Source: Terriglobia bacterium | Lineage (GTDB): Bacteria > Acidobacteriota > Terriglobia > UBA7540 | Assembly (NCBI GenBank): GCA_050745265.1 | Contig: JBOGKE010000078.1 | Coordinates: forward strand, 36,841 to 100,840 | Direction: 5' to 3' | DNA: 64,000 bases | Part shown: piece by piece, positions 1 through 64,000 of the stretch | Numbering within the stretch: position 1 is the stretch's first letter | Layout: the number at the start of each line of letters is the position of its first letter | The notes under the pieces: model-generated | Told to the model about the DNA's origin: nothing | Seen by the model: only the letters and a program-made list of their open reading frames with translations | Database searches by the model: none | Program-made: the position numbers and the translations under genes

Positions 1-92
1 CGTCCAGACCGAACATCGCGTTCGCTGCGTTGCGCGGCTTCTTGGGATCAGACATTGTTTCCCTCGTTATCTCCAGACTTACAGGCACTAAG

Positions 93-98
93 TATAAT
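93..98 (+). promoter_or_regulatory. Possible sigma70 -10 element for folP
   Basis: TATAAT 7 nt upstream of ATG 106; no clear -35; would imply a nearly leaderless mRNA. Confidence 0.35.
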
Positions 99-105
99 CA
101 ATGAG

Positions 106-1146
106 ATGCTGAGAGTCCCGCAAAAGTTTGATGCACCGGACCGGGGCTCGCTATTTCCGCCGCGGCGAGAGCGATACGGCATCACCGTGGCTGGCCGTCG
201 CGTCCGACTGGGCGAGCGCACCCTCATCTGCGGAATTCTGAACGTGACGCCCGATTCCTTCTCGGACGGCGGCCACTACCTCGATCCACGCAGCGCCGTC
301 CGCCATGCTCTCGCCATGGCGCGCGCCGGAGCCGATTGGATTGACGTGGGGGGCGAATCGACGCGGCCCGGAGCGGCGCCCGTCAGCGCTGAAGAAGAAT
401 TGCGCCGCGTCGTGCCCGTGATTTGCGGCATCCGCAGGCGGGCGCGCGAACTTCCGATTTCAATCGATACGTCCAAGGGCGTCGTCGCGGCTGAAGCTTT
501 GGCCGCAGGAGCCAACCTCGTGAACGACATCAGCGGGCTTCGGTTCGACCCCGCGGTCGCGGAGGCGGTCCGACGTTACCGCGTGCCGCTGATCCTGATG
601 CACTTGCGCGGCCGCCCGGCGACGATGCAGCGGGGACCGTTTGCACGAGACGTTTTCCGCTCCATATTGCAGGGACTGGACTGGTCCGTGCGGCGAGCGC
701 TCGATTTGGGACTCGACCGGTCCCAGCTCATCGTTGATCCAGGGCTCGGCTTCGGAAAAACGCGCCGGCAGAGCTTCCAGATTATGGCCGGCCTGGCGGT
801 CCTCCGGCAGCTTCGCTTGCCCATATTCGTTGGGGCCTCGCGAAAATCGTTTATCCAGGCAGTCGCCACAGGCGGCGGGCTCGACACCAGGAGGCCGGCT
901 CCTGCCGCCACGGGGAGCAGGGACAACGCTAAGCTCGCGCCGCGGGACGGCACGCCCCCGCCGGCCCAACACCGAGCGGCTGTCAGCGATTTTGCCGATG
1001 CGGCGGCGGTCGCGGGTATGGCTCTCGCCGGCGCGCACATTATTCGCGTTCACAACGTCCGAGCGGCCCTTCCGGCGGCGCGCATCGCGGACGCAATTCT
1101 TGCTGCTGCACGCGGCTCTTCGGCTCTTCGAGGCCCGCTTCATTGA
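106..1146 (+). CDS. folP: Dihydropteroate synthase
   Basis: GILNVTPDSFSDGG, IDVGGESTRPG, SIDT, VNDISG, DPGLGFGK, GASRKSF, IIRVH motifs; ATG 106 preferred over track TTG 55. Confidence 0.96.
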   Translation: MLRVPQKFDAPDRGSLFPPRRERYGITVAGRRVRLGERTLICGILNVTPDSFSDGGHYLDPRSAVRHALAMARAGADWIDVGGESTRPGAAPVSAEEELRRVVPVICGIRRRARELPISIDTSKGVVAAEALAAGANLVNDISGLRFDPAVAEAVRRYRVPLILMHLRGRPATMQRGPFARDVFRSILQGLDWSVRRALDLGLDRSQLIVDPGLGFGKTRRQSFQIMAGLAVLRQLRLPIFVGASRKSFIQAVATGGGLDTRRPAPAATGSRDNAKLAPRDGTPPPAQHRAAVSDFADAAAVAGMALAGAHIIRVHNVRAALPAARIADAILAAARGSSALRGPLH

Positions 1147-1186
1147 CATCTGATCCGCCTCCCTTCTATCATTTGGCTTCTCCTCT

Positions 1187-1756
1187 ATGACCGATCGCGC
1201 GTTTACAGTTGCGAATCAGATCACCATTCTCCGACTGATCTTCGTTCCGCTCTTTGCCGTGCTCGTAATCGATGGGCATTATCGCGGCGCGCTTCTGGTG
1301 CTCGCCGTGGCAGCGGCATCTGACGTAGCGGATGGGCTGGTGGCGCGCTTGTTCCGTCAAAAGTCTTCTCTCGGAGTCGCGCTCGACCCCGTCGCAGACA
1401 AGATCCTGATGATGACCGCGTACCTGGTGCTTTCATTTCGCGGCGCGCTGCCTTGGTGGCTCACCTTTCTGGTGCTGATCCGCGACGCCGGCATCGTCGT
1501 GACCGCGGCACTCATCAGTCTGGTCTCGGGGTATCGCCCGTTCCCCCCCACGTTGCTTGGCAAGGCCTGCACGTGCAGCCAGGTGGCTGCCGTGGTCGCG
1601 GCGGTTGTCTTTCGCGCCTATCCGGGGGTTTTGAGCCCGGCGGCGTTCAATTTCTTTGTATACCTGGCCGGAGCGCTTACCGTCGCTTCGGGTATTCATT
1701 ACCTGCTCATTGCCCATCGGCGGTATGAGCCTCACGCCGGGAACCGCTCTTCCTGA
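1187..1756 (+). CDS. CDP-alcohol phosphatidyltransferase (PgsA/cardiolipin synthase family)
   Basis: ANQITILR and SDVADGLVAR...GVALDPVADK signature; multi-TM. Confidence 0.93.
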   Translation: MTDRAFTVANQITILRLIFVPLFAVLVIDGHYRGALLVLAVAAASDVADGLVARLFRQKSSLGVALDPVADKILMMTAYLVLSFRGALPWWLTFLVLIRDAGIVVTAALISLVSGYRPFPPTLLGKACTCSQVAAVVAAVVFRAYPGVLSPAAFNFFVYLAGALTVASGIHYLLIAHRRYEPHAGNRSS

Positions 1757-2064
1757 TCGGGTGCGCAGGGGGATTGGGACGTTGGGGTGAAGAATAGGCG
1801 GGAGATGTGAAGTGGCGGTTAGTTGCTGAAAGATACAGTTGCGGCGCGGACAAGACCGCACCAGGCCGTCCTGCCGTTCATCGCCAGACTTCCACCCGCG
1901 CCCGTCTGCTAATCGGGAGCCCCCGGGGGCCGGGAGTTCTTATGTATGAGATATTACTAACATGATCAATAGAGCCTGTCAACCATTTTCTCATGTAATT
2001 TTGAAGAAAATATTCAGATAGTGAAAAGACGATCCCGCTGGGCGAGGGGAAACCCGTGTCCTGG

Positions 2065-2091
2065 TTGCGACTCGCCGGAAACCGCTATAAT
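2065..2091 (+). promoter_or_regulatory. Putative sigma70 promoter of amtB operon
   Basis: TTGCGA (2065-70), 15-nt spacer, TATAAT (2086-91), 44 nt before the ATG. Confidence 0.4.
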
Positions 2092-2135
2092 CACCTTCAT
2101 CTTTTGAGAAAAGTAGATTTCGCCGGAGAGTATCC

Positions 2136-3605
2136 ATGCATAGGGGTGCGGCGCGCTCGCTGTTCCTAACTGCTTTCATCCTGGCGCTTTTCGCAGCTCC
2201 GGGATCGGCCCAGACGCATCGGCTCACAACCGGAACCGAGCCCGCCCGGGCCGCCGGCCCAGTCCGGACCGGGTCCCCGCTCGACGCTCGCCTTGAGGCA
2301 AGGATCAGCGCCTTGGAGCGCCAATCCGCCGCAGCGCAGTCGGCGGGCGACAACTCCTGGGTCCTGATGAGCGCGGCCCTAGTGCTGCTGATGACGGGTC
2401 CCGGTCTTGCGCTGTTCTACGGCGGGCTGGTGCGCAAGAAGAACGTGCTTGCGACGATGATGCAAAGTTTCATCCTGATGGCAATTGTCACGGTGCTTTG
2501 GGTGCTGTTTGGGTACAGCCTGTGCTTTCACGAAGGCAACCGGTTCATCGGAAGTCTGGGCTATTCTTTCATGCACGGCGTCGGGGCCGCGCCGAATCCG
2601 GCCTACGCTCCCACCATCCCGCAGCAGAGCTATTTCCTTTTCCAGCTCATGTTCGCCATCATTACTCCGGCGTTAATCACCGGCGCGTTCGCCGAGCGGA
2701 TGAAATTCAGCGCGCTGGTGGTATTCATGATTCTGTGGACCACGTTCGTCTACGATCCGATGGCGCACATGGTGTGGGGCGCGGGCGGGCTGCTGAACGC
2801 GACGCTGGGCGGCGTGTTCCCGACGCTCGATTTCGCGGGCGGCACGGTGGTCCATATTACGTCCGGCATTTCGGCGCTGGTTTGCGCGCTGTACCTGGGC
2901 AAGCGCGTGGGCTACCCGCACGAGCCGATGCCGCCGCACAATGTGGTACTGAGCGTGATCGGCGCGTGCCTGCTGTGGGTGGGCTGGTTCGGCTTCAACG
3001 CGGGCAGCGCGCTGAGCGCGGGTAGCCTTGCCAGCAGCGCGTTTGCGGCGACTCAGCTCGGCGCCGCCGCGGCAGTGCTCGGCTGGATCGGCGCCGAGTG
3101 GATTCGAAACGGAAAACCGAGCGCGCTCGGCGCCATTTCGGGCGCGGTCGCGGGGCTGGTGGCGATCACGCCGGCTTCGGGATTCGTAGGGCCGATGTCC
3201 GCGCTCGCCATCGGCGTGATTGCCGGCGTGGTCTGTTTCTTCATGGTTTCAACGGTGAAGCGCCGGTTCGGGTACGATGATTCGCTGGACGCCTTCGGAG
3301 TGCACGGTGTGGGCGGCACGGTGGGCGCGCTGCTGACGGGAGTCTTCGCCGCAAGCGTCATCAACCCAGTGTTCAAAGACCGCTCCGGGCACGCCCTGCC
3401 TCTAGGCTTGATCGACGGACACGCCGGGCAGATCCTCGATCAGCTCGTCGCCGTCGTGATCGCCTGGGTGCTCGCGGGCGTCGTCACGCTGATCATCCTC
3501 AAAATCGTCGATGCTGTGATCGGGCTCCGCGTCGATCCCGAGCACGAGCTGCAGGGACTCGATGTCTCGCAGCACGGCGAAGAGGCATATAATCTGGAGG
3601 CGTAG
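2136..3605 (+). CDS. amtB: Ammonium transporter
   Basis: LMTGPGLALFYGG, FQLMFAIIT, DFAGGTVVH, WVGWFGFNAGS, DDSLDAFGVH; signal-peptide-like N-terminus. Confidence 0.98.
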   Translation: MHRGAARSLFLTAFILALFAAPGSAQTHRLTTGTEPARAAGPVRTGSPLDARLEARISALERQSAAAQSAGDNSWVLMSAALVLLMTGPGLALFYGGLVRKKNVLATMMQSFILMAIVTVLWVLFGYSLCFHEGNRFIGSLGYSFMHGVGAAPNPAYAPTIPQQSYFLFQLMFAIITPALITGAFAERMKFSALVVFMILWTTFVYDPMAHMVWGAGGLLNATLGGVFPTLDFAGGTVVHITSGISALVCALYLGKRVGYPHEPMPPHNVVLSVIGACLLWVGWFGFNAGSALSAGSLASSAFAATQLGAAAAVLGWIGAEWIRNGKPSALGAISGAVAGLVAITPASGFVGPMSALAIGVIAGVVCFFMVSTVKRRFGYDDSLDAFGVHGVGGTVGALLTGVFAASVINPVFKDRSGHALPLGLIDGHAGQILDQLVAVVIAWVLAGVVTLIILKIVDAVIGLRVDPEHELQGLDVSQHGEEAYNLEA

Positions 3606-3659
3606 CGGACTTCGCGCCGAATCGGGTGGCGCAACACGGCGGAACGGAAGGCGAGCGCA

Positions 3660-3998
3660 ATGAAGAAACTCGAAGCGATTATTCAGACTTCCCGGCTGAA
3701 TCCGGTGAAAGAAGCGCTGCAGGAAATTGGAGTTGACGGCATGACGGTCTCCGAGGTGCGCGGGCACGGGCGCCAAAAGGGTCATACCGAGGTGTACCGC
3801 GGCAATGAATACACCGTGGATCTGCTGCCGAAAATTAAGCTGGAAATTTTCCTGCCCGATCAACTCGTGGACTCCGCAGTCCAAGCGATCCTCAAGACGG
3901 CGAAGACCGGCAAAATCGGCGACGGCAAAATTTTCCTTTCCCAGGTGGAAGAAGCCATCCGCATTCGCAACGAGGAGCGAGGCGACGCTGCCTTGTGA
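3660..3998 (+). CDS. glnB: Nitrogen regulatory protein P-II (GlnB/GlnK)
   Basis: 112 aa; GHGRQKG, T-loop YRGNEY (Tyr51), TGKIGDGKIF. Confidence 0.97.
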   Translation: MKKLEAIIQTSRLNPVKEALQEIGVDGMTVSEVRGHGRQKGHTEVYRGNEYTVDLLPKIKLEIFLPDQLVDSAVQAILKTAKTGKIGDGKIFLSQVEEAIRIRNEERGDAAL

Positions 3999-4010
3999 GG
4001 CGCCGCACCG

Positions 4011-6701
4011 GTGCGCGAGAAGACGCAAACACGGCTTCTGCCCGAGCTGGCGACCCGCTCCGCGGCGCAGTTTTCGGAGCTGCGGGCCGCGTTTGAGGCC
4101 ACGGGCGACGGCCGTGATTGTCTGCGGCGTCGCTCCGAGCTCGTCGATGCGATCGTCCGTGAGCTTTATTTGGCGTGGATCGCTTCCCTTCCCGCCGATC
4201 CCGAGGGCGTCTGCCTGATCGCGGTGGGGGGTTACGGCCGCGCCGATCTCTTTCCTTACTCCGACCTCGACCTGCTCTTCGTCGCGCGCGACAGCCGCAT
4301 TCTCAGTTCGTGCCGCGACGCGATCGCCGGACTGGCTCGCGACCTTTGGGACTTGCAGATGCGCGTTTCTCACTCGGCGCGCACGCTTGAGGAGTGCGCC
4401 CGTTTCGACTCGGAAAATCTCGAGTTCAGCATTTCGCTGCTCGACCTTCGGTATCTCGCAGGCGAACGCGCGCTGTTCGAAGCGCTCCAGAACCAGACCC
4501 TTCCGCACCTGATCGGTCGCGACGGCCCCGATTTGGTGCGTAATCTGGTCAGCAAGTCCTCCGAGCGCCACTCGAAGCACGGCCACACCATTTTTCATCT
4601 CGAGCCCGACGTGAAAGAAGCGCCGGGCGGATTGCGCGACTATCACGTCGCCCGATGGCTGGCGCGAATCCGCGAAATCTCGTCCAGCGGCCGCGGGGCC
4701 TCCGCCGCCGGGCCTACTGCCGAGCCGGCGCAACGGGTCGAACAGGCCGTGCAGTTCTTATCGAGCGTGCGCTGTTTTTTGCATTTCGATCGCAAGCGCA
4801 ACGATAATCTCCTCACCTACGAGCTGCAGGACGAGGCCGCCGCGCGCGCCATCGGCGGCGCTGAGGGACTTGGCGGCAAGCCCGGCAATTCCCGCAAGTC
4901 CACCGACGCGGCGCAATGGATGCGGGCGTATTACCGGCACGTCCGCTCGGTCGAAAGTTTTGCAGGCCGCGCGATTGAAGACTCGCGCCCGCCGAGGTCG
5001 TCGCTCTACGGCCTGTTCCAGGATTGGCGTTCGCGGCTCTCCACCGCCGATTTCTCCGTGATCCAGGGTAAAATTTTTCCCCGCTCGCCCGCGCCCGCCG
5101 GATGGCCCGCTCTGCTCAGCCTGTTTGAAATGATGGCGCGCCACTCGCTCGACCTCAGCCGCGAGGCCGAGCGGTGGGTTGAAGAGAGCCGCGCCGGGCT
5201 TGTTGCATCCGCAACACCGGCCCCCGATTCGCCGCCTGCGCCGCCTAGGGCGACACCGGCCAGGCCGCCTCAGTGGCCCGCGTTCCGCAGGATGCTCGCT
5301 TTGCCCGCCACGGCGAATGCTCTGCGGGCCATGCACCGGCTCGGCCTTCTCGACGAGCTCATCCCGGAGTTTCGCTCGATCGATGCGCTCGTCATCCGCG
5401 ACTTCTACCATCGCTATACGGTAGACGAGCACACTTTTATGACCATCGAAACCTTGTGCGAGCTGAAGCGCGGTTCGCGCGAGGCTGAAAGCGGAACCGA
5501 AGAAAACCTCGGCGCCTGGAAAGCGAAACTGAGCGATCTCTACGCCGCGATCGAGCAGCCCGAGCTCCTGACGCTTGCCCTGCTGCTGCACGACGTGGGT
5601 AAAGGGATGGAAGCGCCCGATCACGCAGCCGGAAGCGTAGAGGCGGCGCGCACCGCGTCCATGCGGCTCGGCTTGGATGCCCAGGACCAGGAGACACTGT
5701 GCTTTCTGATCGCTTCCCATCTCGAGATGTCCGCCACGGTTTCGCGCCGCGATATCTTCGACCCTGAAACGCTGCGATCGTTTGCGGCGAAGGTCGGTAC
5801 ATCCGAGCGGCTCAAGATGCTGTGCCTCATGACTTGCTCCGACATCCAGGGCGTGAACCCGGAGGCGCTGACCCCGTGGAAAGCGGAAATGATCTGGCAG
5901 CTTTACCTGATGAGCGCGAATTATCTGTTGCGCAGCGTCGATGAGGATCGATTGCAGACGGCGCAGCCGTCCCTATCCGGCGAGCTCCGGGCGCCGGGCG
6001 GCGATGATCGGAGCGAGCTCAAGCTCTTTCTCGAAGGCTTTCCCAGAAGATACCTCGCCGCCCACTCTCCTTCTGAAATCGCCGAGCACGTGCAATGGGC
6101 CCGCAAAGTCTCGCAGAATACAGTCTACGTGAAAGTGCGGCGGCGCGGCGCGTTCAGCGAGCTCGCCGTGCTCGCCCTGGATCGCCCGCTCCTGTTCGCC
6201 TCTGTCACCGGAACGCTGGCCGCCTGGGGGATGAACATCATCAAAGCGGAGGCATTCGCGAATCGCTCGGGCCTGGTGCTCGATATCTTCCGTTTTCACG
6301 ATCTCTACCGCACGCTCGAGCTGAACCCTTCCGAAACCGAGCGCCTGGAGCAGGCGATTTCAGACGTTCTCGCGGGCAGCGTCAGCGTTGCGGCGCTGCT
6401 GCAAGGCCGCAGCTGGCCGCCCGCCGTCAAGGCCAAAGTTCGCATCGCGACTCGGGTCAGCTTTGATGATTCCGCTTCATCCCGCTGCACCATCCTGGAG
6501 CTGCTGGCCCAGGACCGCCCCGGCCTGCTTTACACCGCCAGCACAATTCTCGCTCGCTTCGGCTGCAGCATCGAAGTCGCCATGATTGAAACCGAAGCGC
6601 AGAAGGCCGTCGACGTGTTCTACCTGACGCGATCCGGCGCCAAGCTTTCTCCCGACGTACAACAGGAAATCTACTCCGCGCTAATCCAGCAGCTTTCGTG
6701 A
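4011..6701 (+). CDS. glnD: [Protein-PII] uridylyltransferase
   Basis: AVGGYGR..YSDLDLL NT domain, EPDVKEAPGGLRD, YTVDEH, LLHDVGKG HD domain, two ACT domains (DRPLLF, DRPGLL). Confidence 0.95.
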   Translation: MREKTQTRLLPELATRSAAQFSELRAAFEATGDGRDCLRRRSELVDAIVRELYLAWIASLPADPEGVCLIAVGGYGRADLFPYSDLDLLFVARDSRILSSCRDAIAGLARDLWDLQMRVSHSARTLEECARFDSENLEFSISLLDLRYLAGERALFEALQNQTLPHLIGRDGPDLVRNLVSKSSERHSKHGHTIFHLEPDVKEAPGGLRDYHVARWLARIREISSSGRGASAAGPTAEPAQRVEQAVQFLSSVRCFLHFDRKRNDNLLTYELQDEAAARAIGGAEGLGGKPGNSRKSTDAAQWMRAYYRHVRSVESFAGRAIEDSRPPRSSLYGLFQDWRSRLSTADFSVIQGKIFPRSPAPAGWPALLSLFEMMARHSLDLSREAERWVEESRAGLVASATPAPDSPPAPPRATPARPPQWPAFRRMLALPATANALRAMHRLGLLDELIPEFRSIDALVIRDFYHRYTVDEHTFMTIETLCELKRGSREAESGTEENLGAWKAKLSDLYAAIEQPELLTLALLLHDVGKGMEAPDHAAGSVEAARTASMRLGLDAQDQETLCFLIASHLEMSATVSRRDIFDPETLRSFAAKVGTSERLKMLCLMTCSDIQGVNPEALTPWKAEMIWQLYLMSANYLLRSVDEDRLQTAQPSLSGELRAPGGDDRSELKLFLEGFPRRYLAAHSPSEIAEHVQWARKVSQNTVYVKVRRRGAFSELAVLALDRPLLFASVTGTLAAWGMNIIKAEAFANRSGLVLDIFRFHDLYRTLELNPSETERLEQAISDVLAGSVSVAALLQGRSWPPAVKAKVRIATRVSFDDSASSRCTILELLAQDRPGLLYTASTILARFGCSIEVAMIETEAQKAVDVFYLTRSGAKLSPDVQQEIYSALIQQLS

Positions 6702-6809
6702 TCGCCCGAAAAGGGCGAGAAAACGGCAGACGAGCCGGTGCGAGTCTGATCCCGCCAGAGCAAATTGATGTAGATTTCGGACCGTGACCTGCCGATAAGC
6801 ACCTTCGGT

Positions 6810-7595
6810 ATGGTCACCAACGGGAGTCCTGACGCTTGGCTCGCCGTGGGCTGCATCTTCGGGCTGGTCTGGTTTGCGAGAGGGTTCCAGCTTTACCGCA
6901 AGTCCCTGATCATCGAGGATACGCCGGTGGTTCCGATCCGTAGCGCGGCGATGGGACGGATTCAGACCAAGGGCACCGCGCAGGCAGATGACACGTTCCC
7001 GAGCTTTGTAAGTGGAGAGCGCTGCTGCGTGGCGAAGGTGCAAATTGACCGCTGGGTTGCCAATCGCAGCGGCGGCCACTGGGAGCACTACCGCACCGAC
7101 CGCCAGGGCGTTCCATTTTACCTGGAAGATGAGACGGGGCGGGTGCGCGTGGATCCGCGCGGCTGCGATCTCGACGTGCCAGTGTATTGCCGCCGGGAAA
7201 TCGGGAGCATCCTCGCCTCAGCGATGCGGGAATACGCGCTCGGCCCATTCGCCGCGCATGGAGGTCCGAGCGGGCGCACGGATGACGAACTCCTCGCCTA
7301 CGCGGCGCCGGGCCTGTTCGGGTCACATAAATTTCGCTTCTCGGAATACCTCGTGCAGCCCGGCGGGCAGTACGACATGCTCGGCACCTGCGCGGAGAAT
7401 CCCAACCCAGCCGGGCCAGACGATCACAACCTGATCACTCAGGGCCAAAACGGACAACTGTTCCTGATTTCGTCCCTGACGGAGAAACAACTGGAGCAAA
7501 GCCTGAGCTGGAAATCGAGCTTGCACGTGTGGGGTGGGGCGGCGCTGTCAGTCGCGTGCGCCGCAACCCTTGTGGCCCGGCATCGCTGGTTTTGA
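6810..7595 (+). CDS. GIDE-like domain membrane protein (no RING)
   Basis: N- and C-terminal TM helices; IEDTP..IRSAAMG and PFYLEDETGRVRVDP resemble the GIDE family; directly upstream of lemA. Confidence 0.65.
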   Translation: MVTNGSPDAWLAVGCIFGLVWFARGFQLYRKSLIIEDTPVVPIRSAAMGRIQTKGTAQADDTFPSFVSGERCCVAKVQIDRWVANRSGGHWEHYRTDRQGVPFYLEDETGRVRVDPRGCDLDVPVYCRREIGSILASAMREYALGPFAAHGGPSGRTDDELLAYAAPGLFGSHKFRFSEYLVQPGGQYDMLGTCAENPNPAGPDDHNLITQGQNGQLFLISSLTEKQLEQSLSWKSSLHVWGGAALSVACAATLVARHRWF

Positions 7596-7620
7596 TTTCC
7601 GCAACCAAGGGGAATAAACC

Positions 7621-8181
7621 ATGAGCTTTGTAATTAGCCTGGTGATTTTGCTGCTGATAGCGGCTTGCGTGATCTATGCCGTCATGATCTACAACAGCCT
7701 GGTAGATCTGAAAAATAATGTGGACAAGGCGTGGGCCAACATTGACGTGCTCCTAAAGGAACGCCATGACGAGCTGCCCAAGCTGATCGACACCTGCAAA
7801 GGCTACATGCAGTACGAACAGCGAACGTTCGAGATGATCACGCAAGCGCGCACCGCCTACCAGAGTGCTTCGTCGGTGCAGGAGAAAGCGCAGGCGGAGC
7901 AGACGCTGACCGGTGCGTTGAAGACGCTCTTTGCGGTTGCGGAAAATTATCCCGAATTGAAGGCGAATAACGACTTCATGCAGCTTCAACAGCGTATCAC
8001 CGAGATCGAGGAGCGAATCGCCGACCGCCGCGAATTTTTCAATGACAGCGTCAATACCTACAACATCCGCATTCAGCAGGCTCCTGAAGCGATGATCGCC
8101 GGCATGATGCACCTGGAACCGCATGATTTGTTCAAGGCCGCCGAAGCAGACCGCCAGGATGTGCAAGTAAATTTCGCGTGA
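7621..8181 (+). CDS. lemA: LemA family protein
   Basis: N-terminal TM, YNSLV, AWANIDVLLKERHDELPKL, AVAENYPELKAN, RREFFNDSV. Confidence 0.96.
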   Translation: MSFVISLVILLLIAACVIYAVMIYNSLVDLKNNVDKAWANIDVLLKERHDELPKLIDTCKGYMQYEQRTFEMITQARTAYQSASSVQEKAQAEQTLTGALKTLFAVAENYPELKANNDFMQLQQRITEIEERIADRREFFNDSVNTYNIRIQQAPEAMIAGMMHLEPHDLFKAAEADRQDVQVNFA

Positions 8182-8240
8182 TGGCGGGAGAAAAGTCGCA
8201 AACTTATTGAGGATTACGCATTCGAGTGACGCGTTTTTAT

Positions 8241-8294
8241 TGTAGCGGCGGCCTCTGGCCGCCGGAATTCGGGCGCTCAGAGAGCGCCGCTACA
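8241..8294. repeat. GTAG-type REP doublet (REPIN-like)
   Basis: TGTAGCGGCG...CGCCGCTACA inverted ends with two internal hairpins; related copies at 35453, 38216, 58446. Confidence 0.8.
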
Positions 8295-8355
8295 GCGATC
8301 GAGCGCCACTATAATACGTAAACCTCACTAGAAACAACTCCGCGGCGCCCGGTTT

Positions 8356-11300
8356 TCAGCGCGGACGGCTCGACCCGGAGACGGACGCGGGCGGCGCGGC
8401 CAGATCGCGGGGGCACGCCTGGTGCAAGTACTCCTTGCATTCATCTTGCGTCCAGGCGCGGACAGTCCGGCGGCGCACCAGGCGCAGGAGCTCTTGATCG
8501 TCCAATATGAAAACGCGCACCATGCCGTCGTCGCAGGCCGTGGCCAGTCGTTTCCCGTCCGGGCTGAACGAAACCTGTTCGACGCCGCTCGGGTGAGTGA
8601 AACGGAACAGTTCGTCGCCCGTGCGCGCGTCCCAGACCCTCGCCGTTCGGTCAAAACTGGCGGTGGCGACGCGGGTACCATCGTAACTGAAGGCAATACC
8701 ATCAACAACGTTGGTATGTCCCCTCAGAACAATCTTCCGACCGGTATTCAGGTCCCAGATGATCCCCGTGTGATCGGCGCTGGCAGTGGCCAGGCGTTTG
8801 CCGTGAGGGCTGAAGGCCACCCATTCCACTTGACCATGGTGCCCCGACAACCCGCGAAGCTGCTTTCCGGATGAGGCGTCCCAAACTCGCGCGGTCCAAT
8901 CCAATGATGCCGCGGCCACGAGCTTACCATCGCGGCTGAACGCTACGCCGTCCACGTACACCTGGCCGCCGCTCATCGTCAGGAGGGTGCGACCGGTGGC
9001 GACGTCCCACACTACGACGCTATTTGCAGGTCCAGAACTCGCCAATCGGCTTCCGTCCAGGCTGAATGCTAAGCCGCTTGGCGAGCCCGCGGGCCATGAT
9101 CGCACCAGCCGGCCCGTCGCGGTATCGTGAATTTCTATGTGGCCCGCCATATCGTAGGTCGCAATGAGACTCGCATCCCGGCTCAGCGCCGCTGCGAAGA
9201 TCGGTTGTTTGGAGGCTTCAGGAATCGTCCGGGTGATGCGATCCGCGTCGCCATCCCACAATTTCGCCGTTGCGTCGAGGCTGGCGCTCGCCACCCGGTC
9301 TCCGCGCGCGCTGAAAGCCACGTCTTCGATGGCGTTGCGGTGAACCCCGGGCACATTCCAATACCGGACCGTTCGGTCCCAGCTTCCGGTCAGCAAATGG
9401 TCGCCCCGCGGATCGAATGATATGCTCCGGACGGCTCCTTTGTGCCCGAGCAGCTCCAGAAGCTGGCGTCCCGTCGCCACGTCCCAGATCGCTACCCGGC
9501 CGTCCTCATTACCTGTCGCGAGGCGGGCCCCGCTCGGGCTGAAGCAAAGGCTGACGACGTCGTTCCCGGGCCCGGATAAGGTTTCGATCGGGCGGCCGGA
9601 GGCCGAGTCCCATATCTTGACGGTCCGATCGGAGCTGCTCGACGCAAGCCGGCGGCCGTCCGCGCTGAAGGCCACCGCCTGAATGGGCAGAGTGTGACCC
9701 TGGAGCGTCTTGAACAATCGTCCGATTTTCGAATCCCAGATTTTGACCGTCTTATCAGCGCTGCCCGTAGCCAGGCGTGTGCCGTCGCGACTGAAGGCCA
9801 GGGCCGTAACAGACAGTTTATGGAATTGCTTCGGAGAGAAATTTGCTCGTCCCGTTCTCGAGTCATAGACAGCAACGGTTCCGTTGATGCCGCCCACCGC
9901 CAGAAGCACCCCGGTTTCGCTGAACACCGCCCCGCTTACGCTCTCGGGCAGTCCTGGAAGGCTGATCGACCGGCGCGAAGCCAGGATCCAGACTCGAAGC
10001 TGCTTGTGCAAATCCGCGGTGACGAGCAAGCTTCCGTCTGGAGACAGAGCCGTCATCGCAACCTGGTATCCTCCGCCGCGAAGGGTGGCCAATTGCTTAT
10101 TTGAGGCAACATCCCACACTCGGACGGTCCCGCCCTGCTCTGCCGCGGCCATCCGCTTTCCATCCGGGGTGAAACTGATCGCCCACACACCATCCGCTCC
10201 CAACTCCGGAGTCGTCCGGCGCAACCACGACGTCTGCACGGCGCGATTCAGCGCATCACGCGCCTCGTTTCGCAGGTCCCGCACGTCGTATCTCAAGCTC
10301 GCGGGAAGTGTGTTATTGTCCAACCGCATGAGCGAAGACTCGGCGTACGTCGCGAGCAGCACGCTGCGCTCAGGATTCGTATCCAGATTGCCGGAACTGG
10401 CCGAGATCAGACCGTGCGCGACCTCCATCTGCGCCTCGGCGCCAGCTCTCTTCCAATTTCTGCGGGCCATCGAGGCAAGGACAACCGCCAGCAGAGCCAA
10501 AAACGCCGCCGCGATCAGCATCCAGCGCGTTCGACGAAGCGCCCTGGCCCTCTCTTCCAGGCGCCCCTGCCGCTCGTTTGCGAGCAACTGAGCCTTCTCC
10601 GCCAGTTCCCGCTGGCGGCGAGCCTCGTCTTCCTGCCGGGCGGCTTCGAGGGCGGCCTCCTTTTCAGCAACGAGCTGTTTTTGAGCCTGAATGTACTGGG
10701 CGCGCCACTCGAGAATGGGGCGGCCGAGCACGTCGTGGAAGATTTCAAATCGTGGCGGCAGCGACACACGCCGCAGCACGCGCCGGTCGGAAAGCTTGAG
10801 CAGCACCGGCCACACCTGTTCGCGAGACAATTCGGCCCACGAGACCAGGTCCGAGGTTTCCTGGGCGATCTTCTTGTAGTTGGGAGTGACAAGATAGCGG
10901 AAAATTCGAGCGCAGATCATCCGCTCATCCTCTGAAAGCCCGTCCATCACATGCGCCAGATGACTCTGCAGAATTCGATCCGCTTTCCCGAGCTCTTCGA
11001 AGGTGCTCAGCCGGATCACGCGCGACTGCCGCTCGTTGATTTCCTCGTTCCACAGGCGCTCCATCACGAGTTGGAGGAACGGAGTTTCAATCCGCTCCTC
11101 TCTTGCCTGGCCTTCGGTCTGGCCCGCCCCGCCGAATTCGCAGCTCTGCAGCTTTCCGGTCCGGACTTCGTCGAGGATTGAGCGCACCAATTCATCTTCA
11201 ATGGCGACGGGCGCGCCGTTCGCGAGCTTTTGATTATAGAGGTCAAGGGGCTTCCGGATCGCCTCCTCGGCCGCCGCCATATTCAGATGGTCGATGCGAA

Positions 11301-11877
11301 ACGTATTGCTCAGCAGATTCGGGATTCGCGCGTCGAAGCGGTCCAGGCGGGAGAGCCAGTCGTCGCGGAGCGAGATGGCGAAACCCGACTCGGACTCGAT
11401 GCCATTGATGGCTGCCGCGAGCTCCCCGTCGAACGGCGCCTCCGACTCGGGATGATAGAGGAAGTATTCTTCGAACTGGTCGAGAATCACAAGAATCGCG
11501 CCATCAAAAGCGGCGCCGATCGCCGCAAGCAGGTCCGGCAACGGCAGATCCAGATTCAGCCCCAAGGGCTTTCCAAGCTTCGCCTCAACGGCGTTCGCAC
11601 ACTTCTCCTTGAGCGCCGTGGCAAACTTGGGATCCTGCCATTGACTGAAGTACACGGGGACGGTGCGAGACGCGGAATCAAGGCCCGGAACGACGCCGGC
11701 CGCAAGGACGGATGTTTTGCCCACGCCGCTCGCGCCGTAAAGAACCGTCACCGGCGCCGCATAAAGACTCGACGAAATGATCGTCTGCTCGCGCTCGCGT
11801 CCGAAGAAATACTCGCGCTCTCCCGCGGTGAACGGTTGCAGGCCCACGTAGGGACAGAATGGAGCGCCTTGCGGAAT
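8356..11877 (-). CDS. nSTAND1-type STAND NTPase + coiled coil + TM helix + 14 WD40 repeats
   Basis: Walker A GASGVGKT, Walker B LDQFEE, FEIFHDVL; 14 WD repeats counted by eye; the family motif CPYVGLQPF extends upstream of track start GTG 11847, so start is placed tentatively at ATT 11877. Confidence 0.9.
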   Translation of the reverse strand: MPQGAPFCPYVGLQPFTAGEREYFFGREREQTIISSSLYAAPVTVLYGASGVGKTSVLAAGVVPGLDSASRTVPVYFSQWQDPKFATALKEKCANAVEAKLGKPLGLNLDLPLPDLLAAIGAAFDGAILVILDQFEEYFLYHPESEAPFDGELAAAINGIESESGFAISLRDDWLSRLDRFDARIPNLLSNTFRIDHLNMAAAEEAIRKPLDLYNQKLANGAPVAIEDELVRSILDEVRTGKLQSCEFGGAGQTEGQAREERIETPFLQLVMERLWNEEINERQSRVIRLSTFEELGKADRILQSHLAHVMDGLSEDERMICARIFRYLVTPNYKKIAQETSDLVSWAELSREQVWPVLLKLSDRRVLRRVSLPPRFEIFHDVLGRPILEWRAQYIQAQKQLVAEKEAALEAARQEDEARRQRELAEKAQLLANERQGRLEERARALRRTRWMLIAAAFLALLAVVLASMARRNWKRAGAEAQMEVAHGLISASSGNLDTNPERSVLLATYAESSLMRLDNNTLPASLRYDVRDLRNEARDALNRAVQTSWLRRTTPELGADGVWAISFTPDGKRMAAAEQGGTVRVWDVASNKQLATLRGGGYQVAMTALSPDGSLLVTADLHKQLRVWILASRRSISLPGLPESVSGAVFSETGVLLAVGGINGTVAVYDSRTGRANFSPKQFHKLSVTALAFSRDGTRLATGSADKTVKIWDSKIGRLFKTLQGHTLPIQAVAFSADGRRLASSSSDRTVKIWDSASGRPIETLSGPGNDVVSLCFSPSGARLATGNEDGRVAIWDVATGRQLLELLGHKGAVRSISFDPRGDHLLTGSWDRTVRYWNVPGVHRNAIEDVAFSARGDRVASASLDATAKLWDGDADRITRTIPEASKQPIFAAALSRDASLIATYDMAGHIEIHDTATGRLVRSWPAGSPSGLAFSLDGSRLASSGPANSVVVWDVATGRTLLTMSGGQVYVDGVAFSRDGKLVAAASLDWTARVWDASSGKQLRGLSGHHGQVEWVAFSPHGKRLATASADHTGIIWDLNTGRKIVLRGHTNVVDGIAFSYDGTRVATASFDRTARVWDARTGDELFRFTHPSGVEQVSFSPDGKRLATACDDGMVRVFILDDQELLRLVRRRTVRAWTQDECKEYLHQACPRDLAAPPASVSGSSRPR

Positions 11878-11878
11878 A

Positions 11879-12850
11879 CTAACCTCCCATGACTGACCGG
11901 GTTTCCCGCAGTTTCGCGGCGAAGTCGTCGAGGTCGCAATCGAAAATCTTGACGTTGCGCCGATCCCACAGCGCGCGCTCTACATCGGAAGGATTCCGCT
12001 GGATTCCCCACGATTTCGGCGGCTCGTCATGACCGCTCGCGGCCGCCTGGTTGCGCGAGGCGAAGTGGTTGCTCATATTTTTCAGCACCAGCCTCAGGTT
12101 CCAATCTCTCAGCCCGTAGCCGAGAAACAGAAAGCTGCGCTCGCGGAAATATTGATAAAAGAACGCCGGCACCGCGCTGTTCGTGGTCATGCGCGAAAGA
12201 AACTCGACGTAGTCCTCTTCGGTGATCACGAAGTGGTCCCACTTATCGGTGGCGCGGGTGATCGAGCCGTGCATCTTGAAGATCACGGTCGTCTTGCTCA
12301 GATCGATGTAGAGCTTCTTGGGGCTTTCGAACCGAGGTTCCGGGTCGGCGTGAGGCCGCCAGAGGATGGAGTTGGCGTGCTCCTTGCTGTCCGCAGGATA
12401 TACGACGAGGTCGTAGGGTTTGCCCGCTTCGTCAAACGCCTGCTCCACCAGCGTGTCGTAGTTGGTCACGACGATCACCTGCGGCACGGGGATTTCCGCG
12501 AGGAGTTGGTGCAACGGGCCGGGCCTGTAATCTCGGTTCAGAATGAGGCGGAGACGGTTGCGAAGGTTCGGGCGGTCGCTCACGTCGACGTAGTAGGAGC
12601 ACACTTTCGCCAGGTCGCTGCGCTCCCACAATTCCGTGGCCGGGTAGCCCGTCTCCTGAGCCAGCAGACAGGAAAGCTCGGAGCCCGTCGGAAGGAACGC
12701 GGACCCGCGAGGGTCCCACGCTGCCCCGCTCGGGCGCCCGGCACAGGACGCGCCCGCGCCCAGAAATGGAATCACGCGCCCCTGCCGCCACACGTTCCAG
12801 ATCGGGCCATACGGCGGCGTTGGTCCGACCGCGATACCCGCTGCTCCCAT
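11879..12850 (-). CDS. SIR2-like (SIR2_2) NADase-type protein
   Basis: VIPFLGAGAS, VTNYD, FKMHGS, FLFLGYGLRDWN; ATG 12850 preferred because track start 12925 overlaps the promoter. Confidence 0.92.
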   Translation of the reverse strand: MGAAGIAVGPTPPYGPIWNVWRQGRVIPFLGAGASCAGRPSGAAWDPRGSAFLPTGSELSCLLAQETGYPATELWERSDLAKVCSYYVDVSDRPNLRNRLRLILNRDYRPGPLHQLLAEIPVPQVIVVTNYDTLVEQAFDEAGKPYDLVVYPADSKEHANSILWRPHADPEPRFESPKKLYIDLSKTTVIFKMHGSITRATDKWDHFVITEEDYVEFLSRMTTNSAVPAFFYQYFRERSFLFLGYGLRDWNLRLVLKNMSNHFASRNQAAASGHDEPPKSWGIQRNPSDVERALWDRRNVKIFDCDLDDFAAKLRETRSVMGG

Positions 12851-12896
12851 AGGTACCCCGGCTATGCTATTTAGCTGAAGATTAACCGTTGCTCGA

Positions 12897-12925
12897 ACCA
12901 TATACCCCCTGCACTTGTTTGTCAA
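12897..12925 (-). promoter_or_regulatory. Sigma70 promoter of the SIR2-STAND operon
   Basis: TTGACA (12925-20), 17-nt spacer, TATGGT (12902-897). Confidence 0.75.
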
Positions 12926-12944
12926 CAGCCGTCGCCCAACCTTC

Positions 12945-13017
12945 GTCGCCGCCCCGCGAATGCGGGGGCCAAGTCACTGGATTCCCGGTTTCGCGGGAAT
13001 GACGGGTCCCGGCGATC
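12945..13017. repeat. ATTCCCGC-type double-hairpin repeat
   Basis: CCCCGCGAATGCGGGGG and ATTCCCGGTTTCGCGGGAATGAC hairpins; the tail GAATGACGGGTCCCGGCGATC matches the copy at 44559-44685 (inverted) and partly 55337-55455. Confidence 0.75.
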
Positions 13018-13146
13018 CCGATACGGTGCGTCCCTCCTTTGCATCCTGCGGCGTGCCGTAAAGCAAATGCAGGATGACAGCGCCGGTGGTTGCAGCTTTG
13101 CCGCGCGGTGCCTCCCAACGAGCATCTCAAGATACAATCAGATTCG

Positions 13147-14337
13147 ATGAGCTTCTTGAGAGATCCCACATCCCTGGCCCGGCGGGCCGTTTTGCCCACC
13201 TTGCCCATCGTCTGCGCCATCCTGCTCATCGTCTGCTCCCGCGCATTCTCGTCGCCTGATCGGAATTCGAGCGCGACTTCCGAAGCGCAACTCTTCAAGC
13301 AGGCTCAAGAACTGACGTCGGAAGGCCGCTTGCGTGACGCGGCCGGCGTCTACAACCAGATTGTCCAGCTTGATTCCGGATCATTTGCAGCGCTCAACAA
13401 CCTGGGAGTCATCGATTCGCATCTCGGCGACTACAAAGGCGCCGCCGCGGCGTATGAGCGGGCGCTGTCTCTGCGGCCGGGCTCATTCGCGGTGCTCATG
13501 AACCTCGGAATCGCCCATTTCAAGGAGAGCGATTTTAATGGCGCCGTCCAACCGCTGACTCGGGCGGTCGCGCTCCAGCCGCAAAACTTTCAGGCTCTCG
13601 CCCTGCTATCGCTCACTCAATATTCGGCCAAGGATTTTACCGGCGCGTGTCGGCATCTCGAACGGGCTGTCGCCCTGAGTCCTGGTAATCCGACCCTTGA
13701 ATACATGCTGGGCGAGAGCTATCTGAGAACCGGGCAGGAGCAAAAGCTTGTGGATCGGTTCAGCACGATGGCACAGCCATCGGCCACTGATCGGATGTTG
13801 CTCGGGGCGGCTTCCGACGCCGTGGGGCGGACCCAAGACGCGATCCGGGAGTTCACCCTGGCCGCTTCGAGCGAGCCGGACGCGCTCTGTGTTCACTTTG
13901 GCCTTGGGTTTCTCTACTGGAAGGAGCACGATGACCTCCGCGCGGCCGGGCAATTTGGGCTCGAGATGGAGGACGCGGGCTGGGTACCGCAATCCGAGGC
14001 GTACCTTGGCGATATCGATCTGCGGCGCGGAAAGCGTAGGGAAAGCCGCGCGATGCTCGAACAAGCGCTGAGGCTCAATCCCGATCTCAGCTTGGCTCAC
14101 CTCGATCTCGGGATTCTCGACGCGCTCGACAAGAGCTACGGCGATGCTGCCGCCGAGTTCGAAAAAACGATTCGGCTTGATCCGAAAATGGCGGAGGGTT
14201 ATCGGCGTCTCGCGCAAGTCTATGCCGCCGAGGGCAAGCCGCGCCTGGCGGCGTCCGCAACGGCGCAAGCGAACAGTCTGAAGGGCGAACGGCCGGAGAG
14301 CCTAGCGGAGAAAGCGGCCCTCATCCCGCCGCCGTGA
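13147..14337 (+). CDS. Secreted tetratricopeptide repeat protein
   Basis: Signal-peptide-like hydrophobic segment followed by multiple TPRs (NNLG..AY..AL, NLG.AHF, HLDLG); start uncertain. Confidence 0.85.
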   Translation: MSFLRDPTSLARRAVLPTLPIVCAILLIVCSRAFSSPDRNSSATSEAQLFKQAQELTSEGRLRDAAGVYNQIVQLDSGSFAALNNLGVIDSHLGDYKGAAAAYERALSLRPGSFAVLMNLGIAHFKESDFNGAVQPLTRAVALQPQNFQALALLSLTQYSAKDFTGACRHLERAVALSPGNPTLEYMLGESYLRTGQEQKLVDRFSTMAQPSATDRMLLGAASDAVGRTQDAIREFTLAASSEPDALCVHFGLGFLYWKEHDDLRAAGQFGLEMEDAGWVPQSEAYLGDIDLRRGKRRESRAMLEQALRLNPDLSLAHLDLGILDALDKSYGDAAAEFEKTIRLDPKMAEGYRRLAQVYAAEGKPRLAASATAQANSLKGERPESLAEKAALIPPP

Positions 14338-14343
14338 AGGCGA

Positions 14344-14828
14344 GTAGCGCCGGGCTTCAGGGGCTGCGGAAAAAGGCGCTGCCAACTGTCGTTCTGCGCC
14401 CTTCGGCTCCGCTCTCCAGAAACTTCTCGTGAAGACGAGCGAAAGGCCCGAAGGGCCGCAATAAAGTAGCCCCGGGCGCAAGCCCGGGGGAGGGCAGCAC
14501 CCCAAATTGCCGCTCCGCGCCCGCCGCCCGGTGCCGGCACCTGGCGGCGGGCGCGGAAAGATGATCCTTGGAGGCTCACGTTCCCACGGCTTGCGCCGTG
14601 GGCTACTTTATTTCGCCCGCTCCGCGGGCTTACGCCGACGTTTCCGGCGCTATGGACCCGCCGCGAGGCGGGCAAGCAACTCAGGGTAAACTCCCCGAAG
14701 AATCTCTGCATTTAAGAATCATACCAATATGGAGATTCCTCGCCGCCTGCGGCTGCTCAGAATGACACGGTCCGGGGGTTTTCCGCAGCCTCTTCAGCCC
14801 GGCATGCCGCCCTAAAGGGCGGCTCTAC
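14344..14828. mobile_element. Nested repeat: GTAG REPIN split by a TIR MITE (14360-14792) carrying a further 265-bp REP insert
   Basis: TTCA duplicated at 14356-59 and 14793-96; TIRs GGGGCTGCGGAAAA/TTTTCCGCAGCCTC; CTC duplicated at 14412-14 and 14680-82. Confidence 0.8.
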
Positions 14829-16071
14829 CGGCCGCGCAAGGGTCCGCCGGGGCGACGATACGAATGAAATGATCGGACATCACAAACGGCGCGCGCGGCA
14901 GGCGGCACTTCGGCATGTGGCAGGTCGCGCAGTTGTGGGTGGCGACAGGGCAGGCCTTTCCGAAACGAACCGCGCCTGCGGCGCGATGCGTCGCGGGATG
15001 GCAGGAGAGGCACGCCGAATCGTAGGCGGCCTCGCGTTGGAGCGGTTGATGCGGATCGTGACACGTGACGCAAGTGATGCGGCGTGTCATGATCCAGCAC
15101 TGGCTCATTTCAAGCCGGTACGGCTCGTAATGAACCGTATCCAAGCCGTGAAGTCCCTCGGCGATCACGAGAGCTGAAGTACGGTGGCACGCGCCGCAGA
15201 AATTCTCCATCGCCGGCGGCGCGAGTGTGGCAGGATTGAATATTAAGCTGTTTGCTGCTTGCGCTCCCGCCGGCACGGTGCGGCCGCGGTAGGAAGCCGA
15301 TTTCGCTCGCTCCTCCATCAGGGATACGTGCCGCGCTCCCGGCCCGTGGCACGCTTCGCAGGTGACGCCGCGGATCATTTCATCTACTCGCAGCTGATTG
15401 TCCGTGACTGCCGCCGTGGTGTGGCAGGAGATGCATTGCTGCGCCGCGACCGGAACCAGAGGCAACCCGAAAGCCGCCGGAAGCGTGGGCGGCGGCGAAC
15501 CGGATAGCCCGGCGACAACGGAGAGGCGGTGCAGGACCGGATAATAGGCAGCCTCGCTTTCGTAATATGTTCCATTCAGGCGAAAGATGAAGGCTTGCCC
15601 CACAACTCCGACTCCGTAAGCCCACAGAAGGGGAACCGACAGGGTCTGCGCGCCATCGGTGACGGAATAAATGCTCTGGTTACCCGACCGGGCGATTCGG
15701 TAAGTGTATTTGCCGCGCTGAAAGCTCATGTCGGGATTCGCGCGCAGATACTGGCTATCGGCCGCGGGCTCGATCGCATGGGCCATCTGGGTCGCCGACC
15801 ACGTTCGTGCGATCGATGCGTGACATCGGGCACAAACCTCGGGACCGGTGTAGGCGTCGCGCGGGTCAGAACCTCGGTTGGGCCACCACGCGCCGGCGTG
15901 GGTCTGAGCCGGCGTTATTTCGGGCCGCGTATCACTGACGGTTTGCGCGATCGCGAGAGGGCCCGCCATCAACAGGAAGGCAAAAGCCAGAAAGCAGACG
16001 GCTCTAGAGACGGCGGAAAAAGCTCGGAACGTATCATTCTGAGGAGCCGTAGGCGACGAAGAATCCCGCAT
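14812..16071 (-). CDS. Multiheme cytochrome c (7 CxxCH; c554-like family common in Acidobacteria)
   Basis: CARCH, CISCH, CEACH, CGACH, CVTCH, CLSCH, CATCH; Sec-like hydrophobic N-terminus ending AIA-Q. Confidence 0.9.
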   Translation of the reverse strand: MRDSSSPTAPQNDTFRAFSAVSRAVCFLAFAFLLMAGPLAIAQTVSDTRPEITPAQTHAGAWWPNRGSDPRDAYTGPEVCARCHASIARTWSATQMAHAIEPAADSQYLRANPDMSFQRGKYTYRIARSGNQSIYSVTDGAQTLSVPLLWAYGVGVVGQAFIFRLNGTYYESEAAYYPVLHRLSVVAGLSGSPPPTLPAAFGLPLVPVAAQQCISCHTTAAVTDNQLRVDEMIRGVTCEACHGPGARHVSLMEERAKSASYRGRTVPAGAQAANSLIFNPATLAPPAMENFCGACHRTSALVIAEGLHGLDTVHYEPYRLEMSQCWIMTRRITCVTCHDPHQPLQREAAYDSACLSCHPATHRAAGAVRFGKACPVATHNCATCHMPKCRLPRAPFVMSDHFIRIVAPADPCAAGRAAL

Positions 16072-16090
16072 TTTTTTGATTCTCAAATAT
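16007..16090. repeat. Remnant of the TIR MITE / TCATTCTGAG repeat overlapping the 5' end of the cytochrome gene
   Basis: GAGACGGCGGAAAAA then TCATTCTGAGGAGCCGTAGGCGACGAAGAATC, collinear with 17439-17497. Confidence 0.75.
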
Positions 16091-16225
16091 AGAGACTAGC
16101 CCGGGTAATCCGAACATGCCGATTATCGGCTGTGATTTGCATTCGCGCCACAGTCAAATTGCGATGTGGGGCGCGAAAGCGACGACGTTCCGGACAAAAT
16201 CTCAGCGGCGGCGGGTATACTTGCG

Positions 16226-16312
16226 GTAGCGTCGCCCTTAAGGGCGGCACGTGCTGGGCTAAAAGCCCGGCGCTACTCGCGAAATTCCGTAGAGCCGCCC
16301 TTCAGGGCGGCA
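16226..16312. repeat. GTAG REP cluster
   Basis: GTAG..CGCCCTTAAGGGCG..GCTAAAAGC..CTAC, plus GTAGAGCCGCCCTTCAGGGCGGCA (inverse copy at 14805-14828). Confidence 0.75.
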
Positions 16313-16363
16313 GGCGATCAGCCGCGGACGTGAAAAGCAGCGCCACGCTAAACGGAGGAACAC

Positions 16364-17368
16364 GTGAAGAGGCGAGAATTGATTGAAGCCGCGCTCGCGG
16401 GAGGGGCGTTTGCGGGCGCGAAACTGCGCGGTGCCGAGCTGCCCGCGCCGAGCAACAGCCCCGCCGCAGCCTGGACCCGCACGGGAGAGCTCGTGACCGA
16501 GCCTGCGGCCGCGGGAAAGCCGCACGCCGGAAAGGTGCTCGCGGCGATCCAGCCTCACTCCGATGACGTTCCGCTCTTTGCCGGCGGCACGGTCGCGAAG
16601 CTGATCAGCGAGGGTTACACGGGATACCTGATCCGCACCACCAACGACGAGATGACCGGCGCGGGCACGCGCGGCGAAGGCGTGCTCCACAACGAGCGGG
16701 ATGACGACGCGGTGGCCCGGGCGCTCGGGTTGAAGAAGGCCTACGACCTCAGCTACCGCAATCACCGGCTCGACGCCATTTCTCCCCAGGATTTTCGCGG
16801 CCGCCTGATCCTTCTGATCCGGCTGCTGCGCGTCGACACCTTGATTTCCTACGATCATTGGGGACTCTACGAAGAGAATCCCGACCATTACGTCACGGCC
16901 GCGGTGGTGGAGTCGGCGTGCTGGATGGCGGGAATGGACAAGGATTATCCCGAGCAACTGGAGGCCGGGCTCAAGCCGCACGGCGTGCAAGAGAAGTATT
17001 ACTTCTCGCGCGGTCCTCAGATTGCGAACCGAGTGGTCGATATTTCCGGCGTGGTCGAGCAGAAGATTGCGTCGATTCGCGCCGTGGCCACGCAGGGCCC
17101 GGGCGGCGAAAATGGCGCCCGACTGCGCGAGCGGCTGCAAGCGCAGCACCTGCGCCTTGACATTTTAGGAGACGATGACGAAACCTCGAATCGCGCTTAT
17201 ATCCAGCATATCGTGCTCGATCGGGATTCGATGTACCTGCGCGGCGTCCCCTCGGACCGGGAAATCGGACGGCCGTTCGGCTTCGCGTGGGCGGAGCGAT
17301 TTCACTACATCGGCCCCACCGCCTCGCGCCTCGACGAATACATTTCGCAGCACGCGGTGAAACTGTAG
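16364..17368 (+). CDS. PIG-L/LmbE family deacetylase with Tat-like leader
   Basis: QPHSDD, TTNDEM, ENPDH motifs; N-terminal KRRELI + hydrophobic stretch. Confidence 0.88.
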   Translation: MKRRELIEAALAGGAFAGAKLRGAELPAPSNSPAAAWTRTGELVTEPAAAGKPHAGKVLAAIQPHSDDVPLFAGGTVAKLISEGYTGYLIRTTNDEMTGAGTRGEGVLHNERDDDAVARALGLKKAYDLSYRNHRLDAISPQDFRGRLILLIRLLRVDTLISYDHWGLYEENPDHYVTAAVVESACWMAGMDKDYPEQLEAGLKPHGVQEKYYFSRGPQIANRVVDISGVVEQKIASIRAVATQGPGGENGARLRERLQAQHLRLDILGDDDETSNRAYIQHIVLDRDSMYLRGVPSDREIGRPFGFAWAERFHYIGPTASRLDEYISQHAVKL

Positions 17369-17410
17369 CGGCGACCGGAGCCTGCCCTGACGCAGTTGTC
17401 ACACAGACTC

Positions 17411-17659
17411 TTTACGCCCTGAGGGGCCAGCGGCTAAACAGGCTGCGGAAAAACTGCGAACCTGTCATTCTGAGGAGCCGCAGGCGACGAAGAATCTCCG
17501 TAGTTGTTTGATTCTTGAATGCAGGGATTCTTCGCGGAGTTTACCCTGAGCGGAGCCGAAGGGCTCAGAATGACAGTTCGAAGTGCATTTTTTCGCAGCC
17601 TGTAAAGCCGACACAATTCATGGCCCATAAGCGGCACGACTAAGGTCGTGCCCTGATAC
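17411..17659. mobile_element. GGCACGAC-type REP element with a 164-bp TIR MITE inserted in a hairpin loop
   Basis: TAAA duplicated at 17435-38 and 17603-06; TIRs CAGGCTGCGGAAAAA/TTTTTTCGCAGCCTG; removing the insert restores CGGCTAAAGCCG. Confidence 0.85.
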
Positions 17660-17739
17660 GCCGCCTTAACTGAAGCCTTTCGGAGCACCATGATGTGGTT
17701 TGCGTCCGAAGGCTGAACGACGTGCTGCATAATGAGCTT

Positions 17740-19656
17740 ATGTGCGGAATTTGCGGCGTCTTCAATTTCGACCGAAGCGACCCCGTAAGCGCCTCGGCGC
17801 TCGAGGCCATGAACCGCCGCATTTTCCATCGCGGGCCGGACGATGAAGGCTTTTACGCGGCCGGCAACATCGGACTCGCGATGCGCCGCCTGAGCATCGT
17901 CGATCTTTCGACCGGCCATCAGCCGATGAGCAACGAAGACGGATCGCTCTGGATCGTCTTCAACGGCGAAATTTATAACCACCGTGAGTTGCGCCCCGGC
18001 CTCGAAGCCCGCGGGCATCGCTACCGCACGCAATGCGACACCGAGACGATCGTCCACCTTTATGAAGAATACGGCCGTGCCTGCGTGGACCACTTGCGCG
18101 GCATGTTCGCGTTCGCCATCTGGGACACGCGCAGCCGCCGCCTGTTCTGCGCGCGGGATCGTTTGGGCATCAAGCCTTTCTATTATCACCTCGACGCCCG
18201 CCGTTTTCTTTTCGGCTCGGAGATCAAGGCGCTGCTCGCCCATCCGTCGCTCCAGGCTGAATTCGACCGCGTCGTGGTTCCCGAGTATCTCGCCTTCGGC
18301 TACCTTTCCGGCGAAGAGACCTTCTTCCGCGGTGTCCGCAAGCTGATGCCGGGGCATTGGTTGGAGCTTGACGAAACGGGCAAGGCCGAGATTGATCAGT
18401 ACTGGGACGTTTCTGCGGCGGCGAGCTCGGATTCGAGACCGCGATCGTACTACGTCGAGACCTACGGCGAGATGCTCGAGCGAGCCGTATCGAGCCACCT
18501 GATGAGCGATGTGCCGCTCGGAGTGTTCCTCAGCGGCGGACTCGATTCGAGCGTGGTTGCGGCGCTCACCACGAAATTGCGCGGTTCGGCGATTGAGACT
18601 TTTTCCGTAGGCTACGCCGAAGCGCCTTACAGCGAGCTCCCCTTCGCGCGTGAAGTGGCCGCGCACATTGGTTCCGTTCATCACGAAGTCCGCGTGAGCT
18701 GGAGCGAGTTTATGGATTCGCTCCCGAGGCTCATCTGGCACGAAGACGAGCCGATTGTTTGGCCGTCGAGCGTGCCTCTTTATTTCGTTGCGCGCCTGGC
18801 TCGCGAGCGCGTCAAGGTGGTCCTCACCGGCGAAGGCAGCGACGAGACGCTGGCCGGCTATACGCGCTACGCGTGGACGCTGTGGAATGCGCGGCTCGAT
18901 CGGATTTACCGCGGCCTCGTGCCGGAGGGATTGCGCGGCCTGATCCGCGCCAGAATCGATGCGCCGAACGCGCTGCCCGTCGGATTCCAGCGCGGGTTGC
19001 GGCACACGTTCCTGGCTCGCGACGGCGCCTGTTGGCCGTCGTTCTACTTCGACAACTTTTATTCGGCGTTCACGGAAAAGGCGCAGCAGGAATTGCTCGC
19101 CGCGGCCCCGCCACCCGGAACGGCCTATGACCACGTGCTCGATTATTGGGAGAGGTCGCCCGGCGATCTGCTGCATCGCCTCCTTTACACCGACATGAAG
19201 ACTTACCTCGTTGAGCTGCTGATGAAGCAGGACAACATGAGCATGGCCGCTTCCATCGAAAGCCGCGTTCCGTTTCTGGATCACGTGCTGGTGGAATTTA
19301 CCACCGGCATTCCGGCGGAGTACTCGACGCGCAAGCTGGCGGGAAAGTTCGTGCTGAAATCGGCGGCCGAGAAGCTTCTGCCGGCTTCGATCATCTACCG
19401 GAAGAAAATGGGATTCCCCACGCCGCTGCGGGGATGGTTGACAGGCGCGGGGCTCGATTCGGTCGAGAAGCTGCTGCTCGACCCGCGCAGCCTCGAGCAG
19501 GGACTGTTCAGGCCGGAGGCGCTGAAACGCCTGTTCGCCGAGCAGCGGTCGAAGCAGCACGACCACTACGAGCGAATCTGGCGGCTGATGAACCTGGAAA
19601 TCTGGCGCCGCGTCTTCATCGAGCGCGACCCGGCGTATGCGCAGCAGGCGGTTTGA
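17740..19656 (+). CDS. asnB: Asparagine synthase (glutamine-hydrolysing) family amidotransferase
   Basis: MCGICG Ntn start, HRGPD, RRLSIVD, NGEIYN, LSGGLDSS, TGEGSDE, ESRVPFLD. Confidence 0.95.
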   Translation: MCGICGVFNFDRSDPVSASALEAMNRRIFHRGPDDEGFYAAGNIGLAMRRLSIVDLSTGHQPMSNEDGSLWIVFNGEIYNHRELRPGLEARGHRYRTQCDTETIVHLYEEYGRACVDHLRGMFAFAIWDTRSRRLFCARDRLGIKPFYYHLDARRFLFGSEIKALLAHPSLQAEFDRVVVPEYLAFGYLSGEETFFRGVRKLMPGHWLELDETGKAEIDQYWDVSAAASSDSRPRSYYVETYGEMLERAVSSHLMSDVPLGVFLSGGLDSSVVAALTTKLRGSAIETFSVGYAEAPYSELPFAREVAAHIGSVHHEVRVSWSEFMDSLPRLIWHEDEPIVWPSSVPLYFVARLARERVKVVLTGEGSDETLAGYTRYAWTLWNARLDRIYRGLVPEGLRGLIRARIDAPNALPVGFQRGLRHTFLARDGACWPSFYFDNFYSAFTEKAQQELLAAAPPPGTAYDHVLDYWERSPGDLLHRLLYTDMKTYLVELLMKQDNMSMAASIESRVPFLDHVLVEFTTGIPAEYSTRKLAGKFVLKSAAEKLLPASIIYRKKMGFPTPLRGWLTGAGLDSVEKLLLDPRSLEQGLFRPEALKRLFAEQRSKQHDHYERIWRLMNLEIWRRVFIERDPAYAQQAV

Positions 19657-19679
19657 TCGCGAATGGAAGGCGCGAAGCA

Positions 19680-20174
19680 ATGAATAGCGAGGTCGAGATC
19701 GTCCCGGCTGCTTCACAAGATGAGATCGCGGAGGCGCGGCGGCTCTTCGAAGAGTATGGGCGGTCCCTTAGCTTCAGCTTGTGCTTTCAGGGCTTCTCGG
19801 AAGAGCTCGCGAGCCTGCCCGGCGCTTACGCTCCCCCGGCGGGCCGCTTGCTGCTCGCGCGCGTGCCGGAGGGTTTTGCCGGCTGCGTCGCCCTGCGCCC
19901 GATCGACGCCGCCACCGGCGAGGTGAAGCGGCTCTACGTCGCTCCCGAGTTCCGGAAAAAAAGAATCGGTCGCATGATGGCCGAGCGCGTCATCGAAGAG
20001 GCGCGGAAGATCGGTTATGCCAAACTGCGCCTCGACACGCTCACCGCGATGACGGAAGCTCGGTCCCTGTATCGCTCGCTCGGATTTTATGAGACGGCGC
20101 CGTACCACGCGAGTCCGCTGAGCGGAACGGTGTACATGGAGCTTGTCCTCGCGCCCGCGCCGGAGCGTGTTTAG
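19680..20174 (+). CDS. GNAT N-acetyltransferase
   Basis: GEVKRLYV.PEFRKKRIGR, LRLDT, ARSLYRSLGF. Confidence 0.92.
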   Translation: MNSEVEIVPAASQDEIAEARRLFEEYGRSLSFSLCFQGFSEELASLPGAYAPPAGRLLLARVPEGFAGCVALRPIDAATGEVKRLYVAPEFRKKRIGRMMAERVIEEARKIGYAKLRLDTLTAMTEARSLYRSLGFYETAPYHASPLSGTVYMELVLAPAPERV

Positions 20175-20363
20175 CGACGGACAATTTTCCCATTGCGGAT
20201 TCGCGGTGCGGGCGACGCGGCGCTTCGCCCCGACCGACGAGAAAAGGCGCGGAGTTAGAGAACAACTCCGCGATACCGCTCTCCCGCGCGGCTCATTGGT
20301 AGCGGGTAAAATTCGGCGGGTGTATAGTGAAGGCATAATTACGGGAAAGAAGGAGCGGCAGTC

Positions 20364-20951
20364 ATGTCGGAAAAAACCACAGCAATTTTTGGCATTTACC
20401 TCGCCGCGGCGGATGTTGAGCTCGGAGTTGAGGCGCTGCGCGCCGGTGGGTTCCGGAACGAAGACATCTCGGTACTCTTCGCGGAAGCTTCGGGATTGAA
20501 GCACGTCGCCGATGAACATGGGAACGCGAGCGGGGCCGCGGAAGCTGCCCTGGTGGGCGCCGGAGCCGGAGGGCTCATCGGAGGCGCGCTGGGAGTCTTG
20601 GCCGGAATCGGGGTATTGACGATTCCCGGCGCAGGTCCCTTTATTGCAGGAGGGCCAATGATGGCGGGGTTAGCGGGGCTCAGCGTAGGCGGCGCGCTGG
20701 GCGGCATCACAGGCGCGCTCGTCGGAATGGGTGTCCCCGAGTATGAGGCCAAAGGCTATGACGGCCGCATCCAAGAGGGTGCAATCTTACTCTCCGTCCA
20801 CGCCGCGGCGCCCGATCGGATTGAGCGAGCTCAAGAGGCGCTGAGGCGGACCGGCGCCCAGGATATCTCGTTTACGGTTGCGATGGGCTCAGATCTCGCG
20901 GCTAACGAGCAGCCATTCCCGCGCCCGGTTCCGGCCCGAGAGTCAATTTAG
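20364..20951 (+). CDS. General stress protein (YflT/DUF3341-like, glycine-zipper membrane segment)
   Basis: GFRNEDISVL, Gly-rich TM hairpin, GMGVPEYEAKGYDGRI; AAGGAG SD. Confidence 0.75.
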   Translation: MSEKTTAIFGIYLAAADVELGVEALRAGGFRNEDISVLFAEASGLKHVADEHGNASGAAEAALVGAGAGGLIGGALGVLAGIGVLTIPGAGPFIAGGPMMAGLAGLSVGGALGGITGALVGMGVPEYEAKGYDGRIQEGAILLSVHAAAPDRIERAQEALRRTGAQDISFTVAMGSDLAANEQPFPRPVPARESI

Positions 20952-21108
20952 ATTCTGACGGGTACCCGACTCTCTGCGTCCGATGCGAGTTGCTCGTGGT
21001 TGTGAAACTCGGGAACGGAGTCACTGCTTTGCGCATTCTACTTACAGTGAGCCAGCCGGTACGGTGAGACGGCGAGGAAGCCGGCTGGGCTAAGTTATCG
21101 GATCCTTT

Positions 21109-23046
21109 ATGGATCTCCATGGCCCGCGCATGCCGGCATCTGATCCACCGCTTCATCTCGAGCGCCTAGGGCCTCAGGTACCGGCGCCCCCCAAAACCTC
21201 CCAACCTTCCTCGAAATTAATGATGCCGGTCACGATCGCCCTGGTGATCGCGGCCCTGTACCTTGGCCGGAGCGTGCTGGTTCCCCTTGCTCTCGCCGTG
21301 CTGCTGAGTTTCGCGCTCACCCCCATCGCAGCACGGCTGGAAAGGTGGGGACTGGGCCGCGCCCCCTCGGTGCTGCTGGTGATCCTGGCGGCGTTTGTCT
21401 TGATCGCAGCGCTGGCCTGGGTAGTGAGCGGCCAACTGATACAGATCGCCGGCAGGTTGCCGGCCTATGAAGCGAGCATCCAAAGTAAGGTCGAATCAAT
21501 TCAGGGATCCAAGCGTGGGCGACTGGCTAAAGCCGTTGCCGCCGTCACCGCACTCAAAAAGGAGCTCAGCCGCGCGCCAGAAGCCATCTCCCAGAAGGGT
21601 GCGAAGGCCGGCGCAGCCCCTAGGCGCGCAGTTCCTGTCGAGGTGGTGAAAGGCCCGACGAACGCCTTAACGGATTTGCGAGGCGTGGTGGGGCCGCTGC
21701 TGGGACCCCTTGGGACAGCCGGCATTGTGATCGTTTTTACGATCTTTATGCTGCTGAAGCGAGAGGACCTGCGGAACCGCGTCATCCGGTTCGCCGGCCG
21801 AGGGCGGCTCAGCCTCATGACGACGGCGCTGGACGATGGCGCCCGGCGGCTCAGCCGGTATTTTCTGCTACAGGTTCTCGTCAACACCGGATATGGTGTT
21901 CTCGTTGCCATCGCGCTGTATTTTATTGGCGTGCCCCATGCCGTGCTTTGGGGCGTTCTCACGGGAGTACTCCGCTTCATCCCATACGTCGGTATTTTGA
22001 TTGCCGCCAGCCTTCCCAGCGCTATGGCGCTGGCGGTGTTCCCGGGGTGGACCCAAGCCATCCTGACGATCTGCCTCTTCGTGGTCCTTGAAGGCACGAT
22101 TGCCAGCTTTCTCGAACCGATGCTCTACGGGTCGCACACCGGCATTTCCTCCCTCGCGATTCTGGTGGCGGCCGTTTTCTGGACCATGCTCTGGGGTCCT
22201 GTGGGTCTGATTCTCTCCACTCCTTTAACGGTGTGTGTGATCGTGATGGGCAGCCACGTCCCACAGTTGCGGTTTCTCGAGATTGCCCTGGGGGATGAGC
22301 CCGCGCTCTCACCCGAGGCGCACTTCTATCAGCGCCTTTTGGCGATGGATGAGGAAGAGGTGCACGACATCGCCGACGAATATCTCAAGGAGCATCCGCT
22401 AGAGGCCCTCTACGAACACGTTTTCATTCCGGCCCTCGGACTCGCGGAACAAGACCGCCACGGCAACACCCTCGACGCGGAACGGCACGCTTTTATATGC
22501 CAGAGCATGAGAGAACTCATCGAGGAGTTAGGAGAACGCATCGTGCAAGAAGCGCCGGCGCAGAGCGCGCCCGAGAACGGCGAAGCTGCTCCCGCGGCGG
22601 GCTGCGACATCCGCTCGGTTAACTTTCTCTGCATTCCTGCTCGGGATGATGCAGATGAAATCGTCGCGATGATGGTCGCTCAGCTCGCCCCTCGCGAGTT
22701 ATCTCGGGCGCAGTTCATCCCCATCGGCACTGTCGCGGACATGCTGGCGCAAGTCGCGGAGCAACAGGCGAACATTGTGTGCGTCTCGGCGCTTCCACCC
22801 GCCGCCCTGGGACAGGCTCGTTCACTTTGCAAGCGGCTGCGCATGCGATTTCCTGAATTGAAAATCATCCTGGGCTTGTGGCACTACGCGGGCGGCCTCG
22901 GGCGCGCGCAGGAGCGGACCGGAGGCATCGCTGCGGACCTTCTGGCCACGACGTTACCGGAGGTGGCGCTGCAGACTAGCCGGCTGGCGGGATGCGCTGC
23001 CCCAGCGGTTCGAGAGGCGCGAATCGAGACCGGGCAGACCTCGTAA
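21109..23046 (+). CDS. AI-2E family transporter with C-terminal B12-binding-like module
   Basis: Multi-TM AI-2E core (LRFIPYVG, EPMLYG, LWGPVGLILSTPLT) plus ~230-aa soluble tail. Confidence 0.9.
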   Translation: MDLHGPRMPASDPPLHLERLGPQVPAPPKTSQPSSKLMMPVTIALVIAALYLGRSVLVPLALAVLLSFALTPIAARLERWGLGRAPSVLLVILAAFVLIAALAWVVSGQLIQIAGRLPAYEASIQSKVESIQGSKRGRLAKAVAAVTALKKELSRAPEAISQKGAKAGAAPRRAVPVEVVKGPTNALTDLRGVVGPLLGPLGTAGIVIVFTIFMLLKREDLRNRVIRFAGRGRLSLMTTALDDGARRLSRYFLLQVLVNTGYGVLVAIALYFIGVPHAVLWGVLTGVLRFIPYVGILIAASLPSAMALAVFPGWTQAILTICLFVVLEGTIASFLEPMLYGSHTGISSLAILVAAVFWTMLWGPVGLILSTPLTVCVIVMGSHVPQLRFLEIALGDEPALSPEAHFYQRLLAMDEEEVHDIADEYLKEHPLEALYEHVFIPALGLAEQDRHGNTLDAERHAFICQSMRELIEELGERIVQEAPAQSAPENGEAAPAAGCDIRSVNFLCIPARDDADEIVAMMVAQLAPRELSRAQFIPIGTVADMLAQVAEQQANIVCVSALPPAALGQARSLCKRLRMRFPELKIILGLWHYAGGLGRAQERTGGIAADLLATTLPEVALQTSRLAGCAAPAVREARIETGQTS

Positions 23047-23155
23047 TCAGGCGGCCGGCGGCATCACCTTGGCCGACCCGGTGTCATTGCGGCGGCGCGA
23101 GTGTAAGGGCGACGCGGCGGGTCGCTCGGAGTTTGAGTCGAGCACGAAGCATGGC

Positions 23156-23191
23156 GAGATTCTTCGCTCCAGTTTGTGCCGCTCAGGATGA
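23156..23191. repeat. Degenerate arm of the TCATTCTGAG repeat
   Basis: GAGATTCTTCGC...GCTCAGGATGA resembles GAGATTCTTCG...CTCAGAATGAC. Confidence 0.45.
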
Positions 23192-23415
23192 GAGCGCGAC
23201 CCTTCCGCGGTTTTGTTTCGCCGCGGGATGACGTCACGGACTTACAAAACAGCTCCGCGTTAGTCACTCAGTTCCACAGAAGGAGGCAAAGAAAGGTGGC
23301 CCATGCCGTGGGCGGTTATCGCGATGACCAATAGCCCGCAGTCAGAAAAGCACTGACCGTTGCTACCACTATGGTCAGAATAATTCGGCTCCGGCGGAAA
23401 GCCGGATGGTGCGAC

Positions 23416-24540
23416 TCAATCTCTCGCTTCGGTGATGATGTGCACATCGACCTCGGGAGATTCTCGCAGGAAGCGGTGCGCGGTAGAAAGGTACAGATAC
23501 TTCCTCCAGCCTTTGACCGCTGAGCGGCCGAAAATCACCTGCGTGATGTGCTTCTCGCGGACGAATTCGCCCACAGCGTCCGCCACGCTTGATCCCTTCA
23601 ATCGCTCGACCTTGGCGCCGAGGCTTTCCGCAAACTGAAGATTCGAGGTCAGGGATTTCTGCCTTGCTTCGTTTCGGTCCCGGCCCGTGTTCACATACAC
23701 GGCGTAGAATTCGGCATCCAGCCTTCTTGCGATGCGGGACGCCCGCGCGATCAGGTATTGGGCATATGAGCCGGGATGCACGCAGACCGCGAGCCGTTCC
23801 CGGACGGCCCAGTTTTTCTGGATGTCTTTCGCGCTCATATAGGTTTCGAGGCTGCGATCCACCTGTTCCGTTACCTGGCGCAGCGCCAACTCCCGAAGCG
23901 CAATGAGATTTCCGTGCCGAAAGAAGTTCCCGAGGGCCTGGTCCACCTTCTGAGGCGCGTAGACATCGCCGCGCCGCATGCGGTTGCGCAAGGCTTCCGG
24001 CGTCAAGTCCACCATCACGCTCTCGTTCGCCGTCAGCGGCACCCAGTCGGGCACGGTCTCGCGCACCGTGATGCCGGTAATATTGCGAACCACGGGAGCA
24101 ATGCTCTCGATATGCTGAATGTTGACGGTCGAAAGAACATCGATCTTCGCCGCTAGAATCTCCTGAACGTCTTCGTAGCGCTTGCGGTGCTTGCTTCCCG
24201 GAATGTTGGTGTGCGCGAGCTCGTCAACCAGGACCACTTCCGGCCGGCGCGCGATGATCGCGTCAACATCCATTTCCTCAAAAACTGTACCCTTGTATTC
24301 GAGCTTCCGGCGCGGAACCGATTCGAGCCGAGCGGCCAATTCCTCGATAGCTTTTCTGCCGTGGTCTTCGACCAGGCCGATCACGACATCTTCCCCCCGG
24401 CGGTGACGCCGAATCCCTTCGCTGAGCATGCTGTACGTTTTGCCGACTCCCGGCGCATACCCCAGGAAGAGTTTGAAGATTCCCTTCGTTCTCTGCGACG
24501 GAGATGCGACTTCCAGCCAGTCTTCCGGTCGCTTTGGCAC
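23416..24540 (-). CDS. kdpD: Stand-alone KdpD N-terminal sensor (KdpD domain + Usp domain)
   Basis: LFLGYAPGVGKTYSML, VLVDELAHTN, STVNIQHIES, LRELALR, Usp domain; no TM or kinase part. Confidence 0.93.
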   Translation of the reverse strand: MPKRPEDWLEVASPSQRTKGIFKLFLGYAPGVGKTYSMLSEGIRRHRRGEDVVIGLVEDHGRKAIEELAARLESVPRRKLEYKGTVFEEMDVDAIIARRPEVVLVDELAHTNIPGSKHRKRYEDVQEILAAKIDVLSTVNIQHIESIAPVVRNITGITVRETVPDWVPLTANESVMVDLTPEALRNRMRRGDVYAPQKVDQALGNFFRHGNLIALRELALRQVTEQVDRSLETYMSAKDIQKNWAVRERLAVCVHPGSYAQYLIARASRIARRLDAEFYAVYVNTGRDRNEARQKSLTSNLQFAESLGAKVERLKGSSVADAVGEFVREKHITQVIFGRSAVKGWRKYLYLSTAHRFLRESPEVDVHIITEARD

Positions 24541-24589
24541 TGGACGATCTCCTCAACGGGACATCAGGCAACTGCGGTAGAATCTACGC

Positions 24590-26053
24590 ATGCCCCGGCT
24601 TTCTTCGCGTCAACCCGTGCGATTCCTCGTGGCGTTTGGCATCGTCGTGGTTCTGACTTTCTTCTATAGGAGAATTCTGCCGCAAGTAAACCCGACAACC
24701 GTCGCTTTGTCTTTTCTTCTGACGATTCTAGCAGTTTCCGCTGCGTGGGGAATGGCGGTATCTGCTGTGATGTCGCTGGCGGCGATGTTAGCCTTCAATT
24801 ACTTCTTTCTTCCCCCTCTCGGAACGTTTACCATCGACGATCCTCAGAATTGGGTGGCCCTTTTTGCATTTCTGGTAACAGCTATCGTCGGCAGTCAACT
24901 CTCCGGGCGTGTCCGAAGAGAAGCAGACGCGGTCAACCGGCGCAGAAAAGAGATCGAGAGACTCTACGCATTCAGCCAGAAACTCCTCGGTGAGGGAAAC
25001 GTCATCCAATTGCTCAACGCGATTCCGGATCATGTCGTCGAGACGTTTGAGGCCGGAGCGGCAGGCCTTTTCCTTGCCGACAAGAACAAATTTTATCGGT
25101 CGGGCTTCGGTTCGCCCCAGCTCGAAGAAGACAAACTGAGAGCCGCCTTCACTCGCGATGAGCCCGCCGTGGACCCTGAGCGACGAATCTGTTTTGCGCC
25201 GGTTCGGCTGGGCGTGCGTCCCATTGGAAGCTTCGGGATTTCCGGGCCTTCGCTTTCTCGCCCAACCCTGGAAGCTGTGGGCAGCTTGATCGGCATCGCA
25301 ACGGAGCGCGCTCGAACGGTGGAGCAATTGAGCAAGACGGAAGCCGACCGGCAGGGCGAGCGGCTGAAATCCGCTCTTCTCGACTCAATCACGCACGATT
25401 TCCGCACTCCGCTGACATCGATCAAGGCTTCGATCACGAGCCTTCTTTCGGGGCAGCATCAGAGTGGAGGTCAGCAGTAGGAACTCCTTACGGTGATTGA
25501 CGAAGAGTGCGACCGGCTCAACCACCTCGTGGAGGAGGCCGCGCAGATGGCGCAACTGGAAGCGGGAGAGGTCGAGTTGGAATTCAACTCCATCCCGATT
25601 GAAGAGCTGATGGAAGCCGCGCTTGCGGATTGCCGCAAGACGCTCGGTTCGCGTCCGATTCGCCTCGAAGTTGCGCCCGGACTTCCGCCTGTTCGGGCGG
25701 ACCTGAATCGCGCCAAGGACGTTCTCGTACAATTGATCGATAATGCGAACCTCTATTCGGCGAAGGACCGGCCGATCGTCCTGAGCGCGGAAGCCAACGG
25801 AGATTTTGTTTTGACTAGCGTCGCCGATCAGGGCCCCGGCATCGAAGCCCTGGAACAGGAGATGATTTTCGACAAATTCTACCGCGGAAAGGACCAGAGA
25901 TATCTCGTGCGGGGAACGGGGATGGGATTGCCCATTGCCAAGGCGATTGTGGAGGTGCATGGCGGCTCGATCGGCGTCACGAGCCAGCTGGGTCACGGCT
26001 CCGTCTTTTCCTTCACGCTACCGATTGACGGCAACAGGAGCGGGCAGCGATGA
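24590..26053 (+). pseudogene. KdpD C-terminal-like histidine kinase (DUF4118 TM, GAF, HisKA, HATPase) interrupted by one in-frame TAG (25478-80)
   Basis: Track ORFs 24590-25480 and 25493-26053 share a frame; H-box SITHDFRTPL precedes the stop, N/G boxes follow; QQ*ELLTVIDEECDRL reads as a continuous DHp helix. Confidence 0.85.
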
Positions 26054-26781
26054 ATTCCGCAAAGATCCTTGTCGTCGACGATGAGCCCCAGGTGCGCCGC
26101 GTCATGAAGGCAACGCTCGCCGCCGAAGGCTACACCATCTTTGAAGCGCGCAACGGCGAAGAGGCGTTAGAAATCTTTCGCGCCAAGCCTCCCGACATCA
26201 TCCTGCTCGACGTTAATATGCCGGGGATGGATGGTTTGGAGGCGTGCCGCGAAATTCGCAGGAGCTCGGGCGCGCCGATCATCATGCTCACGGTGCGAAG
26301 CGCAGAGCGCGACAAGGTGCTCGCGTTGGACGCAGGCGCGGACGACTACGTTGTGAAGCCGTTTGGCATGCAGGAGCTGCTTGCCCGCGTCCGCGCCGCG
26401 CTTCGCCGGACGTTGCCGCCGGACAAACTGCCGCCGTTCATTTCGAGGGACCTGAGCATCGACTTTGAGACCCGCCGCGTGACCGTCCGCAGGCGGGAGG
26501 TGCATCTCACGCCCAAGGAATTCGATTTGCTCCGCCAACTGGTTGCCCACCAGGGAAAAGCGCTGACTCACCGCCGTCTCTTGCAGGCCGTTTGGGGGCC
26601 GGACTACGGGAACGAACCGGAATACCTCCGCGTCATCATCAACCAACTGCGGAAGAAAATCGAATCTGACCCCTCCCGTCCGCGGCTCATCCTCACCGAG
26701 CCGTGGGTCGGCTACCGCTTTGAGCCGCCGGAAGAAGCTCGTTCTCGCGCGAGCTCGGCGCCGGACGAACGCATCGGATGA
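26050..26781 (+). CDS. kdpE: OmpR-family response regulator KdpE
   Basis: ILLDVNMPG, GADDYVVKPF, HLTPKEFDLL, ILTEPWVGYRF; ATGA overlap with kinase. Confidence 0.92.
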   Translation: MNSAKILVVDDEPQVRRVMKATLAAEGYTIFEARNGEEALEIFRAKPPDIILLDVNMPGMDGLEACREIRRSSGAPIIMLTVRSAERDKVLALDAGADDYVVKPFGMQELLARVRAALRRTLPPDKLPPFISRDLSIDFETRRVTVRRREVHLTPKEFDLLRQLVAHQGKALTHRRLLQAVWGPDYGNEPEYLRVIINQLRKKIESDPSRPRLILTEPWVGYRFEPPEEARSRASSAPDERIG

Positions 26782-27338
26782 GCGGAGTCGAGTTCGAGAT
26801 TCAATTCCAGTACGTTGACGCGAGGCTCGCCAAGAATTCCGAACTGCCGCCGTTTTGTGTGCTTGCGGACCAGAGCTCGCACCGCCGCTTCGCTCATGCC
26901 GCGTTCACGCGCCAGGCGCGGAACCTGGAAGCCGGCTGCCGCAGGCGAAATGTCCGGATCCAACCCCGAACCTGAAGCGGTCACGAGGTCCACCGGAATG
27001 GGCGTGGCGGGATTCTCCGCCCGCAGTTTTTGCACATCAGCCCTTACTCGCTCAATCAGCGCCTTGTTGGTAGGAGCCAGATTCGAGCCGCCGCTGGAGC
27101 TTGCGTCGTAGCCCGCGCCGGCCGCCGACGGCCGCGAGTGAAGGTAACCTGGCGCGGTGAATGTTTGTCCGATGATTCGCGAGCCGACGAGTTTGCCGTG
27201 CATCTCGATGAGTTGTCCGTTGGCTCGTCCGGGAAACAGCGCCTGCGCCACGGCCGTTATCGCGAGCGGATAAATCAGGCCAACCAGAATCGTGGTCACA
27301 ACCGTGAACCAAATGGCGATGAGGAGGTTCTTCTTCAT
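26712..27338 (-). CDS. kdpC: K+-transporting ATPase subunit C
   Basis: LIYPLAIT, GSRIIGQ, HSRPSAAG, DLVTASGSGLDPDIS, GEPRVNVLELN. Confidence 0.96.
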   Translation of the reverse strand: MKKNLLIAIWFTVVTTILVGLIYPLAITAVAQALFPGRANGQLIEMHGKLVGSRIIGQTFTAPGYLHSRPSAAGAGYDASSSGGSNLAPTNKALIERVRADVQKLRAENPATPIPVDLVTASGSGLDPDISPAAAGFQVPRLARERGMSEAAVRALVRKHTKRRQFGILGEPRVNVLELNLELDSAHPMRSSGAELARERASSGGSKR

Positions 27339-27346
27339 CAGTTCCT

Positions 27347-29410
27347 CTACACAAATTTCAGGTAGATCAGCAACAGGTCAATGAGCTTGATGCCGATGAA
27401 GGGCGCGATGATCCCGCCCAGACCATAGATGAGCAGATTCCGCTGGAGTAACGCCCCCGCACCGATGGGCCGATACCGCACGCCACGCAAGGCGAGCGGA
27501 ATGAGGGCGATGATGATCAGGCCATTAAAAATTACGGCGGAGAGGATCGCCGATTGCGGCGTGCCGAGGCGCATCACGTTCAGGACGCCAAGCACCGGGA
27601 AAGCTCCCGCGAACATCGCGGGAATGATGGCGAAATACTTGGCCACATCATTCGCGACGGAGAACGTGGTGAGCGCGCCGCGAGTAATCAGCAGTTGTTT
27701 GCCGATCTCCACAATTTCGATGAGCTTGGTGGGGTTGGAATCGAGATCAACCATGTTGCCGGCTTCCTTGGCGGCTTGCGTGCCGGTGTTCATGGCCACG
27801 CCCACATCGGCTTGAGCAAGCGCCGGGGCGTCGTTCGTGCCGTCACCCGTCATCGCAACGAGCTTGCCTTTGGATTGTTCGCGTTTGATGAGCGCCATTT
27901 TGTCCTCCGGCTTCGCCTCGGCGAGAAAATCATCGACGCCCGCTTGACGCGCAATGGCTGCTGCGGTGAGCGGATTATCGCCGGTAATCATCAGCGTACG
28001 AATTCCCATCGCGCGCAGATGCTCAAATCGCTCGCGCATGCCTCCTTTCACAACGTCCGTCAGTGCGATTGCGCCCAGCACCCGGCCATTTTGCGCCACC
28101 AGCAGCGGAGTGCCGCCTTGGCTCGCAATCTCCGTGATGCGCTCGTTGATTTCGGGCGGCGCTTCATGCCCGTTTCCGGCGGCGTACTTGGCAATCGCCG
28201 CCGGGGCGCCTTTGCGGATGTGCTGCCCGTCCAGATCTACTCCGGAGATGCGGGTCTGCGCAGAGAAGGGAATGAACGTGGGATTGCGGTGTGCCAGTTC
28301 CACGCCGCGCAGGCCGTATTTTTCTTTGGCGAGAACAACAATGGAGCGTCCTTCCGGAGTCTCGTCGGCCAACGATGAAAGCTGTGCGGCCCGCGCCAGC
28401 TCCTCTTCCCGGACGCGCGGGCACGCGTAGAGCGCGGTTGCCTGGCGGTTGCCAAGGGTGATCGTGCCCGTTTTGTCGAGCAGGAGCACATCAACGTCGC
28501 CGGACGCTTCGACGGCGCGCCCTGACATCGCGATGACATTTCGCTGGATCAGCCGATCCATGCCGGCGATGCCGATGGCGGACAACAGACCTCCAATCGT
28601 TGTGGGGATCAGGCATACAAGAAGCGAGACCAGCACGAAGATATTCTGAGGAGCGCCGGAGTAAGCCGCGAACGCTTGCAGAGTTACGACCGCGAGCAGG
28701 AAGATAAGGGTAAGCCCCGCTAGAAGGATGTTCAGCGCAATTTCGTTCGGCGTTTTTTGGCGCGTGGCCCCCTCGACGAGCTTGATCATGCGGTCGAGAA
28801 ACGTCTCTCCGGGATTCGAGGTAATGCGCACCCTAATCTCGTCGGAGAGAACGCGCGTGCCCCCCGTCACCGCCGAACGGTCCCCGCCCGACTCGCGAAT
28901 GACGGGCGCGGACTCGCCGGTGATCGCAGATTCGTCAACGGAAGCTAGTCCCTCGATGACCTCGCCGTCTCCCGGAATGAACTCACCTGCGTTGACCAGC
29001 ACGATATCCCCAACCCGCAGCTTTGAGCTCGGCACAATCTCGGTGGAGTGGTCACTCCGCAAGCGATACGCCCGGGTCTCCGCTCGCGCTTTGCGCAGCG
29101 TGTCTGCCTGCGCTTTGCCCCGCCCCTCGGCCATGGCTTCTGCGAAGTTGGCAAACAGAACGGTGAACCACAACCAAACGGTGATCTGCAGTCCAAAGCC
29201 GAACTGTCCAGGATGGTGAAAGACATTCCACGCAAGCTGAATCGTCGTAAGAACAGCGCCGACTTCCACAACGAATATCACTGGATTTTTGGCCATCGTT
29301 CGAAATCCCAGTTTGCGGAAGGAATCGACAATCGCTCGCGACACGATTGCGCTGTCGGCGAGGGACTTCTTTCGGATTTGACTGATGTGAGACGCTGGAT
29401 CCACAGACAC
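27347..29410 (-). CDS. kdpB: K+-transporting ATPase subunit B
   Basis: [37 protein letters not shown]. Confidence 0.98.
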
Positions 29411-29411
29411 C

Positions 29412-31184
29412 TCAGAAGATCTTTCCTGCTTGCATCAGCAAGTGCTCGAGAATCGGCCCGAGGCTGAGAGCAGGGAAAAACGTGAGAGCTCCCACGATCA
29501 CTATCGTGGAAATGAGCAAGCCGCTAAAGAGAGCCCCGGTCACGGGGAAAGTGCCCGCCGATTCAGGGACCGTCCTCTTTCGGACGAGGCTTCCCGCGAT
29601 AGCCATGATCGGAATCACCATGAAAAAGCGCCCGAGGAGTTGTGCGATGGCCGTTGTCGTGTTGTACCACATCGTGTTGGCGTTTAATCCAGCGAAGGCC
29701 GAGCCGTTATTGCCCGTCGAAGAGGTGTAGGCGTACAGAATCTGTGACAGTCCGTGCGGGCCAGGATTCGTGATACTGGAGGTTCCATACGGCTCGACCA
29801 CGGAAACCGCGCTGAAAACTAGAATCGTGAATGTCAAGACAAGAACCGCCAGCATCGCCATCTTGACGTCGTAGGCCTCGATCTTCTTGCCAAGATATTC
29901 CGGCGTCCGCCCCACCATCAGCCCGGCAATAAACACGGCGAGCACGATGAATACGAATATGCCGTACAGGCCCGCCCCAACCCCGCCAAACACAACCTCT
30001 CCCAGCATGATGTTGACGAGCGGCGCCATGCCCCCGAGCGGCGTAAAAGAGTCGTGCATGCTGTTGACCGCGCCGCAGCTCGCGTCGGTCGTGACGGTTG
30101 CGAAAAGAGCGGAGTTGGCGATGCCAAACCGCACGTCCTTTCCCTCCATATTTCCACCGGACTGCAGCGCGCTCGCTCTCTGATCGACGCCGGCCAGGAG
30201 CGGATTGCCTTTGGCCTCCGCCCAATAGGCGGTGGTCACGCCTCCAAGGAACAGGAGAGCCATCGCCGCCCAGACCGCCCAGCCGTGTTTTTGCGAGCCG
30301 GTCATTCGGCCGAGCGTGTAGGTGAGGCCGGACGGAATCGCGAAGATCAGCACCATTTCAAGGAAATTCGAGAACGGAGTCGGATTCTCAAAAGGATGTG
30401 CGCTATTGGCACTGAAGAACCCGCCGCCGTTCGTGCCAAATTCCTTGATCGCCTCCTGAGACGCAACCGGGCCCTGCGCAATCACTTGTTGCGTCACCTT
30501 CTGCGTGAGGCTTTTGCCGCCTGGACCGCTCACCGGCGCCGTGTAGGGCTGGAGCAGCTCAACGGTCGTATACGGCTTGAGATTCTGTGGGACTCCCTGC
30601 GCAACGAGAATCAGCGAGGCGAGGATGCAGACCGGCAGCAAGACCCACAAGAGGCAGCGTGTCGCATCGACCCAGAAGTTTCCAAGCTTGTCTGTTTCCT
30701 TTCGCGCGATACCGCGAATAACCACGATCGCCAGAACGATTCCGACGGCGGCGGAAGCGAAGTTGTGATAGGCCAACCCCGCCATCTGCGTCAGATAGCT
30801 CATGGTGGTCTCGGGGGTGTAGGCCTGCCAGTTGGTATTGGTCGTGAATGAGGCCGCGGTGCCGAAAGCGAGACCCGGCGCCACGTTCGCGAGTTTCTGC
30901 GGGTTGAACGGCAGCCACCGCTGAGTGCGCTCGATCAGATAGAGCAGGGCCATCGAGACACCGCTGAAGAGCAGCATTGCGACCGTGTATTCGGTCCACC
31001 GCATCTCCGTCTCTTCATCAACCCCGGTCAGCCGGTAGATCAGCTTTTCGACAGGGCGGAGCAGCGGGTCAAGAAAAGTGCGCTCTCGATTGAACACGCG
31101 CGCCATAAAGATGCCGAGTGGCTTCGTCAGGAGAAAGATCAGCAGCAGATACAGCCCGATTTGAAACCAGCCATTCGCGGTCAT
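29412..31184 (-). CDS. kdpA: K+-transporting ATPase subunit A
   Basis: [38 protein letters not shown]. Confidence 0.98.
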
Positions 31185-31187
31185 GCG

Positions 31188-31277
31188 CTAAAAGTCCTCG
31201 GCCTTCAGCAAGGCATAAAGCAGGTACCCGCACAACAGAATCGCGATCGCGAGCAGGACGACGTCACCTAAGGTCAT
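31188..31277 (-). CDS. kdpF: KdpF peptide (29 aa, absent from ORF track)
   Basis: MTLGDVVLLAIAILLCGYLLYALLKAEDF; YL.YAL..E.F signature; AGGAG SD; ends 3 nt before kdpA. Confidence 0.93.
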   Translation of the reverse strand: MTLGDVVLLAIAILLCGYLLYALLKAEDF

Positions 31278-31287
31278 GGCATTTCTC

Positions 31288-31374
31288 CTACTTCAGCCGC
31301 TCGCATCCGCGAACGTAGAGAATCCCCAGCGCGAAGAACAGTGCCGTTGCTGCGATAAAGACGATGTCGAACAT
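31288..31374 (-). CDS. Small Kdp-associated membrane peptide (28 aa)
   Basis: MFDIVFIAATALFFALGILYVRGCERLK; GGAGG SD; in operon directly upstream of kdpF. Confidence 0.8.
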   Translation of the reverse strand: MFDIVFIAATALFFALGILYVRGCERLK

Positions 31375-31470
31375 CGAGGCAAACCCTCCAAATTGCCGCC
31401 GCATCGGGAGACTGAGCGCTCGCGGCGCAAGGCCGTTGCAAAGGGCGGAGCAGCCTTCACGAGAATCGGT

Positions 31471-31515
31471 CATAAGTGCTTAGGAATTCGTAACCGCGGT
31501 CTAAGGATTTCGTAA
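31471..31515. promoter_or_regulatory. Putative KdpE operator
   Basis: TAGGAATTCGTAA and TAAGGATTTCGTAA direct repeats with CGTAA 22 bp apart, ~100 bp upstream of the kdp operon. Confidence 0.55.
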
Positions 31516-31750
31516 GGAAGTGGAGGCGTTCGCCAGCCCGGACGAAAAGTTTGTTCGGGATCGTAGATGGGCCAGGTTCGGCGCCGCGCTCTCCAGGCGG
31601 CTGTGTCGTTTTTGGGAAAGGGGCGGCGTACATCATCGCCCGGAGACTCAGCCGCCGCCCGTTGGCGGCGCGCCTGGATACACGGCCTTGGTAAAGCGCA
31701 GCGCACGGGGCAGTTCGTTTCCGCGCAAACCGCTTCCTCGCACGACAGCG

Positions 31751-33865
31751 CTAGCCCACGCTGGCGAGGCGGTAGCGCTCCGGCCAGCGGACGGCCAGCG
31801 CCCGCGTGAAATCGGCGAGTTCCTCGGACGAGGGGGGACGCTCCACGAATTCGATCGCCTCGCGGCGCGCCCATTCGAGAATCTCCTGATCCCGAAGCAG
31901 ATTGGCGATGCGAAACGCGGGGACGCCCCATTGCCGTGTTCCCAGAAATTCACCGGGCCCGCGAAGCTTCAAGTCGAGCTCCGCGATCTTGAATCCGTCG
32001 GTCGTTTCCGCCAGAATTTTCAGGCGCTCGTCCGCCAATTCGCTGCGCGGCTCGCTCGCGAGCAGGAGGCAATGCGATGCGCCGGGACCGCGTCCGATGC
32101 GGCCGCGCAATTGATGGAGTTGAGCCAAGCCGAAACGCTCGGCGTGCTCGATGAGCATCACGGTGGCGTTCGGCACGTCCACGCCCACCTCCACCACGGT
32201 CGTCGAGACCAGCACCTGCATGTCGCCGGAGCGAAATCGGCGCATCACGTCTTCTTTTTCGTCGCGCGAAAGGCGGCCGTGGAGAAGCCCGACCCGGAAC
32301 GAGGGATAAACGTTCTTTGAAAGGTGCTCATACATTCGGACTGCGGGCCTCAGCTCGAGCTTTTCCGACTCCTCGATCAGCGGGTAGACGACGTAGGCCT
32401 GCTCTCCGCTCTGGACCTTGCGGCGAATGAATTCGAAGGCGCGTGCCCGTTCGCGCTCCGCAACGATTTCAGTTTTGACCGGTGTCCGGTGCGGAGGCAT
32501 CTCATCGATGACGGAAAAGTCGAGGTCGCCGTAGGCTGCGAGCGCGCAGGTGCGCGGAATGGGTGTCGCCGTCATCACCAGCACGTGGGGCGCGCGGCCC
32601 TTACGAATGAGGTCGTAACGCTGCATCACTCCGAAGCGGTGCTGCTCGTCCACAATCGCGAGCGCCAGGCGCGCAAACTCCACGTCCGGCTCAATCAGCG
32701 CGTGCGTGCCAATGGCGAGCTGCGTTTCGCCGCTCGCCAGCCGCTCCTTCACCTCCGACTTGCCGGAAGCCGTGCGGCTGCCCGTCAGCAGGTCCACGCG
32801 GAATCCGAGCGGCTCAAGCAGCCGCTTGCAATAGAGGTAGTGCTGCGTGGCCAGGATCTCGGTCGGCGCCATGAGCGCCGCCTGATAGCCGTTTTCCATG
32901 GCGACGACTGCGGCTTCGAGCGACACGATGGTCTTTCCCGATCCCACGTCGCCCTGCAGCAGCCGGCTCATCGGGTGGGGTGATCTCAGGTCATCGACGA
33001 TTTCCTTGAGCACCCGCTTCTGCGCCGTGGTGGGGTGGAACGGCAGGATGCGCTTCACCGCCTCGCGCGTGCTGTCTGCGATCCGCAACTCGATGCCGGG
33101 AAGCCATTTTTGCTGGCGGCGCCGGAGCGCCATCGCCACGCCCGCATTGAAGAACTCTTCGAAGATCAGGCGCACTTGCGCGGGCGCGCGAAAGAGAGCC
33201 AGCTTTTCCGAGTCTGCGTCGGGAAAGTGGGTCTGACGCAAGGCAGTGCCGCGATCCATCAGCCCGTTCTTCGAGAGCACGGATCGCGGCAAACATTCGG
33301 GAAGGGCGCCTTCAATCAGGTTCAGCGCGTTCCAGGTCAGGCGCCTCAGCATCGCGGACGTAAGATTGCCGAGCGCCTCGTAAATCGGCGTGATGCGCCC
33401 CACTTCGAGCGAATCGGTCTCGCCGGTCTCGGGGACAATCTCAAACTTCGGCTGTATCATCACCAGATTTCCGGCGCCGAAACGGTCGCGATCCGCCTTG
33501 CCGTAGAAAAACACCCGGTCCCCGGCGTGGAACGTCCGCTTCCGTTCGAGGTACGGCGCATTGAACCAGGTACATCGCAGCAGGCCGCCTGGCGAGGGAC
33601 CGCTGGCATCGGCGCCCGCGACCTCGTAAAGACTGATGCCGCGCCGCGTGCGGACCGGGCCGCACGAGATCACTTTCACCATCACGGTAGCCGTTTGACC
33701 CGGCAAAAGGTCCCTCACGCGCGCAACCTGTTTGCGGTCTTCGTAGCGGAACGGGGTGTAATAGAGCAGATCCTCAACCGTAGAAATGGAGCGCGAGACA
33801 AGCGTTTCGGCCCTTGCTGGACCCACCCCTTTCAGGTACTTGATCTCCGAACCGAGTGTTAACAT
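31751..33865 (-). CDS. recG: ATP-dependent DNA helicase RecG
   Basis: LKGVGP, LLQGDVGSGKT, DEQHRFG, TATPIPRT, QLHQLRGRIGRG, RGPGEFLGTRQWG. Confidence 0.98.
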   Translation of the reverse strand: MLTLGSEIKYLKGVGPARAETLVSRSISTVEDLLYYTPFRYEDRKQVARVRDLLPGQTATVMVKVISCGPVRTRRGISLYEVAGADASGPSPGGLLRCTWFNAPYLERKRTFHAGDRVFFYGKADRDRFGAGNLVMIQPKFEIVPETGETDSLEVGRITPIYEALGNLTSAMLRRLTWNALNLIEGALPECLPRSVLSKNGLMDRGTALRQTHFPDADSEKLALFRAPAQVRLIFEEFFNAGVAMALRRRQQKWLPGIELRIADSTREAVKRILPFHPTTAQKRVLKEIVDDLRSPHPMSRLLQGDVGSGKTIVSLEAAVVAMENGYQAALMAPTEILATQHYLYCKRLLEPLGFRVDLLTGSRTASGKSEVKERLASGETQLAIGTHALIEPDVEFARLALAIVDEQHRFGVMQRYDLIRKGRAPHVLVMTATPIPRTCALAAYGDLDFSVIDEMPPHRTPVKTEIVAERERARAFEFIRRKVQSGEQAYVVYPLIEESEKLELRPAVRMYEHLSKNVYPSFRVGLLHGRLSRDEKEDVMRRFRSGDMQVLVSTTVVEVGVDVPNATVMLIEHAERFGLAQLHQLRGRIGRGPGASHCLLLASEPRSELADERLKILAETTDGFKIAELDLKLRGPGEFLGTRQWGVPAFRIANLLRDQEILEWARREAIEFVERPPSSEELADFTRALAVRWPERYRLASVG

Positions 33866-34015
33866 AAAAAGCTTGGGGAGCACAGCGTGTTCACCGCGCC
33901 TCCAAAGCGCGCTAACCCGCTGACCAGCTCAGCTCCGGCGAATTTAGCCGCGCTTGATGCTCGCGCTCTGCTCTCTTCATGCTCGCTTGATCGCGCCGGC
34001 AGAACACGACCTCCG

Positions 34016-34231
34016 ATGATCGTCCGCCTCCACCGCTGGATAAAGTACCTGTCGGCGGTGGTCGTTGGCAACATCCTGTACTTCGAGCTATCTCCATTTT
34101 TGCCGCCGCGCGCCCGCCACCGCAACCTCCTCGACTGGGGAACGTTTGTCGATCTCTGGTTCTGCCTCTTGGTCTATGGCGTGATCGAACTGGCGCGATA
34201 CTTCTGGACGCGAAGAGCGGAGAGGGAGTAG
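34016..34231 (+). CDS. Small membrane protein (71 aa)
   Basis: Two hydrophobic helices (YLSAVVVGNILYF; FVDLWFCLLVYGV); ATG 34016. Confidence 0.6.
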   Translation: MIVRLHRWIKYLSAVVVGNILYFELSPFLPPRARHRNLLDWGTFVDLWFCLLVYGVIELARYFWTRRAERE

Positions 34232-34261
34232 CGCAGCGCAGTCACGACGCAACCGGAGCAA

Positions 34262-34591
34262 CTGTCATTCTGAGGTGTTCCTCATGTCGCTTCGCGACAC
34301 CCCGAAGCAGGAAATGACCCCTCACCCGCCCTCGTTCCTCGGTCGCCCTCTCCCGAGGGGAGAGGGTGGTGAGCCCTTCGGCTCCGCTCTCCAGAAACTC
34401 CTGACGGGGGCGGCCAAAAGGCCCGGAGGGCCGGAAGAACGTAGCCCCGGGCGTAAGCCCGGGGTCAGGGACAGCACCCGACGTATTCTTGCCGCGCCTC
34501 GCGCCCCGCGCAAGCACCGGGCGCGAGGCGCGGCAAGAGGTCGGAAGAGACTCGCCTTACCCACGGCTCACGCCGTGGATGCTTCCGCTAC
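34262..34591. repeat. Composite REP cluster
   Basis: CTGTCATTCTGAGG arm, CCCTCACCC/CCCTCTCCC hairpin, CCCTTCGGCTCCGCTCTCCAGAAACT junction as at 14399-14423, GTAGCCCCGGGCGTAAGCCCGGGG hairpin. Confidence 0.8.
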
Positions 34592-34688
34592 ACGCTTTCA
34601 AAGTGTTTGCCGAGAAAACAAGCTTCTACGACTTGCAATGCAGCGCGGCTTAAGTCGGGTGGAGGGCTGTGGTATCATTAAACCCGCG

Positions 34689-35456
34689 ATGCGAGGTTTT
34701 ACACCAGGCAGATTCGCGGTTCTGCTCGCAGCTCTGCCCGTCATCGCGTATTCCCGTCCAGCCGTTTTTCACCACAAGCATCCGGCATCGGAAACGTCCC
34801 AGGTTAGAGTGCAGGCGGGGAAACCGGGATGCAGCGTCGACGTCGACTCGAGCGCTCAAGGCAAAACCGGAATCGACGGCAGCCTGACGGTGCGAGACGT
34901 CGCTCCGTCCGAACACTACGTCCACGTGGATTGTCCCGGCCAGCCGGAATTGACCTACTTCGTTGATCCGCAACCGGGCGCGACGGCGCAAATCCAGACG
35001 CAGGGCACGAGCTCAGGTGGCGGGGAGGCCACACCGCTTGGCGAGGCCGAGAACAACACCGAGCTGCGGCGGCTGGTCAGCGTTGCGGCAAACGATCGCG
35101 AGGATGGACAATTTCCAGAAGCCGTCCAGACGCTCCGCCAGGCGATGGAGCTTGATCCGGATAATCCCGGCCTCCATCATGAGCTCGGCATGACCTTCCT
35201 GATGGTCCACAAGTGGAACGAGGCGGCGATAGAGCTTCAAGAAGCGACCCACCTGGATCCGGCGAGCGCCGGCGCACACAACGCTCTTGGCTACGCCCTC
35301 GAAAAGCTCGGCAAGCTGCAGCCGGCCGTCGATCAATTCCGCACGGCCACGCAACTCGACCCGAGCGACGGGTCATATCGTGATCATTACGAGGAAGCGA
35401 TGGGAATGCTTGCGGCCGCGCAGTCCGGCGGCAAGAAGAAACACAGGCGCTTGTAG
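34689..35456 (+). CDS. Secreted PEGA-like + TPR protein
   Basis: Signal-like N-terminus from ATG 34689, beta-rich segment, 3 TPRs (HHELG, AHNALG); the upstream track extension is repeat DNA. Confidence 0.8.
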   Translation: MRGFTPGRFAVLLAALPVIAYSRPAVFHHKHPASETSQVRVQAGKPGCSVDVDSSAQGKTGIDGSLTVRDVAPSEHYVHVDCPGQPELTYFVDPQPGATAQIQTQGTSSGGGEATPLGEAENNTELRRLVSVAANDREDGQFPEAVQTLRQAMELDPDNPGLHHELGMTFLMVHKWNEAAIELQEATHLDPASAGAHNALGYALEKLGKLQPAVDQFRTATQLDPSDGSYRDHYEEAMGMLAAAQSGGKKKHRRL

Positions 35457-35505
35457 CGGCGGGTTTACCCCGCCTCGCAAAATGGCGACATAAAGCCGCC
35501 TCTAC
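35453..35505. repeat. GTAG REP doublet
   Basis: GTAGCGGCGGGTTTACCCCGCC...GGCGACATAAAGCCGCCTCTAC. Confidence 0.8.
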
Positions 35506-35688
35506 GCGCTTACGAGCGGCGCTTTCGGCAAGAACGAGGGTGAGAGCTACCCCTGCGGCCCAATGGCCTCCCTCCGTAGCTCTCTCCCCGCTGCGCCCCC
35601 CCGACGCAGATTGCAATCCCGGTGGCCAGCGTTCGCACCGCCGCCGGATAAAATCTAGACCACCCGCCAGGCGCTACCCGGGTTTGTC

Positions 35689-36591
35689 TCAGGCTGCCAA
35701 CCGGCGGCGAACCTCGCGGGCTCCCGCGAGCATTCCCCCTCCAGCGAGCAGAAGCACCCAAGTGGCGCTCTCGGGCGTCGGGGCCGTGGGCGGCGGTGTA
35801 TGCGGCGTCTCACATCGTCCGTTCACGTCCTTCTGACCATTTGCGCAGCCAGTGACCGGCAACGCCGCGAATGCCGCCATGGGATTGAATCCACCCGGCG
35901 ATCCACCCACGGTCACCGCTCCATCGCCATGAGGCGCCGTCATGTCTGCCAGCTGCAACGAACGAGCTCCCGGATGGTTGAAAGCTGAGAGCGCCGGCCT
36001 CCCGGCGGTGAATGCCTCCGTCTCGATCCGGGGACGCACCGGGGTGTTCAGCGCGCTGCTGGCCGGTTCGTGCGCGTAAGTCGGCAAACGACGCGTTTGC
36101 GATACCCGATTGCCGCAACGCGCCCTCCCCACGTTTTCCCCATCTGTGATCAACGCCTCGCCTTGGCGCAGCTCCACTCGGTGGCTTGTCCAATAAACGT
36201 TGTCCCCGACGCGAAACGAGACGTAGGCATACTCCGCGTGGTTGAGCTTGATCACATGAAACTTCGCCGGGTTGAAATCGGCGTAGTGCGCCGCAACAAC
36301 TGGATCCGTCTTTAACGCGTTCTCCAGTTCCGCGCGGCTGTGCACTCCTCCCGCCACGATGGAGAACGGATAGATCGGGTGCTCGCGGACCTGCGCCTGA
36401 GCGCCAGCCGAGAACTTCAGTCTCCAGGCGCCGCGCCATCCGGCAGGCATCGTCCCCGCCGGAGTCCAATTTGGGCTGACCATTGCGATCGCCCCGACGA
36501 TTCCCAAGACCAACGCACCGGCCGCGATCACCCAAAAGTTTCTCCCGCCAAAAAACGCGCTTCGTGGATAACGATGACGAATGCCGTGCAA
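35689..36591 (-). CDS. PEP-CTERM sorting-domain protein
   Basis: C-terminal TPES + TM + RRR; conserved-looking core YPFSIVAGGV..DPVVAAHYADF..FWT..RCGNR; TTG 36591 with GAAGGGGG SD (start uncertain). Confidence 0.75.
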   Translation of the reverse strand: MHGIRHRYPRSAFFGGRNFWVIAAGALVLGIVGAIAMVSPNWTPAGTMPAGWRGAWRLKFSAGAQAQVREHPIYPFSIVAGGVHSRAELENALKTDPVVAAHYADFNPAKFHVIKLNHAEYAYVSFRVGDNVYWTSHRVELRQGEALITDGENVGRARCGNRVSQTRRLPTYAHEPASSALNTPVRPRIETEAFTAGRPALSAFNHPGARSLQLADMTAPHGDGAVTVGGSPGGFNPMAAFAALPVTGCANGQKDVNGRCETPHTPPPTAPTPESATWVLLLAGGGMLAGAREVRRRLAA

Positions 36592-37026
36592 CGCTACACC
36601 CCCTTCGTTCTGCCGAACAGCGGCCCGAGCCGCGCTCTGTGGGTTACGTAAGAACCGCAGTGAAGCAATCAGTATTCCAAAGCGAGGAACGGCCGGCCTC
36701 AGATAAGGGAAATTCCCCGTGCACAAAAAGTTATACGTCACTAATCGACCGCGGTGCGGCGTAAGCGTATGCTAGACGCGAACATACTGGCCACTGCCGC
36801 CGCCCCGCGCCGACTCCGTGGAGGGCCGGGTCGGGCGAAAGAAAACGAATCGCCGATGGGCCGCCTAATTACCCCGAGTGTCTTTTCCGGGAGGAAGTTC
36901 GCGCAAAAGTGGGCGCGTATTGGCCAAAGTGTGAAAATGATTTCTCTTCCGTGCCCGTGAGCGCTGAGCCAGAGATCGGGACATGCAAGGTTGTCGGCTT
37001 GGCTCGCGAATTGCTCGGCTGTACTC

Positions 37027-37291
37027 GTGTCCTGAGTTAGAAGTTGGCTACGCAATTCGTCTTGAGCGAAGCGCCGTTCCTAAGCCCCGTCAGGGGCGCA
37101 AGAGCTTAGCCCCGGGGCAAGGATGACACCGCACACCTTTTGCTCCCACCTCTCGCCCTGCGCGTGCGCCGGTCGAGAGGTGGGGCGCAAGGGATAACAA
37201 AGCTCCGCTCACCCACGGATTACGCCGCGGGCCAACGTCTTTCGCCCGCTCCGCGGGCTGGGTTTGCCGACGAATCGCTGACTCAGGACAC
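37027..37291. mobile_element. MITE-like element with 11-bp perfect TIRs enclosing REP hairpins
   Basis: GTGTCCTGAGT / ACTCAGGACAC; internal AGCCCCGTCAGGGGC and TTTCGCCCGCTCCGCGGGCT (also at 14611-14630). Confidence 0.65.
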
Positions 37292-37439
37292 TAGCTGGGG
37301 AACGTCTGGTCCGCTCTCGCAGTATGCCGGAGCGCGGTCGAAGGCTCCGGCAGCGCCGGCGAGTCAGGCGGCAATTCGTTGACTTTCCAACGAGCCTTGT
37401 GATAACAAAGCAGCAGCGCAGACGGCAAGGGGCACATTA

Positions 37440-37922
37440 ATGGATGTCGAGAATCACCAGCTCGCGTGGGACCTGCTGAAGGAAGCCTACCAATACCAGA
37501 TGGGCGGCGAATATGAGGTGGCTGTGGAGTTGTACAAGCGGTCGCTTGACCTCCACCCCACCGCCGAGGCGTATACGTTTCTCGGATGGACTTACCACTT
37601 CCAGGGTAAAGACGACGAAGCGATTGAAGAATGTAAGAAGGCCATTCAGATCGATCCCGAATTTGGAAACCCCTATAACGACATTGGATCTTACCTGATC
37701 GAGCGCGGGAAGTACGATGAAGCGTTGCCGTGGCTCGAACGAGCGCTCCAGTCGCGCCGCTACGATGCATACCATTATCCCCACTACAACCTCGGCCGCG
37801 CCTTCGTCGCCAAAGAAATGTACGGCCAGGCGCGGCGGCACTTCGAGGCCGCGGTTCGGGCATGCCCTGATTACCGGCCCGCGCACCAGGCGCTCGACAA
37901 AATCCGCAGGAGGATCCAGTAG
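37440..37922 (+). CDS. Small TPR protein
   Basis: AEAYTFLGW, GNPYNDIG, HYNLGRA repeats. Confidence 0.9.
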   Translation: MDVENHQLAWDLLKEAYQYQMGGEYEVAVELYKRSLDLHPTAEAYTFLGWTYHFQGKDDEAIEECKKAIQIDPEFGNPYNDIGSYLIERGKYDEALPWLERALQSRRYDAYHYPHYNLGRAFVAKEMYGQARRHFEAAVRACPDYRPAHQALDKIRRRIQ

Positions 37923-38215
37923 TTTGCCGCTCAAAAATATCTGCCTCATCCGTCTCGCGCGCCTCAGCCCCCTGTGCGGCTGAGGGTACAATAGCTTCTG
38001 CTTCCGATGCGGGAGTGTGCGCGGGAAATTCGCGCCGAATATAAAAAGTCGCGGAACGAAGCCTATTCGTCGTTTAGAATCATCAACATTAGCGATCTCT
38101 AATGCCGCCCAGACCCGGCCAAGCTCTCACCCGGTGCGCGTGCGGCGCAGACGGGGCGCGCGAGGGATTGTCTTGGTCGTCTCGTCTGTCTCCACGCTCT
38201 CCTACTTTCGGCCGC

Positions 38216-38268
38216 GTAGAGGCGGCTTTACGCCGCCATTTTGCGCGGCGGGGTCAACCGGCCGCCAC
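38216..38268. repeat. GTAG REP doublet (approximate inverse of 35453-35505)
   Basis: GTAGAGGCGGCTTTACGCCGCC...GGCGGGGTCAACCGGCCGCCAC. Confidence 0.75.
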
Positions 38269-38354
38269 GAACGCCGCCGAAACTCAGGCATGAGCGGTTA
38301 ATTCGCGGCAGGATTCCCATTCCTCGGCTAAAATGGCGTGAGGAGCTTAATCCG

Positions 38355-39383
38355 ATGAAACAGCCCCAGAGCCGCCCCAACGCCGCCCCTCCGGTCGCGT
38401 CCTCCGAGATGGACATCCTCTGGATCACCGCCGGATTGGGCTGCGACGGGGACACCATCTCGATGACGGCGGCCACTCAGCCGAGCATCGAGGACATTCT
38501 GTCGGGCGCGATGCCCTGGATTCCCAAAGTCCGTCTTCATAACCCTGTGCTTGCCTACGAGGTGGGCGACGACTTCATGAAATCGTTTCACCTGGCCGCA
38601 GAGGGGAAACTCGCTCCGTTCATCCTGGTGGTCGAAGGATCGATTCCCAACGAGAAGAACAAGAAGGAGGGTTACTGGGCAGGGTTCGGTACGCACCCGG
38701 TGACCGGGCAGCCCATTACCACCTGCGAGTGGATCGACCGGCTTGCTCCGAACGCATGGGCCGTGCTCGCGGCGGGAACATGCGCGGCTTACGGCGGAAT
38801 CCATGCGATGGCGGGAAATCCGACGGCTTGCATGGGATTGCCGGACTACCTCGGCTGGCAGTGGAGATCGCAGGCAGACATTCCGATCGTGTGCGTGCCG
38901 GGTTGTCCGGTCGAGCCTGATAATTTCACCGAGACGCTGCTCTATCTGCTCCACATGGCTTCGGGGCGCGCGCCTGCAATCCCGCTCGACGAGGCTCTTC
39001 GTCCTACTTGGCTTTTCGGCGAGACCGTGCACGAGGGATGCGATCGGGGCGGCTACTACGAGCAAGGCGAGTTCGCCGAAGCTTATGGTGACCGGCGGTG
39101 TATTGTGAAGCTCGGCTGTTGGGGTCCAGTGGTTCAGTGCAACGTAGGCAAGCGCGGCTGGATGGCTGGGATTGGCGGCTGCCCGAATGTGGGAGGAATC
39201 TGCATCGGCTGCACGATGCCAGGGTTTCCGGACAAGTTCATGCCCTTTATGGACCAGCCGCCCGGCTCGCTGCTCTCTTCTCACGCGGTCTCGACCTACG
39301 GGAGGGCAATTCGGGCTTTGCGCAGGTTCACCCAAAGCTCTCTCAACGAGGAACCCGCGTGGCGGCGGCCGGAGCCGCAATAG
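38355..39383 (+). CDS. hhyS: NiFe hydrogenase small subunit, group 1h (HhyS)-like
   Basis: ILWITAGLGCDGDT, GTCAAYGG, VPGCP, HEGCDR, KLGCWGP, GCPNVGGICIGC; no Tat leader; AGGAG SD before ATG 38355. Confidence 0.85.
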   Translation: MKQPQSRPNAAPPVASSEMDILWITAGLGCDGDTISMTAATQPSIEDILSGAMPWIPKVRLHNPVLAYEVGDDFMKSFHLAAEGKLAPFILVVEGSIPNEKNKKEGYWAGFGTHPVTGQPITTCEWIDRLAPNAWAVLAAGTCAAYGGIHAMAGNPTACMGLPDYLGWQWRSQADIPIVCVPGCPVEPDNFTETLLYLLHMASGRAPAIPLDEALRPTWLFGETVHEGCDRGGYYEQGEFAEAYGDRRCIVKLGCWGPVVQCNVGKRGWMAGIGGCPNVGGICIGCTMPGFPDKFMPFMDQPPGSLLSSHAVSTYGRAIRALRRFTQSSLNEEPAWRRPEPQ

Positions 39384-39423
39384 TAAGATAAACGGCAGAA
39401 CGCGTCGCGCCGGTCGGGAACGC

Positions 39424-39666
39424 TAGTACTCAGTTGTGTCAGTTAGCGTACGTATGATCGGGCTCCTCACGCGCATTCTTGCTTGTCGATTCGGTTGCCT
39501 CGTATCAGGGCACGACTTCAGTCGTGCCGCACGCAAGCGTGTGAACGGCTGGGCTTTAGCCCTGTCAGCGGCTAAAGCCGGTCTCCTTAACGGAATTATT
39601 TTGGCACGACTAAAGTCGTGCCCTGATACAAATCAAAGGCACGCTGATTAAAGCAACGAAGTACTA
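39424..39666. mobile_element. TIR-bounded element containing an inverted GGCACGAC REP pair
   Basis: Outer TAGTACTCAGTTG / CAACGAAGTACTA (11/13 inverted match); inner GTATCAGGGCACGACTTCAGTCGTGCCG (39502-29) and GGCACGACTAAAGTCGTGCCCTGATAC (39603-29). Confidence 0.75.
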
Positions 39667-39671
39667 AGTTT

Positions 39672-39809
39672 TCACCCCTTCTTGTGCTTGAAATATTCAA
39701 CCTGCTGCAAACGCTTCTTGGCTGCTTCCTTCGTTTTGTAGGGTCCGCCCAAGTTCTTGCCGGTTTTTTCCGAAAGCACTTTATACCCGCCCTTAACTTT
39801 TTTGATCAT
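39672..39809 (-). CDS. Lys-rich 45-aa microprotein (absent from ORF track)
   Basis: MIKKVKGGYKVLSEKTGKNLGGPYKTKEAAKKRLQQVEYFKHKKG; GAGGT SD; AT-rich codons in GC-rich DNA; starts 42 nt after the SDR stop. Confidence 0.8.
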   Translation of the reverse strand: MIKKVKGGYKVLSEKTGKNLGGPYKTKEAAKKRLQQVEYFKHKKG

Positions 39810-39851
39810 GTGGCCTGCACCTCATCCTGTCGTAGTTTCCCTCCGCGAATT

Positions 39852-40841
39852 TCAGCGCCGCTTACAAAACACAGCGCAGCACGCCGCTCCTGCAAGCGCG
39901 GCGCCGGCAATCCACTTCCGGTGCGAGGTTCCCCAGAACTGGACGCTCGACGGGCGCGCGGAGTCGCCGAAAATGCCGTGCGCGCCGTGATCGCCTGCCA
40001 CAGGTTCGAACAGATTGGCAGGGCGGTCCGCGCGGACGGCCTGATCCGTCTGCTGCGCATCGTAGCCCATCTCGGCCAAACGCCGGTCGAGAAGACCGGG
40101 AAACAGTTTATTGCCCACAATCGCTTCCACCGTGGATTTTCCAACGTAGACTTCGCGCCGCCGGTGGTGGGCCGCCCAGACGATGGCCTGCGCCGCCACC
40201 TCCGGCTGATAGATTGGCGGAACCGGCTGCGGGTGGCGTGGCAACTTCGTCTTGCACCAGCCGAACTGGGGAGTATTGAGCGCGGGCATCTGGACCATTG
40301 TCAAATGAATTCCGCTCTTTTCGTGCAGCAACTCGCAGCGAACCGAATCCGTGAATCCGCGAATTGCATGCTTCGCGCCGCAGTAAGGCGCCTGCAGCGG
40401 AATGGATCGATAGGCGAGCGCGGAGCCGACTTGGACGACACAGCCGCGGTTGCGGGGTCGCATGCGCTTGAGCGCAGCCATGGTGCCGAACACCGCACCC
40501 AGGTACGTGACCTCCGTGGCGCGCCGGAACTCGTCGGCCGTAATTTCGTGAAAGGGTGAAAACACCGTCGTCATGGCGTTGTTCACCCAGATGTCGATGG
40601 GGCCGAACTGTTTCTCAACCTCCGCTGCGGCCCTTTCCACTTCCTCGGGGCGGGCGACGTCGGTGGGGAGCGGCAGCGCCGATCCGCCGGCCGCCTCAAC
40701 GTCCATCCGCGCGCCTTCGAGTCCATCGCGCCCGCGGGCAAGCAGGCCGATCCGGGCGCCGCTGCGCGCAAACGCCTGGGCGGTGGCGCGCCCCACGCCC
40801 GCTGACGCGCCGGTGATCACAACCACTTCTGCTTGTTTCAA
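39852..40841 (-). CDS. SDR family oxidoreductase
   Basis: TGASAGVG, VNNA, YCGAK (YxxxK). Confidence 0.95.
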   Translation of the reverse strand: MKQAEVVVITGASAGVGRATAQAFARSGARIGLLARGRDGLEGARMDVEAAGGSALPLPTDVARPEEVERAAAEVEKQFGPIDIWVNNAMTTVFSPFHEITADEFRRATEVTYLGAVFGTMAALKRMRPRNRGCVVQVGSALAYRSIPLQAPYCGAKHAIRGFTDSVRCELLHEKSGIHLTMVQMPALNTPQFGWCKTKLPRHPQPVPPIYQPEVAAQAIVWAAHHRRREVYVGKSTVEAIVGNKLFPGLLDRRLAEMGYDAQQTDQAVRADRPANLFEPVAGDHGAHGIFGDSARPSSVQFWGTSHRKWIAGAALAGAACCAVFCKRR

Positions 40842-40868
40842 CGCAGTAATACTCTCTCTCCGGGACGG

Positions 40869-41300
40869 CTAGAGTTGAATCAGCGCCAGCCCGGCGGATT
40901 GATCGAATACGCGGCGCAGGTGTTCCGGCGACTCCTTCACCAACAATTCGAGCGTCGGCCGCACGATGCCCTTGATCAGGTGCCCGCCCAGCGCCGCGCC
41001 GTCTGAAGTTCCGACGATCACGTGCGCGTGGACCTTCGGCTCACCATTTTCAAGAGCGATGTCGCCCGATAGCGAGAGCACTTCCACCTGCTTGCTCACC
41101 GGAATTTTCTTGTAGTCTTTTTTTTCAAGATCGAAGTAGCCAAGCACCGCTTCGGCGAATCCGCCGATGCCTGTGATCTGGCAGGCGCCGAGTTTCTGCT
41201 CTTTGGCGAACTCGAGAAGTCCCGAGGACACTTCATCGCCCTCGTCGAAAATGAGCGCGTAGGTCTTCTCCGGTCCGGGATTAAGCAATTTGGATTTCAC
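40869..41300 (-). CDS. DUF296/PPC domain protein
   Basis: GIGG, EVLSLSGDI, HAH, GGHL, PTLE; GTG 41300 overlaps the upstream TGA. Confidence 0.9.
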   Translation of the reverse strand: MKSKLLNPGPEKTYALIFDEGDEVSSGLLEFAKEQKLGACQITGIGGFAEAVLGYFDLEKKDYKKIPVSKQVEVLSLSGDIALENGEPKVHAHVIVGTSDGAALGGHLIKGIVRPTLELLVKESPEHLRRVFDQSAGLALIQL

Positions 41301-44300
41301 GATCGCCTCCTCGTCAGAGCCCAGATGAGCGCCCCGGCGCCCAGTGCTGCGCCACCCGCCAGAAGCGCCACCTCCGCAGGACTGCACGTTTCGCGCTCAT
41401 CTTCAGAGGCTGATTCGGCGTGATCGTCCTCGGGGTGCAGTCCCATTTGAATCACCTGCGCGAGATGAAGCGCCTTGCGATCCGTGGTTTGCGAGATCTG
41501 TTCGCGGCAACTGAAGCCGTTCGCGATGATCAAGGTTTCAGGATCGGCCTGCCGCACGGCCGGAAGCAGCGCGCGTTCTCCAACCTTCATTGAAATATCG
41601 TAGTGCTCTTTCTCAAAACCAAAGCCGCCTGCCATGCCGCAGCAGCCGGAGTCCAGCAGCTTGTAATCGAGTCCAATCTTCTTGAGGATGGCTTCTTCCG
41701 CGTCCATTTTCATCACCGCTTTATGGTGGCAATGGCCATGGACGAGCGCCTTGCGCCCAAGGCGGGGCGGTTGATAATTCTCGGCGTGTTTCTCGAGGAA
41801 TTCGCTGAGGAGGAATGTCTGCTTCGACAGGCGCTGGGCGTCCTCGTCCCTGGGAAACAGGTTCATGAGCTCATCGCGAAAGACGGCCGCGCAGCTCGGC
41901 TCGAGAACGACAATGGGAACGCCTTCGCGAATCGGCTTTCGCAGCGTGTCGATGTTGCGCTCAATCAGGCGCTGAGCGCCATCTAGCAAGCCGTAGTCGT
42001 AGAGCGGACGCCCGCAACAAAGCGCCTGACGAGGCACGCGGACGCGGAAGCCCGCCGACTCTAGCACCTCGACAGCAGCTTCCGCCGTGCGCGGATGAAA
42101 ATAGTTGTTGAACGTGTCAGCCCAGAGGATGACCTGCGGCTTCCCATCATCGCGCACCGTGTATCCGTTTCCATTGCGCGAGCCCCGATGCTTCTCGAAC
42201 CAGGTCCGAAACGGCTCGCTCGCGAAGGGCGGCATTTTACGGTGCTGCGAGATGCCGGCGGCAAACTTTGCGAGGGAGCCGAGAACAGGCGCTTCAGCGA
42301 AGAAGTTGGCGAGGCGAGGCGCGTGCTGGGCGAGTTCGGCCCAGCGGTGGATATAGCCGATCGCGTAGGCGTGACGCGGGCGCAGCCGCCCCGCGTAATA
42401 ATGGGACAAGAACTCAGCCTTGTAAGTGGCCATGTCCACGTTCACCGGGCAATCGCCTTTGCAGCCCTTGCAGGAGAGGCAAAGGTCGAGCGCCTCGTGA
42501 ACAGATTCTTCCTGCCATCCGCCGTGAATCACTTCGCCCCGCAGCATCTCGAACAGCAGGCGGGACCTGCCGCGCGTGGAATGCTGCTCTTCGTGCGTCA
42601 CCATGTAGCTCGGGCACATCGTGCCGCCGCCTTCGCGCCGGCAGTTTCCGATCCCCACGCAGCGCAGCGCAGCCCGCGAGACGTTCCACGAATCGTCGGG
42701 GAACTTGAAATAGGTCTCGGGATGCCGAGGCTGATAGTCTTCACCGAGCCGCAGGTTTTCGTCCCGGCGGTATGGGTCAACGATCTTGCCCGGGTTCATT
42801 TTCCATTCCGGGTCCCAGAGGCGCTTGAATTCGCGGAAGGCGTTGACCAGCTCGTCGCCAAACATGATCCGCAGGAGCTCGCCGCGCGACTGGCCGTCGC
42901 CGTGTTCGCCGGAAAGCGAGCCCCCGAAGCGGACCACCAGCTCGGCGGCTTCCTGAGTGAACGCACGATACTTTTCGATCCCGGGGCGGCTCTCGAGATC
43001 GAAATCGATCCGCGTGTGGACGCAGCCCTGGCCAAAATGGCCGTACAGATCGCAGCCGTACTGGTACTTGTCGAGGAGCTTCCGGAAACTGCGCAGATAG
43101 TCGCCAAGCTTCTCCGGCGGCACGGCGGAATCCTCCCAGCCTTCCCAGGTGTCTGGAGCGGCAGGAACCCACGCCGTCGAGCCCAGCCCCGATTCGCGAA
43201 GCTCCTTGAGCCGCTCTTCCTCCTTCTTATCGTCGTAGAGCCTCATCTCCGGCGGATTGCTGAGCTTCTTCAGCCCGTCCATCGCCTTGCGGGCGTGCGC
43301 GTGCGACTCCTCGCGCGTCTTGCCCCCGAACTCCACCACCAGCCACCCTTGTCCTTTCGGCAGCAACTGGAGGTCATTCGTCGCCTTGTGCTTTTTCTTG
43401 ATGTCGTCAATGAGGCGATCATCGAGTCCCTCGAGGCCGACGGGGCCGTAGGCGAGGACCTCGGTCACGTGATCTCCGGCGCTGTAGACGTCGGGATAAC
43501 CAAGGACCAGGAGGGAACGCGCAGGCGGGCTATCCATCAGGCGCGCCGTCGCTTCGAGCACCACAACGCAAGTGCCTTCGCTTCCCACCAGCGCCTGCGC
43601 AACATGAAATCCCTTTTCCGGCAGCAAGGAGTCCAGGTTGTACCCGGACACGCGCCGCGGAATGTTGGGGAATCGTTGGCGAATCAGGCCGGCATACCGA
43701 TCCCGCAGCGCTTTAAGCCCGCCATAGATCTCTCCGCGCCGGCCGCCCGCGCGGATGATGCTCTCCAGCTCCTGTTCGCTGGTTGCGCCGGCTTCGAATT
43801 CCAAACCGTCGTAGGTGAGAATCCGCATGCTCTCGATGTTGTCTACGGTCTTGCCGCCCATCACGGAATGGACCCCGCAGGAGTTGTTGCCGATCATCCC
43901 TCCGAGCGTGCAGTGCGTGTGAGTCGAAGGATCGGGAGCAAACGTCAGGTGATGTTTTTCGGCGGCGTCGCGCAGATCGTCGAGCACCACACCCGGCTCG
44001 ACGCGAGCGCACTTGCTCGCCGGATCAAGACTGAGGATGCCGCGCAGGTACTTCGAGACGTCAATAATCACAGCGACGTTGCAAGTTTGCCCGGCGAGGC
44101 TGGTGCCGCCTCCCCGCGTCAGGATGGGCGCTCCAAATTGGCGGCAGATGGCAACCGTCTCACGAAGATCCTGAGTGGTTCGCGGGATGACGACGCCGAT
44201 GGGCGTCTGCCGGTAGTTGCCGGCCGCGGTCGCATAAAGCGCGCGGCTTCCCGGATCGAAACGGATTTCGCCGCGAATCGCGGCGCGCAGTTTCGATTCG

Positions 44301-44365
44301 AGCCCTTGCTCATCGATCTCGGTGGCTCGGGTTTCGCCACCTTCGACCTTGGAAATAATCCGCAT
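41297..44365 (-). CDS. FAD-linked oxidase / Fe-S (GlcD-GlcF-like fusion)
   Basis: RGGGTSLAGQ, GSEGT, SGEHGDG, CVGIGNC and CLSCKGCKGDCP clusters, two CCG domains, C-terminal TM. Confidence 0.93.
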   Translation of the reverse strand: MRIISKVEGGETRATEIDEQGLESKLRAAIRGEIRFDPGSRALYATAAGNYRQTPIGVVIPRTTQDLRETVAICRQFGAPILTRGGGTSLAGQTCNVAVIIDVSKYLRGILSLDPASKCARVEPGVVLDDLRDAAEKHHLTFAPDPSTHTHCTLGGMIGNNSCGVHSVMGGKTVDNIESMRILTYDGLEFEAGATSEQELESIIRAGGRRGEIYGGLKALRDRYAGLIRQRFPNIPRRVSGYNLDSLLPEKGFHVAQALVGSEGTCVVVLEATARLMDSPPARSLLVLGYPDVYSAGDHVTEVLAYGPVGLEGLDDRLIDDIKKKHKATNDLQLLPKGQGWLVVEFGGKTREESHAHARKAMDGLKKLSNPPEMRLYDDKKEEERLKELRESGLGSTAWVPAAPDTWEGWEDSAVPPEKLGDYLRSFRKLLDKYQYGCDLYGHFGQGCVHTRIDFDLESRPGIEKYRAFTQEAAELVVRFGGSLSGEHGDGQSRGELLRIMFGDELVNAFREFKRLWDPEWKMNPGKIVDPYRRDENLRLGEDYQPRHPETYFKFPDDSWNVSRAALRCVGIGNCRREGGGTMCPSYMVTHEEQHSTRGRSRLLFEMLRGEVIHGGWQEESVHEALDLCLSCKGCKGDCPVNVDMATYKAEFLSHYYAGRLRPRHAYAIGYIHRWAELAQHAPRLANFFAEAPVLGSLAKFAAGISQHRKMPPFASEPFRTWFEKHRGSRNGNGYTVRDDGKPQVILWADTFNNYFHPRTAEAAVEVLESAGFRVRVPRQALCCGRPLYDYGLLDGAQRLIERNIDTLRKPIREGVPIVVLEPSCAAVFRDELMNLFPRDEDAQRLSKQTFLLSEFLEKHAENYQPPRLGRKALVHGHCHHKAVMKMDAEEAILKKIGLDYKLLDSGCCGMAGGFGFEKEHYDISMKVGERALLPAVRQADPETLIIANGFSCREQISQTTDRKALHLAQVIQMGLHPEDDHAESASEDERETCSPAEVALLAGGAALGAGALIWALTRRRS

Positions 44366-44400
44366 CGAATCCGTCCTAACGTTGGGCTAGCGCAGCTTGC

Positions 44401-44805
44401 CAGGCACGACTTGAGTCGCGCCGTTGTGGGCCGCGGATTGTTTCGGCCTTACAGGCCGCGGAAAAAAGAGTTGCGAACTGTTATTCTGAGGAGCCGCAGG
44501 CGACGAAGAATCTCTGTATTTATTTGATTCTCAAATACACAGATTCTTCGCTTCGCTCCGTCGAAGATCACCGGGACCAGTCATTCCCGCGAAAGCGGGA
44601 ATGCAGACCCTGGACCCCCGCTTTCGCGGGGGTGACGATCGCGTTGATTTTGATTCCAATAGGTGGGCCGCAGGCCCATGTGGCACTCAGAATGACAGCT
44701 CGCGGTGCTTTTTCCCGCAGTCTGTTTAACCCCTGAGGGCCTCAGCGGCTAAAGCCGGATACGCCATCGCCTACAGCTGGCACGACTCAAGTCGAGCCCT
44801 GCTAC
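44401..44805. mobile_element. GGCACGAC REP element split by a 273-bp TIR MITE that carries a 127-bp ATTCCCGC insert
   Basis: TIRs CAGGCCGCGGAAAAAA (44452) / TTTTTCCCGCAGTCTG (44724); flanks CTTA/TTTA; CTC at 44556-58 and 44686-88. Confidence 0.8.
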
Positions 44806-44836
44806 CTCGCCCTTTCCGTGGAACTTCCTTCGTAAA

Positions 44837-45952
44837 TCAGCTCACCGCGTAGCGTTTTGCATCCTTGCGGCGAAGCTCCAGGCCGAAGCCCGGCCGCGTC
44901 AGGTCCGGGTGGAGAACGCCGTGCTCGGGGGCAGCGACACCGTCAAAGAGCATCTTCTCGATGCGGACGTGGTCGTGGAAATACTCAAGGTGCCGCACCG
45001 AGCGCACCGCGCAGCCGAGCGCCAGGTGCAAGGCTGGCGCCGTGTGGGCCGACAGAGGCACCGAGTACGCGTCGCACAGCGCGCCCACGCTGAGGAAGCC
45101 CGTGATTCCGGCGCACCGCGTCGCATCGGCCTGCAGAACATCGACCGCGCCCGCTTGCAGCATGCGCTGGAAATACGGCAGATCGTAGCCATATTCGCCT
45201 GCTGCCACCTCGATCTCCGGGGCCGTGTGCTGCCGGATGAAGCGCAGCCCCGCGAGGTCATCGGAGCTCACCGGCTCTTCAAACCAGCGAACGTCAAACT
45301 GCCGGAATGCGCGCGCCATAGCCAGTGACTGCTTGCGCCCGTAGCCTCCATTGGCATCGACGAATAGTTCGGTGTTCTCTCCAATCGCTTCGCGGGCCGC
45401 CCGCACGCGGTCGGGGTCCAATTCCGGTTGCCGGCCCACCTTCATCTTCACGCGGGGAATGCCGTCCGCCACCCATCCTGAAAATTGCGCCTGAAGTTGC
45501 TGGTTCGAATACGACGTAAAGCCGCCGCTTCCGTAAACGGGCACGCCCTCGCGAACCATTCCGAGGAGCTTCGCCAGAGGCAGCCCGAGCAGTCGGGCTT
45601 TTAAATCCCACAGCGCGGAATCCACCGCGGCGATCGCCATCGATGAAATGCCGGGCCGGCCCAGGTTACGAATTGCGCGAACCATTGCGGACCAGGAAGC
45701 CGCCACATCGAGGGCGTCACCTCCCTGAACCGCGCCCGCGAGAAGTTGCGTGATCAAGTGCTTGACGGCCACGTCGCCGTACGTGTAGCCTAACCCGCGC
45801 TCGCCGCCCGCCGAAGCCTCGACGACAACCAGCGTGGTCTTGTCCCACTCGAGGGTACCGTCCGACTCGGGAGAGTCTGTGGGCACCGTGTAAGCATAGG
45901 CCTCCACCTCTTCGATCGGTACGGGATGCTCGGTCAGGGGAAGGGCGGCCAC
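44837..45952 (-). CDS. Mandelate racemase/muconate lactonizing (enolase superfamily) enzyme
   Basis: ALWDLKAR, KMKVG, VDANG, WFEEP, AGEYG, LSAH. Confidence 0.92.
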   Translation of the reverse strand: MAALPLTEHPVPIEEVEAYAYTVPTDSPESDGTLEWDKTTLVVVEASAGGERGLGYTYGDVAVKHLITQLLAGAVQGGDALDVAASWSAMVRAIRNLGRPGISSMAIAAVDSALWDLKARLLGLPLAKLLGMVREGVPVYGSGGFTSYSNQQLQAQFSGWVADGIPRVKMKVGRQPELDPDRVRAAREAIGENTELFVDANGGYGRKQSLAMARAFRQFDVRWFEEPVSSDDLAGLRFIRQHTAPEIEVAAGEYGYDLPYFQRMLQAGAVDVLQADATRCAGITGFLSVGALCDAYSVPLSAHTAPALHLALGCAVRSVRHLEYFHDHVRIEKMLFDGVAAPEHGVLHPDLTRPGFGLELRRKDAKRYAVS

Positions 45953-46068
45953 GCAAACGAACTTTCCGGCAGGCCGCAGTCGCGGTGATCGGAGCCCGCG
46001 CTGTCGCAGGAAGGGATCGTCGCGTTTCGGCCGCCAAGCATTCGGCGAACGCAGTTCGATGCTACACC

Positions 46069-47862
46069 TCAGTTTCGGTTTGGCAGAACCGCGTCAACCA
46101 TCTCGCGAAACGTCTGGCGAATAATGCCGCGCTCATTCGGATCGCCCTTGAGCAGCGCCGATGCGTAAGCCTTAGCCTGTTCAAAGGTGATGTGAGGCGG
46201 CAGGGGCGGCACGTCCGGATCGGTAATCGCGTCAATCACCACCGGCCGGTCCGCTCGGAGCGCTTCTTCCCATGCGGGGCGGATTTCCGCCGGTTTGTCC
46301 ACCAGAATGCCGCGCAGACCCAGTGACTCCGCGTAATTTGAATAGGAGAAGTTCGGCAGGTTTTGAGAGCATTCGAACTTCGGATCGCCCGCCATCACCC
46401 GCTGCTCCCACGTCACCTGGTTCAAGTCGTTGTTGTGCAGCACCAGAACAATCAGCCGCGGATCGCTCCACTCGCGCCAGTACTTGGAGATTGTGAGGAG
46501 ACCGTTGTTCCCGTTCATCTGCATCGCACCATCGCCGACCAGCGCGATGGCGATACGTTCCGGATAGGCGAACTTGGCCGCAATCACGTACGGCACTCCG
46601 GGTCCCATCGTGGCGAGGTTTCCTGAGAGCGACGCCATCATGCCCCGGCGGACTTTTAGATCGCGGGCAAACCAGTTGGCGGAGGAGCCGGAGTCCGACG
46701 CCACGATGCAATTGTCGGGCAGAAGCGGCGAGAGCTCCCAGAAGACCCGCTGCGGGTTGATGGGGTTGGCCTCGTCCATCGCTCGAGCTTCGAGCAGCTT
46801 CCACCACTCGTCCACGCCTTTCTCGATGGTCGCCCGCCATGCGCCGTCGCCGTTCTTGTTCTGGAGATACGGCATCAGCGCCTGCAGCGACAGCGCGCTG
46901 TCGCCAATCAGGTTGATTTCGGTGGGATAGCGAATTCCGACCATGCGGCCGTCAATGTCAATCTGAACGCCTCGCGCCTGGCCTTCTTTGGGAAGAAATT
47001 CAGAATAGGGAAAACTGGTTCCCACCATGAGCAGCGTGTCGCAGTTCACCATCATGTCGTAGCTGGGCTTCGTGCCCAGCAAACCGATGGACCCCGTAAC
47101 GTAGGGAAGATCGTCGGGCGCCGCGGCCTTGCCCAGCAAAGCCTTGGCGACGCCGGCCCCGAGCATCTCAGCGACTTGCAAGACCTCGTCGGTGGCGTTG
47201 AGAGCGCCCGCGCCGATCAGCACGGCGACCTTGCTTCCGGCGTTCAGAATGTCTGCCGCGCGCCGGAGGTCGTCGTCATTCGGAACGATCCGCGGCGCCG
47301 AATACGCGAGTCCTGAGTGGACGGTTCCGTGCGCCCGTGCGGGTTCCTCGACCGCGGGGAGTTCCTGAAGATCGTTCGGCAGGATCACGCAAGTGACGGT
47401 GCGTTCGGCAAGCGCGATGCGCACCGCGCGGTCGATCAGATGGCGCGCTTGTGCGGGGACCGATGCCATGTACACGTACTCGTGCGCCACATCCTTGAAC
47501 AGCGAGATCAGGTCAATCTCCTGCTGGTAGCTTCCCCCGATCGCCGCGCGCGCCTGCTGTCCCACAATCGCCACCACGGGAGCGTGATCCATTTTGGCGT
47601 CATACAAACCGTTCAATAAGTGAACCGCGCCGGGCCCCGACGTCGCCATGCAGACACCAGGCTCGCCGGTGAACTTGGCGTGCGCGCAAGCCATGAACGC
47701 CGCCATTTCCTCGTGCCGCACCTGAACGAATTTCAGCTTGTCTTTGGCTCGGTTAAACGCTCCGAGTAGCCCGTTGATGCCATCTCCCGGATAGCCGTAA
47801 ACGCGCCGCACTCCCCACTCATAAAGCCTCTTCAGAATAAAGTCAGCTACCAGTTCTGCCAT
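46069..47862 (-). CDS. Thiamine pyrophosphate-requiring enzyme (pyruvate oxidase/PoxB-like)
   Basis: GYPGDG, VRHEEMA, TSGPG, GDGAMQMN...N; ATG 47862 with GGAGG SD. Confidence 0.93.
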   Translation of the reverse strand: MAELVADFILKRLYEWGVRRVYGYPGDGINGLLGAFNRAKDKLKFVQVRHEEMAAFMACAHAKFTGEPGVCMATSGPGAVHLLNGLYDAKMDHAPVVAIVGQQARAAIGGSYQQEIDLISLFKDVAHEYVYMASVPAQARHLIDRAVRIALAERTVTCVILPNDLQELPAVEEPARAHGTVHSGLAYSAPRIVPNDDDLRRAADILNAGSKVAVLIGAGALNATDEVLQVAEMLGAGVAKALLGKAAAPDDLPYVTGSIGLLGTKPSYDMMVNCDTLLMVGTSFPYSEFLPKEGQARGVQIDIDGRMVGIRYPTEINLIGDSALSLQALMPYLQNKNGDGAWRATIEKGVDEWWKLLEARAMDEANPINPQRVFWELSPLLPDNCIVASDSGSSANWFARDLKVRRGMMASLSGNLATMGPGVPYVIAAKFAYPERIAIALVGDGAMQMNGNNGLLTISKYWREWSDPRLIVLVLHNNDLNQVTWEQRVMAGDPKFECSQNLPNFSYSNYAESLGLRGILVDKPAEIRPAWEEALRADRPVVIDAITDPDVPPLPPHITFEQAKAYASALLKGDPNERGIIRQTFREMVDAVLPNRN

Positions 47863-47974
47863 CGAGAGCCTCCGAGCGCCTGTGGGGAAACGCGGCGTAA
47901 CAGGCTGGGGAAAATCGTAATCGCCTAACCTGCCATTGTGAGGAGTTGTTATGTCCCGGCCCGCCGGGACCAAG

Positions 47975-48056
47975 GTACCGGAGGGCCGGAAGAAAGTATT
48001 CCCAGGCTCAAGCCCCAGGGTTTAAGGACAGCGCCGCACGTATTCTTGCCGCGCCC
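47975..48056. repeat. Degenerate copy of the CCCGGG-hairpin REP
   Basis: CCGGAGGGCCGGAAGAAAGTA...GACAGC...ACGTATTCTTGCCGCGCC, collinear with 34422-34498. Confidence 0.6.
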
Positions 48057-48168
48057 GGGTGAGGAGAACCCAAGCGAGCAACTCACTGGGAAGACCGGGG
48101 ACGCGAACACCCGTCGGGCCGGATCCGGCGTAGGCTTCCGCGGGCCGCGGTCCGGCCAAGGGCGCGGT

Positions 48169-48660
48169 CTACGCTGATTTCGGCAGCTCGAGCGTCAGGA
48201 TCTCATTGGCAAAAGTTGCAACGGCGCGAGCGGGGTCGATTGTTGCGGGCAGCGGGATCGCTTTCAGCAAGACTGCCGATTCCTCGGCGGAGCCGCCGTT
48301 CTTCGCGTTGCCGTCCGGGCGCTCGGTTCTTCGCATGGCAAAGATGATCACGCGATCCGCGCCGAGGCCAACCTCCGTCTGTTGCGCAGTAAAGCCCGGC
48401 AAGGGCGCGCGCACGAGTATCTTTTGCCCCGCGTCCGTGACCTCCTCGCCCAGCAGGCTCGATAGTTCGGCCTCAGCCTCAAACCAGTCCTCAAGCTCGC
48501 GACCGCCGTCGTAGCCGCGCCGTGCGTAACGCTCGTAAGCCCGATGGGCGATGAAGTCACGCACCCTGTCGGTCAACCCTCCAAGGTGGTCAGCGACAAA
48601 TGTCTTCGGAGTTGCCGGCGCATGCGACTTCTGCGCCTTGCGCGCGATTCCTTCTTTCAT
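48169..48660 (-). CDS. DUF2934 domain + Hsp20-like domain protein
   Basis: IAHRAYERYARRG...EDWFEAEAEL, then alpha-crystallin-like C-terminus (IPLPATIDP..A.F.NEILTLELPK); GGAGG SD. Confidence 0.75.
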   Translation of the reverse strand: MKEGIARKAQKSHAPATPKTFVADHLGGLTDRVRDFIAHRAYERYARRGYDGGRELEDWFEAEAELSSLLGEEVTDAGQKILVRAPLPGFTAQQTEVGLGADRVIIFAMRRTERPDGNAKNGGSAEESAVLLKAIPLPATIDPARAVATFANEILTLELPKSA

Positions 48661-49014
48661 GGTGCCTGCCTCCTCGATGGGATAACCAACAAGTCGAGTC
48701 CCGCGAATGCGCCGGCGAGGGGAGTTTCAGAGGAACAGCGGGCGTGCTTGCCAAACTTCCGGCCGCCCGCCGGCGAGCGGGTGGCCGGCGCTCAGCTCGC
48801 TCATCACAGCCTAAGCCTGAGGCTACGAAATACCTCGGTCCTCGCTCAATCCGGTGGTTCCCTTAGGCAGGTCCGAAAGTTCCCCTACTTGCGCTCCCGC
48901 GGCGGCTTGCGTATCTGGGTGACGCCTGCGTCGGCCGCTGCGGGTCTGACCGTGGGCTTCGGAAATCCAGAAAGCCCACGATCAGCAAGACACGGACCGC
49001 TCTGGACTCCGGTC

Positions 49015-49248
49015 TCAGTGCCTGCCCGCATGGTGCTCCACTTCGGGAAGGCTGTGAGCCGAGTACCACGCATCATACTGGGTCTCGGCTTCTTCCCGCG
49101 CGATACCGTACCGCTCCTGGAGTTTCCCAACCAGCTTGTCCTTCCGGCCTCCAATCAGATTCATGTCGTCGTCGGTGAGTTTCCCCCAGCGCTCCTTCAC
49201 CGAACCTTTGAGCTGCTTCCATTTGCCTTCCAGTTGGTCCTGGTTCAT
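49015..49248 (-). CDS. csbD: CsbD family protein
   Basis: MNQDQLEGKWKQLKGSVKERWGKLTDDD...GKLQERYG; GGAGG SD. Confidence 0.95.
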   Translation of the reverse strand: MNQDQLEGKWKQLKGSVKERWGKLTDDDMNLIGGRKDKLVGKLQERYGIAREEAETQYDAWYSAHSLPEVEHHAGRH

Positions 49249-49298
49249 ATACACCTCCGTTGTGAGAAGTATTTGAATTTATCTCCATCACCGCGCGG

Positions 49299-49463
49299 TC
49301 AGGCGCGCCGTCCCAGGTGCATCACCAAGGCGATGATGAAGATGATGATGAAAATCACGAACAGGATTTTCGCGATGCCAGCGGCAGCGACCGCGATTCC
49401 TCCAAACCCGAGGATGCCGGCAATAATCGCTATGATTAGGAATACCAGCGCCCAGTAGAGCAT
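49299..49463 (-). CDS. DUF1328 (YtjA-like) small membrane protein, 54 aa (absent from ORF track)
   Basis: [35 protein letters not shown]...; AAGGAGG SD. Confidence 0.95.
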
Positions 49464-49695
49464 TCTGCCTCCTTAGGCGGTTCGCACCCCGGAAAGGCTC
49501 CGGTGGGTTCCGTCCGCAAATGCCACTCTAAAGCCGACGGGGTGGCCGCGCCATCAATCGCGCATAGTAGTTTGGGTGGGGAATTTCAGTAGCCGAAGAA
49601 GGCTGAGGTCTCAGCGGCTTGAGGTGTGCGTTTGCCCTGGCCGGGGGTGGGGAGAATCGTAAACGGGTAAGGCGGCGCGGGCCGAGGGATTGCGC

Positions 49696-50430
49696 TCAGG
49701 GCTCGATGATCCCGTTTCGCACCGCGTAGTGAACGAGCTCGCTCACAGAGTGCAGATGCAGCTTCCGCATCAGGTTGGCGCGGTGCGTCTCGGCCGTCTT
49801 CACCGACAGGTCGAGCAGCGACGCCACTTCCTTGTTGCTCTTGCCCTCCGCGAGCAACTGGATGATCTCGCGCTCGCGTGCGGTCAAGACCTCCGATTCT
49901 CCGCCTTCGGCCGAAGCGGCGCGGCCTTCCTCCTCGCGAAGGTACCCCTCGAGAACGATGCGAGCGACCTTGGTGGTAAAAAACGGCCGGTGCCGGTGCA
50001 AGGACTCGACGCCCGCCACAAGGTCTGACGACAGATCCGACTTCAATATGTAGCCGCGCACTCCGGCCGCGAGCAGCGAGCGCGCCAGTTGCTCCGAATC
50101 GTGCGCCGTGATGGCGAGAATCTCAGTCTGCTCGCTGGCCTTGCGGATGTGCCGGGCCGCTTCGAGCCCATTGAGACCCGGCATGCTGATGTCGAGGACT
50201 ACAACCGAAGGTTTTCTCTGGCGAACGAGCTCGACGGCTTCGTGGCCATCGCGCGCCTCGCCGCAGATTTCGTGGCCCGCTTCGCCCTCAAGCAGCGTTC
50301 GAAGCCCGCGGCGAACGATTTCGTGATCGTCAGCGATCACGATTCGAATCTTCGGCTTGGGCGACGGGGGTGGCGACGGTGGAGGCGCGAGCCGACCGGC
50401 AGCGGGTTCGCTTGCCATCTTAATCCTCAT
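49696..50430 (-). CDS. NarL/FixJ-family response regulator (copy 1)
   Basis: IADDH, LDISMPG, GYILK, LTARERE..TAETHRANLMRKL; alternative ATG 50418. Confidence 0.95.
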   Translation of the reverse strand: MRIKMASEPAAGRLAPPPSPPPSPKPKIRIVIADDHEIVRRGLRTLLEGEAGHEICGEARDGHEAVELVRQRKPSVVVLDISMPGLNGLEAARHIRKASEQTEILAITAHDSEQLARSLLAAGVRGYILKSDLSSDLVAGVESLHRHRPFFTTKVARIVLEGYLREEEGRAASAEGGESEVLTAREREIIQLLAEGKSNKEVASLLDLSVKTAETHRANLMRKLHLHSVSELVHYAVRNGIIEP

Positions 50431-50701
50431 TACCCGGCATCAGACTCGATCCCGCCGAGCGGGGCAGACGACGCTGAGCCGGAATCACTAAACAGAAAAG
50501 TCTTCAGTACGCGCAGCAAGTCCTCGGCCAAAAGCGCAAGCCCCGCGGTTGCTGAAATTGCACCGCGACGCAAACGAACTTATAGCACGCGCCGGGAAGA
50601 ATTTCCACTCTCAAGCATTAGCAGGCGGCTCAGTTTCGCGCGCGTAGCGACGGCCTGATGCCACCGGGAATGCCAACCCCTGCAGGGTGCTCGCCCCGTT
50701 T

Positions 50702-50718
50702 CGTAGGTTTCACCTACG
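50702..50718. promoter_or_regulatory. Perfect 7-3-7 palindrome, candidate LuxR/NarL operator
   Basis: CGTAGGT-TTC-ACCTACG between the two regulator genes, upstream of copy 1. Confidence 0.5.
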
Positions 50719-50790
50719 GCTATTCACGGTCTCGCCCTTCGGGCAAGGGACGTTTGCGGCCCTCTGGATCCGCCATCGGCGAGCGGAGCC

Positions 50791-51447
50791 TCAGGGCTGG
50801 ACCAGGTTGTTCCGTATCGCATAGCGGACCAGTTCGCTCGTCGAGTGGATATCAAGCTTGCGCATGATGTTGGCCCGGTGGGTTTCGGCTGTCTTGAAGC
50901 TGATACCGAGGTCGCTCGCTACGTCCTTGGTGCTCTTGCCCTCCGCCAGAAGCTGCGCAATCTGTCTTTCCCGGGGACTCAGCGGATCATCCGGCAGAAG
51001 CTTGCGGCTTCTTCCCGAGGACGAAAAGGGTCCGGCGGCTCCGAGTTTTTGAGAGATTCGATGGCTTAAGAAGGGCTTGTGCTGACTAAGCGTTCGTATC
51101 GCGTCGAGCAGTTCGCTGCTGGGGTCTGACTTCAACAGATAGCCGCGCACGCCGGCCCGGAGCGCCTCCCGCACCATCTCTTCCGATTCGTGCACGGTCA
51201 ACACCAGCACCTCCGTTCCGGCGAGATCGCTGTGGATGCGGCGGGCGGCTTCCAGGCCGTTCAGCCGCGGCATGCTCACGTCGAGCACGACAACGTCCGG
51301 CTTCAGTTCGCTGGCTTTGCTCACCGCCTCCTGGCCATCACAGGCTTCACCGCAGACCTGCCATCCCGGCTGATTTTCAAGCAGCGACCGCAGTCCCTTG
51401 ATCACCACCGGGTGGTCGTCAGCCAAGAGAATGCGCAGTGTCTCCAT
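50791..51447 (-). CDS. NarL/FixJ-family response regulator (copy 2)
   Basis: LADDH, LDVSMPR, GYLLK, LSPRERQ..TAETHRANIMRKL; ATG 51447. Confidence 0.95.
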   Translation of the reverse strand: METLRILLADDHPVVIKGLRSLLENQPGWQVCGEACDGQEAVSKASELKPDVVVLDVSMPRLNGLEAARRIHSDLAGTEVLVLTVHESEEMVREALRAGVRGYLLKSDPSSELLDAIRTLSQHKPFLSHRISQKLGAAGPFSSSGRSRKLLPDDPLSPRERQIAQLLAEGKSTKDVASDLGISFKTAETHRANIMRKLDIHSTSELVRYAIRNNLVQP

Positions 51448-51624
51448 AAAGAGGCTCCAGCGTAGGCTAGGATGGATCGCGAATTTCAGCAATATGGGAA
51501 AACCAGTAGTTCGGGGAAACGAATCGGGTAGGCTGGAGTATTGGGGGGAAACGAATGCCGAGCCGCGCGGCGCCGCGCCGGAGCGGAGGGTGGGGGCCGG
51601 TTCGCCCTCTCCTCGCGCGGACGA

Positions 51625-52992
51625 CTAAGCCCCTTCGGCTTGCAGCGCGGCTAACGGGACCGTGGCGCGGACCACGGTGCCCTTATCTGAGAATCTGACC
51701 GTCAGCTTCCCCCCTAATTGCTCCATGCGCGCCTTCATCCCGTCGATGCCGATGCCCGTGCTCACCGTCTCGTCATCGCTCGTGGGGACCTGCGGCCGGC
51801 CCGCCGCGCCGCGCGGCGAGCCTCGCCCGTGGTCACGTACTTCGAGGCTGAGGTTGCCCTGTTCCACCGCCAGCCGAACCTCAGCCGTGCGGCTGCCGGA
51901 ATGGCGATAAACGTTGTTCAGGCTCTCCTGGAAAGCGCGAAACAGAGCCAGCTCCGTATCCTGAGGCAGTCGCTGGATCGCGGAGGGAAGCTGAAAATCA
52001 ACGCGCACCCTGGTACGCTCGCTGAATCTGGAGGCGTACCAGCGCATTGCCGGCAGCAGTCCGATGGTGTCCAGGTCGGGCGGATGAAGTAGATGCGACA
52101 GATTGCGAATTTCCTGTGCGGCGCGTTCGGCAAGCGATCGGCTTTCGAGCAGTGCAGATACGAGCTTGGCATCGCCGGACGGGATCCGCCTCTCCACCAC
52201 GTCGAGGTTAAGCAGAAGAGCGTAGAGCGTCTGCGCGGTGCTATCGTGCAGCTCACGCGCGATGCGGCGCCGCTCGTCGTCCCGCGACCGCAACAGCCGC
52301 GCCGACAATTGGCCGAGCATATCCTGCGCCCGCTTGCGCTCAGTGATATCGTGCAGGATCGCTAAGCCTCCGATGATCGCACCTTTCCCCGCCGCCGAGC
52401 CCGTTTCTTCAAAAATCGGCGAGTAGAACGCGTCAAAGTAGCCTTGGCGGTCGGCCATCCGGTAAAGCCGTTCTCGGGTTACAGAGGACTTGCCCCGCAA
52501 GACGCCGTGGAGGACTTTCTCCTCGCCCGTCGTTTTCAGGAAAGGCAGCACGTCAAAGGCGGGGCGGCCGAGGGCGTCTGCCTCAGGCAGCCCGAAAATG
52601 TGCTCCATGGCGGGATTCCACATCGTACATCGGCAGTCCCGGTCAAAAGCGAAAATCCCCTCAGCCACGCTGCTGATGACGCGCTCTATAAACTCCTTCT
52701 CACGGTGCACTTCCCTGCGGGCACGCCGCCCGGCGGGCATATCATTCTCGATTCGGAACGAAGCGGGCCCGGAGTCGTTCGGTTGTCGCCCGAGCATTAC
52801 GGTGCTGCTCTCGGCGCTGACAGGTTCTCGGCAGCTGTTCTCACCGGAGTCAGACTCTGGAGGACCGCACTCGAGCCACCCATCTCTGACGTGATCCCAC
52901 GATCCGGCCGGCTTCTCCGCGGCGACGAGCCGCAGGTCGGATCGGGCCTGCCGCTGGAACGGCTTTAGTTTGAGAAAAGGGCCCTTGCCCAT
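51625..52992 (-). CDS. Cytoplasmic PAS + HisKA_3 sensor histidine kinase
   Basis: PAS (WNPAMEHIFG), RRRIARELHD, QESLNNVYRHS, DHGRG, GIGIDGM; no TM seen. Confidence 0.93.
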   Translation of the reverse strand: MGKGPFLKLKPFQRQARSDLRLVAAEKPAGSWDHVRDGWLECGPPESDSGENSCREPVSAESSTVMLGRQPNDSGPASFRIENDMPAGRRARREVHREKEFIERVISSVAEGIFAFDRDCRCTMWNPAMEHIFGLPEADALGRPAFDVLPFLKTTGEEKVLHGVLRGKSSVTRERLYRMADRQGYFDAFYSPIFEETGSAAGKGAIIGGLAILHDITERKRAQDMLGQLSARLLRSRDDERRRIARELHDSTAQTLYALLLNLDVVERRIPSGDAKLVSALLESRSLAERAAQEIRNLSHLLHPPDLDTIGLLPAMRWYASRFSERTRVRVDFQLPSAIQRLPQDTELALFRAFQESLNNVYRHSGSRTAEVRLAVEQGNLSLEVRDHGRGSPRGAAGRPQVPTSDDETVSTGIGIDGMKARMEQLGGKLTVRFSDKGTVVRATVPLAALQAEGA

Positions 52993-53256
52993 GCTTCAGT
53001 CTCCATGCGCAATTCGGGTGCCTCGCTGTAGCACGATTCTTAGGCATGAAAGCTGCCAACGCCGCAACCCCTTGAATTATCTATAACTCGTGGGGCGCGG
53101 CCGGGCAAATAATTCTGTAGCTGGATATATATTTACATAGTTGTAGGAGTACGGCGCGCAGCAGTCTCCGGACTTGCAGGTGCCGGGACAGCTTGATGAT
53201 GGGACTCTTCCCGCTGTCAATCCAGCGCCCCGCAGCCAGTGAGGGATCGCGCATCC

Positions 53257-53763
53257 CTAACTCGCCGCGGCTTGCTGAGCGCGCCGATTCGCCGTACTCA
53301 CCGCTACCTCGGTGAGTTTCTTGTCGGCGGCCTTTTCCTCGTCCAAAGTCTGCTCCAAAAGCTGCGCGCCCGCCGCGTCCCCGAGCTGCATGGCCCAGGT
53401 CCGGGCGGAGCCGTAGGCCGCGATCTCATAATGCTCCACGCGTTGAACGGCGGCAATGATTCCAGCGTCCCGCACCGCAGCATTATCCGTGCCACCGACC
53501 GCTCGGTCGCTCTCTTCCAAGATGCCTTTCATCGAATCGCAGGTCTTGCCCTTCGCCGTCTTGCCGAGGCCGCGGAAAACACGATCCAGGCGGTCCACGT
53601 GCTCTCGCGTCTGCTCGGCATGGTCCTCAAGGGCGGTTCGAAGCGCTGTTTCCGAGCTTGCGCTCGCCACCTTGGGCAGGGCTTTCAGAATCCGCTTCTC
53701 GGCGTCATACAGGCCTTCCAACTGGTCCAGGTACAGTTGTTCGAGCGTCTTAAGCTTTGCCAT
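53257..53763 (-). CDS. DUF892 ferritin-like protein (YciE/YciF)
   Basis: QLEGLYDAE, HAEQT..H..RL, VEHYEIAAYG, TLDEEKAAD; AAGGAG SD. Confidence 0.95.
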   Translation of the reverse strand: MAKLKTLEQLYLDQLEGLYDAEKRILKALPKVASASSETALRTALEDHAEQTREHVDRLDRVFRGLGKTAKGKTCDSMKGILEESDRAVGGTDNAAVRDAGIIAAVQRVEHYEIAAYGSARTWAMQLGDAAGAQLLEQTLDEEKAADKKLTEVAVSTANRRAQQAAAS

Positions 53764-53909
53764 ACCCTCTCCTTTCTGAATCTAGCGGAGCGCCGTTCCC
53801 GGGTTGCGCGCCCGAGGAACGCACGGGGTGGCTTTTCCCGCCGATCCCGCCTCAACGCGCCGCGGTGGATGTGAGAACCGAGCTTCAGCGGACTGTGCAC
53901 ATCTAGACC

Positions 53910-54080
53910 TTAAATTTCGCGCTCGCTCCAGGGCGATAGGAATAGACTCGACGAGTAAAGCAGCGCCTCCTGGGAGCGGCAGCTCTCCTCATGCGCACGC
54001 TGTGCACTCTCGGAATCAAATATCTTGCTGCAGACGGTGCATTGATACCAGCAGAAGGGATTCTCCCTCCCCGGCGGCAT
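53910..54080 (-). CDS. Putative small zinc-finger protein (C2HC)
   Basis: YQCTVCSKIFDSESAQRAHEESC = C-x2-C-x3-F-x8-H-x3-C; start uncertain (SD only 2 nt from ATG 54080; ORF open to 54236). Confidence 0.55.
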   Translation of the reverse strand: MPPGRENPFCWYQCTVCSKIFDSESAQRAHEESCRSQEALLYSSSLFLSPWSEREI

Positions 54081-54473
54081 GACCTCCTGCGGCACCAATT
54101 CCGGCAATTGTGTTTTCGAATGCACGGGCGTTCCGATGGATTCTCGGCTGGTACGATTGGGGGAAACAGCGGCGCGATTCACAAACGACCACAGGCCGAC
54201 TCTTCTGGCTGCCCCCGCAGCCCGAACACCGGTCATCCAGCCCTCGCGCGTTCTTACGGCTTGTCTTCGGACCTAAGTGTGATTCAGGCCGTGCACCGGG
54301 TCAATCGGGCAGACTCCGTAATTTTGCCGGGTGATTTGCCGCAATTTCCGAGGGCGTCTTCTCCTACAGTGATATTCACCGCCCCGGTAAGGTTTTTGCT
54401 CGATTGAGAAAGAGTTGCTTTGGACCGATCCTGGAGTGAGGAATATCAATCCTTCACAAGGAGGAACGGCATC

Positions 54474-54575
54474 ATGAGCGATCAGCAATATCGATGCAGT
54501 TCATGCGGCAAATCGTTCAGCAACGCCTCGGAGCTCCACGAGCACGAGAAGACGTGCAAGAGCGGAAGCCGCTGA
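54474..54575 (+). CDS. 33-aa single classical zinc-finger microprotein (absent from ORF track)
   Basis: MSDQQYRCSSCGKSFSNASELHEHEKTCKSGSR; Y-x-C-x2-C-x3-F-x5-L-x2-H-x3-C; AAGGAGG SD at 54458-64. Confidence 0.85.
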   Translation: MSDQQYRCSSCGKSFSNASELHEHEKTCKSGSR

Positions 54576-54703
54576 AACCAAAGCGGGCCGGGAGGCGCTG
54601 CGGGTGGACTCCAGAGGCGGTCGCCGCTGTTCGCTTCGCAAGTACTAGCCGCTCCGGATCAGCGCCCCCAGCCGCCCTGTCGTCACTGAGAAAGGAGACG
54701 CTG

Positions 54704-55264
54704 ATGAACCAACTCACATCCTTGCAAGTGGCGGTTATCGCGACGGATGGCGTCGAAGAGAATGAACTGACAGAGCCGGTGGCGGCTCTTGAGGCCGCAG
54801 GCGCCACGGTGACGATCATCTCGCCCCGGGCGGGCTCGATTCAGGCGTTTCGGCACCATGACAAGGGAGCGAAAATTCCTGCCGACGTGACGCCCGACAA
54901 AACACTCCCTGGCGCTTACGACGCGCTCTTGCTGCCCGGTGGCGCGCTGAACGCCGATGCTCTGCGCGTCGAGCCGGCCGTATTAGAATTCATCCGCTCG
55001 ATTCACGACGCGGGAAAGCCGATCGCAGCAATTTGCCACGCGCCCTGGGAGTTGATTTCAGCCGGTCTGGTTCGTGGCCGCAAGCTGACCAGCTACCACA
55101 CCATCAAAGACGATGTTCGCAACGCCGGCGGCGAGTGGCTGGACCGCGAAGTTGTCGTCGATCGCAACTGGGTCACCAGCCGCCAGCCGGATGACATTCC
55201 GGCGTTCAACCGCGCCATGATCGAGCTCTTCTCGGAGTCATTCACGGTAAAGACGAACGCCTGA
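54704..55264 (+). CDS. pfpI: PfpI/DJ-1 family type 1 glutamine amidotransferase-like protein
   Basis: DGVEENEL, LLLPGG..NAD.LR, AAICHAPW, TSRQPDD; AAGGAG SD before ATG 54704. Confidence 0.93.
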   Translation: MNQLTSLQVAVIATDGVEENELTEPVAALEAAGATVTIISPRAGSIQAFRHHDKGAKIPADVTPDKTLPGAYDALLLPGGALNADALRVEPAVLEFIRSIHDAGKPIAAICHAPWELISAGLVRGRKLTSYHTIKDDVRNAGGEWLDREVVVDRNWVTSRQPDDIPAFNRAMIELFSESFTVKTNA

Positions 55265-55290
55265 CGAGGCCGGTGGCACGAGTCGCTTCA

Positions 55291-55664
55291 GTAGCGCCGG
55301 CCTTCAGATTGCGGAAAGGCTCTTCGTCATTCTAACTGCCACATGAGCCTGCGGCCGCCCTATTGGAATGAAAATCAACACGATCGTCACCCCCGCGAAA
55401 ACGGGGGTCCAGGGTCTGATTCCCGCTTTCGCGGGAATGACTGGTGATCTTCGACAGGGCGAAGCGAACAATCTTTAGCATTTAAGAATTAAACAAATCC
55501 GGGATTCTTCCTTCGGCGGCGCTCAGAGCCCGCCCTGCGCGTAGCGAATGGGACCGCCTAGGGGGTACGGCTCCTCAGAATGACAGGTTCCGAGGTTTCC
55601 CGCAGCCTCTTCAGCCTGGCGCAAATATTGGCTTCTAATTTGCCGCCCTAAAGGGCGGAGCCAC
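55291..55664. mobile_element. GTAG REP split by a TIR MITE with an ATTCCCGC insert; inverted homologue of 44452-44724
   Basis: TTCA duplicated at 55303-06 and 55610-13; 55326-55470 is near-identical to the reverse complement of 44541-44697; right flank matches 14781-14828. Confidence 0.8.
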
Positions 55665-55682
55665 GCGGCCAAGGAGTACGTC

Positions 55683-56510
55683 ATGGCAGCTTCGATTTGG
55701 AAGGGTTTTCTGAGCTTCGGTCTCGTCACAATTCCTCTCCGCTTGCACGCCGCGGCGCGAAGCGAGCGGGTTGAGTTGCACCAGATCCACAAGGTCTGCC
55801 GCACACGATTGCGGCGGCCCTTATTCTGCCCCACCTGCAATCGCATGGTGGAGCAGTCCGAAGCCGCCAAAGGCTACGAGTACGAAAAGGGGCAGTCTCT
55901 CATCATCGAGGACAAGGAAATGTAGAAGCTCCTTCCCGAGACCGGCGGGAACATGGAGATCCGCGAGTTCGTCCCGCTGAGCGAGATCGATCCCATCTAC
56001 TACGATGCCTCATACGTTGCGGTTCCCGAGAAGGCGGGGCAGAAGGCCTATCAGCTCCTCGTTCAGACGATCCAGGAGACTGGGCAGATCGCGCTCGCCA
56101 AGGTGGTGATGCACCGGAGGGAATATCTCATTGCCATTCGGGCGCGTGACCAAGGGCTTACTCTTCACACGTTGTTTTTTGCCAGCGAAATCCGGCAGGT
56201 TTCCGAGTACGGTCACTTCGAAACCCAAGTGAGCCCGGAGGAAGTGAAGCTCGCCAAGGAACTCGTCGCCAGCCTCTCAACCCACTTTAAGCCGGAAAAG
56301 TACCACGACGAATACCAAGCCAAACTCAAACAGCTCCTCGCCGCAAAATCCAAGGGGAAAGAAATTCCGATCGCGCGCGAGCCGAAGCTCGCTCCCGTAA
56401 TCGATATGATGGACGCGCTCAAGAGAAGCTTACCGCGAGCCGCCGCCAAGAAGGCAGCGCGGCGTCCAGCGCGCCCCGCCCCCCGCAAAACCCAGCGGAG
56501 AGCGAGCTGA
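55683..56510 (+). pseudogene. ku: Ku (NHEJ DNA-end binding) interrupted by one in-frame TAG (55923-25)
   Basis: IWKGFLSFGLVTIP, KGYEYEKG, IDPIYYD..Y, YHDEYQ, VIDMMDALKRSL; the two track ORFs are in frame across the stop. Confidence 0.9.
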
Positions 56511-56703
56511 CCCTTCAACCCTAGTGGCCAGGCTAGCGCTCTTGCCCAATTTGACTTGCCGCCTCATCGAGACTCTTGGGATTAGAGCGTGTTTTCAATA
56601 AGATGTTAGCTTTCTAATTTTCCCCGCTCTCTTTCGCCAGCCCTTGCTGAATCCAAACTGAAGGATCGTGCGATTCTTCCCTGGATAATCCGACCAACGC
56701 AGC

Positions 56704-56880
56704 GTATCGGGGCACGACTTTAGTCGTGCCGTTTGCGGGCCATTGATCGTTTCGGCTTTAGCCGCTGAGGTCCTCTCCAGAAGCTTCAGACCGGAGCGGC
56801 GAAAAGGCCCGGAGGGTCGGAACAAAGTAGCCCCGGGCGTAAGCCCGGGGTTAACGACAGCGCCCACGTTTTCTTGCGTG
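56704..56880. repeat. GGCACGAC REP arm followed by the CCCGGG-hairpin element
   Basis: GTATCGGGGCACGACTTTAGTCGTGCCG, CGGCTTTAGCCG, CTC|TCCAGAA junction, GTAGCCCCGGGCGTAAGCCCGGGG. Confidence 0.8.
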
Positions 56881-56949
56881 GCGAGGCTCTCCACACGTTT
56901 GGCGCGCGGTGGTATATTGACTAGGCGTTTACGCTGAAGGGAGCCTCGG

Positions 56950-58284
56950 ATGGACAGAAGAGAATGGAGTCAGCTTGCGGTGGCGGGAGCCGCGGGCGCA
57001 GTCTTACCGGGCGAGCGGCTGGCAGCGGCGGAGCAGCAAGCGGCGCGCGCGGTGCGCGGGCTGCCGTCGCCCGTGATCAAAGACATCCAGGTGATCGCGA
57101 CGCAGCCGGCGGGCGCGCGGCTGGTGGTGGTCAAAATCCTCACCGATCAGGATGGTCTCTACGGATACGGCTGCGCCACGTTCACGCAGCGCGCCGATCT
57201 GGTAATCCCCGCGGTCGAGAAGTATCTCAAGCCGCTGCTCGTCGGGGCGCCGGCGGATCGCATCGAGGACACGTGGCAGGCCTGCTACAACAGCTCGTAC
57301 TGGCGGAACGGGGGCGTGCTCAACAACGCGATCAGCGGCGTGGACCAGGCGCTGTGGGATATCAAGGGCCGGCAGGCGAACATGCCTGTCTACCAGTTGC
57401 TTGGCGGTAAGGCGCGGGAAGCGGCGGAAACCTACGCCACGGTGGGCGCGATCGAACCCGCCGAAGCGGTGGATCGCGTTCGGGCCGCGATGGAGAACGG
57501 GTTTCGCTGCGTCAAAGTCATGACGGGCGTACCCGGCATGGCTTCCTACGGTCCGCGCGGCGGCACGCCGGTGAAAGGCTTGCACGCGGGGCGCGTCTGG
57601 GAGCCGGCGCCGTACATGCGCCTCGCGCGCAAGATGCTTGAGGCGTGCCGCGAGCGGCTCGGCGAAGAAATCGATCTCATCCACGACGTGCACGAACGCG
57701 TGAGCCCGCGCCAGGCGGTTCAGTTTGCAAAGGAACTCGAGCCGATCCGGTTGTTCTATCTCGAAGACGTGCTCCCGCCCGAGCGCATCGACTATTTCCG
57801 GCAAATCCGGCAGCAGTGCGCCACCTCGCTCGCCATGGGCGAGCTCTTCAATAATCCGCACCAATGGCAGCCACTGATTTCAGGCGGGCTCATCGACTAC
57901 ATCCGCATTCACCTGTCGCAAGCTGGCGGCCTCACGCCGGCGCGAAAGGTCGCGATTCTGGCTGAGCAGTTCGGCGTGAAAACGGCATGGCATGGCCCAG
58001 GCGACGTCTCGCCCGTGGGCCACACGGCGCAACTGCACCTGGATCTGGCCAGCACCAACTTCGGCATCCAGGAGGGCGGCATCATCCGCGGCCTGGAAGC
58101 GGAAATTTTCACCGGCTGCGCGACTTACAAAGATGGTTACCTCTGGGCGAGCGACGCGCCGGGATGGGGCATCGAGGTGAACGAGCAGCTCGCAGCGAAG
58201 TATCCGTTCCGCGATGGACCCGATCATCTGAACGGCGGCTGGGGCGAGGTCCGGCGCGACGACGGGACGATCATCAAACAATGA
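56950..58284 (+). CDS. Enolase-superfamily dehydratase (RspA/ManD-like) with Tat-like leader
   Basis: ISGVDQALWDIKGR, HDVHER, YLED, MGE, WHGPGD; N-terminal DRREW + hydrophobic stretch. Confidence 0.9.
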   Translation: MDRREWSQLAVAGAAGAVLPGERLAAAEQQAARAVRGLPSPVIKDIQVIATQPAGARLVVVKILTDQDGLYGYGCATFTQRADLVIPAVEKYLKPLLVGAPADRIEDTWQACYNSSYWRNGGVLNNAISGVDQALWDIKGRQANMPVYQLLGGKAREAAETYATVGAIEPAEAVDRVRAAMENGFRCVKVMTGVPGMASYGPRGGTPVKGLHAGRVWEPAPYMRLARKMLEACRERLGEEIDLIHDVHERVSPRQAVQFAKELEPIRLFYLEDVLPPERIDYFRQIRQQCATSLAMGELFNNPHQWQPLISGGLIDYIRIHLSQAGGLTPARKVAILAEQFGVKTAWHGPGDVSPVGHTAQLHLDLASTNFGIQEGGIIRGLEAEIFTGCATYKDGYLWASDAPGWGIEVNEQLAAKYPFRDGPDHLNGGWGEVRRDDGTIIKQ

Positions 58285-58415
58285 AACCGCGCCCCAGCAC
58301 GATTCCATCTAGTTATAGGGCAACGATCAGGGCGATTCTCACCGATTCCCAGTTTTGGGTGCCCGTGATCGTGCTGGTGGTCGGGCTGGTCGTGCTGGTG
58401 TACGTCAGCCGCTAG
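58281..58415 (+). CDS. Small single-TM protein (44 aa)
   Basis: MKPRPSTIPSSYRATIRAILTDSQFWVPVIVLVVGLVVLVYVSR; ATGA overlap with the upstream stop. Confidence 0.65.
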   Translation: MKPRPSTIPSSYRATIRAILTDSQFWVPVIVLVVGLVVLVYVSR

Positions 58416-58445
58416 GACGCCGCTGAACGGGTCCTCTGTTACGGC

Positions 58446-58518
58446 GTAGCGGCGACTTTACGTCGCCATTAAGTCCGTTGTTCTCCGCGCCCGGATGGCG
58501 GCGTGAAGCCGCCTCTAC
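58446..58518. repeat. GTAG REP doublet
   Basis: GTAGCGGCGACTTTACGTCGCC...GGCGGCGTGAAGCCGCCTCTAC, ending 4 nt before the xseA ATG. Confidence 0.8.
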
Positions 58519-58522
58519 AGCG

Positions 58523-59887
58523 ATGAGCCAAGCCACATTCAGTTTTGAAATACCTCGCCGCGTTTACACCGTTTCCGCGCTGACGCAGGAGATCCGCGGC
58601 CTGCTCGAGATCAAGTTCCTTGACGTTTGGGTCAGCGGAGAAGTGTCCAACTGTCGGTCCGCGGCCTCGGGGCATATCTATTTCACGCTCAAGGACGACG
58701 CGGCGCAGGTCCGCGTGGTTTGCTTCCGCAACCAGGCGCGGTATCTCAAATTCAAGCCGCAGGACGGGGTCTCGCTGATCGCGCGCGGCCGGCTGAGTGT
58801 CTATGAAGCGCGCGGCGAGTATCAGCTCCTGGCGGAGTATCTGGAACCGGCGGGCGTCGGCGCGCTGCAACTCGCGTTCGACCAGCTCAAGCAGAAACTC
58901 GCGGCTGAAGGGCTTTTTTCAGCCGAGCGCAAGAAGCCTCTGCCCATGTTGCCGCGAACGGTGGGCGTGGTGACCTCGCCGTCGGGGGCCGTCATCCGCG
59001 ACATCGTGCGCGTGCTTTGCCGGCGGTTTCCCAACGTGAACGTTCTCCTCTACCCCGCGCGGGTTCAGGGCGAGGGCGCGGCGGCCGAGATCGCGCGCGG
59101 CGTGCGCTACATGAACCAGCACCAGCTTGTGGACGCGTTGATTGTAGCCCGCGGCGGCGGATCGATCGAGGACCTCTGGCCGTTCAACGAAGAAGTTGTG
59201 GCGCGGGCGATCGCAGCGTCGTCGATTCCGGTGATTTCGGCGGTAGGCCACGAGACGGACTTCACCATCTCGGATTTCGTTGCCGATCTCCGCGCGCCCA
59301 CCCCTTCCGCCGCAGCGGAGCTCGTGATCCACTGCAAGGAAGATTTCGAGGCCGACGTGCGCAATCGCCAGCGCCGCATGAATCAGATCGTGCGGTTAAA
59401 GCTCTCGGAGCTTCATCGCGGCCTGGCGGCGCTGTCGCTGCATTGGGTGTTTCAGGCGATGTCCACGCGACTCGCGCAACGGGCGCAGCGGCTAGACGAT
59501 CTCTCGGACCGCCTCACCCGCGCCGCGCTCGGACGAATCAGCGCGGAGCGGGCGCGCGCGCACAAAGTATCCTCCGGCATCGTCCGGGTGGACCTTCGCC
59601 GAGTCATCGAGGTGAAGCGTGGCCGGCTCGAGCAGAAGGAGGACGCGCTTGGCGCGTGCGTGGCGCGGCGATTGACGGAGCATCGGCGGCGATGGGCGCA
59701 CGCTCACGTGCTCCTCGAAGAGCGAAGCCCGCAGGCTATTCTGAAACGGGGTTACGCGGTTGCAAGGGATGCCGCCGGCAGGGTGATTCGGAGCGCTGCG
59801 GCTGCGCCCGCCGGCAGCGAGATTTCGGTGCAGTTGGCCGAGGGGCGCCTCGACGCAACCGTGCGCGGCAGCGAACCTCCGCAGTGA
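58523..59887 (+). CDS. xseA: Exodeoxyribonuclease VII large subunit
   Basis: VWVSGEVSN, SGHIYFTLKD, RGGGSIEDL, SAVGHETD, RAPTPSAAAE. Confidence 0.97.
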   Translation: MSQATFSFEIPRRVYTVSALTQEIRGLLEIKFLDVWVSGEVSNCRSAASGHIYFTLKDDAAQVRVVCFRNQARYLKFKPQDGVSLIARGRLSVYEARGEYQLLAEYLEPAGVGALQLAFDQLKQKLAAEGLFSAERKKPLPMLPRTVGVVTSPSGAVIRDIVRVLCRRFPNVNVLLYPARVQGEGAAAEIARGVRYMNQHQLVDALIVARGGGSIEDLWPFNEEVVARAIAASSIPVISAVGHETDFTISDFVADLRAPTPSAAAELVIHCKEDFEADVRNRQRRMNQIVRLKLSELHRGLAALSLHWVFQAMSTRLAQRAQRLDDLSDRLTRAALGRISAERARAHKVSSGIVRVDLRRVIEVKRGRLEQKEDALGACVARRLTEHRRRWAHAHVLLEERSPQAILKRGYAVARDAAGRVIRSAAAAPAGSEISVQLAEGRLDATVRGSEPPQ

Positions 59888-59947
59888 GAGTGTCGCAATC
59901 CGATGACCTGTGTTGCGGCCGCTGCAGACACCGTGTATCAGCGCGGT

Positions 59948-61441
59948 CTATTTTCCCACGCAGAACGTCGAAAAGATAACGCCCAGAACATCATCGACGC
60001 TTGTGGCGCCGGTGAGCTCGTCGAGCGCGTGCAGCGCTTCGTACAAGTCGAGCAGCAGCATTTCGTGCGGTGTATTGCCGGATGCAGCTTCGCGCGCGCC
60101 GGCGAGCGATCGCAGGCACTGCTCGATCGACTTCTGATGGCGCAAGTTGGTGATGAAATCTCCTTCGGGATCGAGACTTCGCGCTGGCGCGGCTTCCGCG
60201 AGAATCTTCGATTTGAGCTGAGCGATTCCTGCTCCTGTCAGCGCGGAAGTCCAAGCGACGGCGACCCCGGGATCGGTGCCCGAGTTGCCGCTGCCATTTT
60301 CCGCCGCCGCATTCGGGCAGCCGAACCCGCGCGATGCAGCCTCGGCGGACGCGCTCGCCAGCACGGGCTCAGCGTTTGCCACCAACGCGCGTAGGCTCTC
60401 GCGGCTGAGGCGCGCGGGAAGATCGCACTTGTTGCAGGCGATCACCAGCGGCCCACATGGGCGTATCTTCGCAATGAGGCTTCGGTCGTCGTCGCTCAAA
60501 TCCGCCGAAGCATCGAGCACGAGCAGCCGCAAATCCGAGTCGGCGACGGCGCGAAGCGATCGCTCGATTCCAGCCTTCTCCACAACGTCAACGCTTTCTC
60601 GAATTCCCGCAGTGTCCGCCAGCCGGAAGGGAACTCCGTCGAGACTCGCGGTTTCGCTCACCACATCGCGGGTGGTTCCAGATATTTCGGTGACGATGGC
60701 TCGCTCTTCGTTCAAGAGCCGGTTGAAGAGGCTCGACTTGCCGACATTCGGCCGCCCGATGATCGCGAGGCTCAGCCCCTCGCGCACGATTCGGCCGTAG
60801 GCGTAGCCTTCCGAGAGCTTCGCCAAGCGCGTTTGGACCCCGCCCAGCGCGCCAAGAATTTTCTCCCGGCCCGCCACCGCGACGTCATCCTCTGCGAAAT
60901 CGATTCCGGCCTCGAGCTCGGCGATCAATGCGAGCAACGTTTCCTTGCAAGGCTTCACCCGCGCGGAAACGGAGCCCTCCATTTGCCGGGCCGCCGCGCG
61001 CGCCTGGAACAGTGTGCGCGCGTCGATCAGGTCGCGGATCGCTTCGGCCTGCGTGAGATCGATGCGACCATTGAGAAAGGCGCGCTCGGTGAATTCTCCC
61101 GGCTCGGCGGGGCGCGCGCCCTTGGCGACGCAGCACTCCACGACATACCGCAGAATCACCGGCGCGCCGTGGCACGAAATCTCGACCACATCCTCGCCGG
61201 TGTAGGAATGCGGCGCGGGAAAGCACGTGACAAGCACCTGATCGAGCAGGCGGCCCGTCTCGGGATCCTTGAATTGCGCGAGTGTGGCCGCGCGGGCTGC
61301 GGGGCGGGCGTTTTCCGGAAAAGCGAAGAGGGCGCGCAGGATTTCGAAGGAGAGGCCGCCAGCGAGGCGCACGACCCCGATTCCGCCCCGGCCCGGCGGC
61401 GTGGCAATGGCGGCAATGGTGTCGTCGGATGATTGAGTCAT
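59948..61441 (-). CDS. mnmE: tRNA modification GTPase MnmE
   Basis: IAAIATPPGRGGIGVVR, GEFTERAFLNGR, GRPNVGKSS, DTAGIR, NKCD, FCVGK. Confidence 0.98.
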   Translation of the reverse strand: MTQSSDDTIAAIATPPGRGGIGVVRLAGGLSFEILRALFAFPENARPAARAATLAQFKDPETGRLLDQVLVTCFPAPHSYTGEDVVEISCHGAPVILRYVVECCVAKGARPAEPGEFTERAFLNGRIDLTQAEAIRDLIDARTLFQARAAARQMEGSVSARVKPCKETLLALIAELEAGIDFAEDDVAVAGREKILGALGGVQTRLAKLSEGYAYGRIVREGLSLAIIGRPNVGKSSLFNRLLNEERAIVTEISGTTRDVVSETASLDGVPFRLADTAGIRESVDVVEKAGIERSLRAVADSDLRLLVLDASADLSDDDRSLIAKIRPCGPLVIACNKCDLPARLSRESLRALVANAEPVLASASAEAASRGFGCPNAAAENGSGNSGTDPGVAVAWTSALTGAGIAQLKSKILAEAAPARSLDPEGDFITNLRHQKSIEQCLRSLAGAREAASGNTPHEMLLLDLYEALHALDELTGATSVDDVLGVIFSTFCVGK

Positions 61442-61483
61442 CGGATCATTGAGTCATTGAATCAATGAAACAATGGCTCAACG

Positions 61484-61993
61484 TTATTTCACCGGATAGA
61501 TGATCACCTTGCGCTGCGGGCCCGCCCCTTCGCTCTCGGTTCGGACGGAGGGCGCCTCCCGAAGCGCCAGGTGAACGAGGCGCCGCTCGGCGGAGTTCAT
61601 GGGGCTCAGCGCGAAGGGCTGGCGGTCCTCTCGCACGCGCTCGGCCGCCATTTCGGCCATCAGCTTCAGTTCGGTCGCGCGCGCGCCGCGATAGCCTTCG
61701 CAGTCGAAAGAAACTCGCCGCGCCGGGTTCTCGTCCAGGCGCGCGGCCTTCAACGCGATGGACGCGAAGGCGTCGAGCAGCGCCGCGTGGCTCTCGAGAA
61801 CAAGGTCCGCATCGGCGCCGGTGAGGTTCACGATCCACTGGGGCGCGTCGGGGTCCGGCGCCGCGGGAGCCGCCGTGATGCTGACCCGCAGATCAAACCG
61901 GCCGGCGCGAAAGATCGACATCAGAACCTCTTCCACGCGAACGAGATAATCGGGTTTGGCGGGCGCCGGTTGGACGGCTTGCGTTTCAGTCAT
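61484..61993 (-). CDS. jag: Jag/KhpB-like KH + R3H protein (short form)
   Basis: FDCEGYR, MNSAERRLVHLAL, SEGAGPQRKV. Confidence 0.88.
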   Translation of the reverse strand: MTETQAVQPAPAKPDYLVRVEEVLMSIFRAGRFDLRVSITAAPAAPDPDAPQWIVNLTGADADLVLESHAALLDAFASIALKAARLDENPARRVSFDCEGYRGARATELKLMAEMAAERVREDRQPFALSPMNSAERRLVHLALREAPSVRTESEGAGPQRKVIIYPVK

Positions 61994-61996
61994 ACC

Positions 61997-63718
61997 TTAA
62001 CCTTTCACTGCGGCGGGTTTCCGTTGCCGCGGGGGTTGAGACTTCTCGACGGCGGTCGGCGGCAGCTGCGCCGGCGCCTTCTGCGGCGGCGCCATGCGGT
62101 TGATCAGCACCTGCTGAGCCACCGCGACGAGGCAATACACAAAATAGTAAAGAGTGAGTCCGGCCGCCTCCATGAAAAAGATGAAGCCGACCGCCAGGGG
62201 CGCGACCATCATCATGCGCTGCTGCGCCGGATCGACGGTCGGCATCGGAGTCATTTTCTGCATAATGAACGACAGCACAATCGCGAGGCCGGGCAAAATG
62301 TAAAGCGGGTCGGGCACGGACAGGTCTTTGATCCACCAGATCCAGGGCGCATGCCGCATCGCGATGCTCGTTTCGAGCACCTCGTAGAAGGCGTAGATGA
62401 TCGGAAGCTGCGGAAGCATGGTGAGGCACCCGCTCATCGGGTTCACTCCGTGCTCCTGATACACCTTCATCACTTCCTGGTTCATGCGCTGCTTGCGCGG
62501 GTCGTTGAACTTGTACTGTTTGTACCGGTCCTGGATCTCTTTAACGACGGGCGCGACCTTCTGCATCGCTTGGCTCGAGCGGATACTCTTCAACTTCAGC
62601 GGGAAAAAGACCAGGTTGATGAGCACCGTCAGGATCACGATGGTCCATCCCCAATTGTGCACGCCGTGGTCATTCACCCAGCGCATGGCAAGGAACAGCG
62701 GCTTGGCAATAATGGTGAACCAGCCGAAATTCACCAGCTTCTCAAGCTCCGGACTCTCGGTGCGCAGGACATCAAGCTCTTTCGGAGCGATAAAAATCTT
62801 GAACGCGAGCGGCTCGGGCTGCGAGGCGCCGAGCACCGCCTCCAGAGACTCTTCGGGTTCGCGGACCTTCGCGCCCACCGGCGTCACCGATTGCCGCTCG
62901 ACGTCGAACGCGGATTCGGGCGACTCGGGGACAAAAACCCCGGCGAAGAAGTTATCTTCGAGGCCCGCGAAAGCCAAGGGGCCAGGAAACGAATCGCGCT
63001 CGCCAACTTTTTTGTCCTTGACGGTTTTAATCCCGCTGCCGTTGTCGTAAAACGCTTTGGCTTCCTTCTTTCGCATGTTCGCGGCGAGCGACTGATCGCC
63101 GATTCCGCCCGGCCAGACCACCGAAACCGGAAGGTCGTGCGTGCCGTCGAAGACGCTCACCTTCGCCTTCACTTCGTAGCCGGATTCGAAGGTGAATTGC
63201 TTCGTAACCTCGGTCTTGCCGTCGCTGTAAGTGAACGTGATCCCGCCCGGGGCGGAAATGTTGCCGGCGTTCGGAGTCGCAACGTAAATCGCCGAGTTCA
63301 ACTTTGCGGCGAGGGCCGCGTCTGGAAGCGTCACGCTCAGGGGATAGCCGAAGGCACGGCAGGCATCGGCATTGATCACGTCGAGCGGCTTGTTGTTGGC
63401 GTCGGGGTACTGTTTCAGAATCCATTGCTTCACCAACGCGCCTTGCGTCGAAAACACGATGCGGTAGACGCTGTTCTCAACCGTGATTTCGCTGGCCGCG
63501 GCGCCGTGCTCGACGGGAAGCGCGATCTGCTTCGGCGGGGCGGCGACGGACGCGCTCTTCGGAGTCGAAACAGCCGCTCGATGAGCGGCGGCGGCCGGAG
63601 CTTCGGCGTGCCGGGTGGCGGGAGGCGGAGGCGGTGCGAAGAAGGCGCGCCACAGCATCAGCAAGCCAAGCGTCAGCACGATGGCGATGAGCATCCGCTT
63701 TTCCATGTCCGATCCCAT
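61997..63718 (-). CDS. yidC: Membrane protein insertase YidC
   Basis: NWGWTIVILT, PLKLKS, NPMSGCL, DLSVPDPLYILP, LTLYY; ATG 63718 or 63706. Confidence 0.97.
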   Translation of the reverse strand: MGSDMEKRMLIAIVLTLGLLMLWRAFFAPPPPPATRHAEAPAAAAHRAAVSTPKSASVAAPPKQIALPVEHGAAASEITVENSVYRIVFSTQGALVKQWILKQYPDANNKPLDVINADACRAFGYPLSVTLPDAALAAKLNSAIYVATPNAGNISAPGGITFTYSDGKTEVTKQFTFESGYEVKAKVSVFDGTHDLPVSVVWPGGIGDQSLAANMRKKEAKAFYDNGSGIKTVKDKKVGERDSFPGPLAFAGLEDNFFAGVFVPESPESAFDVERQSVTPVGAKVREPEESLEAVLGASQPEPLAFKIFIAPKELDVLRTESPELEKLVNFGWFTIIAKPLFLAMRWVNDHGVHNWGWTIVILTVLINLVFFPLKLKSIRSSQAMQKVAPVVKEIQDRYKQYKFNDPRKQRMNQEVMKVYQEHGVNPMSGCLTMLPQLPIIYAFYEVLETSIAMRHAPWIWWIKDLSVPDPLYILPGLAIVLSFIMQKMTPMPTVDPAQQRMMMVAPLAVGFIFFMEAAGLTLYYFVYCLVAVAQQVLINRMAPPQKAPAQLPPTAVEKSQPPRQRKPAAVKG

Positions 63719-63846
63719 ATTACGAGTGATGACGGGGTGAATTACGGTTCCTGATTTCGGCCGCTCCGGCTGGGCAACCAACCCGCTCGCGGGCGCCACC
63801 CGCACCGAGTCAACCGCTAATCACAAATCGCAGATGGCGCAATTGC

Positions 63847-64000
63847 TCAACGTTTTCCTGGCACGGGATCATAGCCGCCTTTGCCGAATGGGTGGCAGCG
63901 TGCGACTCGCCGCCACGCAAGCCAGAGGCCGCGCTCGAAGCCCCAGGTCTCGACCGCCTCATACGCATAGGCCGAACACGTCGGATAAAAACGGCAGGAA
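63847..64000 (-). CDS. yidD: Membrane protein insertion efficiency factor YidD (3' part, cut by window edge)
   Basis: [16 protein letters not shown]...[17 protein letters not shown]; not in ORF track. Confidence 0.95.

What the first reader, a model, noticed from the sequence alone, without database searches (positions are those of the whole stretch)
8356..12925. Candidate immune system: stand-alone SIR2 NADase + Apaf-1-like nSTAND1-WD40 sensor
This is a two-gene minus-strand operon with its own TTGACA-N17-TATGGT promoter and only 1 nt between the inferred genes. Gene 1 keeps the SIR2 NADase motifs GAGAS, TNYD and HG, as in ThsA/DSR/Avs-type effectors. Gene 2 has nSTAND1 Walker A/B, a coiled coil, one TM and 14 WD40 repeats (two 7-bladed propellers, as in Apaf-1). 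In characterised SIR2-STAND (Avs) systems the effector is fused and the sensor is typically TPR. An effector in trans with a double-propeller sensor suggests ligand-triggered oligomerisation recruiting the NADase, inflammasome-style. Defence function is inference.
Basis: partly seen in the sequence, partly recalled or inferred. Interest (0 to 1): 0.9.

Follow-up and report, generated by a model that had tools for sequence, protein, structure and literature searches.

The report
Membrane-spanning STAND receptor with separate SIR2 NADase
The two genes are a real, strongly co-conserved pair found in at least eleven bacterial phyla: a defence-type NAD-destroying enzyme and a membrane-spanning ATPase receptor whose variable sensor probably faces outside the cell, so it is a likely but untested immune module.

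Summary
On the minus strand lie a 323-aa SIR2_2 protein (11879..12850) and an nSTAND1 NTPase with a coiled coil, one TM helix and 14 WD40 repeats (8356..11877).

The '1 nt gap' is right only if gene 2 starts at ATT 11877. A GGGAGG Shine-Dalgarno, the invariant FCPY motif and the same junction in the closest relative support that start.

The pair is not a chance adjacency. In 79 of 80 genome loci carrying this SIR2 clade, an nSTAND1 NTPase lies beside it. The two proteins co-diverge (Mantel r 0.75). In soluble relatives the same SIR2 clade is fused to the C-terminus of nSTAND1.

The SIR2 model matches only defence NADases (KomC, DSR2, ThsA, Avs5).

WD40 is not the defining feature; only about half of the relatives have it. 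The constant features are the split SIR2 and a TM helix after the NTPase.

Neither protein passes the model cut-off of any named defence system tested (PADLOC 2.0, NCBIfam), and I found no description in the literature held. Defence function remains inference.

Verdict: new variant of a known kind (STAND plus SIR2 NADase). Interest 0.62.

The parts
12897..12925 (-). Sigma-70-like promoter TTGACA-N17-TATGGT upstream of the SIR2 gene
   Evidence: Read directly and the only hit of the scan (10 of 12 matches). The chance expectation is 1.0 per region, so the position is suggestive but the match alone is not significant.
11879..12850 (-). Gene 1: stand-alone SIR2 (SIRim-type) NADase, 323 aa, ATG 12850 to TAG 11881..11879
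   Evidence: PF13289, E 2.5e-25. The N-terminus aligns with homologues from ATG 12850. The AlphaFold model has pLDDT 79.5. All 21 Foldseek hits with E<=0.001 are defence SIR2 NADases.
12746..12760 (-). GAGAS NAD-binding loop (residues 31-35)
   Evidence: invariant in 27 homologues.
12455..12466 (-). TNYD motif with the catalytic Asn130
   Evidence: T129, N130, Y131 and D132 are invariant.
12266..12274 (-). MHG motif with the catalytic His194
   Evidence: K192, M193, H194 and G195 are invariant.
11883..11888 (-). GGGAGG Shine-Dalgarno for gene 2, embedded in the last codons of gene 1
   Evidence: Read. It lies 5 nt upstream of ATT 11877. The same arrangement occurs in relative L086.
8356..11877 (-). 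Gene 2: nSTAND1 NTPase, coiled coil, TM and 14 WD40 repeats; 1173 aa from ATT 11877 (1163 aa if from GTG 11847)
   Evidence: PF20703, E 7e-40, plus WD40 families. The AlphaFold model has pLDDT 83.8. Full-length Apaf-1 is the best full-architecture match, E about 1e-42.
10735..11877 (-). nSTAND1 NTPase module (residues 1-381), including the N-terminal FCPYVGLQPF motif
11710..11736 (-). Walker A, GASGVGKTS
   Evidence: G48, S50, G51, V52, G53, K54 and S56 are invariant in 32 homologues.
11467..11493 (-). Walker B, LVILDQFEE
   Evidence: D133, Q134, F135 and E136 are invariant.
10522..10734 (-). Long charged helix (putative coiled coil) linking the NTPase to the membrane
   Evidence: Helix 382-436 plus the start of helix 449-497 in the model. 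The sequence is E/R/A/Q-rich. No coiled-coil predictor was run.
10465..10521 (-). Single transmembrane helix, MLIAAAFLALLAVVLASMA (residues 453-471)
   Evidence: Hydropathy 2.65. It is conserved in position in 67 of 73 loci and 84 of 89 database relatives, with K/R counts of about 5.4 on the N-side and 2.5-2.9 on the C-side.
10231..10464 (-). Juxtamembrane helical region after the TM helix
   Evidence: Helices 502-521 and 526-549 in the model.
9352..10230 (-). First 7-bladed WD40 propeller (repeats 1-7)
   Evidence: 28 strands at 552-841 in the model; repeats read.
8500..9351 (-). Second WD40 propeller (repeats 8-14; repeat 8 poorly modelled)

Best explanation
This is a two-gene, translationally coupled conflict (abortive-infection-type) module. 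Gene 2 encodes a single-pass membrane STAND receptor. Its nSTAND1 NTPase and coiled coil lie in the cytoplasm, and its variable C-terminal domain (here two WD40 propellers) lies on the extracytoplasmic side.

Proposed steps:
1. A cue binds the outer domain.
2. The signal passes through the TM helix and coiled coil.
3. The NTPase exchanges nucleotide and oligomerises at the membrane.
4. The oligomer recruits or nucleates the separately encoded SIR2 protein. Its relatives KomC, ThsA and Avs5 are active as helical assemblies.
5. SIR2 hydrolyses NAD+ and arrests or kills the cell.

Shown here:
- the gene pair and its tight co-conservation;
- intact catalytic and P-loop motifs;
- a defence-type SIR2 fold;
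- the conserved TM helix with positive-inside bias;
- natural nSTAND1-SIR2 fusions in soluble relatives.

Inferred:
- NADase activity;
- activation by oligomerisation;
- the outside location of the sensor;
- the nature of the cue;
- the anti-phage role.
For: Pairing:
- 79 of 80 genome loci with this SIR2 clade have an nSTAND1 NTPase beside it. In 75 it lies directly downstream on the same strand; in 3 one extra gene intervenes; in 1 it lies upstream. The one exception is a 2.7-kb contig.
- The start usually overlaps or abuts the SIR2 stop.
- The reciprocal check holds. The patatin and TPR variants of the NTPase have an annotated SIR2_2 gene directly upstream. The PASTA variant has an unannotated 187-aa gene cut by the contig edge in that position.
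- SIR2 and NTPase identities co-vary: Mantel r 0.75, 0 of 999 permutations.
- Fusions: the same SIR2 clade (36-45% identity) sits at the C-terminus of soluble nSTAND1-HEAT proteins that lack any TM helix.

Effector type:
- The PDB profile search gives KomC, ThsA and DSR2.
- Foldseek's top 21 hits are all defence NADases, including Avs5 and SPARSA, while sirtuin deacetylases score E>0.01.
- Asn130 and His194 are invariant.
- There is no conserved Cys tetrad, as described for SIRim proteins (bioRxiv 10.1101/2024.09.18.613514).

Topology:
- The TM helix is conserved.
- The N-side flank carries more K/R than the C-side in 62 of 67 and in 78 of 84.
- PASTA, an extracellular-type domain, follows the TM helix. 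In the kinase variant the kinase precedes the TM block.

Sensor-like behaviour:
- The post-TM domain is swapped among WD40, TPR and others.
- It diverges faster than the NTPase: 30-49% against 50-61% identity.

Context:
- About 10% of immediate neighbours in other genomes are strong PADLOC hits, including TIR effectors, LmuA, Avs1a, DRT and PDC-S15/S35.
- A lipase-CHAT protein is adjacent in 13 loci.
Against: - No experiment exists for any member.
- The window flanks are housekeeping genes: amtB, glnD, LemA, a TPR protein and a multihaem cytochrome.
- The nSTAND1 NTPase domain matches no PADLOC 2.0 model, the full-length protein matches one only through its WD40 repeats, and neither protein reaches an NCBIfam cut-off.
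- There is no copy on plasmids or phages in the collections searched.
- FHA and patatin domains are usually cytoplasmic, yet in some relatives they follow the TM helix, which fits poorly with an outside location.
- In the window itself the K/R bias is weak, 6 against 4.
- A few relatives (for example L017) lack the TM helix yet keep a split SIR2.
- The ATT start might mean low expression, or a decaying gene, in this particular genome.
- No dedicated topology predictor and no complex prediction could be run.
Confidence: 0.55

Rival explanations
1. This is an Avs/Apaf-1-like cytosolic receptor. The WD40 propellers bind a phage protein inside the cell, the STAND oligomerises, and it recruits SIR2. 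The hydrophobic helix is only a membrane tether or is not membrane-spanning.
For: - Full-length Apaf-1 is the best whole-architecture match.
- FHA and patatin, which are cytoplasmic-type domains, occur after the helix in relatives.
- L017 has WD40 repeats without a TM helix.
- All characterised Avs proteins sense cytoplasmic phage proteins (PMC12803255).
Against: - A single 19-23-residue helix with hydropathy of 2.0-3.5 is conserved at one position in about 92-94% of relatives. Such a helix must put the two ends of the protein on opposite sides of the membrane.
- Positive-inside bias and the need for ATP keep the NTPase inside.
- The PASTA variant and the position of the kinase before the TM block fit an outward-facing C-terminus.
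- Soluble relatives without a TM helix carry the SIR2 fused.
Confidence: 0.2
2. This is a non-immune transmembrane signalling module. The receptor reports an envelope or environmental cue, such as cell-wall fragments, neighbouring cells or developmental cell death. SIR2 then acts as a regulated NAD-consuming enzyme, either as a deacylase or ADP-ribosyltransferase on a specific target or through controlled lowering of NAD+.
For: - The window has a housekeeping context.
- The gene position near the lpx genes is conserved within Pyrinomonadaceae, which suggests vertical inheritance there.
- No plasmid or phage copies were found.
- PASTA and kinase variants recall PknB-type wall sensing.
Against: - The SIR2 fold and sequence group only with defence NADases, and the Zn and peptide-binding module of deacylases is absent.
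- The distribution is patchy: 153 hits among 185,579 species genomes, spread over at least 11 phyla.
- Decayed copies exist.
- Some loci sit next to TIR, Lamassu, Avs, DRT and CHAT modules.
- The same SIR2 clade is fused to CHAT and to the DUF4062 TIR-like NADase.
Confidence: 0.15
3. A single SIR2-STAND fusion protein is made by +1 frameshifting at the stop codon. The SD-like GGGAGG lies just upstream of the stop, and the STAND frame opens 1 nt after it. The product would be an Avs5-like protein.
For: - The stop-T-ATT junction with an upstream GGGAGG is conserved in two relatives.
- No canonical start codon exists in L086 before its Walker A.
Against: - The P-site codons GGT and GGC offer no plausible +1 re-pairing. 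This is my own inference from the sequence.
- In the other loci the STAND gene has its own ATG, GTG or TTG that overlaps or abuts the stop.
- A spacing of 5 nt from GGGAGG to ATT is ideal for initiation.
Confidence: 0.03

Closest known systems
Avs5 / AVAST type 5 (SIR2-STAND; e.g. EfAvs5; PMC11897194, PMC12931631)
   Same: Both combine a defence-type SIR2 NADase effector with a STAND NTPase and a C-terminal sensor. The Avs5 SIR2 is a significant structural match (9jap, 9nc9). The likely logic of oligomerisation-activated NAD+ depletion is the same.
   Different: - Avs5 is one soluble polypeptide with the SIR2 at the N-terminus. Here SIR2 is a separate gene product.
- The NTPase here belongs to the nSTAND1 clade.
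- A TM helix separates the NTPase from the sensor.
- The NCBIfam Avs5 model scores 14 bits against a cut-off of 1000.
Soluble nSTAND1-HEAT-SIR2 fusion proteins (uncharacterised; P0261, P0265, P0289, P0316, P0333)
   Same: Both have the same SIR2 clade (36-45% identity, E 1e-57 to 1e-77) and an nSTAND1 NTPase (29% identity, E 6e-26).
   Different: These are single chains with the SIR2 at the C-terminus, helical HEAT-like repeats in between, and no TM helix. None has been characterised.
Apaf-1 and bacterial Apaf-1-like WD40 STANDs (PMC12803255)
   Same: Both are a STAND NTPase followed by two WD40 propellers. Full-length Apaf-1 is the best whole-length structural match.
   Different: - There is no CARD or caspase.
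- The NTPase is assigned to nSTAND1, not NB-ARC.
- A coiled coil and a TM helix are inserted between the NOD and the propellers.
- The effector is a SIR2 encoded separately.
- WD40 is dispensable in the family.
nSTAND1 conflict systems of Kaur, Burroughs, Iyer and Aravind (PMC8195603, PMC7159879)
   Same: Both have the same NTPase clade, variable repeat sensors, and the concept of effectors coupled to a STAND core.
   Different: Those papers describe coupling through EAD or Death-like adaptor domains, with effectors such as trypsin, caspase and TIR. Here no adaptor domain is detectable, because nSTAND1 starts at residue 2 and gene 1 is SIR2 only. Neither main text describes a SIR2 plus TM-nSTAND1 pair.
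Stand-alone or partnered defence SIR2 proteins: KomC (Kongming), ThsA (Thoeris), DSR2, SIR2-HerA
   Same: The SIR2 catalytic domain is the closest in sequence and structure. KomC, like this protein, is a small SIR2-only protein that works with a partner.
   Different: The partners differ: KomA/KomB nucleotide signalling, ThsB TIR with a SLOG domain, the DSR2 fused sensor, and the HerA ATPase. None of these is encoded here, and identity is only 16-24%.

Membership tests
SIR2_2 / SIRim (defence-type SIR2 NADases) | Match to PF13289 above the gathering score | tested here: met
   89.7 bits against a cut-off of 24.5.
SIR2_2 / SIRim (defence-type SIR2 NADases) | Catalytic Asn and His and a Gly-rich NAD loop are present; the Zn-binding Cys tetrad of sirtuins is absent | tested here: met
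   GAGAS, N130 and H194 are invariant and no Cys is conserved. The fold groups with KomC, DSR2, ThsA and Avs5 and not with SIRT2.
SIR2_2 / SIRim (defence-type SIR2 NADases) | NAD+ hydrolase activity | not testable with these tools
   This needs an enzyme assay.
nSTAND1 STAND NTPases (PF20703) | Match above the gathering score, with intact Walker A and Walker B | tested here: met
   138.2 bits against a cut-off of 27.1, covering profile positions 4-370 of 379. The motifs are invariant.
Avs5 / AVAST type 5 | A single polypeptide with N-terminal SIR2, a STAND and a sensor | tested here: not met
   The two ORFs are in different frames and are separated by a stop codon.
Avs5 / AVAST type 5 | NCBIfam NF041814 equivalog score | tested here: not met
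   14 bits against a cut-off of 1000.
DSR2 | NCBIfam NF041819 equivalog score; a protein of about 1000 aa with SIR2 and a fused sensor | tested here: not met
   24.5 bits against a cut-off of 1400, confined to a 48-residue stretch.
Thoeris (ThsA/ThsB) | ThsA made of SIR2 plus a SLOG/STALD domain, with an adjacent ThsB TIR gene | tested here: not met
   The PADLOC ThsA1 models match only the SIR2 part, at most to profile position 216. No SLOG domain is present and there is no TIR gene in the flanks.
Apaf-1 / AP-ATPase orthologues | NB-ARC-type NTPase with an N-terminal CARD or caspase and no membrane segment | tested here: not met
   nSTAND1 is the NTPase family listed (NB-ARC is not among the 25 families shown), there is no N-terminal domain, and a TM helix is present. 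Only the overall architecture resembles Apaf-1.
EAD-coupled STAND/ternary conflict systems (Kaur et al. 2020) | Matching effector-associated (Death-like) adaptor domains on the effector and the NTPase | tested here: not met
   Pfam finds only SIR2_2 in gene 1, and nSTAND1 starts at residue 2 of gene 2. No sensitive profile search with EAD alignments was done.
Known or candidate defence systems in PADLOC-DB 2.0 | All system components match the system's models | tested here: not met
   The NTPase domain has no hit. The full-length protein hits only HEAT-ARM_XIII through its WD40 repeats. Newer DefenseFinder and PADLOC releases were not available.

The most novel reading that the evidence does not exclude
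This would be an 'outside-in' bacterial NLR-like receptor. A STAND NTPase spans the inner membrane and carries an interchangeable extracytoplasmic sensor (WD40, TPR, PASTA or unknown folds). It would detect a threat at the envelope, such as phage tail or injection proteins, wall damage or foreign cells, before or without cytoplasmic entry. It would then switch on a separately encoded cytoplasmic SIR2 NADase. In logic this is closer to a Toll-like receptor than to Apaf-1 or Avs.
Probability: 0.4. Interest if true: 0.8.

Novelty: new variant of a known kind. Interest (0 to 1): 0.62.

Why it matters
All characterised bacterial STAND/Avs receptors are soluble proteins that sense phage proteins in the cytoplasm and carry their effector in the same chain. 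A widespread family in which the STAND crosses the membrane, presents a swappable domain on the far side and controls a separate NAD+-degrading enzyme would add a new signalling geometry to prokaryotic immunity. It would also give a testable case of trans-membrane activation of a NOD module.

The family is tractable. The pair occurs in cultured strains: Geobacter hydrogenophilus DSM 13691 (L010), Aromatoleum diolicum 22Lin (L047) and Variovorax sp. J22P240 (L085).

The conserved ATT initiation codon is a small, separate point for gene annotation. Gene callers truncate the protein in the window and miss the P-loop altogether in the closest relative.

Tried and rejected
1. Chance adjacency. Rejected: 79 of 80 loci are paired.
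2. A conserved third gene. All-against-all clustering of flanking ORFs found none that is universal. The recurrent neighbours are either Pyrinomonadaceae synteny (radical SAM, lpxD/A/B) or a lipase-CHAT protein present in 13 loci only.
3. EACC1 or EAD systems of Kaur et al. These have a different architecture, and the 2020 paper does not mention SIR2.
4. PADLOC and NCBIfam naming. Only partial SIR2-domain hits and a WD40-mediated HEAT-ARM_XIII hit were found.
5. PDB sequence search with the NTPase domain. Nothing scored below E 0.1.
6. Plasmid and phage collections. There was one distant Nonomuraea hit and nothing in phages.
7. The promoter as independent evidence. It is no better than the chance expectation, and no convincing terminator follows gene 2.
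8. 'SIR2 is far more conserved than the NTPase'. Not so: mean pairwise identity is 55.5% against 51.0%.
9. Literature searches with six sets of terms found no description of this pair. Supplementary tables of the STAND surveys were not searched.
10. One call failed on an out-of-range coordinate and one script failed on a frame error. Both were repeated correctly.

Full report
**1. Observation**

The region holds two minus-strand ORFs.

Gene 1 matches PF13289 SIR2_2 (E 2.5e-25).
- The homologue alignment fixes its start at ATG 12850, giving 323 aa.
- GAGAS (residues 31-35), TNYD (129-132) and MHG (193-195) are present and invariant in 27 homologues.

Gene 2 matches PF20703 nSTAND1 over residues 2-405 (E 7e-40), plus many WD40 propeller families.
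- Walker A is GASGVGKTS and Walker B is LVILDQFEE; both are intact.
- A single hydrophobic helix, MLIAAAFLALLAVVLASMA (hydropathy 2.65), follows a long charged helix.
- Fourteen WD units can be read.
- The AlphaFold model (pLDDT 83.8) gives a clean 28-strand propeller and a second one whose first blade is poorly modelled.

The promoter TTGACA-N17-TATGGT sits at 12925..12897. One such match per 5 kb is what shuffled sequence gives, so it is well placed but not independent evidence.

**2. The gene junction**

With canonical start codons, gene 2 begins at GTG 11847, 31 nt after the SIR2 stop codon. The reading frame, however, opens 1 nt after TAG with ATT (11877), and four observations favour that codon as the start.
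- GGGAGG lies 5 nt upstream of the ATT.
- The ten codons between ATT and GTG encode FCPY, whose Cys and Pro are invariant in 32 homologues.
- In the 80 related loci the STAND start normally overlaps or abuts the SIR2 stop, and FCPY follows a few residues later.
- The closest relative (L086, SIR2 69% identical) has the same GGGAGG-stop-T-ATT junction. It has GTC instead of GTG, and no canonical or CTG start before its Walker A. The gene caller there lost the first 127 codons, including the P-loop.

A +1 frameshift fusion is a remote alternative.

**3. Is the pair real?**

The SIR2 has more than 2,600 database relatives. The top 120 are all stand-alone proteins of about 310 aa at 57-69% identity.

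A scan of one genome per species (185,579 species) found 153 relatives, and I examined the best 80.
- They come from Acidobacteriota, Desulfobacterota (Geobacter), Chloroflexota, Verrucomicrobiota, Pseudomonadota, Bacteroidota, Gemmatimonadota, Myxococcota, Planctomycetota, Bacillota and Dadabacteria.
- In 79 of the 80 an nSTAND1 NTPase lies beside the SIR2. The exception is a 2.7-kb contig that ends just after the SIR2 gene.

Starting instead from the NTPase gives the same answer.
- The patatin and TPR variants have an annotated SIR2_2 gene directly upstream.
- The PASTA variant has an unannotated 187-aa gene, cut by the contig edge, in that position.

Pairwise identities of SIR2 and the NTPase co-vary (Mantel r 0.75, 0 of 999 permutations).

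An exhaustive search of cluster representatives found 491 relatives at E<=1e-30. Among them are proteins in which this SIR2 clade is fused to the C-terminus of an nSTAND1 NTPase through HEAT-like repeats (P0261, P0265, P0289, P0316, P0333). These fusions have no TM helix. Their NTPase is 29% identical to the window's (E 6e-26). This gene fusion is independent evidence of a functional link.

No third gene is universally conserved.

**4. What kind of SIR2?**

- A profile search of PDB sequences gives KomC (Kongming), ThsA and DSR2.
- The AlphaFold model (pLDDT 79.5) has 21 Foldseek hits with E<=0.001. All are defence NADases: KomC, DSR2, ThsA, Avs5 and SPARSA. Classical sirtuins score E>0.01.
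- There is no conserved cysteine tetrad. That absence is the SIRim signature described in bioRxiv 10.1101/2024.09.18.613514.
- Several of the matching structures are helical assemblies. This motivates, but does not show, activation by oligomerisation.

**5. What is constant and what varies in the STAND?**

WD40 is present after the NTPase in only 35 of 64 complete loci.
- Other loci have TPR, weak pYEATS or PKD matches, or nothing recognisable, including a 165-aa class in Geobacter.
- The protein database adds PASTA, patatin, FHA and kinase variants.

The constant feature is a hydrophobic helix about 395 residues after Walker A.
- It is present in 67 of 73 loci and in 84 of 89 database relatives.
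- K/R counts are 5.4-5.5 on the N-side and 2.5-2.9 on the C-side. The N-side is the richer in 62 of 67 and in 78 of 84.

A single span with an ATP-dependent N-terminal module implies an N-in, C-out topology.
- Consistent with this, PASTA follows the helix, and in the kinase variant the kinase precedes a multi-TM block.
- Inconsistent or puzzling: FHA and patatin also follow the helix.

The post-TM region diverges faster than the NTPase (30-49% against 50-61% identity).

Soluble relatives have the SIR2 fused at the C-terminus, and membrane-spanning ones have it split off. This fits the idea that the effector had to become a separate cytoplasmic protein once the C-terminus was exported. That reading is inference, and a few TM-less split examples such as L017 exist.

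**6. Context**

- The window flanks are amtB, glnD, a GIDE-like and LemA pair, a TPR protein, a multihaem cytochrome and a PIG-L protein. This is not a defence island.
- In other genomes, about 12-14 of 133 immediate neighbours give strong PADLOC hits: TIR effectors, LmuA, Avs1a, PycTIR, DRT and PDC-S15/S35. I did not count 11 radical-SAM 'pVip' hits, which I take to be generic.
- Thirteen loci have an adjacent lipase-CHAT protein.
- The Variovorax locus lies among Tn3, PemK and NUDIX genes.
- No plasmid or phage copies were found.
- Overall the context is mildly supportive of a conflict role and not decisive.

**7. Comparison with known systems**

The closest characterised analogue is Avs5, a SIR2-STAND protein.
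- It shares the effector type and the STAND logic.
- It differs in gene organisation, NTPase clade, the membrane span and model scores (14 bits against a cut-off of 1000).

Apaf-1 is the best whole-length structural match. However, the NTPase is nSTAND1, there is no CARD, and WD40 is dispensable.

nSTAND1 was named in PMC8195603. That paper and PMC7159879 describe other effectors and adaptor-mediated coupling, not this pair.

The 2026 STAND survey (PMC12803255) notes WD40 Apaf-1-like sensors. It scores clades partly by fused effectors, so it could overlook this family.

PADLOC 2.0 has no model that matches the nSTAND1 NTPase domain.

I therefore file the pair as a new variant of a known kind, with one caveat. 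Supplementary catalogues and newer DefenseFinder and PADLOC releases were not searchable.

**8. Verdict**

The anatomy is confirmed and co-conservation is strong. The effector type is well supported. The defence role and mechanism are inferred. Interest is 0.62.

Noticed in passing
window 11875..11888; L086 1410..1422: The STAND gene appears to start at a non-canonical ATT, 1 nt after the SIR2 stop and behind a GGGAGG. The same junction is conserved in the closest relative. Gene callers start the window protein at GTG 11847, and in L086 they start 127 codons late, which loses the P-loop.
   Followed up: yes
P0261, P0265, P0289, P0316, P0333 (database proteins): Soluble proteins without a TM helix, built as nSTAND1, HEAT-like repeats and a C-terminal SIR2 of the same SIR2 clade. 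This is a fused counterpart of the split system and appears uncharacterised.
   Followed up: partly
P0252, P0274, P0287 (database proteins): The same SIR2 clade is also fused to DUF4062, recently described as a TIR-like NADase (bioRxiv 10.64898/2026.05.01.722283), and to a CHAT protease. The DUF4062 fusions would carry two NAD-targeting domains in one chain.
   Followed up: no
L035 4389..7988, L009 10854..16907, L032 2110..5697 and 10 other loci: A giant protein combining a lipase (LCAT-like alpha/beta-hydrolase) with a CHAT protease lies next to the SIR2-STAND pair in 13 of 80 loci from three phyla. In Pyrinomonadaceae it ends 7 nt before the SIR2 start. Geobacter loci also carry a clostripain (C11) peptidase gene.
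   Followed up: partly
L035 9037..10350, L040 8979..10397, L048 2423..3829: An extra gene of 437-472 aa with no Pfam or PADLOC match is inserted between SIR2 and the STAND gene in three Pyrinomonadaceae loci.
   Followed up: partly
L018, L019, L068, L074: These loci hold disrupted copies of the STAND gene or the pair (frameshifted or truncated ORFs of 80-217 aa). They may reflect real decay or MAG assembly errors.
   Followed up: no
L038, L044, L062, L079: A second nSTAND1 paralogue lies within a few kb of the SIR2-STAND pair.
   Followed up: no
window 6810..8181 (+): A GIDE-like membrane protein (PF12483) is followed 25 nt later by LemA (PF04011), convergent with the STAND gene. LemA gives a weak PADLOC BovA hit (E 1.4e-5).
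   Followed up: no
window 2136..6701 (+): The ammonium transporter amtB is followed by the PII uridylyltransferase glnD, an ordinary nitrogen-regulation cluster. The window comes from MAG GCA_973413625.1, contig CCXGKL010000102.1.
   Followed up: no

What the first reader, a model, noticed from the sequence alone, without database searches (positions are those of the whole stretch)
54458..54575. Hidden 33-aa eukaryote-style zinc-finger microprotein
A perfect AAGGAGG SD precedes MSDQQYRCSSCGKSFSNASELHEHEKTCKSGSR, which matches the classical Y-x-C-x2-C-x3-F-x5-L-x2-H-x3-[H/C] finger. It is essentially a naked beta-beta-alpha finger, unlike the larger Ros/MucR domains. It is masked by a spurious N-terminal extension of pfpI. 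One finger is too small for specific DNA binding alone, so Zn buffering, redox sensing, or protein/RNA adaptor roles (e.g. on the NarL pair) are plausible. With its divergent partner it may define an undescribed zinc-finger microprotein module in a stress regulon.
Basis: partly seen in the sequence, partly recalled or inferred. Interest (0 to 1): 0.8.

Follow-up and report, generated by a model that had tools for sequence, protein, structure and literature searches.

The report
Bacterial single zinc-finger microprotein gene
The 33-codon reading frame is very probably a real gene for a free-standing, eukaryote-style zinc finger, one member of a widespread but unstudied family of soil-bacterial microproteins that sit next to stress-protection genes.

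Summary
AAGGAGG (54458-54464) lies 9 nt before ATG 54474, and the frame ends at stop 54573-54575. It encodes MSDQQYRCSSCGKSFSNASELHEHEKTCKSGSR.

The peptide scores above Pfam's zf-C2H2 cut-off. It models as a beta-hairpin plus helix whose best PDB matches are almost all C2H2 fingers. The finger pattern occurs twice in the window and in none of 300 shuffles.

It is not an orphan. A degenerate DNA search found at least 120 metagenome loci, mostly 30-46-aa genes with an ATG and a Shine-Dalgarno site. 57 of 59 members match Pfam DUF7128. Public records call them hypothetical, "C2H2-type zinc finger protein" or, wrongly, RpoP.

The window's own neighbours recur beside members elsewhere: PfpI, DUF892, Ku, a NarL-type regulator and a PRK08273-type TPP enzyme. 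The commonest partner is a PRC-barrel protein, adjacent in about 30 loci and fused to the finger in two.

So this is a real member of a catalogued but uncharacterised family, and public gene calling already finds it. The "divergent pair" is two separate units, finger then DUF892 and finger then PfpI, not a conserved pair.

Function is inferred only. My best guess is a Zn-stabilised binding module working with co-encoded stress proteins. Nucleic-acid binding and metal or redox roles remain open.

The parts
54458..54464 (+). Shine-Dalgarno site AAGGAGG, 9 nt before the start codon
   Evidence: Read directly. In 55 of 66 distinct small family genes a Shine-Dalgarno core of at least 5 nt lies 4-12 nt upstream, against 3.1% of all ATGs in the same loci.
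54474..54575 (+). Coding sequence of the 33-aa C2HC zinc-finger microprotein, stop included. Ligand codons: C8 54495-97, C11 54504-06, H24 54543-45, C28 54555-57.
   Evidence: PF00096 27.9 bits, above the cut-off of 25.2; beta-beta-alpha model, best matches C2H2 fingers; family of at least 120 loci; GC3 0.76.
53910..54080 (-). Divergent second finger gene, probably 56 aa from the internal ATG 54080: MPPGRENPFCWYQCTVCSKIFDSESAQRAHEESC... The longest ORF, 108 aa, runs up to 54236.
   Evidence: Pfam DUF7128 scores 26.8 bits, above the cut-off of 25.7. GC3 is 0.71 for codons 53-108, against a flat 0.62/0.58/0.62 across the three codon positions for codons 1-52. AF2 model: hairpin plus helix 24-42, pLDDT 68.5. 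The start is uncertain: AGGAGG lies only 2 nt before ATG 54080.
53257..53763 (-). DUF892 (YciE/YciF-type ferritin-like) gene, 146 nt downstream of the second finger gene on the same strand
   Evidence: Pfam PF05974 176 bits. DUF892 lies next to family fingers in at least 10 other loci.
54704..55264 (+). PfpI/DJ-1 family gene (186 aa), 128 nt downstream of the microprotein gene on the same strand
   Evidence: Pfam PF01965 172.9 bits. NCBIfam TIGR01382 170.6 bits. A finger lies upstream of PfpI again in L004, L010, L016, L157 and L199.
54494..54703 (+). Spurious 70-codon upstream extension of the pfpI ORF, overlapping the microprotein gene in another frame
   Evidence: Homologues start at residue 1 of the 186-aa form. 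GC3 is 0.64. The public gene call gives 186 aa.
54081..54457 (.). Divergent intergenic region that should hold the promoters of both finger genes (inferred)
   Evidence: No sigma-70-type consensus was found. The promoter type is unknown.
49696..52992 (-). Context: PAS-HisKA_3 histidine kinase (51625-52992) and two NarL-type response regulators (50791-51492, 49696-50430)
   Evidence: Pfam. A 54%-identical regulator and a similar kinase lie in the same island as a 57-aa finger in L204/L205.
55683..56510 (+). Context: Ku gene, interrupted by an in-frame TAG at 55923-55925
   Evidence: Ku lies next to family fingers in L110, L119, L137 and L142.
46069..47973 (-). Context: PRK08273-type thiamine-pyrophosphate enzyme (pyruvate-oxidase-like)
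   Evidence: NCBIfam NF006129 1064 bits. Orthologues 45-51% identical flank the 32-aa finger operon in about 20 loci of another lineage.

Best explanation
The frame 54474-54575 is a real, translated gene. Its 33-aa product is a free-standing classical-type zinc finger: a beta-hairpin carrying Cys8 and Cys11, and a helix carrying His24 and Cys28, around one Zn ion. This is the 12-residue Cys-to-His spacing of eukaryotic C2H2 fingers, with the last His replaced by Cys.

It belongs to a large bacterial family of 30-60-aa single-finger proteins. The family overlaps Pfam DUF7128 and is seen in records named Terriglobia, Blastocatellia, Methylomirabilota and 'Deltaproteobacteria'. Its genes sit immediately beside, and sometimes fused to, stress or dormancy-type proteins: PRC-barrel, DUF892/YciF, PfpI/DJ-1, Ku and DUF3309.

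In this window there are two such units back to back: finger then DUF892 on the minus strand, and finger then PfpI on the plus strand.

Shown (computationally): gene-like anatomy, family membership, predicted fold and conserved neighbourhoods.

Inferred: the finger is made together with its neighbours under stress or stationary-phase conditions. It acts as a small Zn-stabilised binding module for a protein partner. The conserved residues are structural, while the exposed helix face differs between subfamilies that have different neighbours.

My confidence that it is a real zinc-finger gene of this family is about 0.9. My confidence in the protein-adaptor mechanism is about 0.35. The overall figure given for this explanation is a compromise between the two.
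For: Anatomy:
- Perfect Shine-Dalgarno site, ATG and gene-like GC3.
- Already called as a 33-aa gene in a public assembly.

Fold:
- PF00096 scores above its cut-off.
- A family profile hits ZNF568, Aart and the consensus finger in the PDB.
- AF2 model pLDDT 79.7, strands at 6-7 and 14-15, helix 18-31.
- The Foldseek matches listed are almost all C2H2 fingers; the best have query-normalised TM-scores of about 0.6-0.75 and rmsd 0.4-3.3 Å.

Family:
- A degenerate-codon search gave at least 120 metagenome loci. 78 of the 111 ORFs that reach a stop codon are 70 aa or shorter, nearly all with ATG starts, and 55 of 66 have a strong Shine-Dalgarno site against a 3% background.
- Across 26 distinct 32-aa genes, third-codon-position differences are 0.33 against 0.19 and 0.17 at positions 1 and 2. 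pN/pS is 0.39 on codons not fixed by the search pattern.
- 68 catalogued proteins matched the family profile.

Independent finds by PfpI synteny:
- L004, a 56-aa finger beginning MADQ...; L010 and L016, a PRC-barrel protein with a C-terminal finger. All lie directly upstream of PfpI.

Recurrent neighbours:
- PRC-barrel in 11 of 123 neighbouring proteins, and about 30 loci by tblastn.
- DUF892 in at least 10 loci, PfpI in L157/L199, Ku in 4 loci.
- The same kinase/regulator/DUF892 island in L204.

Published context:
- A PRC-barrel protein is in the RpoE2 general-stress regulon of S. meliloti (PMC6180224).
- YciF (DUF892) is an iron-binding ferroxidase that protects against bile and oxidative stress (bioRxiv 10.1101/2023.01.20.524870).
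Against: - There is no expression, peptide or metal-binding data for any member.
- The nearest relatives are only about 55-60% identical to the window's protein. Single-sequence searches found only the protein itself.
- The conservation of C, G, F, EL, HE and C in the metagenome set is partly imposed by the search pattern.
- pN/pS of 0.39 is only moderate.
- No PRC-barrel gene lies in this window, so the partner here would have to be PfpI, something else, or encoded elsewhere.
- Adjacency to many different proteins fits simple co-regulation just as well as physical binding.
- No promoter or terminator consensus was found, so co-transcription with pfpI is unproven.
Confidence: 0.55

Rival explanations
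1. The finger binds nucleic acid. It would be either a small transcription regulator of the stress island or a general DNA/RNA-binding protector, using the helix face plus the short basic C-terminal tail.
For: - The fold is that of DNA-binding C2H2 fingers.
- Pfam's dsRNA-binding JAZ-type finger scores 22.1 bits against a cut-off of 22.6, and 46 of 59 members match it weakly.
- A basic tail of about +2 follows the last ligand in almost all members.
- Ku, a DNA-end binder, is a recurrent neighbour.
Against: - The finger core is on average uncharged and whole proteins range from -3 to +5 net charge.
- The helix positions that contact DNA in Zif268-type fingers are mostly Ser, Gln or Glu here.
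- From general knowledge, a single classical finger without flanking basic regions binds DNA poorly.
- There are no tandem fingers or linkers, except in rare two-finger variants.
Confidence: 0.25
2. The Cys3-His site is the point. The microprotein would act as a zinc or other metal buffer or chaperone, or as a thiol-based redox switch that releases Zn under oxidative stress.
For: - Three thiolate ligands.
- The neighbours include metal and oxidative-stress proteins: ferritin-like DUF892, Nramp directly upstream in L204-L207, and a weak CusF-like periplasmic protein and cupredoxin near the 32-aa subfamily.
Against: - The L004/P0205/P0210 subfamily uses His as the last ligand, so a Cys3 redox centre is not a family requirement.
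- One site per 33 residues makes a poor buffer.
- The CusF hint is below the cut-off (E = 0.0099).
- Strong conservation of non-ligand fold residues points to a structural zinc.
Confidence: 0.15
3. The small ORF works in cis as a translated leader. Its translation, dependent on Cys, His or Zn supply, would tune expression of the downstream pfpI.
For: - It lies 128 nt upstream of pfpI on the same strand with no terminator-like site between them.
- Family members often precede another gene by 13-60 nt.
Against: - The peptide sequence is conserved as a foldable domain across phyla, and it also occurs as a C-terminal domain of larger proteins and downstream of its neighbours (L139, L180).
- The spacer RNA is no more structured than shuffled sequence (z = -0.06).
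Confidence: 0.05
4. The ORF is not functional in this genome. It would be a chance frame or a decaying remnant, for example of a PRC-barrel-finger fusion gene.
For: - The window's protein is the only member of its 90%-identity cluster.
- The neighbouring Ku gene carries an in-frame stop, so some decay or sequencing error exists nearby.
Against: - All four ligands, the hydrophobic core, the start codon, the Shine-Dalgarno site and the stop are intact.
- There were 0 pattern matches in 300 shuffles.
- No PRC-barrel remnant lies upstream.
- GC3 is gene-like.
- Independent lineages keep a finger upstream of PfpI.
Confidence: 0.04

Closest known systems
Eukaryotic classical C2H2 zinc finger (Pfam PF00096; e.g. 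Zif268, ZNF568, the designed consensus finger 1MEY)
   Same: Same motif spacing (C-x2-C-x12-H), same aromatic and Leu core, and the same predicted beta-beta-alpha fold. The Pfam score is above the cut-off, and residues 3-27 are about 40% identical to individual human fingers.
   Different: It is a single finger forming the whole protein, with no tandem array and no TGEKP-type linker. The last ligand is Cys at +3 rather than His. The helix face is acidic to neutral. It is bacterial and sits in operons with stress proteins.
C2HC variants of the classical finger that serve protein-protein contacts (FOG/U-shaped CCHC fingers; the third finger of plant BIRD/IDD factors, PF22995; zf-C2HC_2, PF13913)
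   Same: A classical fold with Cys as the fourth ligand. The microprotein matches PF13913 at 23.4 bits and PF22995 at 19.7 bits, both below their cut-offs. 48 and 15 of the 59 family members match these families. That these eukaryotic fingers bind proteins is from my own knowledge, not tested here.
   Different: Those are domains of large eukaryotic transcription cofactors. No homology beyond the generic finger is shown, and no partner is known here.
Pfam DUF7128 (PF23447), a domain of unknown function
   Same: 57 of 59 family members match it at E of 0.01 or better. The divergent partner scores 26.8 bits, above the cut-off of 25.7. This is the catalogue entry that best covers the family.
   Different: The 33-aa protein itself scores 22.8 bits, just under the cut-off. 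No function, structure or paper is attached to the family: no paper in the library contains the name.
Ros/MucR 'prokaryotic zinc finger'
   Same: A bacterial protein with one Cys2-His2-type Zn site, often discussed as the prokaryotic counterpart of C2H2 fingers (PMC9779718).
   Different: [quoted passage not shown] Here the spacer is 12 residues, the whole protein is 33 aa, and no Ros/MucR family appears among the Pfam matches.
Haloarchaeal one-domain zinc-finger micro-proteins (C(P)XCG type, e.g. in Haloferax volcanii)
   Same: Proteins under 70 aa that are a single zinc-binding domain, with reported roles in stress adaptation, biofilm formation and swarming (PMC6562870).
   Different: Those carry two C(P)XCG knuckles (C4, zinc-ribbon-like). 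This protein has one CxxCG knuckle and a helix carrying H-x3-C. They are archaeal and a different fold class.
YciG of the E. coli yciGFE operon, a small hydrophilic stress protein encoded beside the DUF892 proteins YciF and YciE (analogy from my own knowledge)
   Same: A small hydrophilic protein encoded next to DUF892 genes. Longer family members carry Gly/Gln/Ser/Lys-rich disordered tails.
   Different: YciG has no zinc finger. No sequence relation was tested or claimed.

Membership tests
Classical C2H2 zinc finger (PF00096) | Profile score at or above Pfam's gathering cut-off | tested here: met
   27.9 bits against 25.2, residues 6-27 on profile positions 1-22 of 23.
Classical C2H2 zinc finger (PF00096) | Motif (F/Y)-x-C-x2-4-C-x3-F-x5-L-x2-H-x3-5-H with two Cys and two His ligands | tested here: inconclusive
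   Every position is met except the last ligand, which is Cys28 at H+4 (a C2HC variant). The related subfamily L004/P0205/P0210 has His one position later.
Classical C2H2 zinc finger (PF00096) | Beta-beta-alpha fold | tested here: met
   Prediction only. AF2 pLDDT 79.7, strands 6-7 and 14-15, helix 18-31. The Foldseek matches listed are almost all C2H2 fingers, the best with query-normalised TM-scores of about 0.6-0.75. E-values are not significant because of the small size.
Classical C2H2 zinc finger (PF00096) | Binds one Zn(II) tetrahedrally | not testable with these tools
   Needs metal analysis or Co(II) titration of the peptide.
Classical C2H2 zinc finger (PF00096) | Occurs in tandem arrays joined by conserved linkers (typical of the family, not obligatory) | tested here: not met
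   One finger forms the whole protein. Only rare two-finger relatives exist, P0155 and P0180.
DUF7128 (PF23447) | Profile score at or above the gathering cut-off | tested here: inconclusive
   The microprotein scores 22.8 bits against 25.7, just below. The divergent partner scores 26.8, above. 57 of 59 family members match at E of 0.01 or better.
Ros/MucR prokaryotic zinc finger | [quoted passage not shown] | tested here: not met
   The spacer is 12 residues and the whole protein is 33 aa. There is no Ros/MucR Pfam match. The defining features are taken from PMC9779718.
RNA polymerase subunit P / RPC12 (the name JGI gives many members) | NCBIfam NF001605 at or above its cut-off; a four-Cys zinc ribbon | tested here: not met
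   17.2 bits against a cut-off of 63. The second ligand pair is His/Cys on a helix, not a second knuckle.
C(P)XCG zinc-finger micro-proteins of haloarchaea | Two C(P)XCG motifs | tested here: not met
   There is only one CxxCG (C8-G12). The second half is H-x3-C. The motif definition is from PMC6562870.
Zinc-binding anti-sigma factors (ZAS) | H-x3-C-x2-C motif at the N-terminus of an anti-sigma domain | tested here: not met
   The ligand order is reversed (C-x2-C...H-x3-C) and there is no further domain. The zf-HC2 family is not among the Pfam matches.

The most novel reading that the evidence does not exclude
These free-standing bacterial fingers are a true prokaryotic lineage of the classical beta-beta-alpha zinc finger, not recent imports from eukaryotes. 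They would work as stress-induced, partner-specific accessory subunits for PRC-barrel, DUF892, PfpI or Ku proteins, or as the missing regulator of a general-stress or dormancy island in Acidobacteriota and neighbouring phyla. If so, they offer a simpler candidate ancestor for the eukaryotic C2H2 finger than Ros/MucR.
Probability: 0.2. Interest if true: 0.85.

Novelty: new member of a known kind. Interest (0 to 1): 0.55.

Why it matters
The reviews I read treat the compact beta-beta-alpha C2H2 finger as the eukaryotic form and Ros/MucR as the prokaryotic zinc finger. This locus belongs to an abundant soil-bacterial family of minimal single fingers. One 32-aa member alone is indexed in 525 blocks of the assembly collection.

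The family has classical spacing, strong translation signals and conserved operon partners, yet no experimental work that I could find. It offers three things:
- a tractable 30-aa model for zinc-finger folding and evolution;
- a handle on the still obscure PRC-barrel and DUF892 stress proteins;
- a reminder that annotation pipelines misname such genes (as RpoP or 'transposase-like') or may hide them behind over-extended neighbours.

For this window alone the result is modest: a correctly spotted small gene in an uncharacterised family.

Tried and rejected
- **Single-sequence homologue searches.** The 51-aa ORF and the 108-aa partner each returned only themselves.
- **Exhaustive representative search.** With the 33-aa protein it was swamped by eukaryotic poly-finger proteins (21,865 hits at E of 0.001 or better, and the 150 listed were long multi-finger proteins).
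- **Locus search with a five-sequence alignment.** I replaced it with a hand-made degenerate DNA pattern. That pattern fixes C, G, F, EL, HE and C, so conservation of those columns in the resulting set is not independent evidence. A few hits are eukaryotic multi-finger genes (L105, L195, L189, L149, L197).
- **A conserved two-finger pair.** No second finger was found in the other loci. The apparent partner hit in L180 was the same gene.
- **Promoters, terminators and RNA structure.** No sigma-70-type promoter was found, and no terminator-like site between the finger gene and pfpI. The spacer between the finger gene and pfpI folds no better than shuffled sequence.
- **Other libraries.** NCBIfam has no model reaching its cut-off. 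Rfam shows nothing at the locus.
- **Viruses.** Only 2 viral contigs matched the pattern, and neither looks like a family member.
- **Long 'cluster members'.** The 441-aa and 462-aa members (P0257, P0267) are unrelated enzymes, so they are clustering artefacts.
- **Ros/MucR, zinc-ribbon/RpoP, C(P)XCG and ZAS readings.** All rejected on motif and profile grounds (see the membership table).
Full report
**1. What is in the sequence**

AAGGAGG occupies 54458-54464. After 9 nt comes ATG 54474, followed by 33 codons and a TGA stop at 54573-54575.

The peptide fits the classical finger pattern with Cys8, Cys11, Phe15, Leu21 and His24, plus Cys28 in place of the second His. Pfam zf-C2H2 scores 27.9 bits against a cut-off of 25.2. 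The next best families are zf-C2HC_2, DUF7128 (22.8 against 25.7) and the JAZ-type finger (22.1 against 22.6).

The finger pattern occurs twice in the window and never in 300 dinucleotide-preserving shuffles. GC at the third codon position is 0.76, matching real neighbours at about 0.74.

The longest pfpI ORF (from 54494) overlaps the small gene in another frame. That extension is spurious for three reasons:
- PfpI homologues align from residue 1 of the 186-aa form that starts at 54704.
- The extension has GC3 of 0.64.
- A public assembly of the same DNA calls PfpI as 186 aa and also calls the 33-aa gene and the 108-aa divergent ORF.

So the gene is real-looking, but it is not hidden from standard gene callers.

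**2. Fold**

A phmmer scan of 1.84 billion representative proteins gave 21,865 hits at E of 0.001 or better. The 150 listed were long multi-finger proteins whose individual fingers match residues 3-27 at about 40% identity. A family profile hits ZNF568, Aart, PRDM9 and the consensus finger in the PDB.

AlphaFold2, run with a 46-sequence alignment, gives pLDDT 79.7, short strands at 6-7 and 14-15, and a helix at 18-31. The Foldseek PDB matches listed are almost all C2H2 fingers; the best have query-normalised TM-scores of about 0.6-0.75 and rmsd 0.4-3.3 Å. E-values are not significant for so small a domain.

The published picture of the prokaryotic finger, Ros/MucR, is different. [quoted passage not shown] That membership is rejected.

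**3. Relatives found through synteny**

Direct single-sequence searches found only the window's own proteins. I therefore scanned species-representative genomes with PfpI. The closest PfpI proteins (70-76% identical) are in Terriglobia and Acidobacteriota MAGs. Together with four Acido-Lenti-1 RNAs in the window, this places the window in the Acidobacteriota.

In three of these loci a finger lies directly upstream of PfpI on the same strand:
- L004 has a 56-aa gene, MADQRPGSSEHRCSQCNQTFSSSEELRKHNETQH..., with a GGAGG site. It is followed by a DUF3309-like gene and then PfpI.
- L010 and L016 have a PRC-barrel protein whose C-terminus is the finger YVCEKCG(D/E)HFHSQAELSAHE(T/A)KC. The domain architecture is confirmed.

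These relatives were found without assuming the motif. They show conserved ligands, with the last ligand switching between Cys at +3 and His at +4.

**4. Relatives found through a DNA pattern**

I searched the metagenome collection with a degenerate DNA pattern for C..CG..F....EL..HE..C. The pattern carries about 42 bits by my own estimate, so on the order of one chance hit is expected.
- 78 of the 111 ORFs that reach a stop codon are 70 aa or shorter, typically 30-46 aa.
- 64 of 66 distinct small genes start with ATG.
- 55 of 66 have a Shine-Dalgarno core of at least 5 nt at 4-12 nt upstream, against 3.1% of all ATGs in the same loci. My start-codon choice favoured Shine-Dalgarno sites, so this figure is slightly biased.

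Among 26 distinct DNA versions of the 32-aa subfamily (MELFKCQQCGRKFNSQEELRKHEQECLPARVK), I looked only at codons not fixed by the pattern. Mean pairwise differences are 0.19, 0.17 and 0.33 at codon positions 1, 2 and 3, and pN/pS is 0.39. The start and stop positions are also conserved.

The nearest in style to the window's protein are MAEQMRCHKCGKTFGSSSELREHERSCKGGSR (L161) and ...HKCANCGKSFNSASELREHEKTCKASGSQRR (L157/L199).

A profile search of the protein collection returned 68 catalogued proteins. Their source names are 'hypothetical protein', 'DNA-directed RNA polymerase subunit RPC12/RpoP', 'uncharacterized C2H2 Zn-finger protein' or 'C2H2-type zinc finger protein'. The records are named Methylomirabilota, Blastocatellia, Terriglobia and Deltaproteobacteria.

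57 of 59 members match Pfam DUF7128 and 56 match zf-C2H2. NCBIfam has no model reaching its cut-off, and the RpoP model scores 17 bits against 63. No paper in the library mentions DUF7128.

**5. Neighbourhoods**

Of 123 nearest-neighbour proteins, the only strongly recurrent Pfam family is the PRC-barrel, with 11 members. By tblastn, about 30 loci carry a two-PRC-barrel protein of about 266 aa that starts 35-56 nt downstream of the 32-aa finger. A small signal-peptide protein ends about 13 nt upstream of it.

Each of the window's own neighbours also recurs beside family members:
- DUF892 lies next to fingers in L100, L116, L125, L131, L139, L148, L155, L163, L184 and L180. The arrangement is operon-like in L131, L139, L155 and L180.
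- PfpI lies downstream of the 46-aa finger in L157/L199.
- Ku lies beside the finger in L110, L119, L137 and L142.
- A PRK08273-type TPP enzyme, 45-51% identical to the window's (46069-47973), flanks the 32-aa operon in about 20 loci.
- On a 790-kb Terriglobia-type contig (L204), a PAS-HisKA_3 kinase, a NarL-type regulator (54% identical to the window's), DUF892 (55% identical) and Nramp precede a 57-aa C2H2 finger.

The window's island is therefore a conserved association.

A PRC-barrel protein belongs to the RpoE2 general-stress regulon of S. meliloti (PMC6180224). YciF (DUF892) is an iron-binding ferroxidase that protects against bile and oxidative stress (bioRxiv 10.1101/2023.01.20.524870). 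That PfpI/YhbO and Ku are stationary-phase or stress functions is my own background knowledge.

**6. The divergent 'partner'**

ORF 53910-54236 (minus strand, 108 aa) contains YQCTVCSKIFDSESAQRAHEESC. It passes the DUF7128 cut-off (26.8 against 25.7).

Codons 53-108 have GC3 of 0.71, whereas codons 1-52 are flat at 0.62/0.58/0.62 across the three codon positions. The N-terminus from the internal Met (MPPGRENPF.WYQC) resembles the short MPTPA.P.TNQFRC forms. I therefore favour a 56-aa product from ATG 54080, although AGGAGG lies only 2 nt before that ATG.

Its model shows the same hairpin plus a longer helix, with a disordered tail (pLDDT 68.5). It lies 146 nt upstream of DUF892 on the same strand.

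No other locus examined holds two fingers. The window therefore carries two paralogous finger-plus-stress-gene units placed head to head, not a conserved two-finger module.

**7. How it probably works**

The following is shown, all computationally: gene anatomy, fold prediction, family membership and conserved neighbourhoods. Everything below is inference.

The conserved non-ligand residues are what a minimal finger needs structurally:
- the aromatic residue before Cys1;
- Phe and Leu in the core;
- a Ser-x-x-Glu helix cap;
- Gly after Cys2.

The exposed helix positions differ between subfamilies that have different neighbours. The core is uncharged on average, with a tail of about +2 after the last ligand. 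Longer members add hydrophilic, disordered tails.

The PRC-barrel fusion (L010, L016) together with the PRC-barrel adjacency is a Rosetta-stone argument for joint action with a protein partner. I therefore rank the readings as follows:
- A Zn-stabilised protein-binding accessory made with the stress island: about 0.35.
- A nucleic-acid binder or regulator: about 0.25.
- A metal or redox role: about 0.15. The Nramp, ferritin-like and weak CusF-like neighbours favour it. The C2H2 subfamily argues against a Cys3 switch.
- A cis-acting leader: about 0.05.
- No function: about 0.04.

**8. Novelty and verdict**

The finger fold is known, and the family is already catalogued as DUF7128 or generic C2H2. 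The window's gene is therefore a new member of a known, though uncharacterised, kind.

What seems unreported is the picture as a whole: an abundant bacterial family of free-standing classical-spacing fingers tied to PRC-barrel, DUF892, PfpI and Ku genes. This is of moderate interest for zinc-finger evolution and for bacterial small-protein and stress biology.

Noticed in passing
window 55683-56510 (+), stop at 55923-55925: The Ku gene is split by an in-frame TAG after codon 80, with both halves matching Pfam Ku. This could be a pseudogene, a sequencing error or a real split.
   Followed up: partly
window 14444-14489 (-), 14583-14630 (+), 34419-34464 (-), 56805-56850 (-): Four copies of the Acido-Lenti-1 RNA motif (RF01687) score above the gathering score. 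This is consistent with an Acidobacteriota origin.
   Followed up: no
window 46069-47973 (-); L095, L113, L118, L120, L127, L160, L165, L185, L190, L208-L211: A PRK08273-type thiamine-pyrophosphate enzyme (pyruvate-oxidase-like) lies 6.5 kb from the finger in the window. Orthologues 45-51% identical lie directly beside the 32-aa finger operon in another lineage. This linkage across phyla is unexplained.
   Followed up: partly
L208-L211 (e.g. L209 4678-6562): A conserved operon in contigs that carry P0220 (its 90% cluster is not taxonomically named; the related cluster of P0261 is named Methylomirabilota). The order is a signal-peptide protein of about 105 aa (weak CusF-like hint), the 32-aa finger, a two-PRC-barrel protein (266 aa) and a 206-aa membrane protein. 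An ECF sigma factor with a zf-HC2 anti-sigma factor lies about 2 kb away.
   Followed up: partly
L204 1-6174 (also L205-L207): On a Terriglobia-type contig the order is PAS-HisKA_3 kinase, NarL-type regulator, Ysc84, DUF892, Nramp and then a 57-aa C2H2 finger (H-x4-H). The island resembles the window's, but with a metal transporter between DUF892 and the finger.
   Followed up: partly
L100, L125, L132, L133, L148, L163, L184, L198 (e.g. L100 375-821): A 148-160-aa subfamily has a long hydrophilic, probably disordered N-terminus (MKTNTPHLPKTN.PDSDE...) before the finger and a conserved tail (ECRLAKA...ED...H.RN). It is usually convergent with a DUF892 gene. Pfam finds nothing in it at E of 0.001.
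   Followed up: no
P0155 (63 aa), P0180 (64 aa): Two-finger relatives with C2H2 ligands (H-x4-H) and no eukaryote-type linker.
   Followed up: no
Protein collection clusters of P0163, P0196, P0189: Many members are named 'DNA-directed RNA polymerase subunit RPC12/RpoP' by JGI, although the RpoP model scores about 17 bits against a cut-off of 63. This looks like a systematic misannotation.
   Followed up: yes
L104, L106, L121 (dataset Ga0170475): Three contigs begin 4-5 nt before the ATG of a finger gene, and this dataset supplies many hits. It may be transcript-derived, which would hint at high expression in soil.
   Followed up: no
window 55380-55450: A stretch rich in inverted repeats, resembling a REP element (...cccccgcgaaaacgggggtccagggtctgattcccgctttcgcgggaatgac...), lies between pfpI and Ku.
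   Followed up: no
L203 5541-5603: A viral contig encodes a 109-aa protein with an N-terminal finger-like motif (CRYCGKCFKHWVELFNHETEC) fused to an unrelated C-terminal part. It is probably not a member of the family.
   Followed up: no
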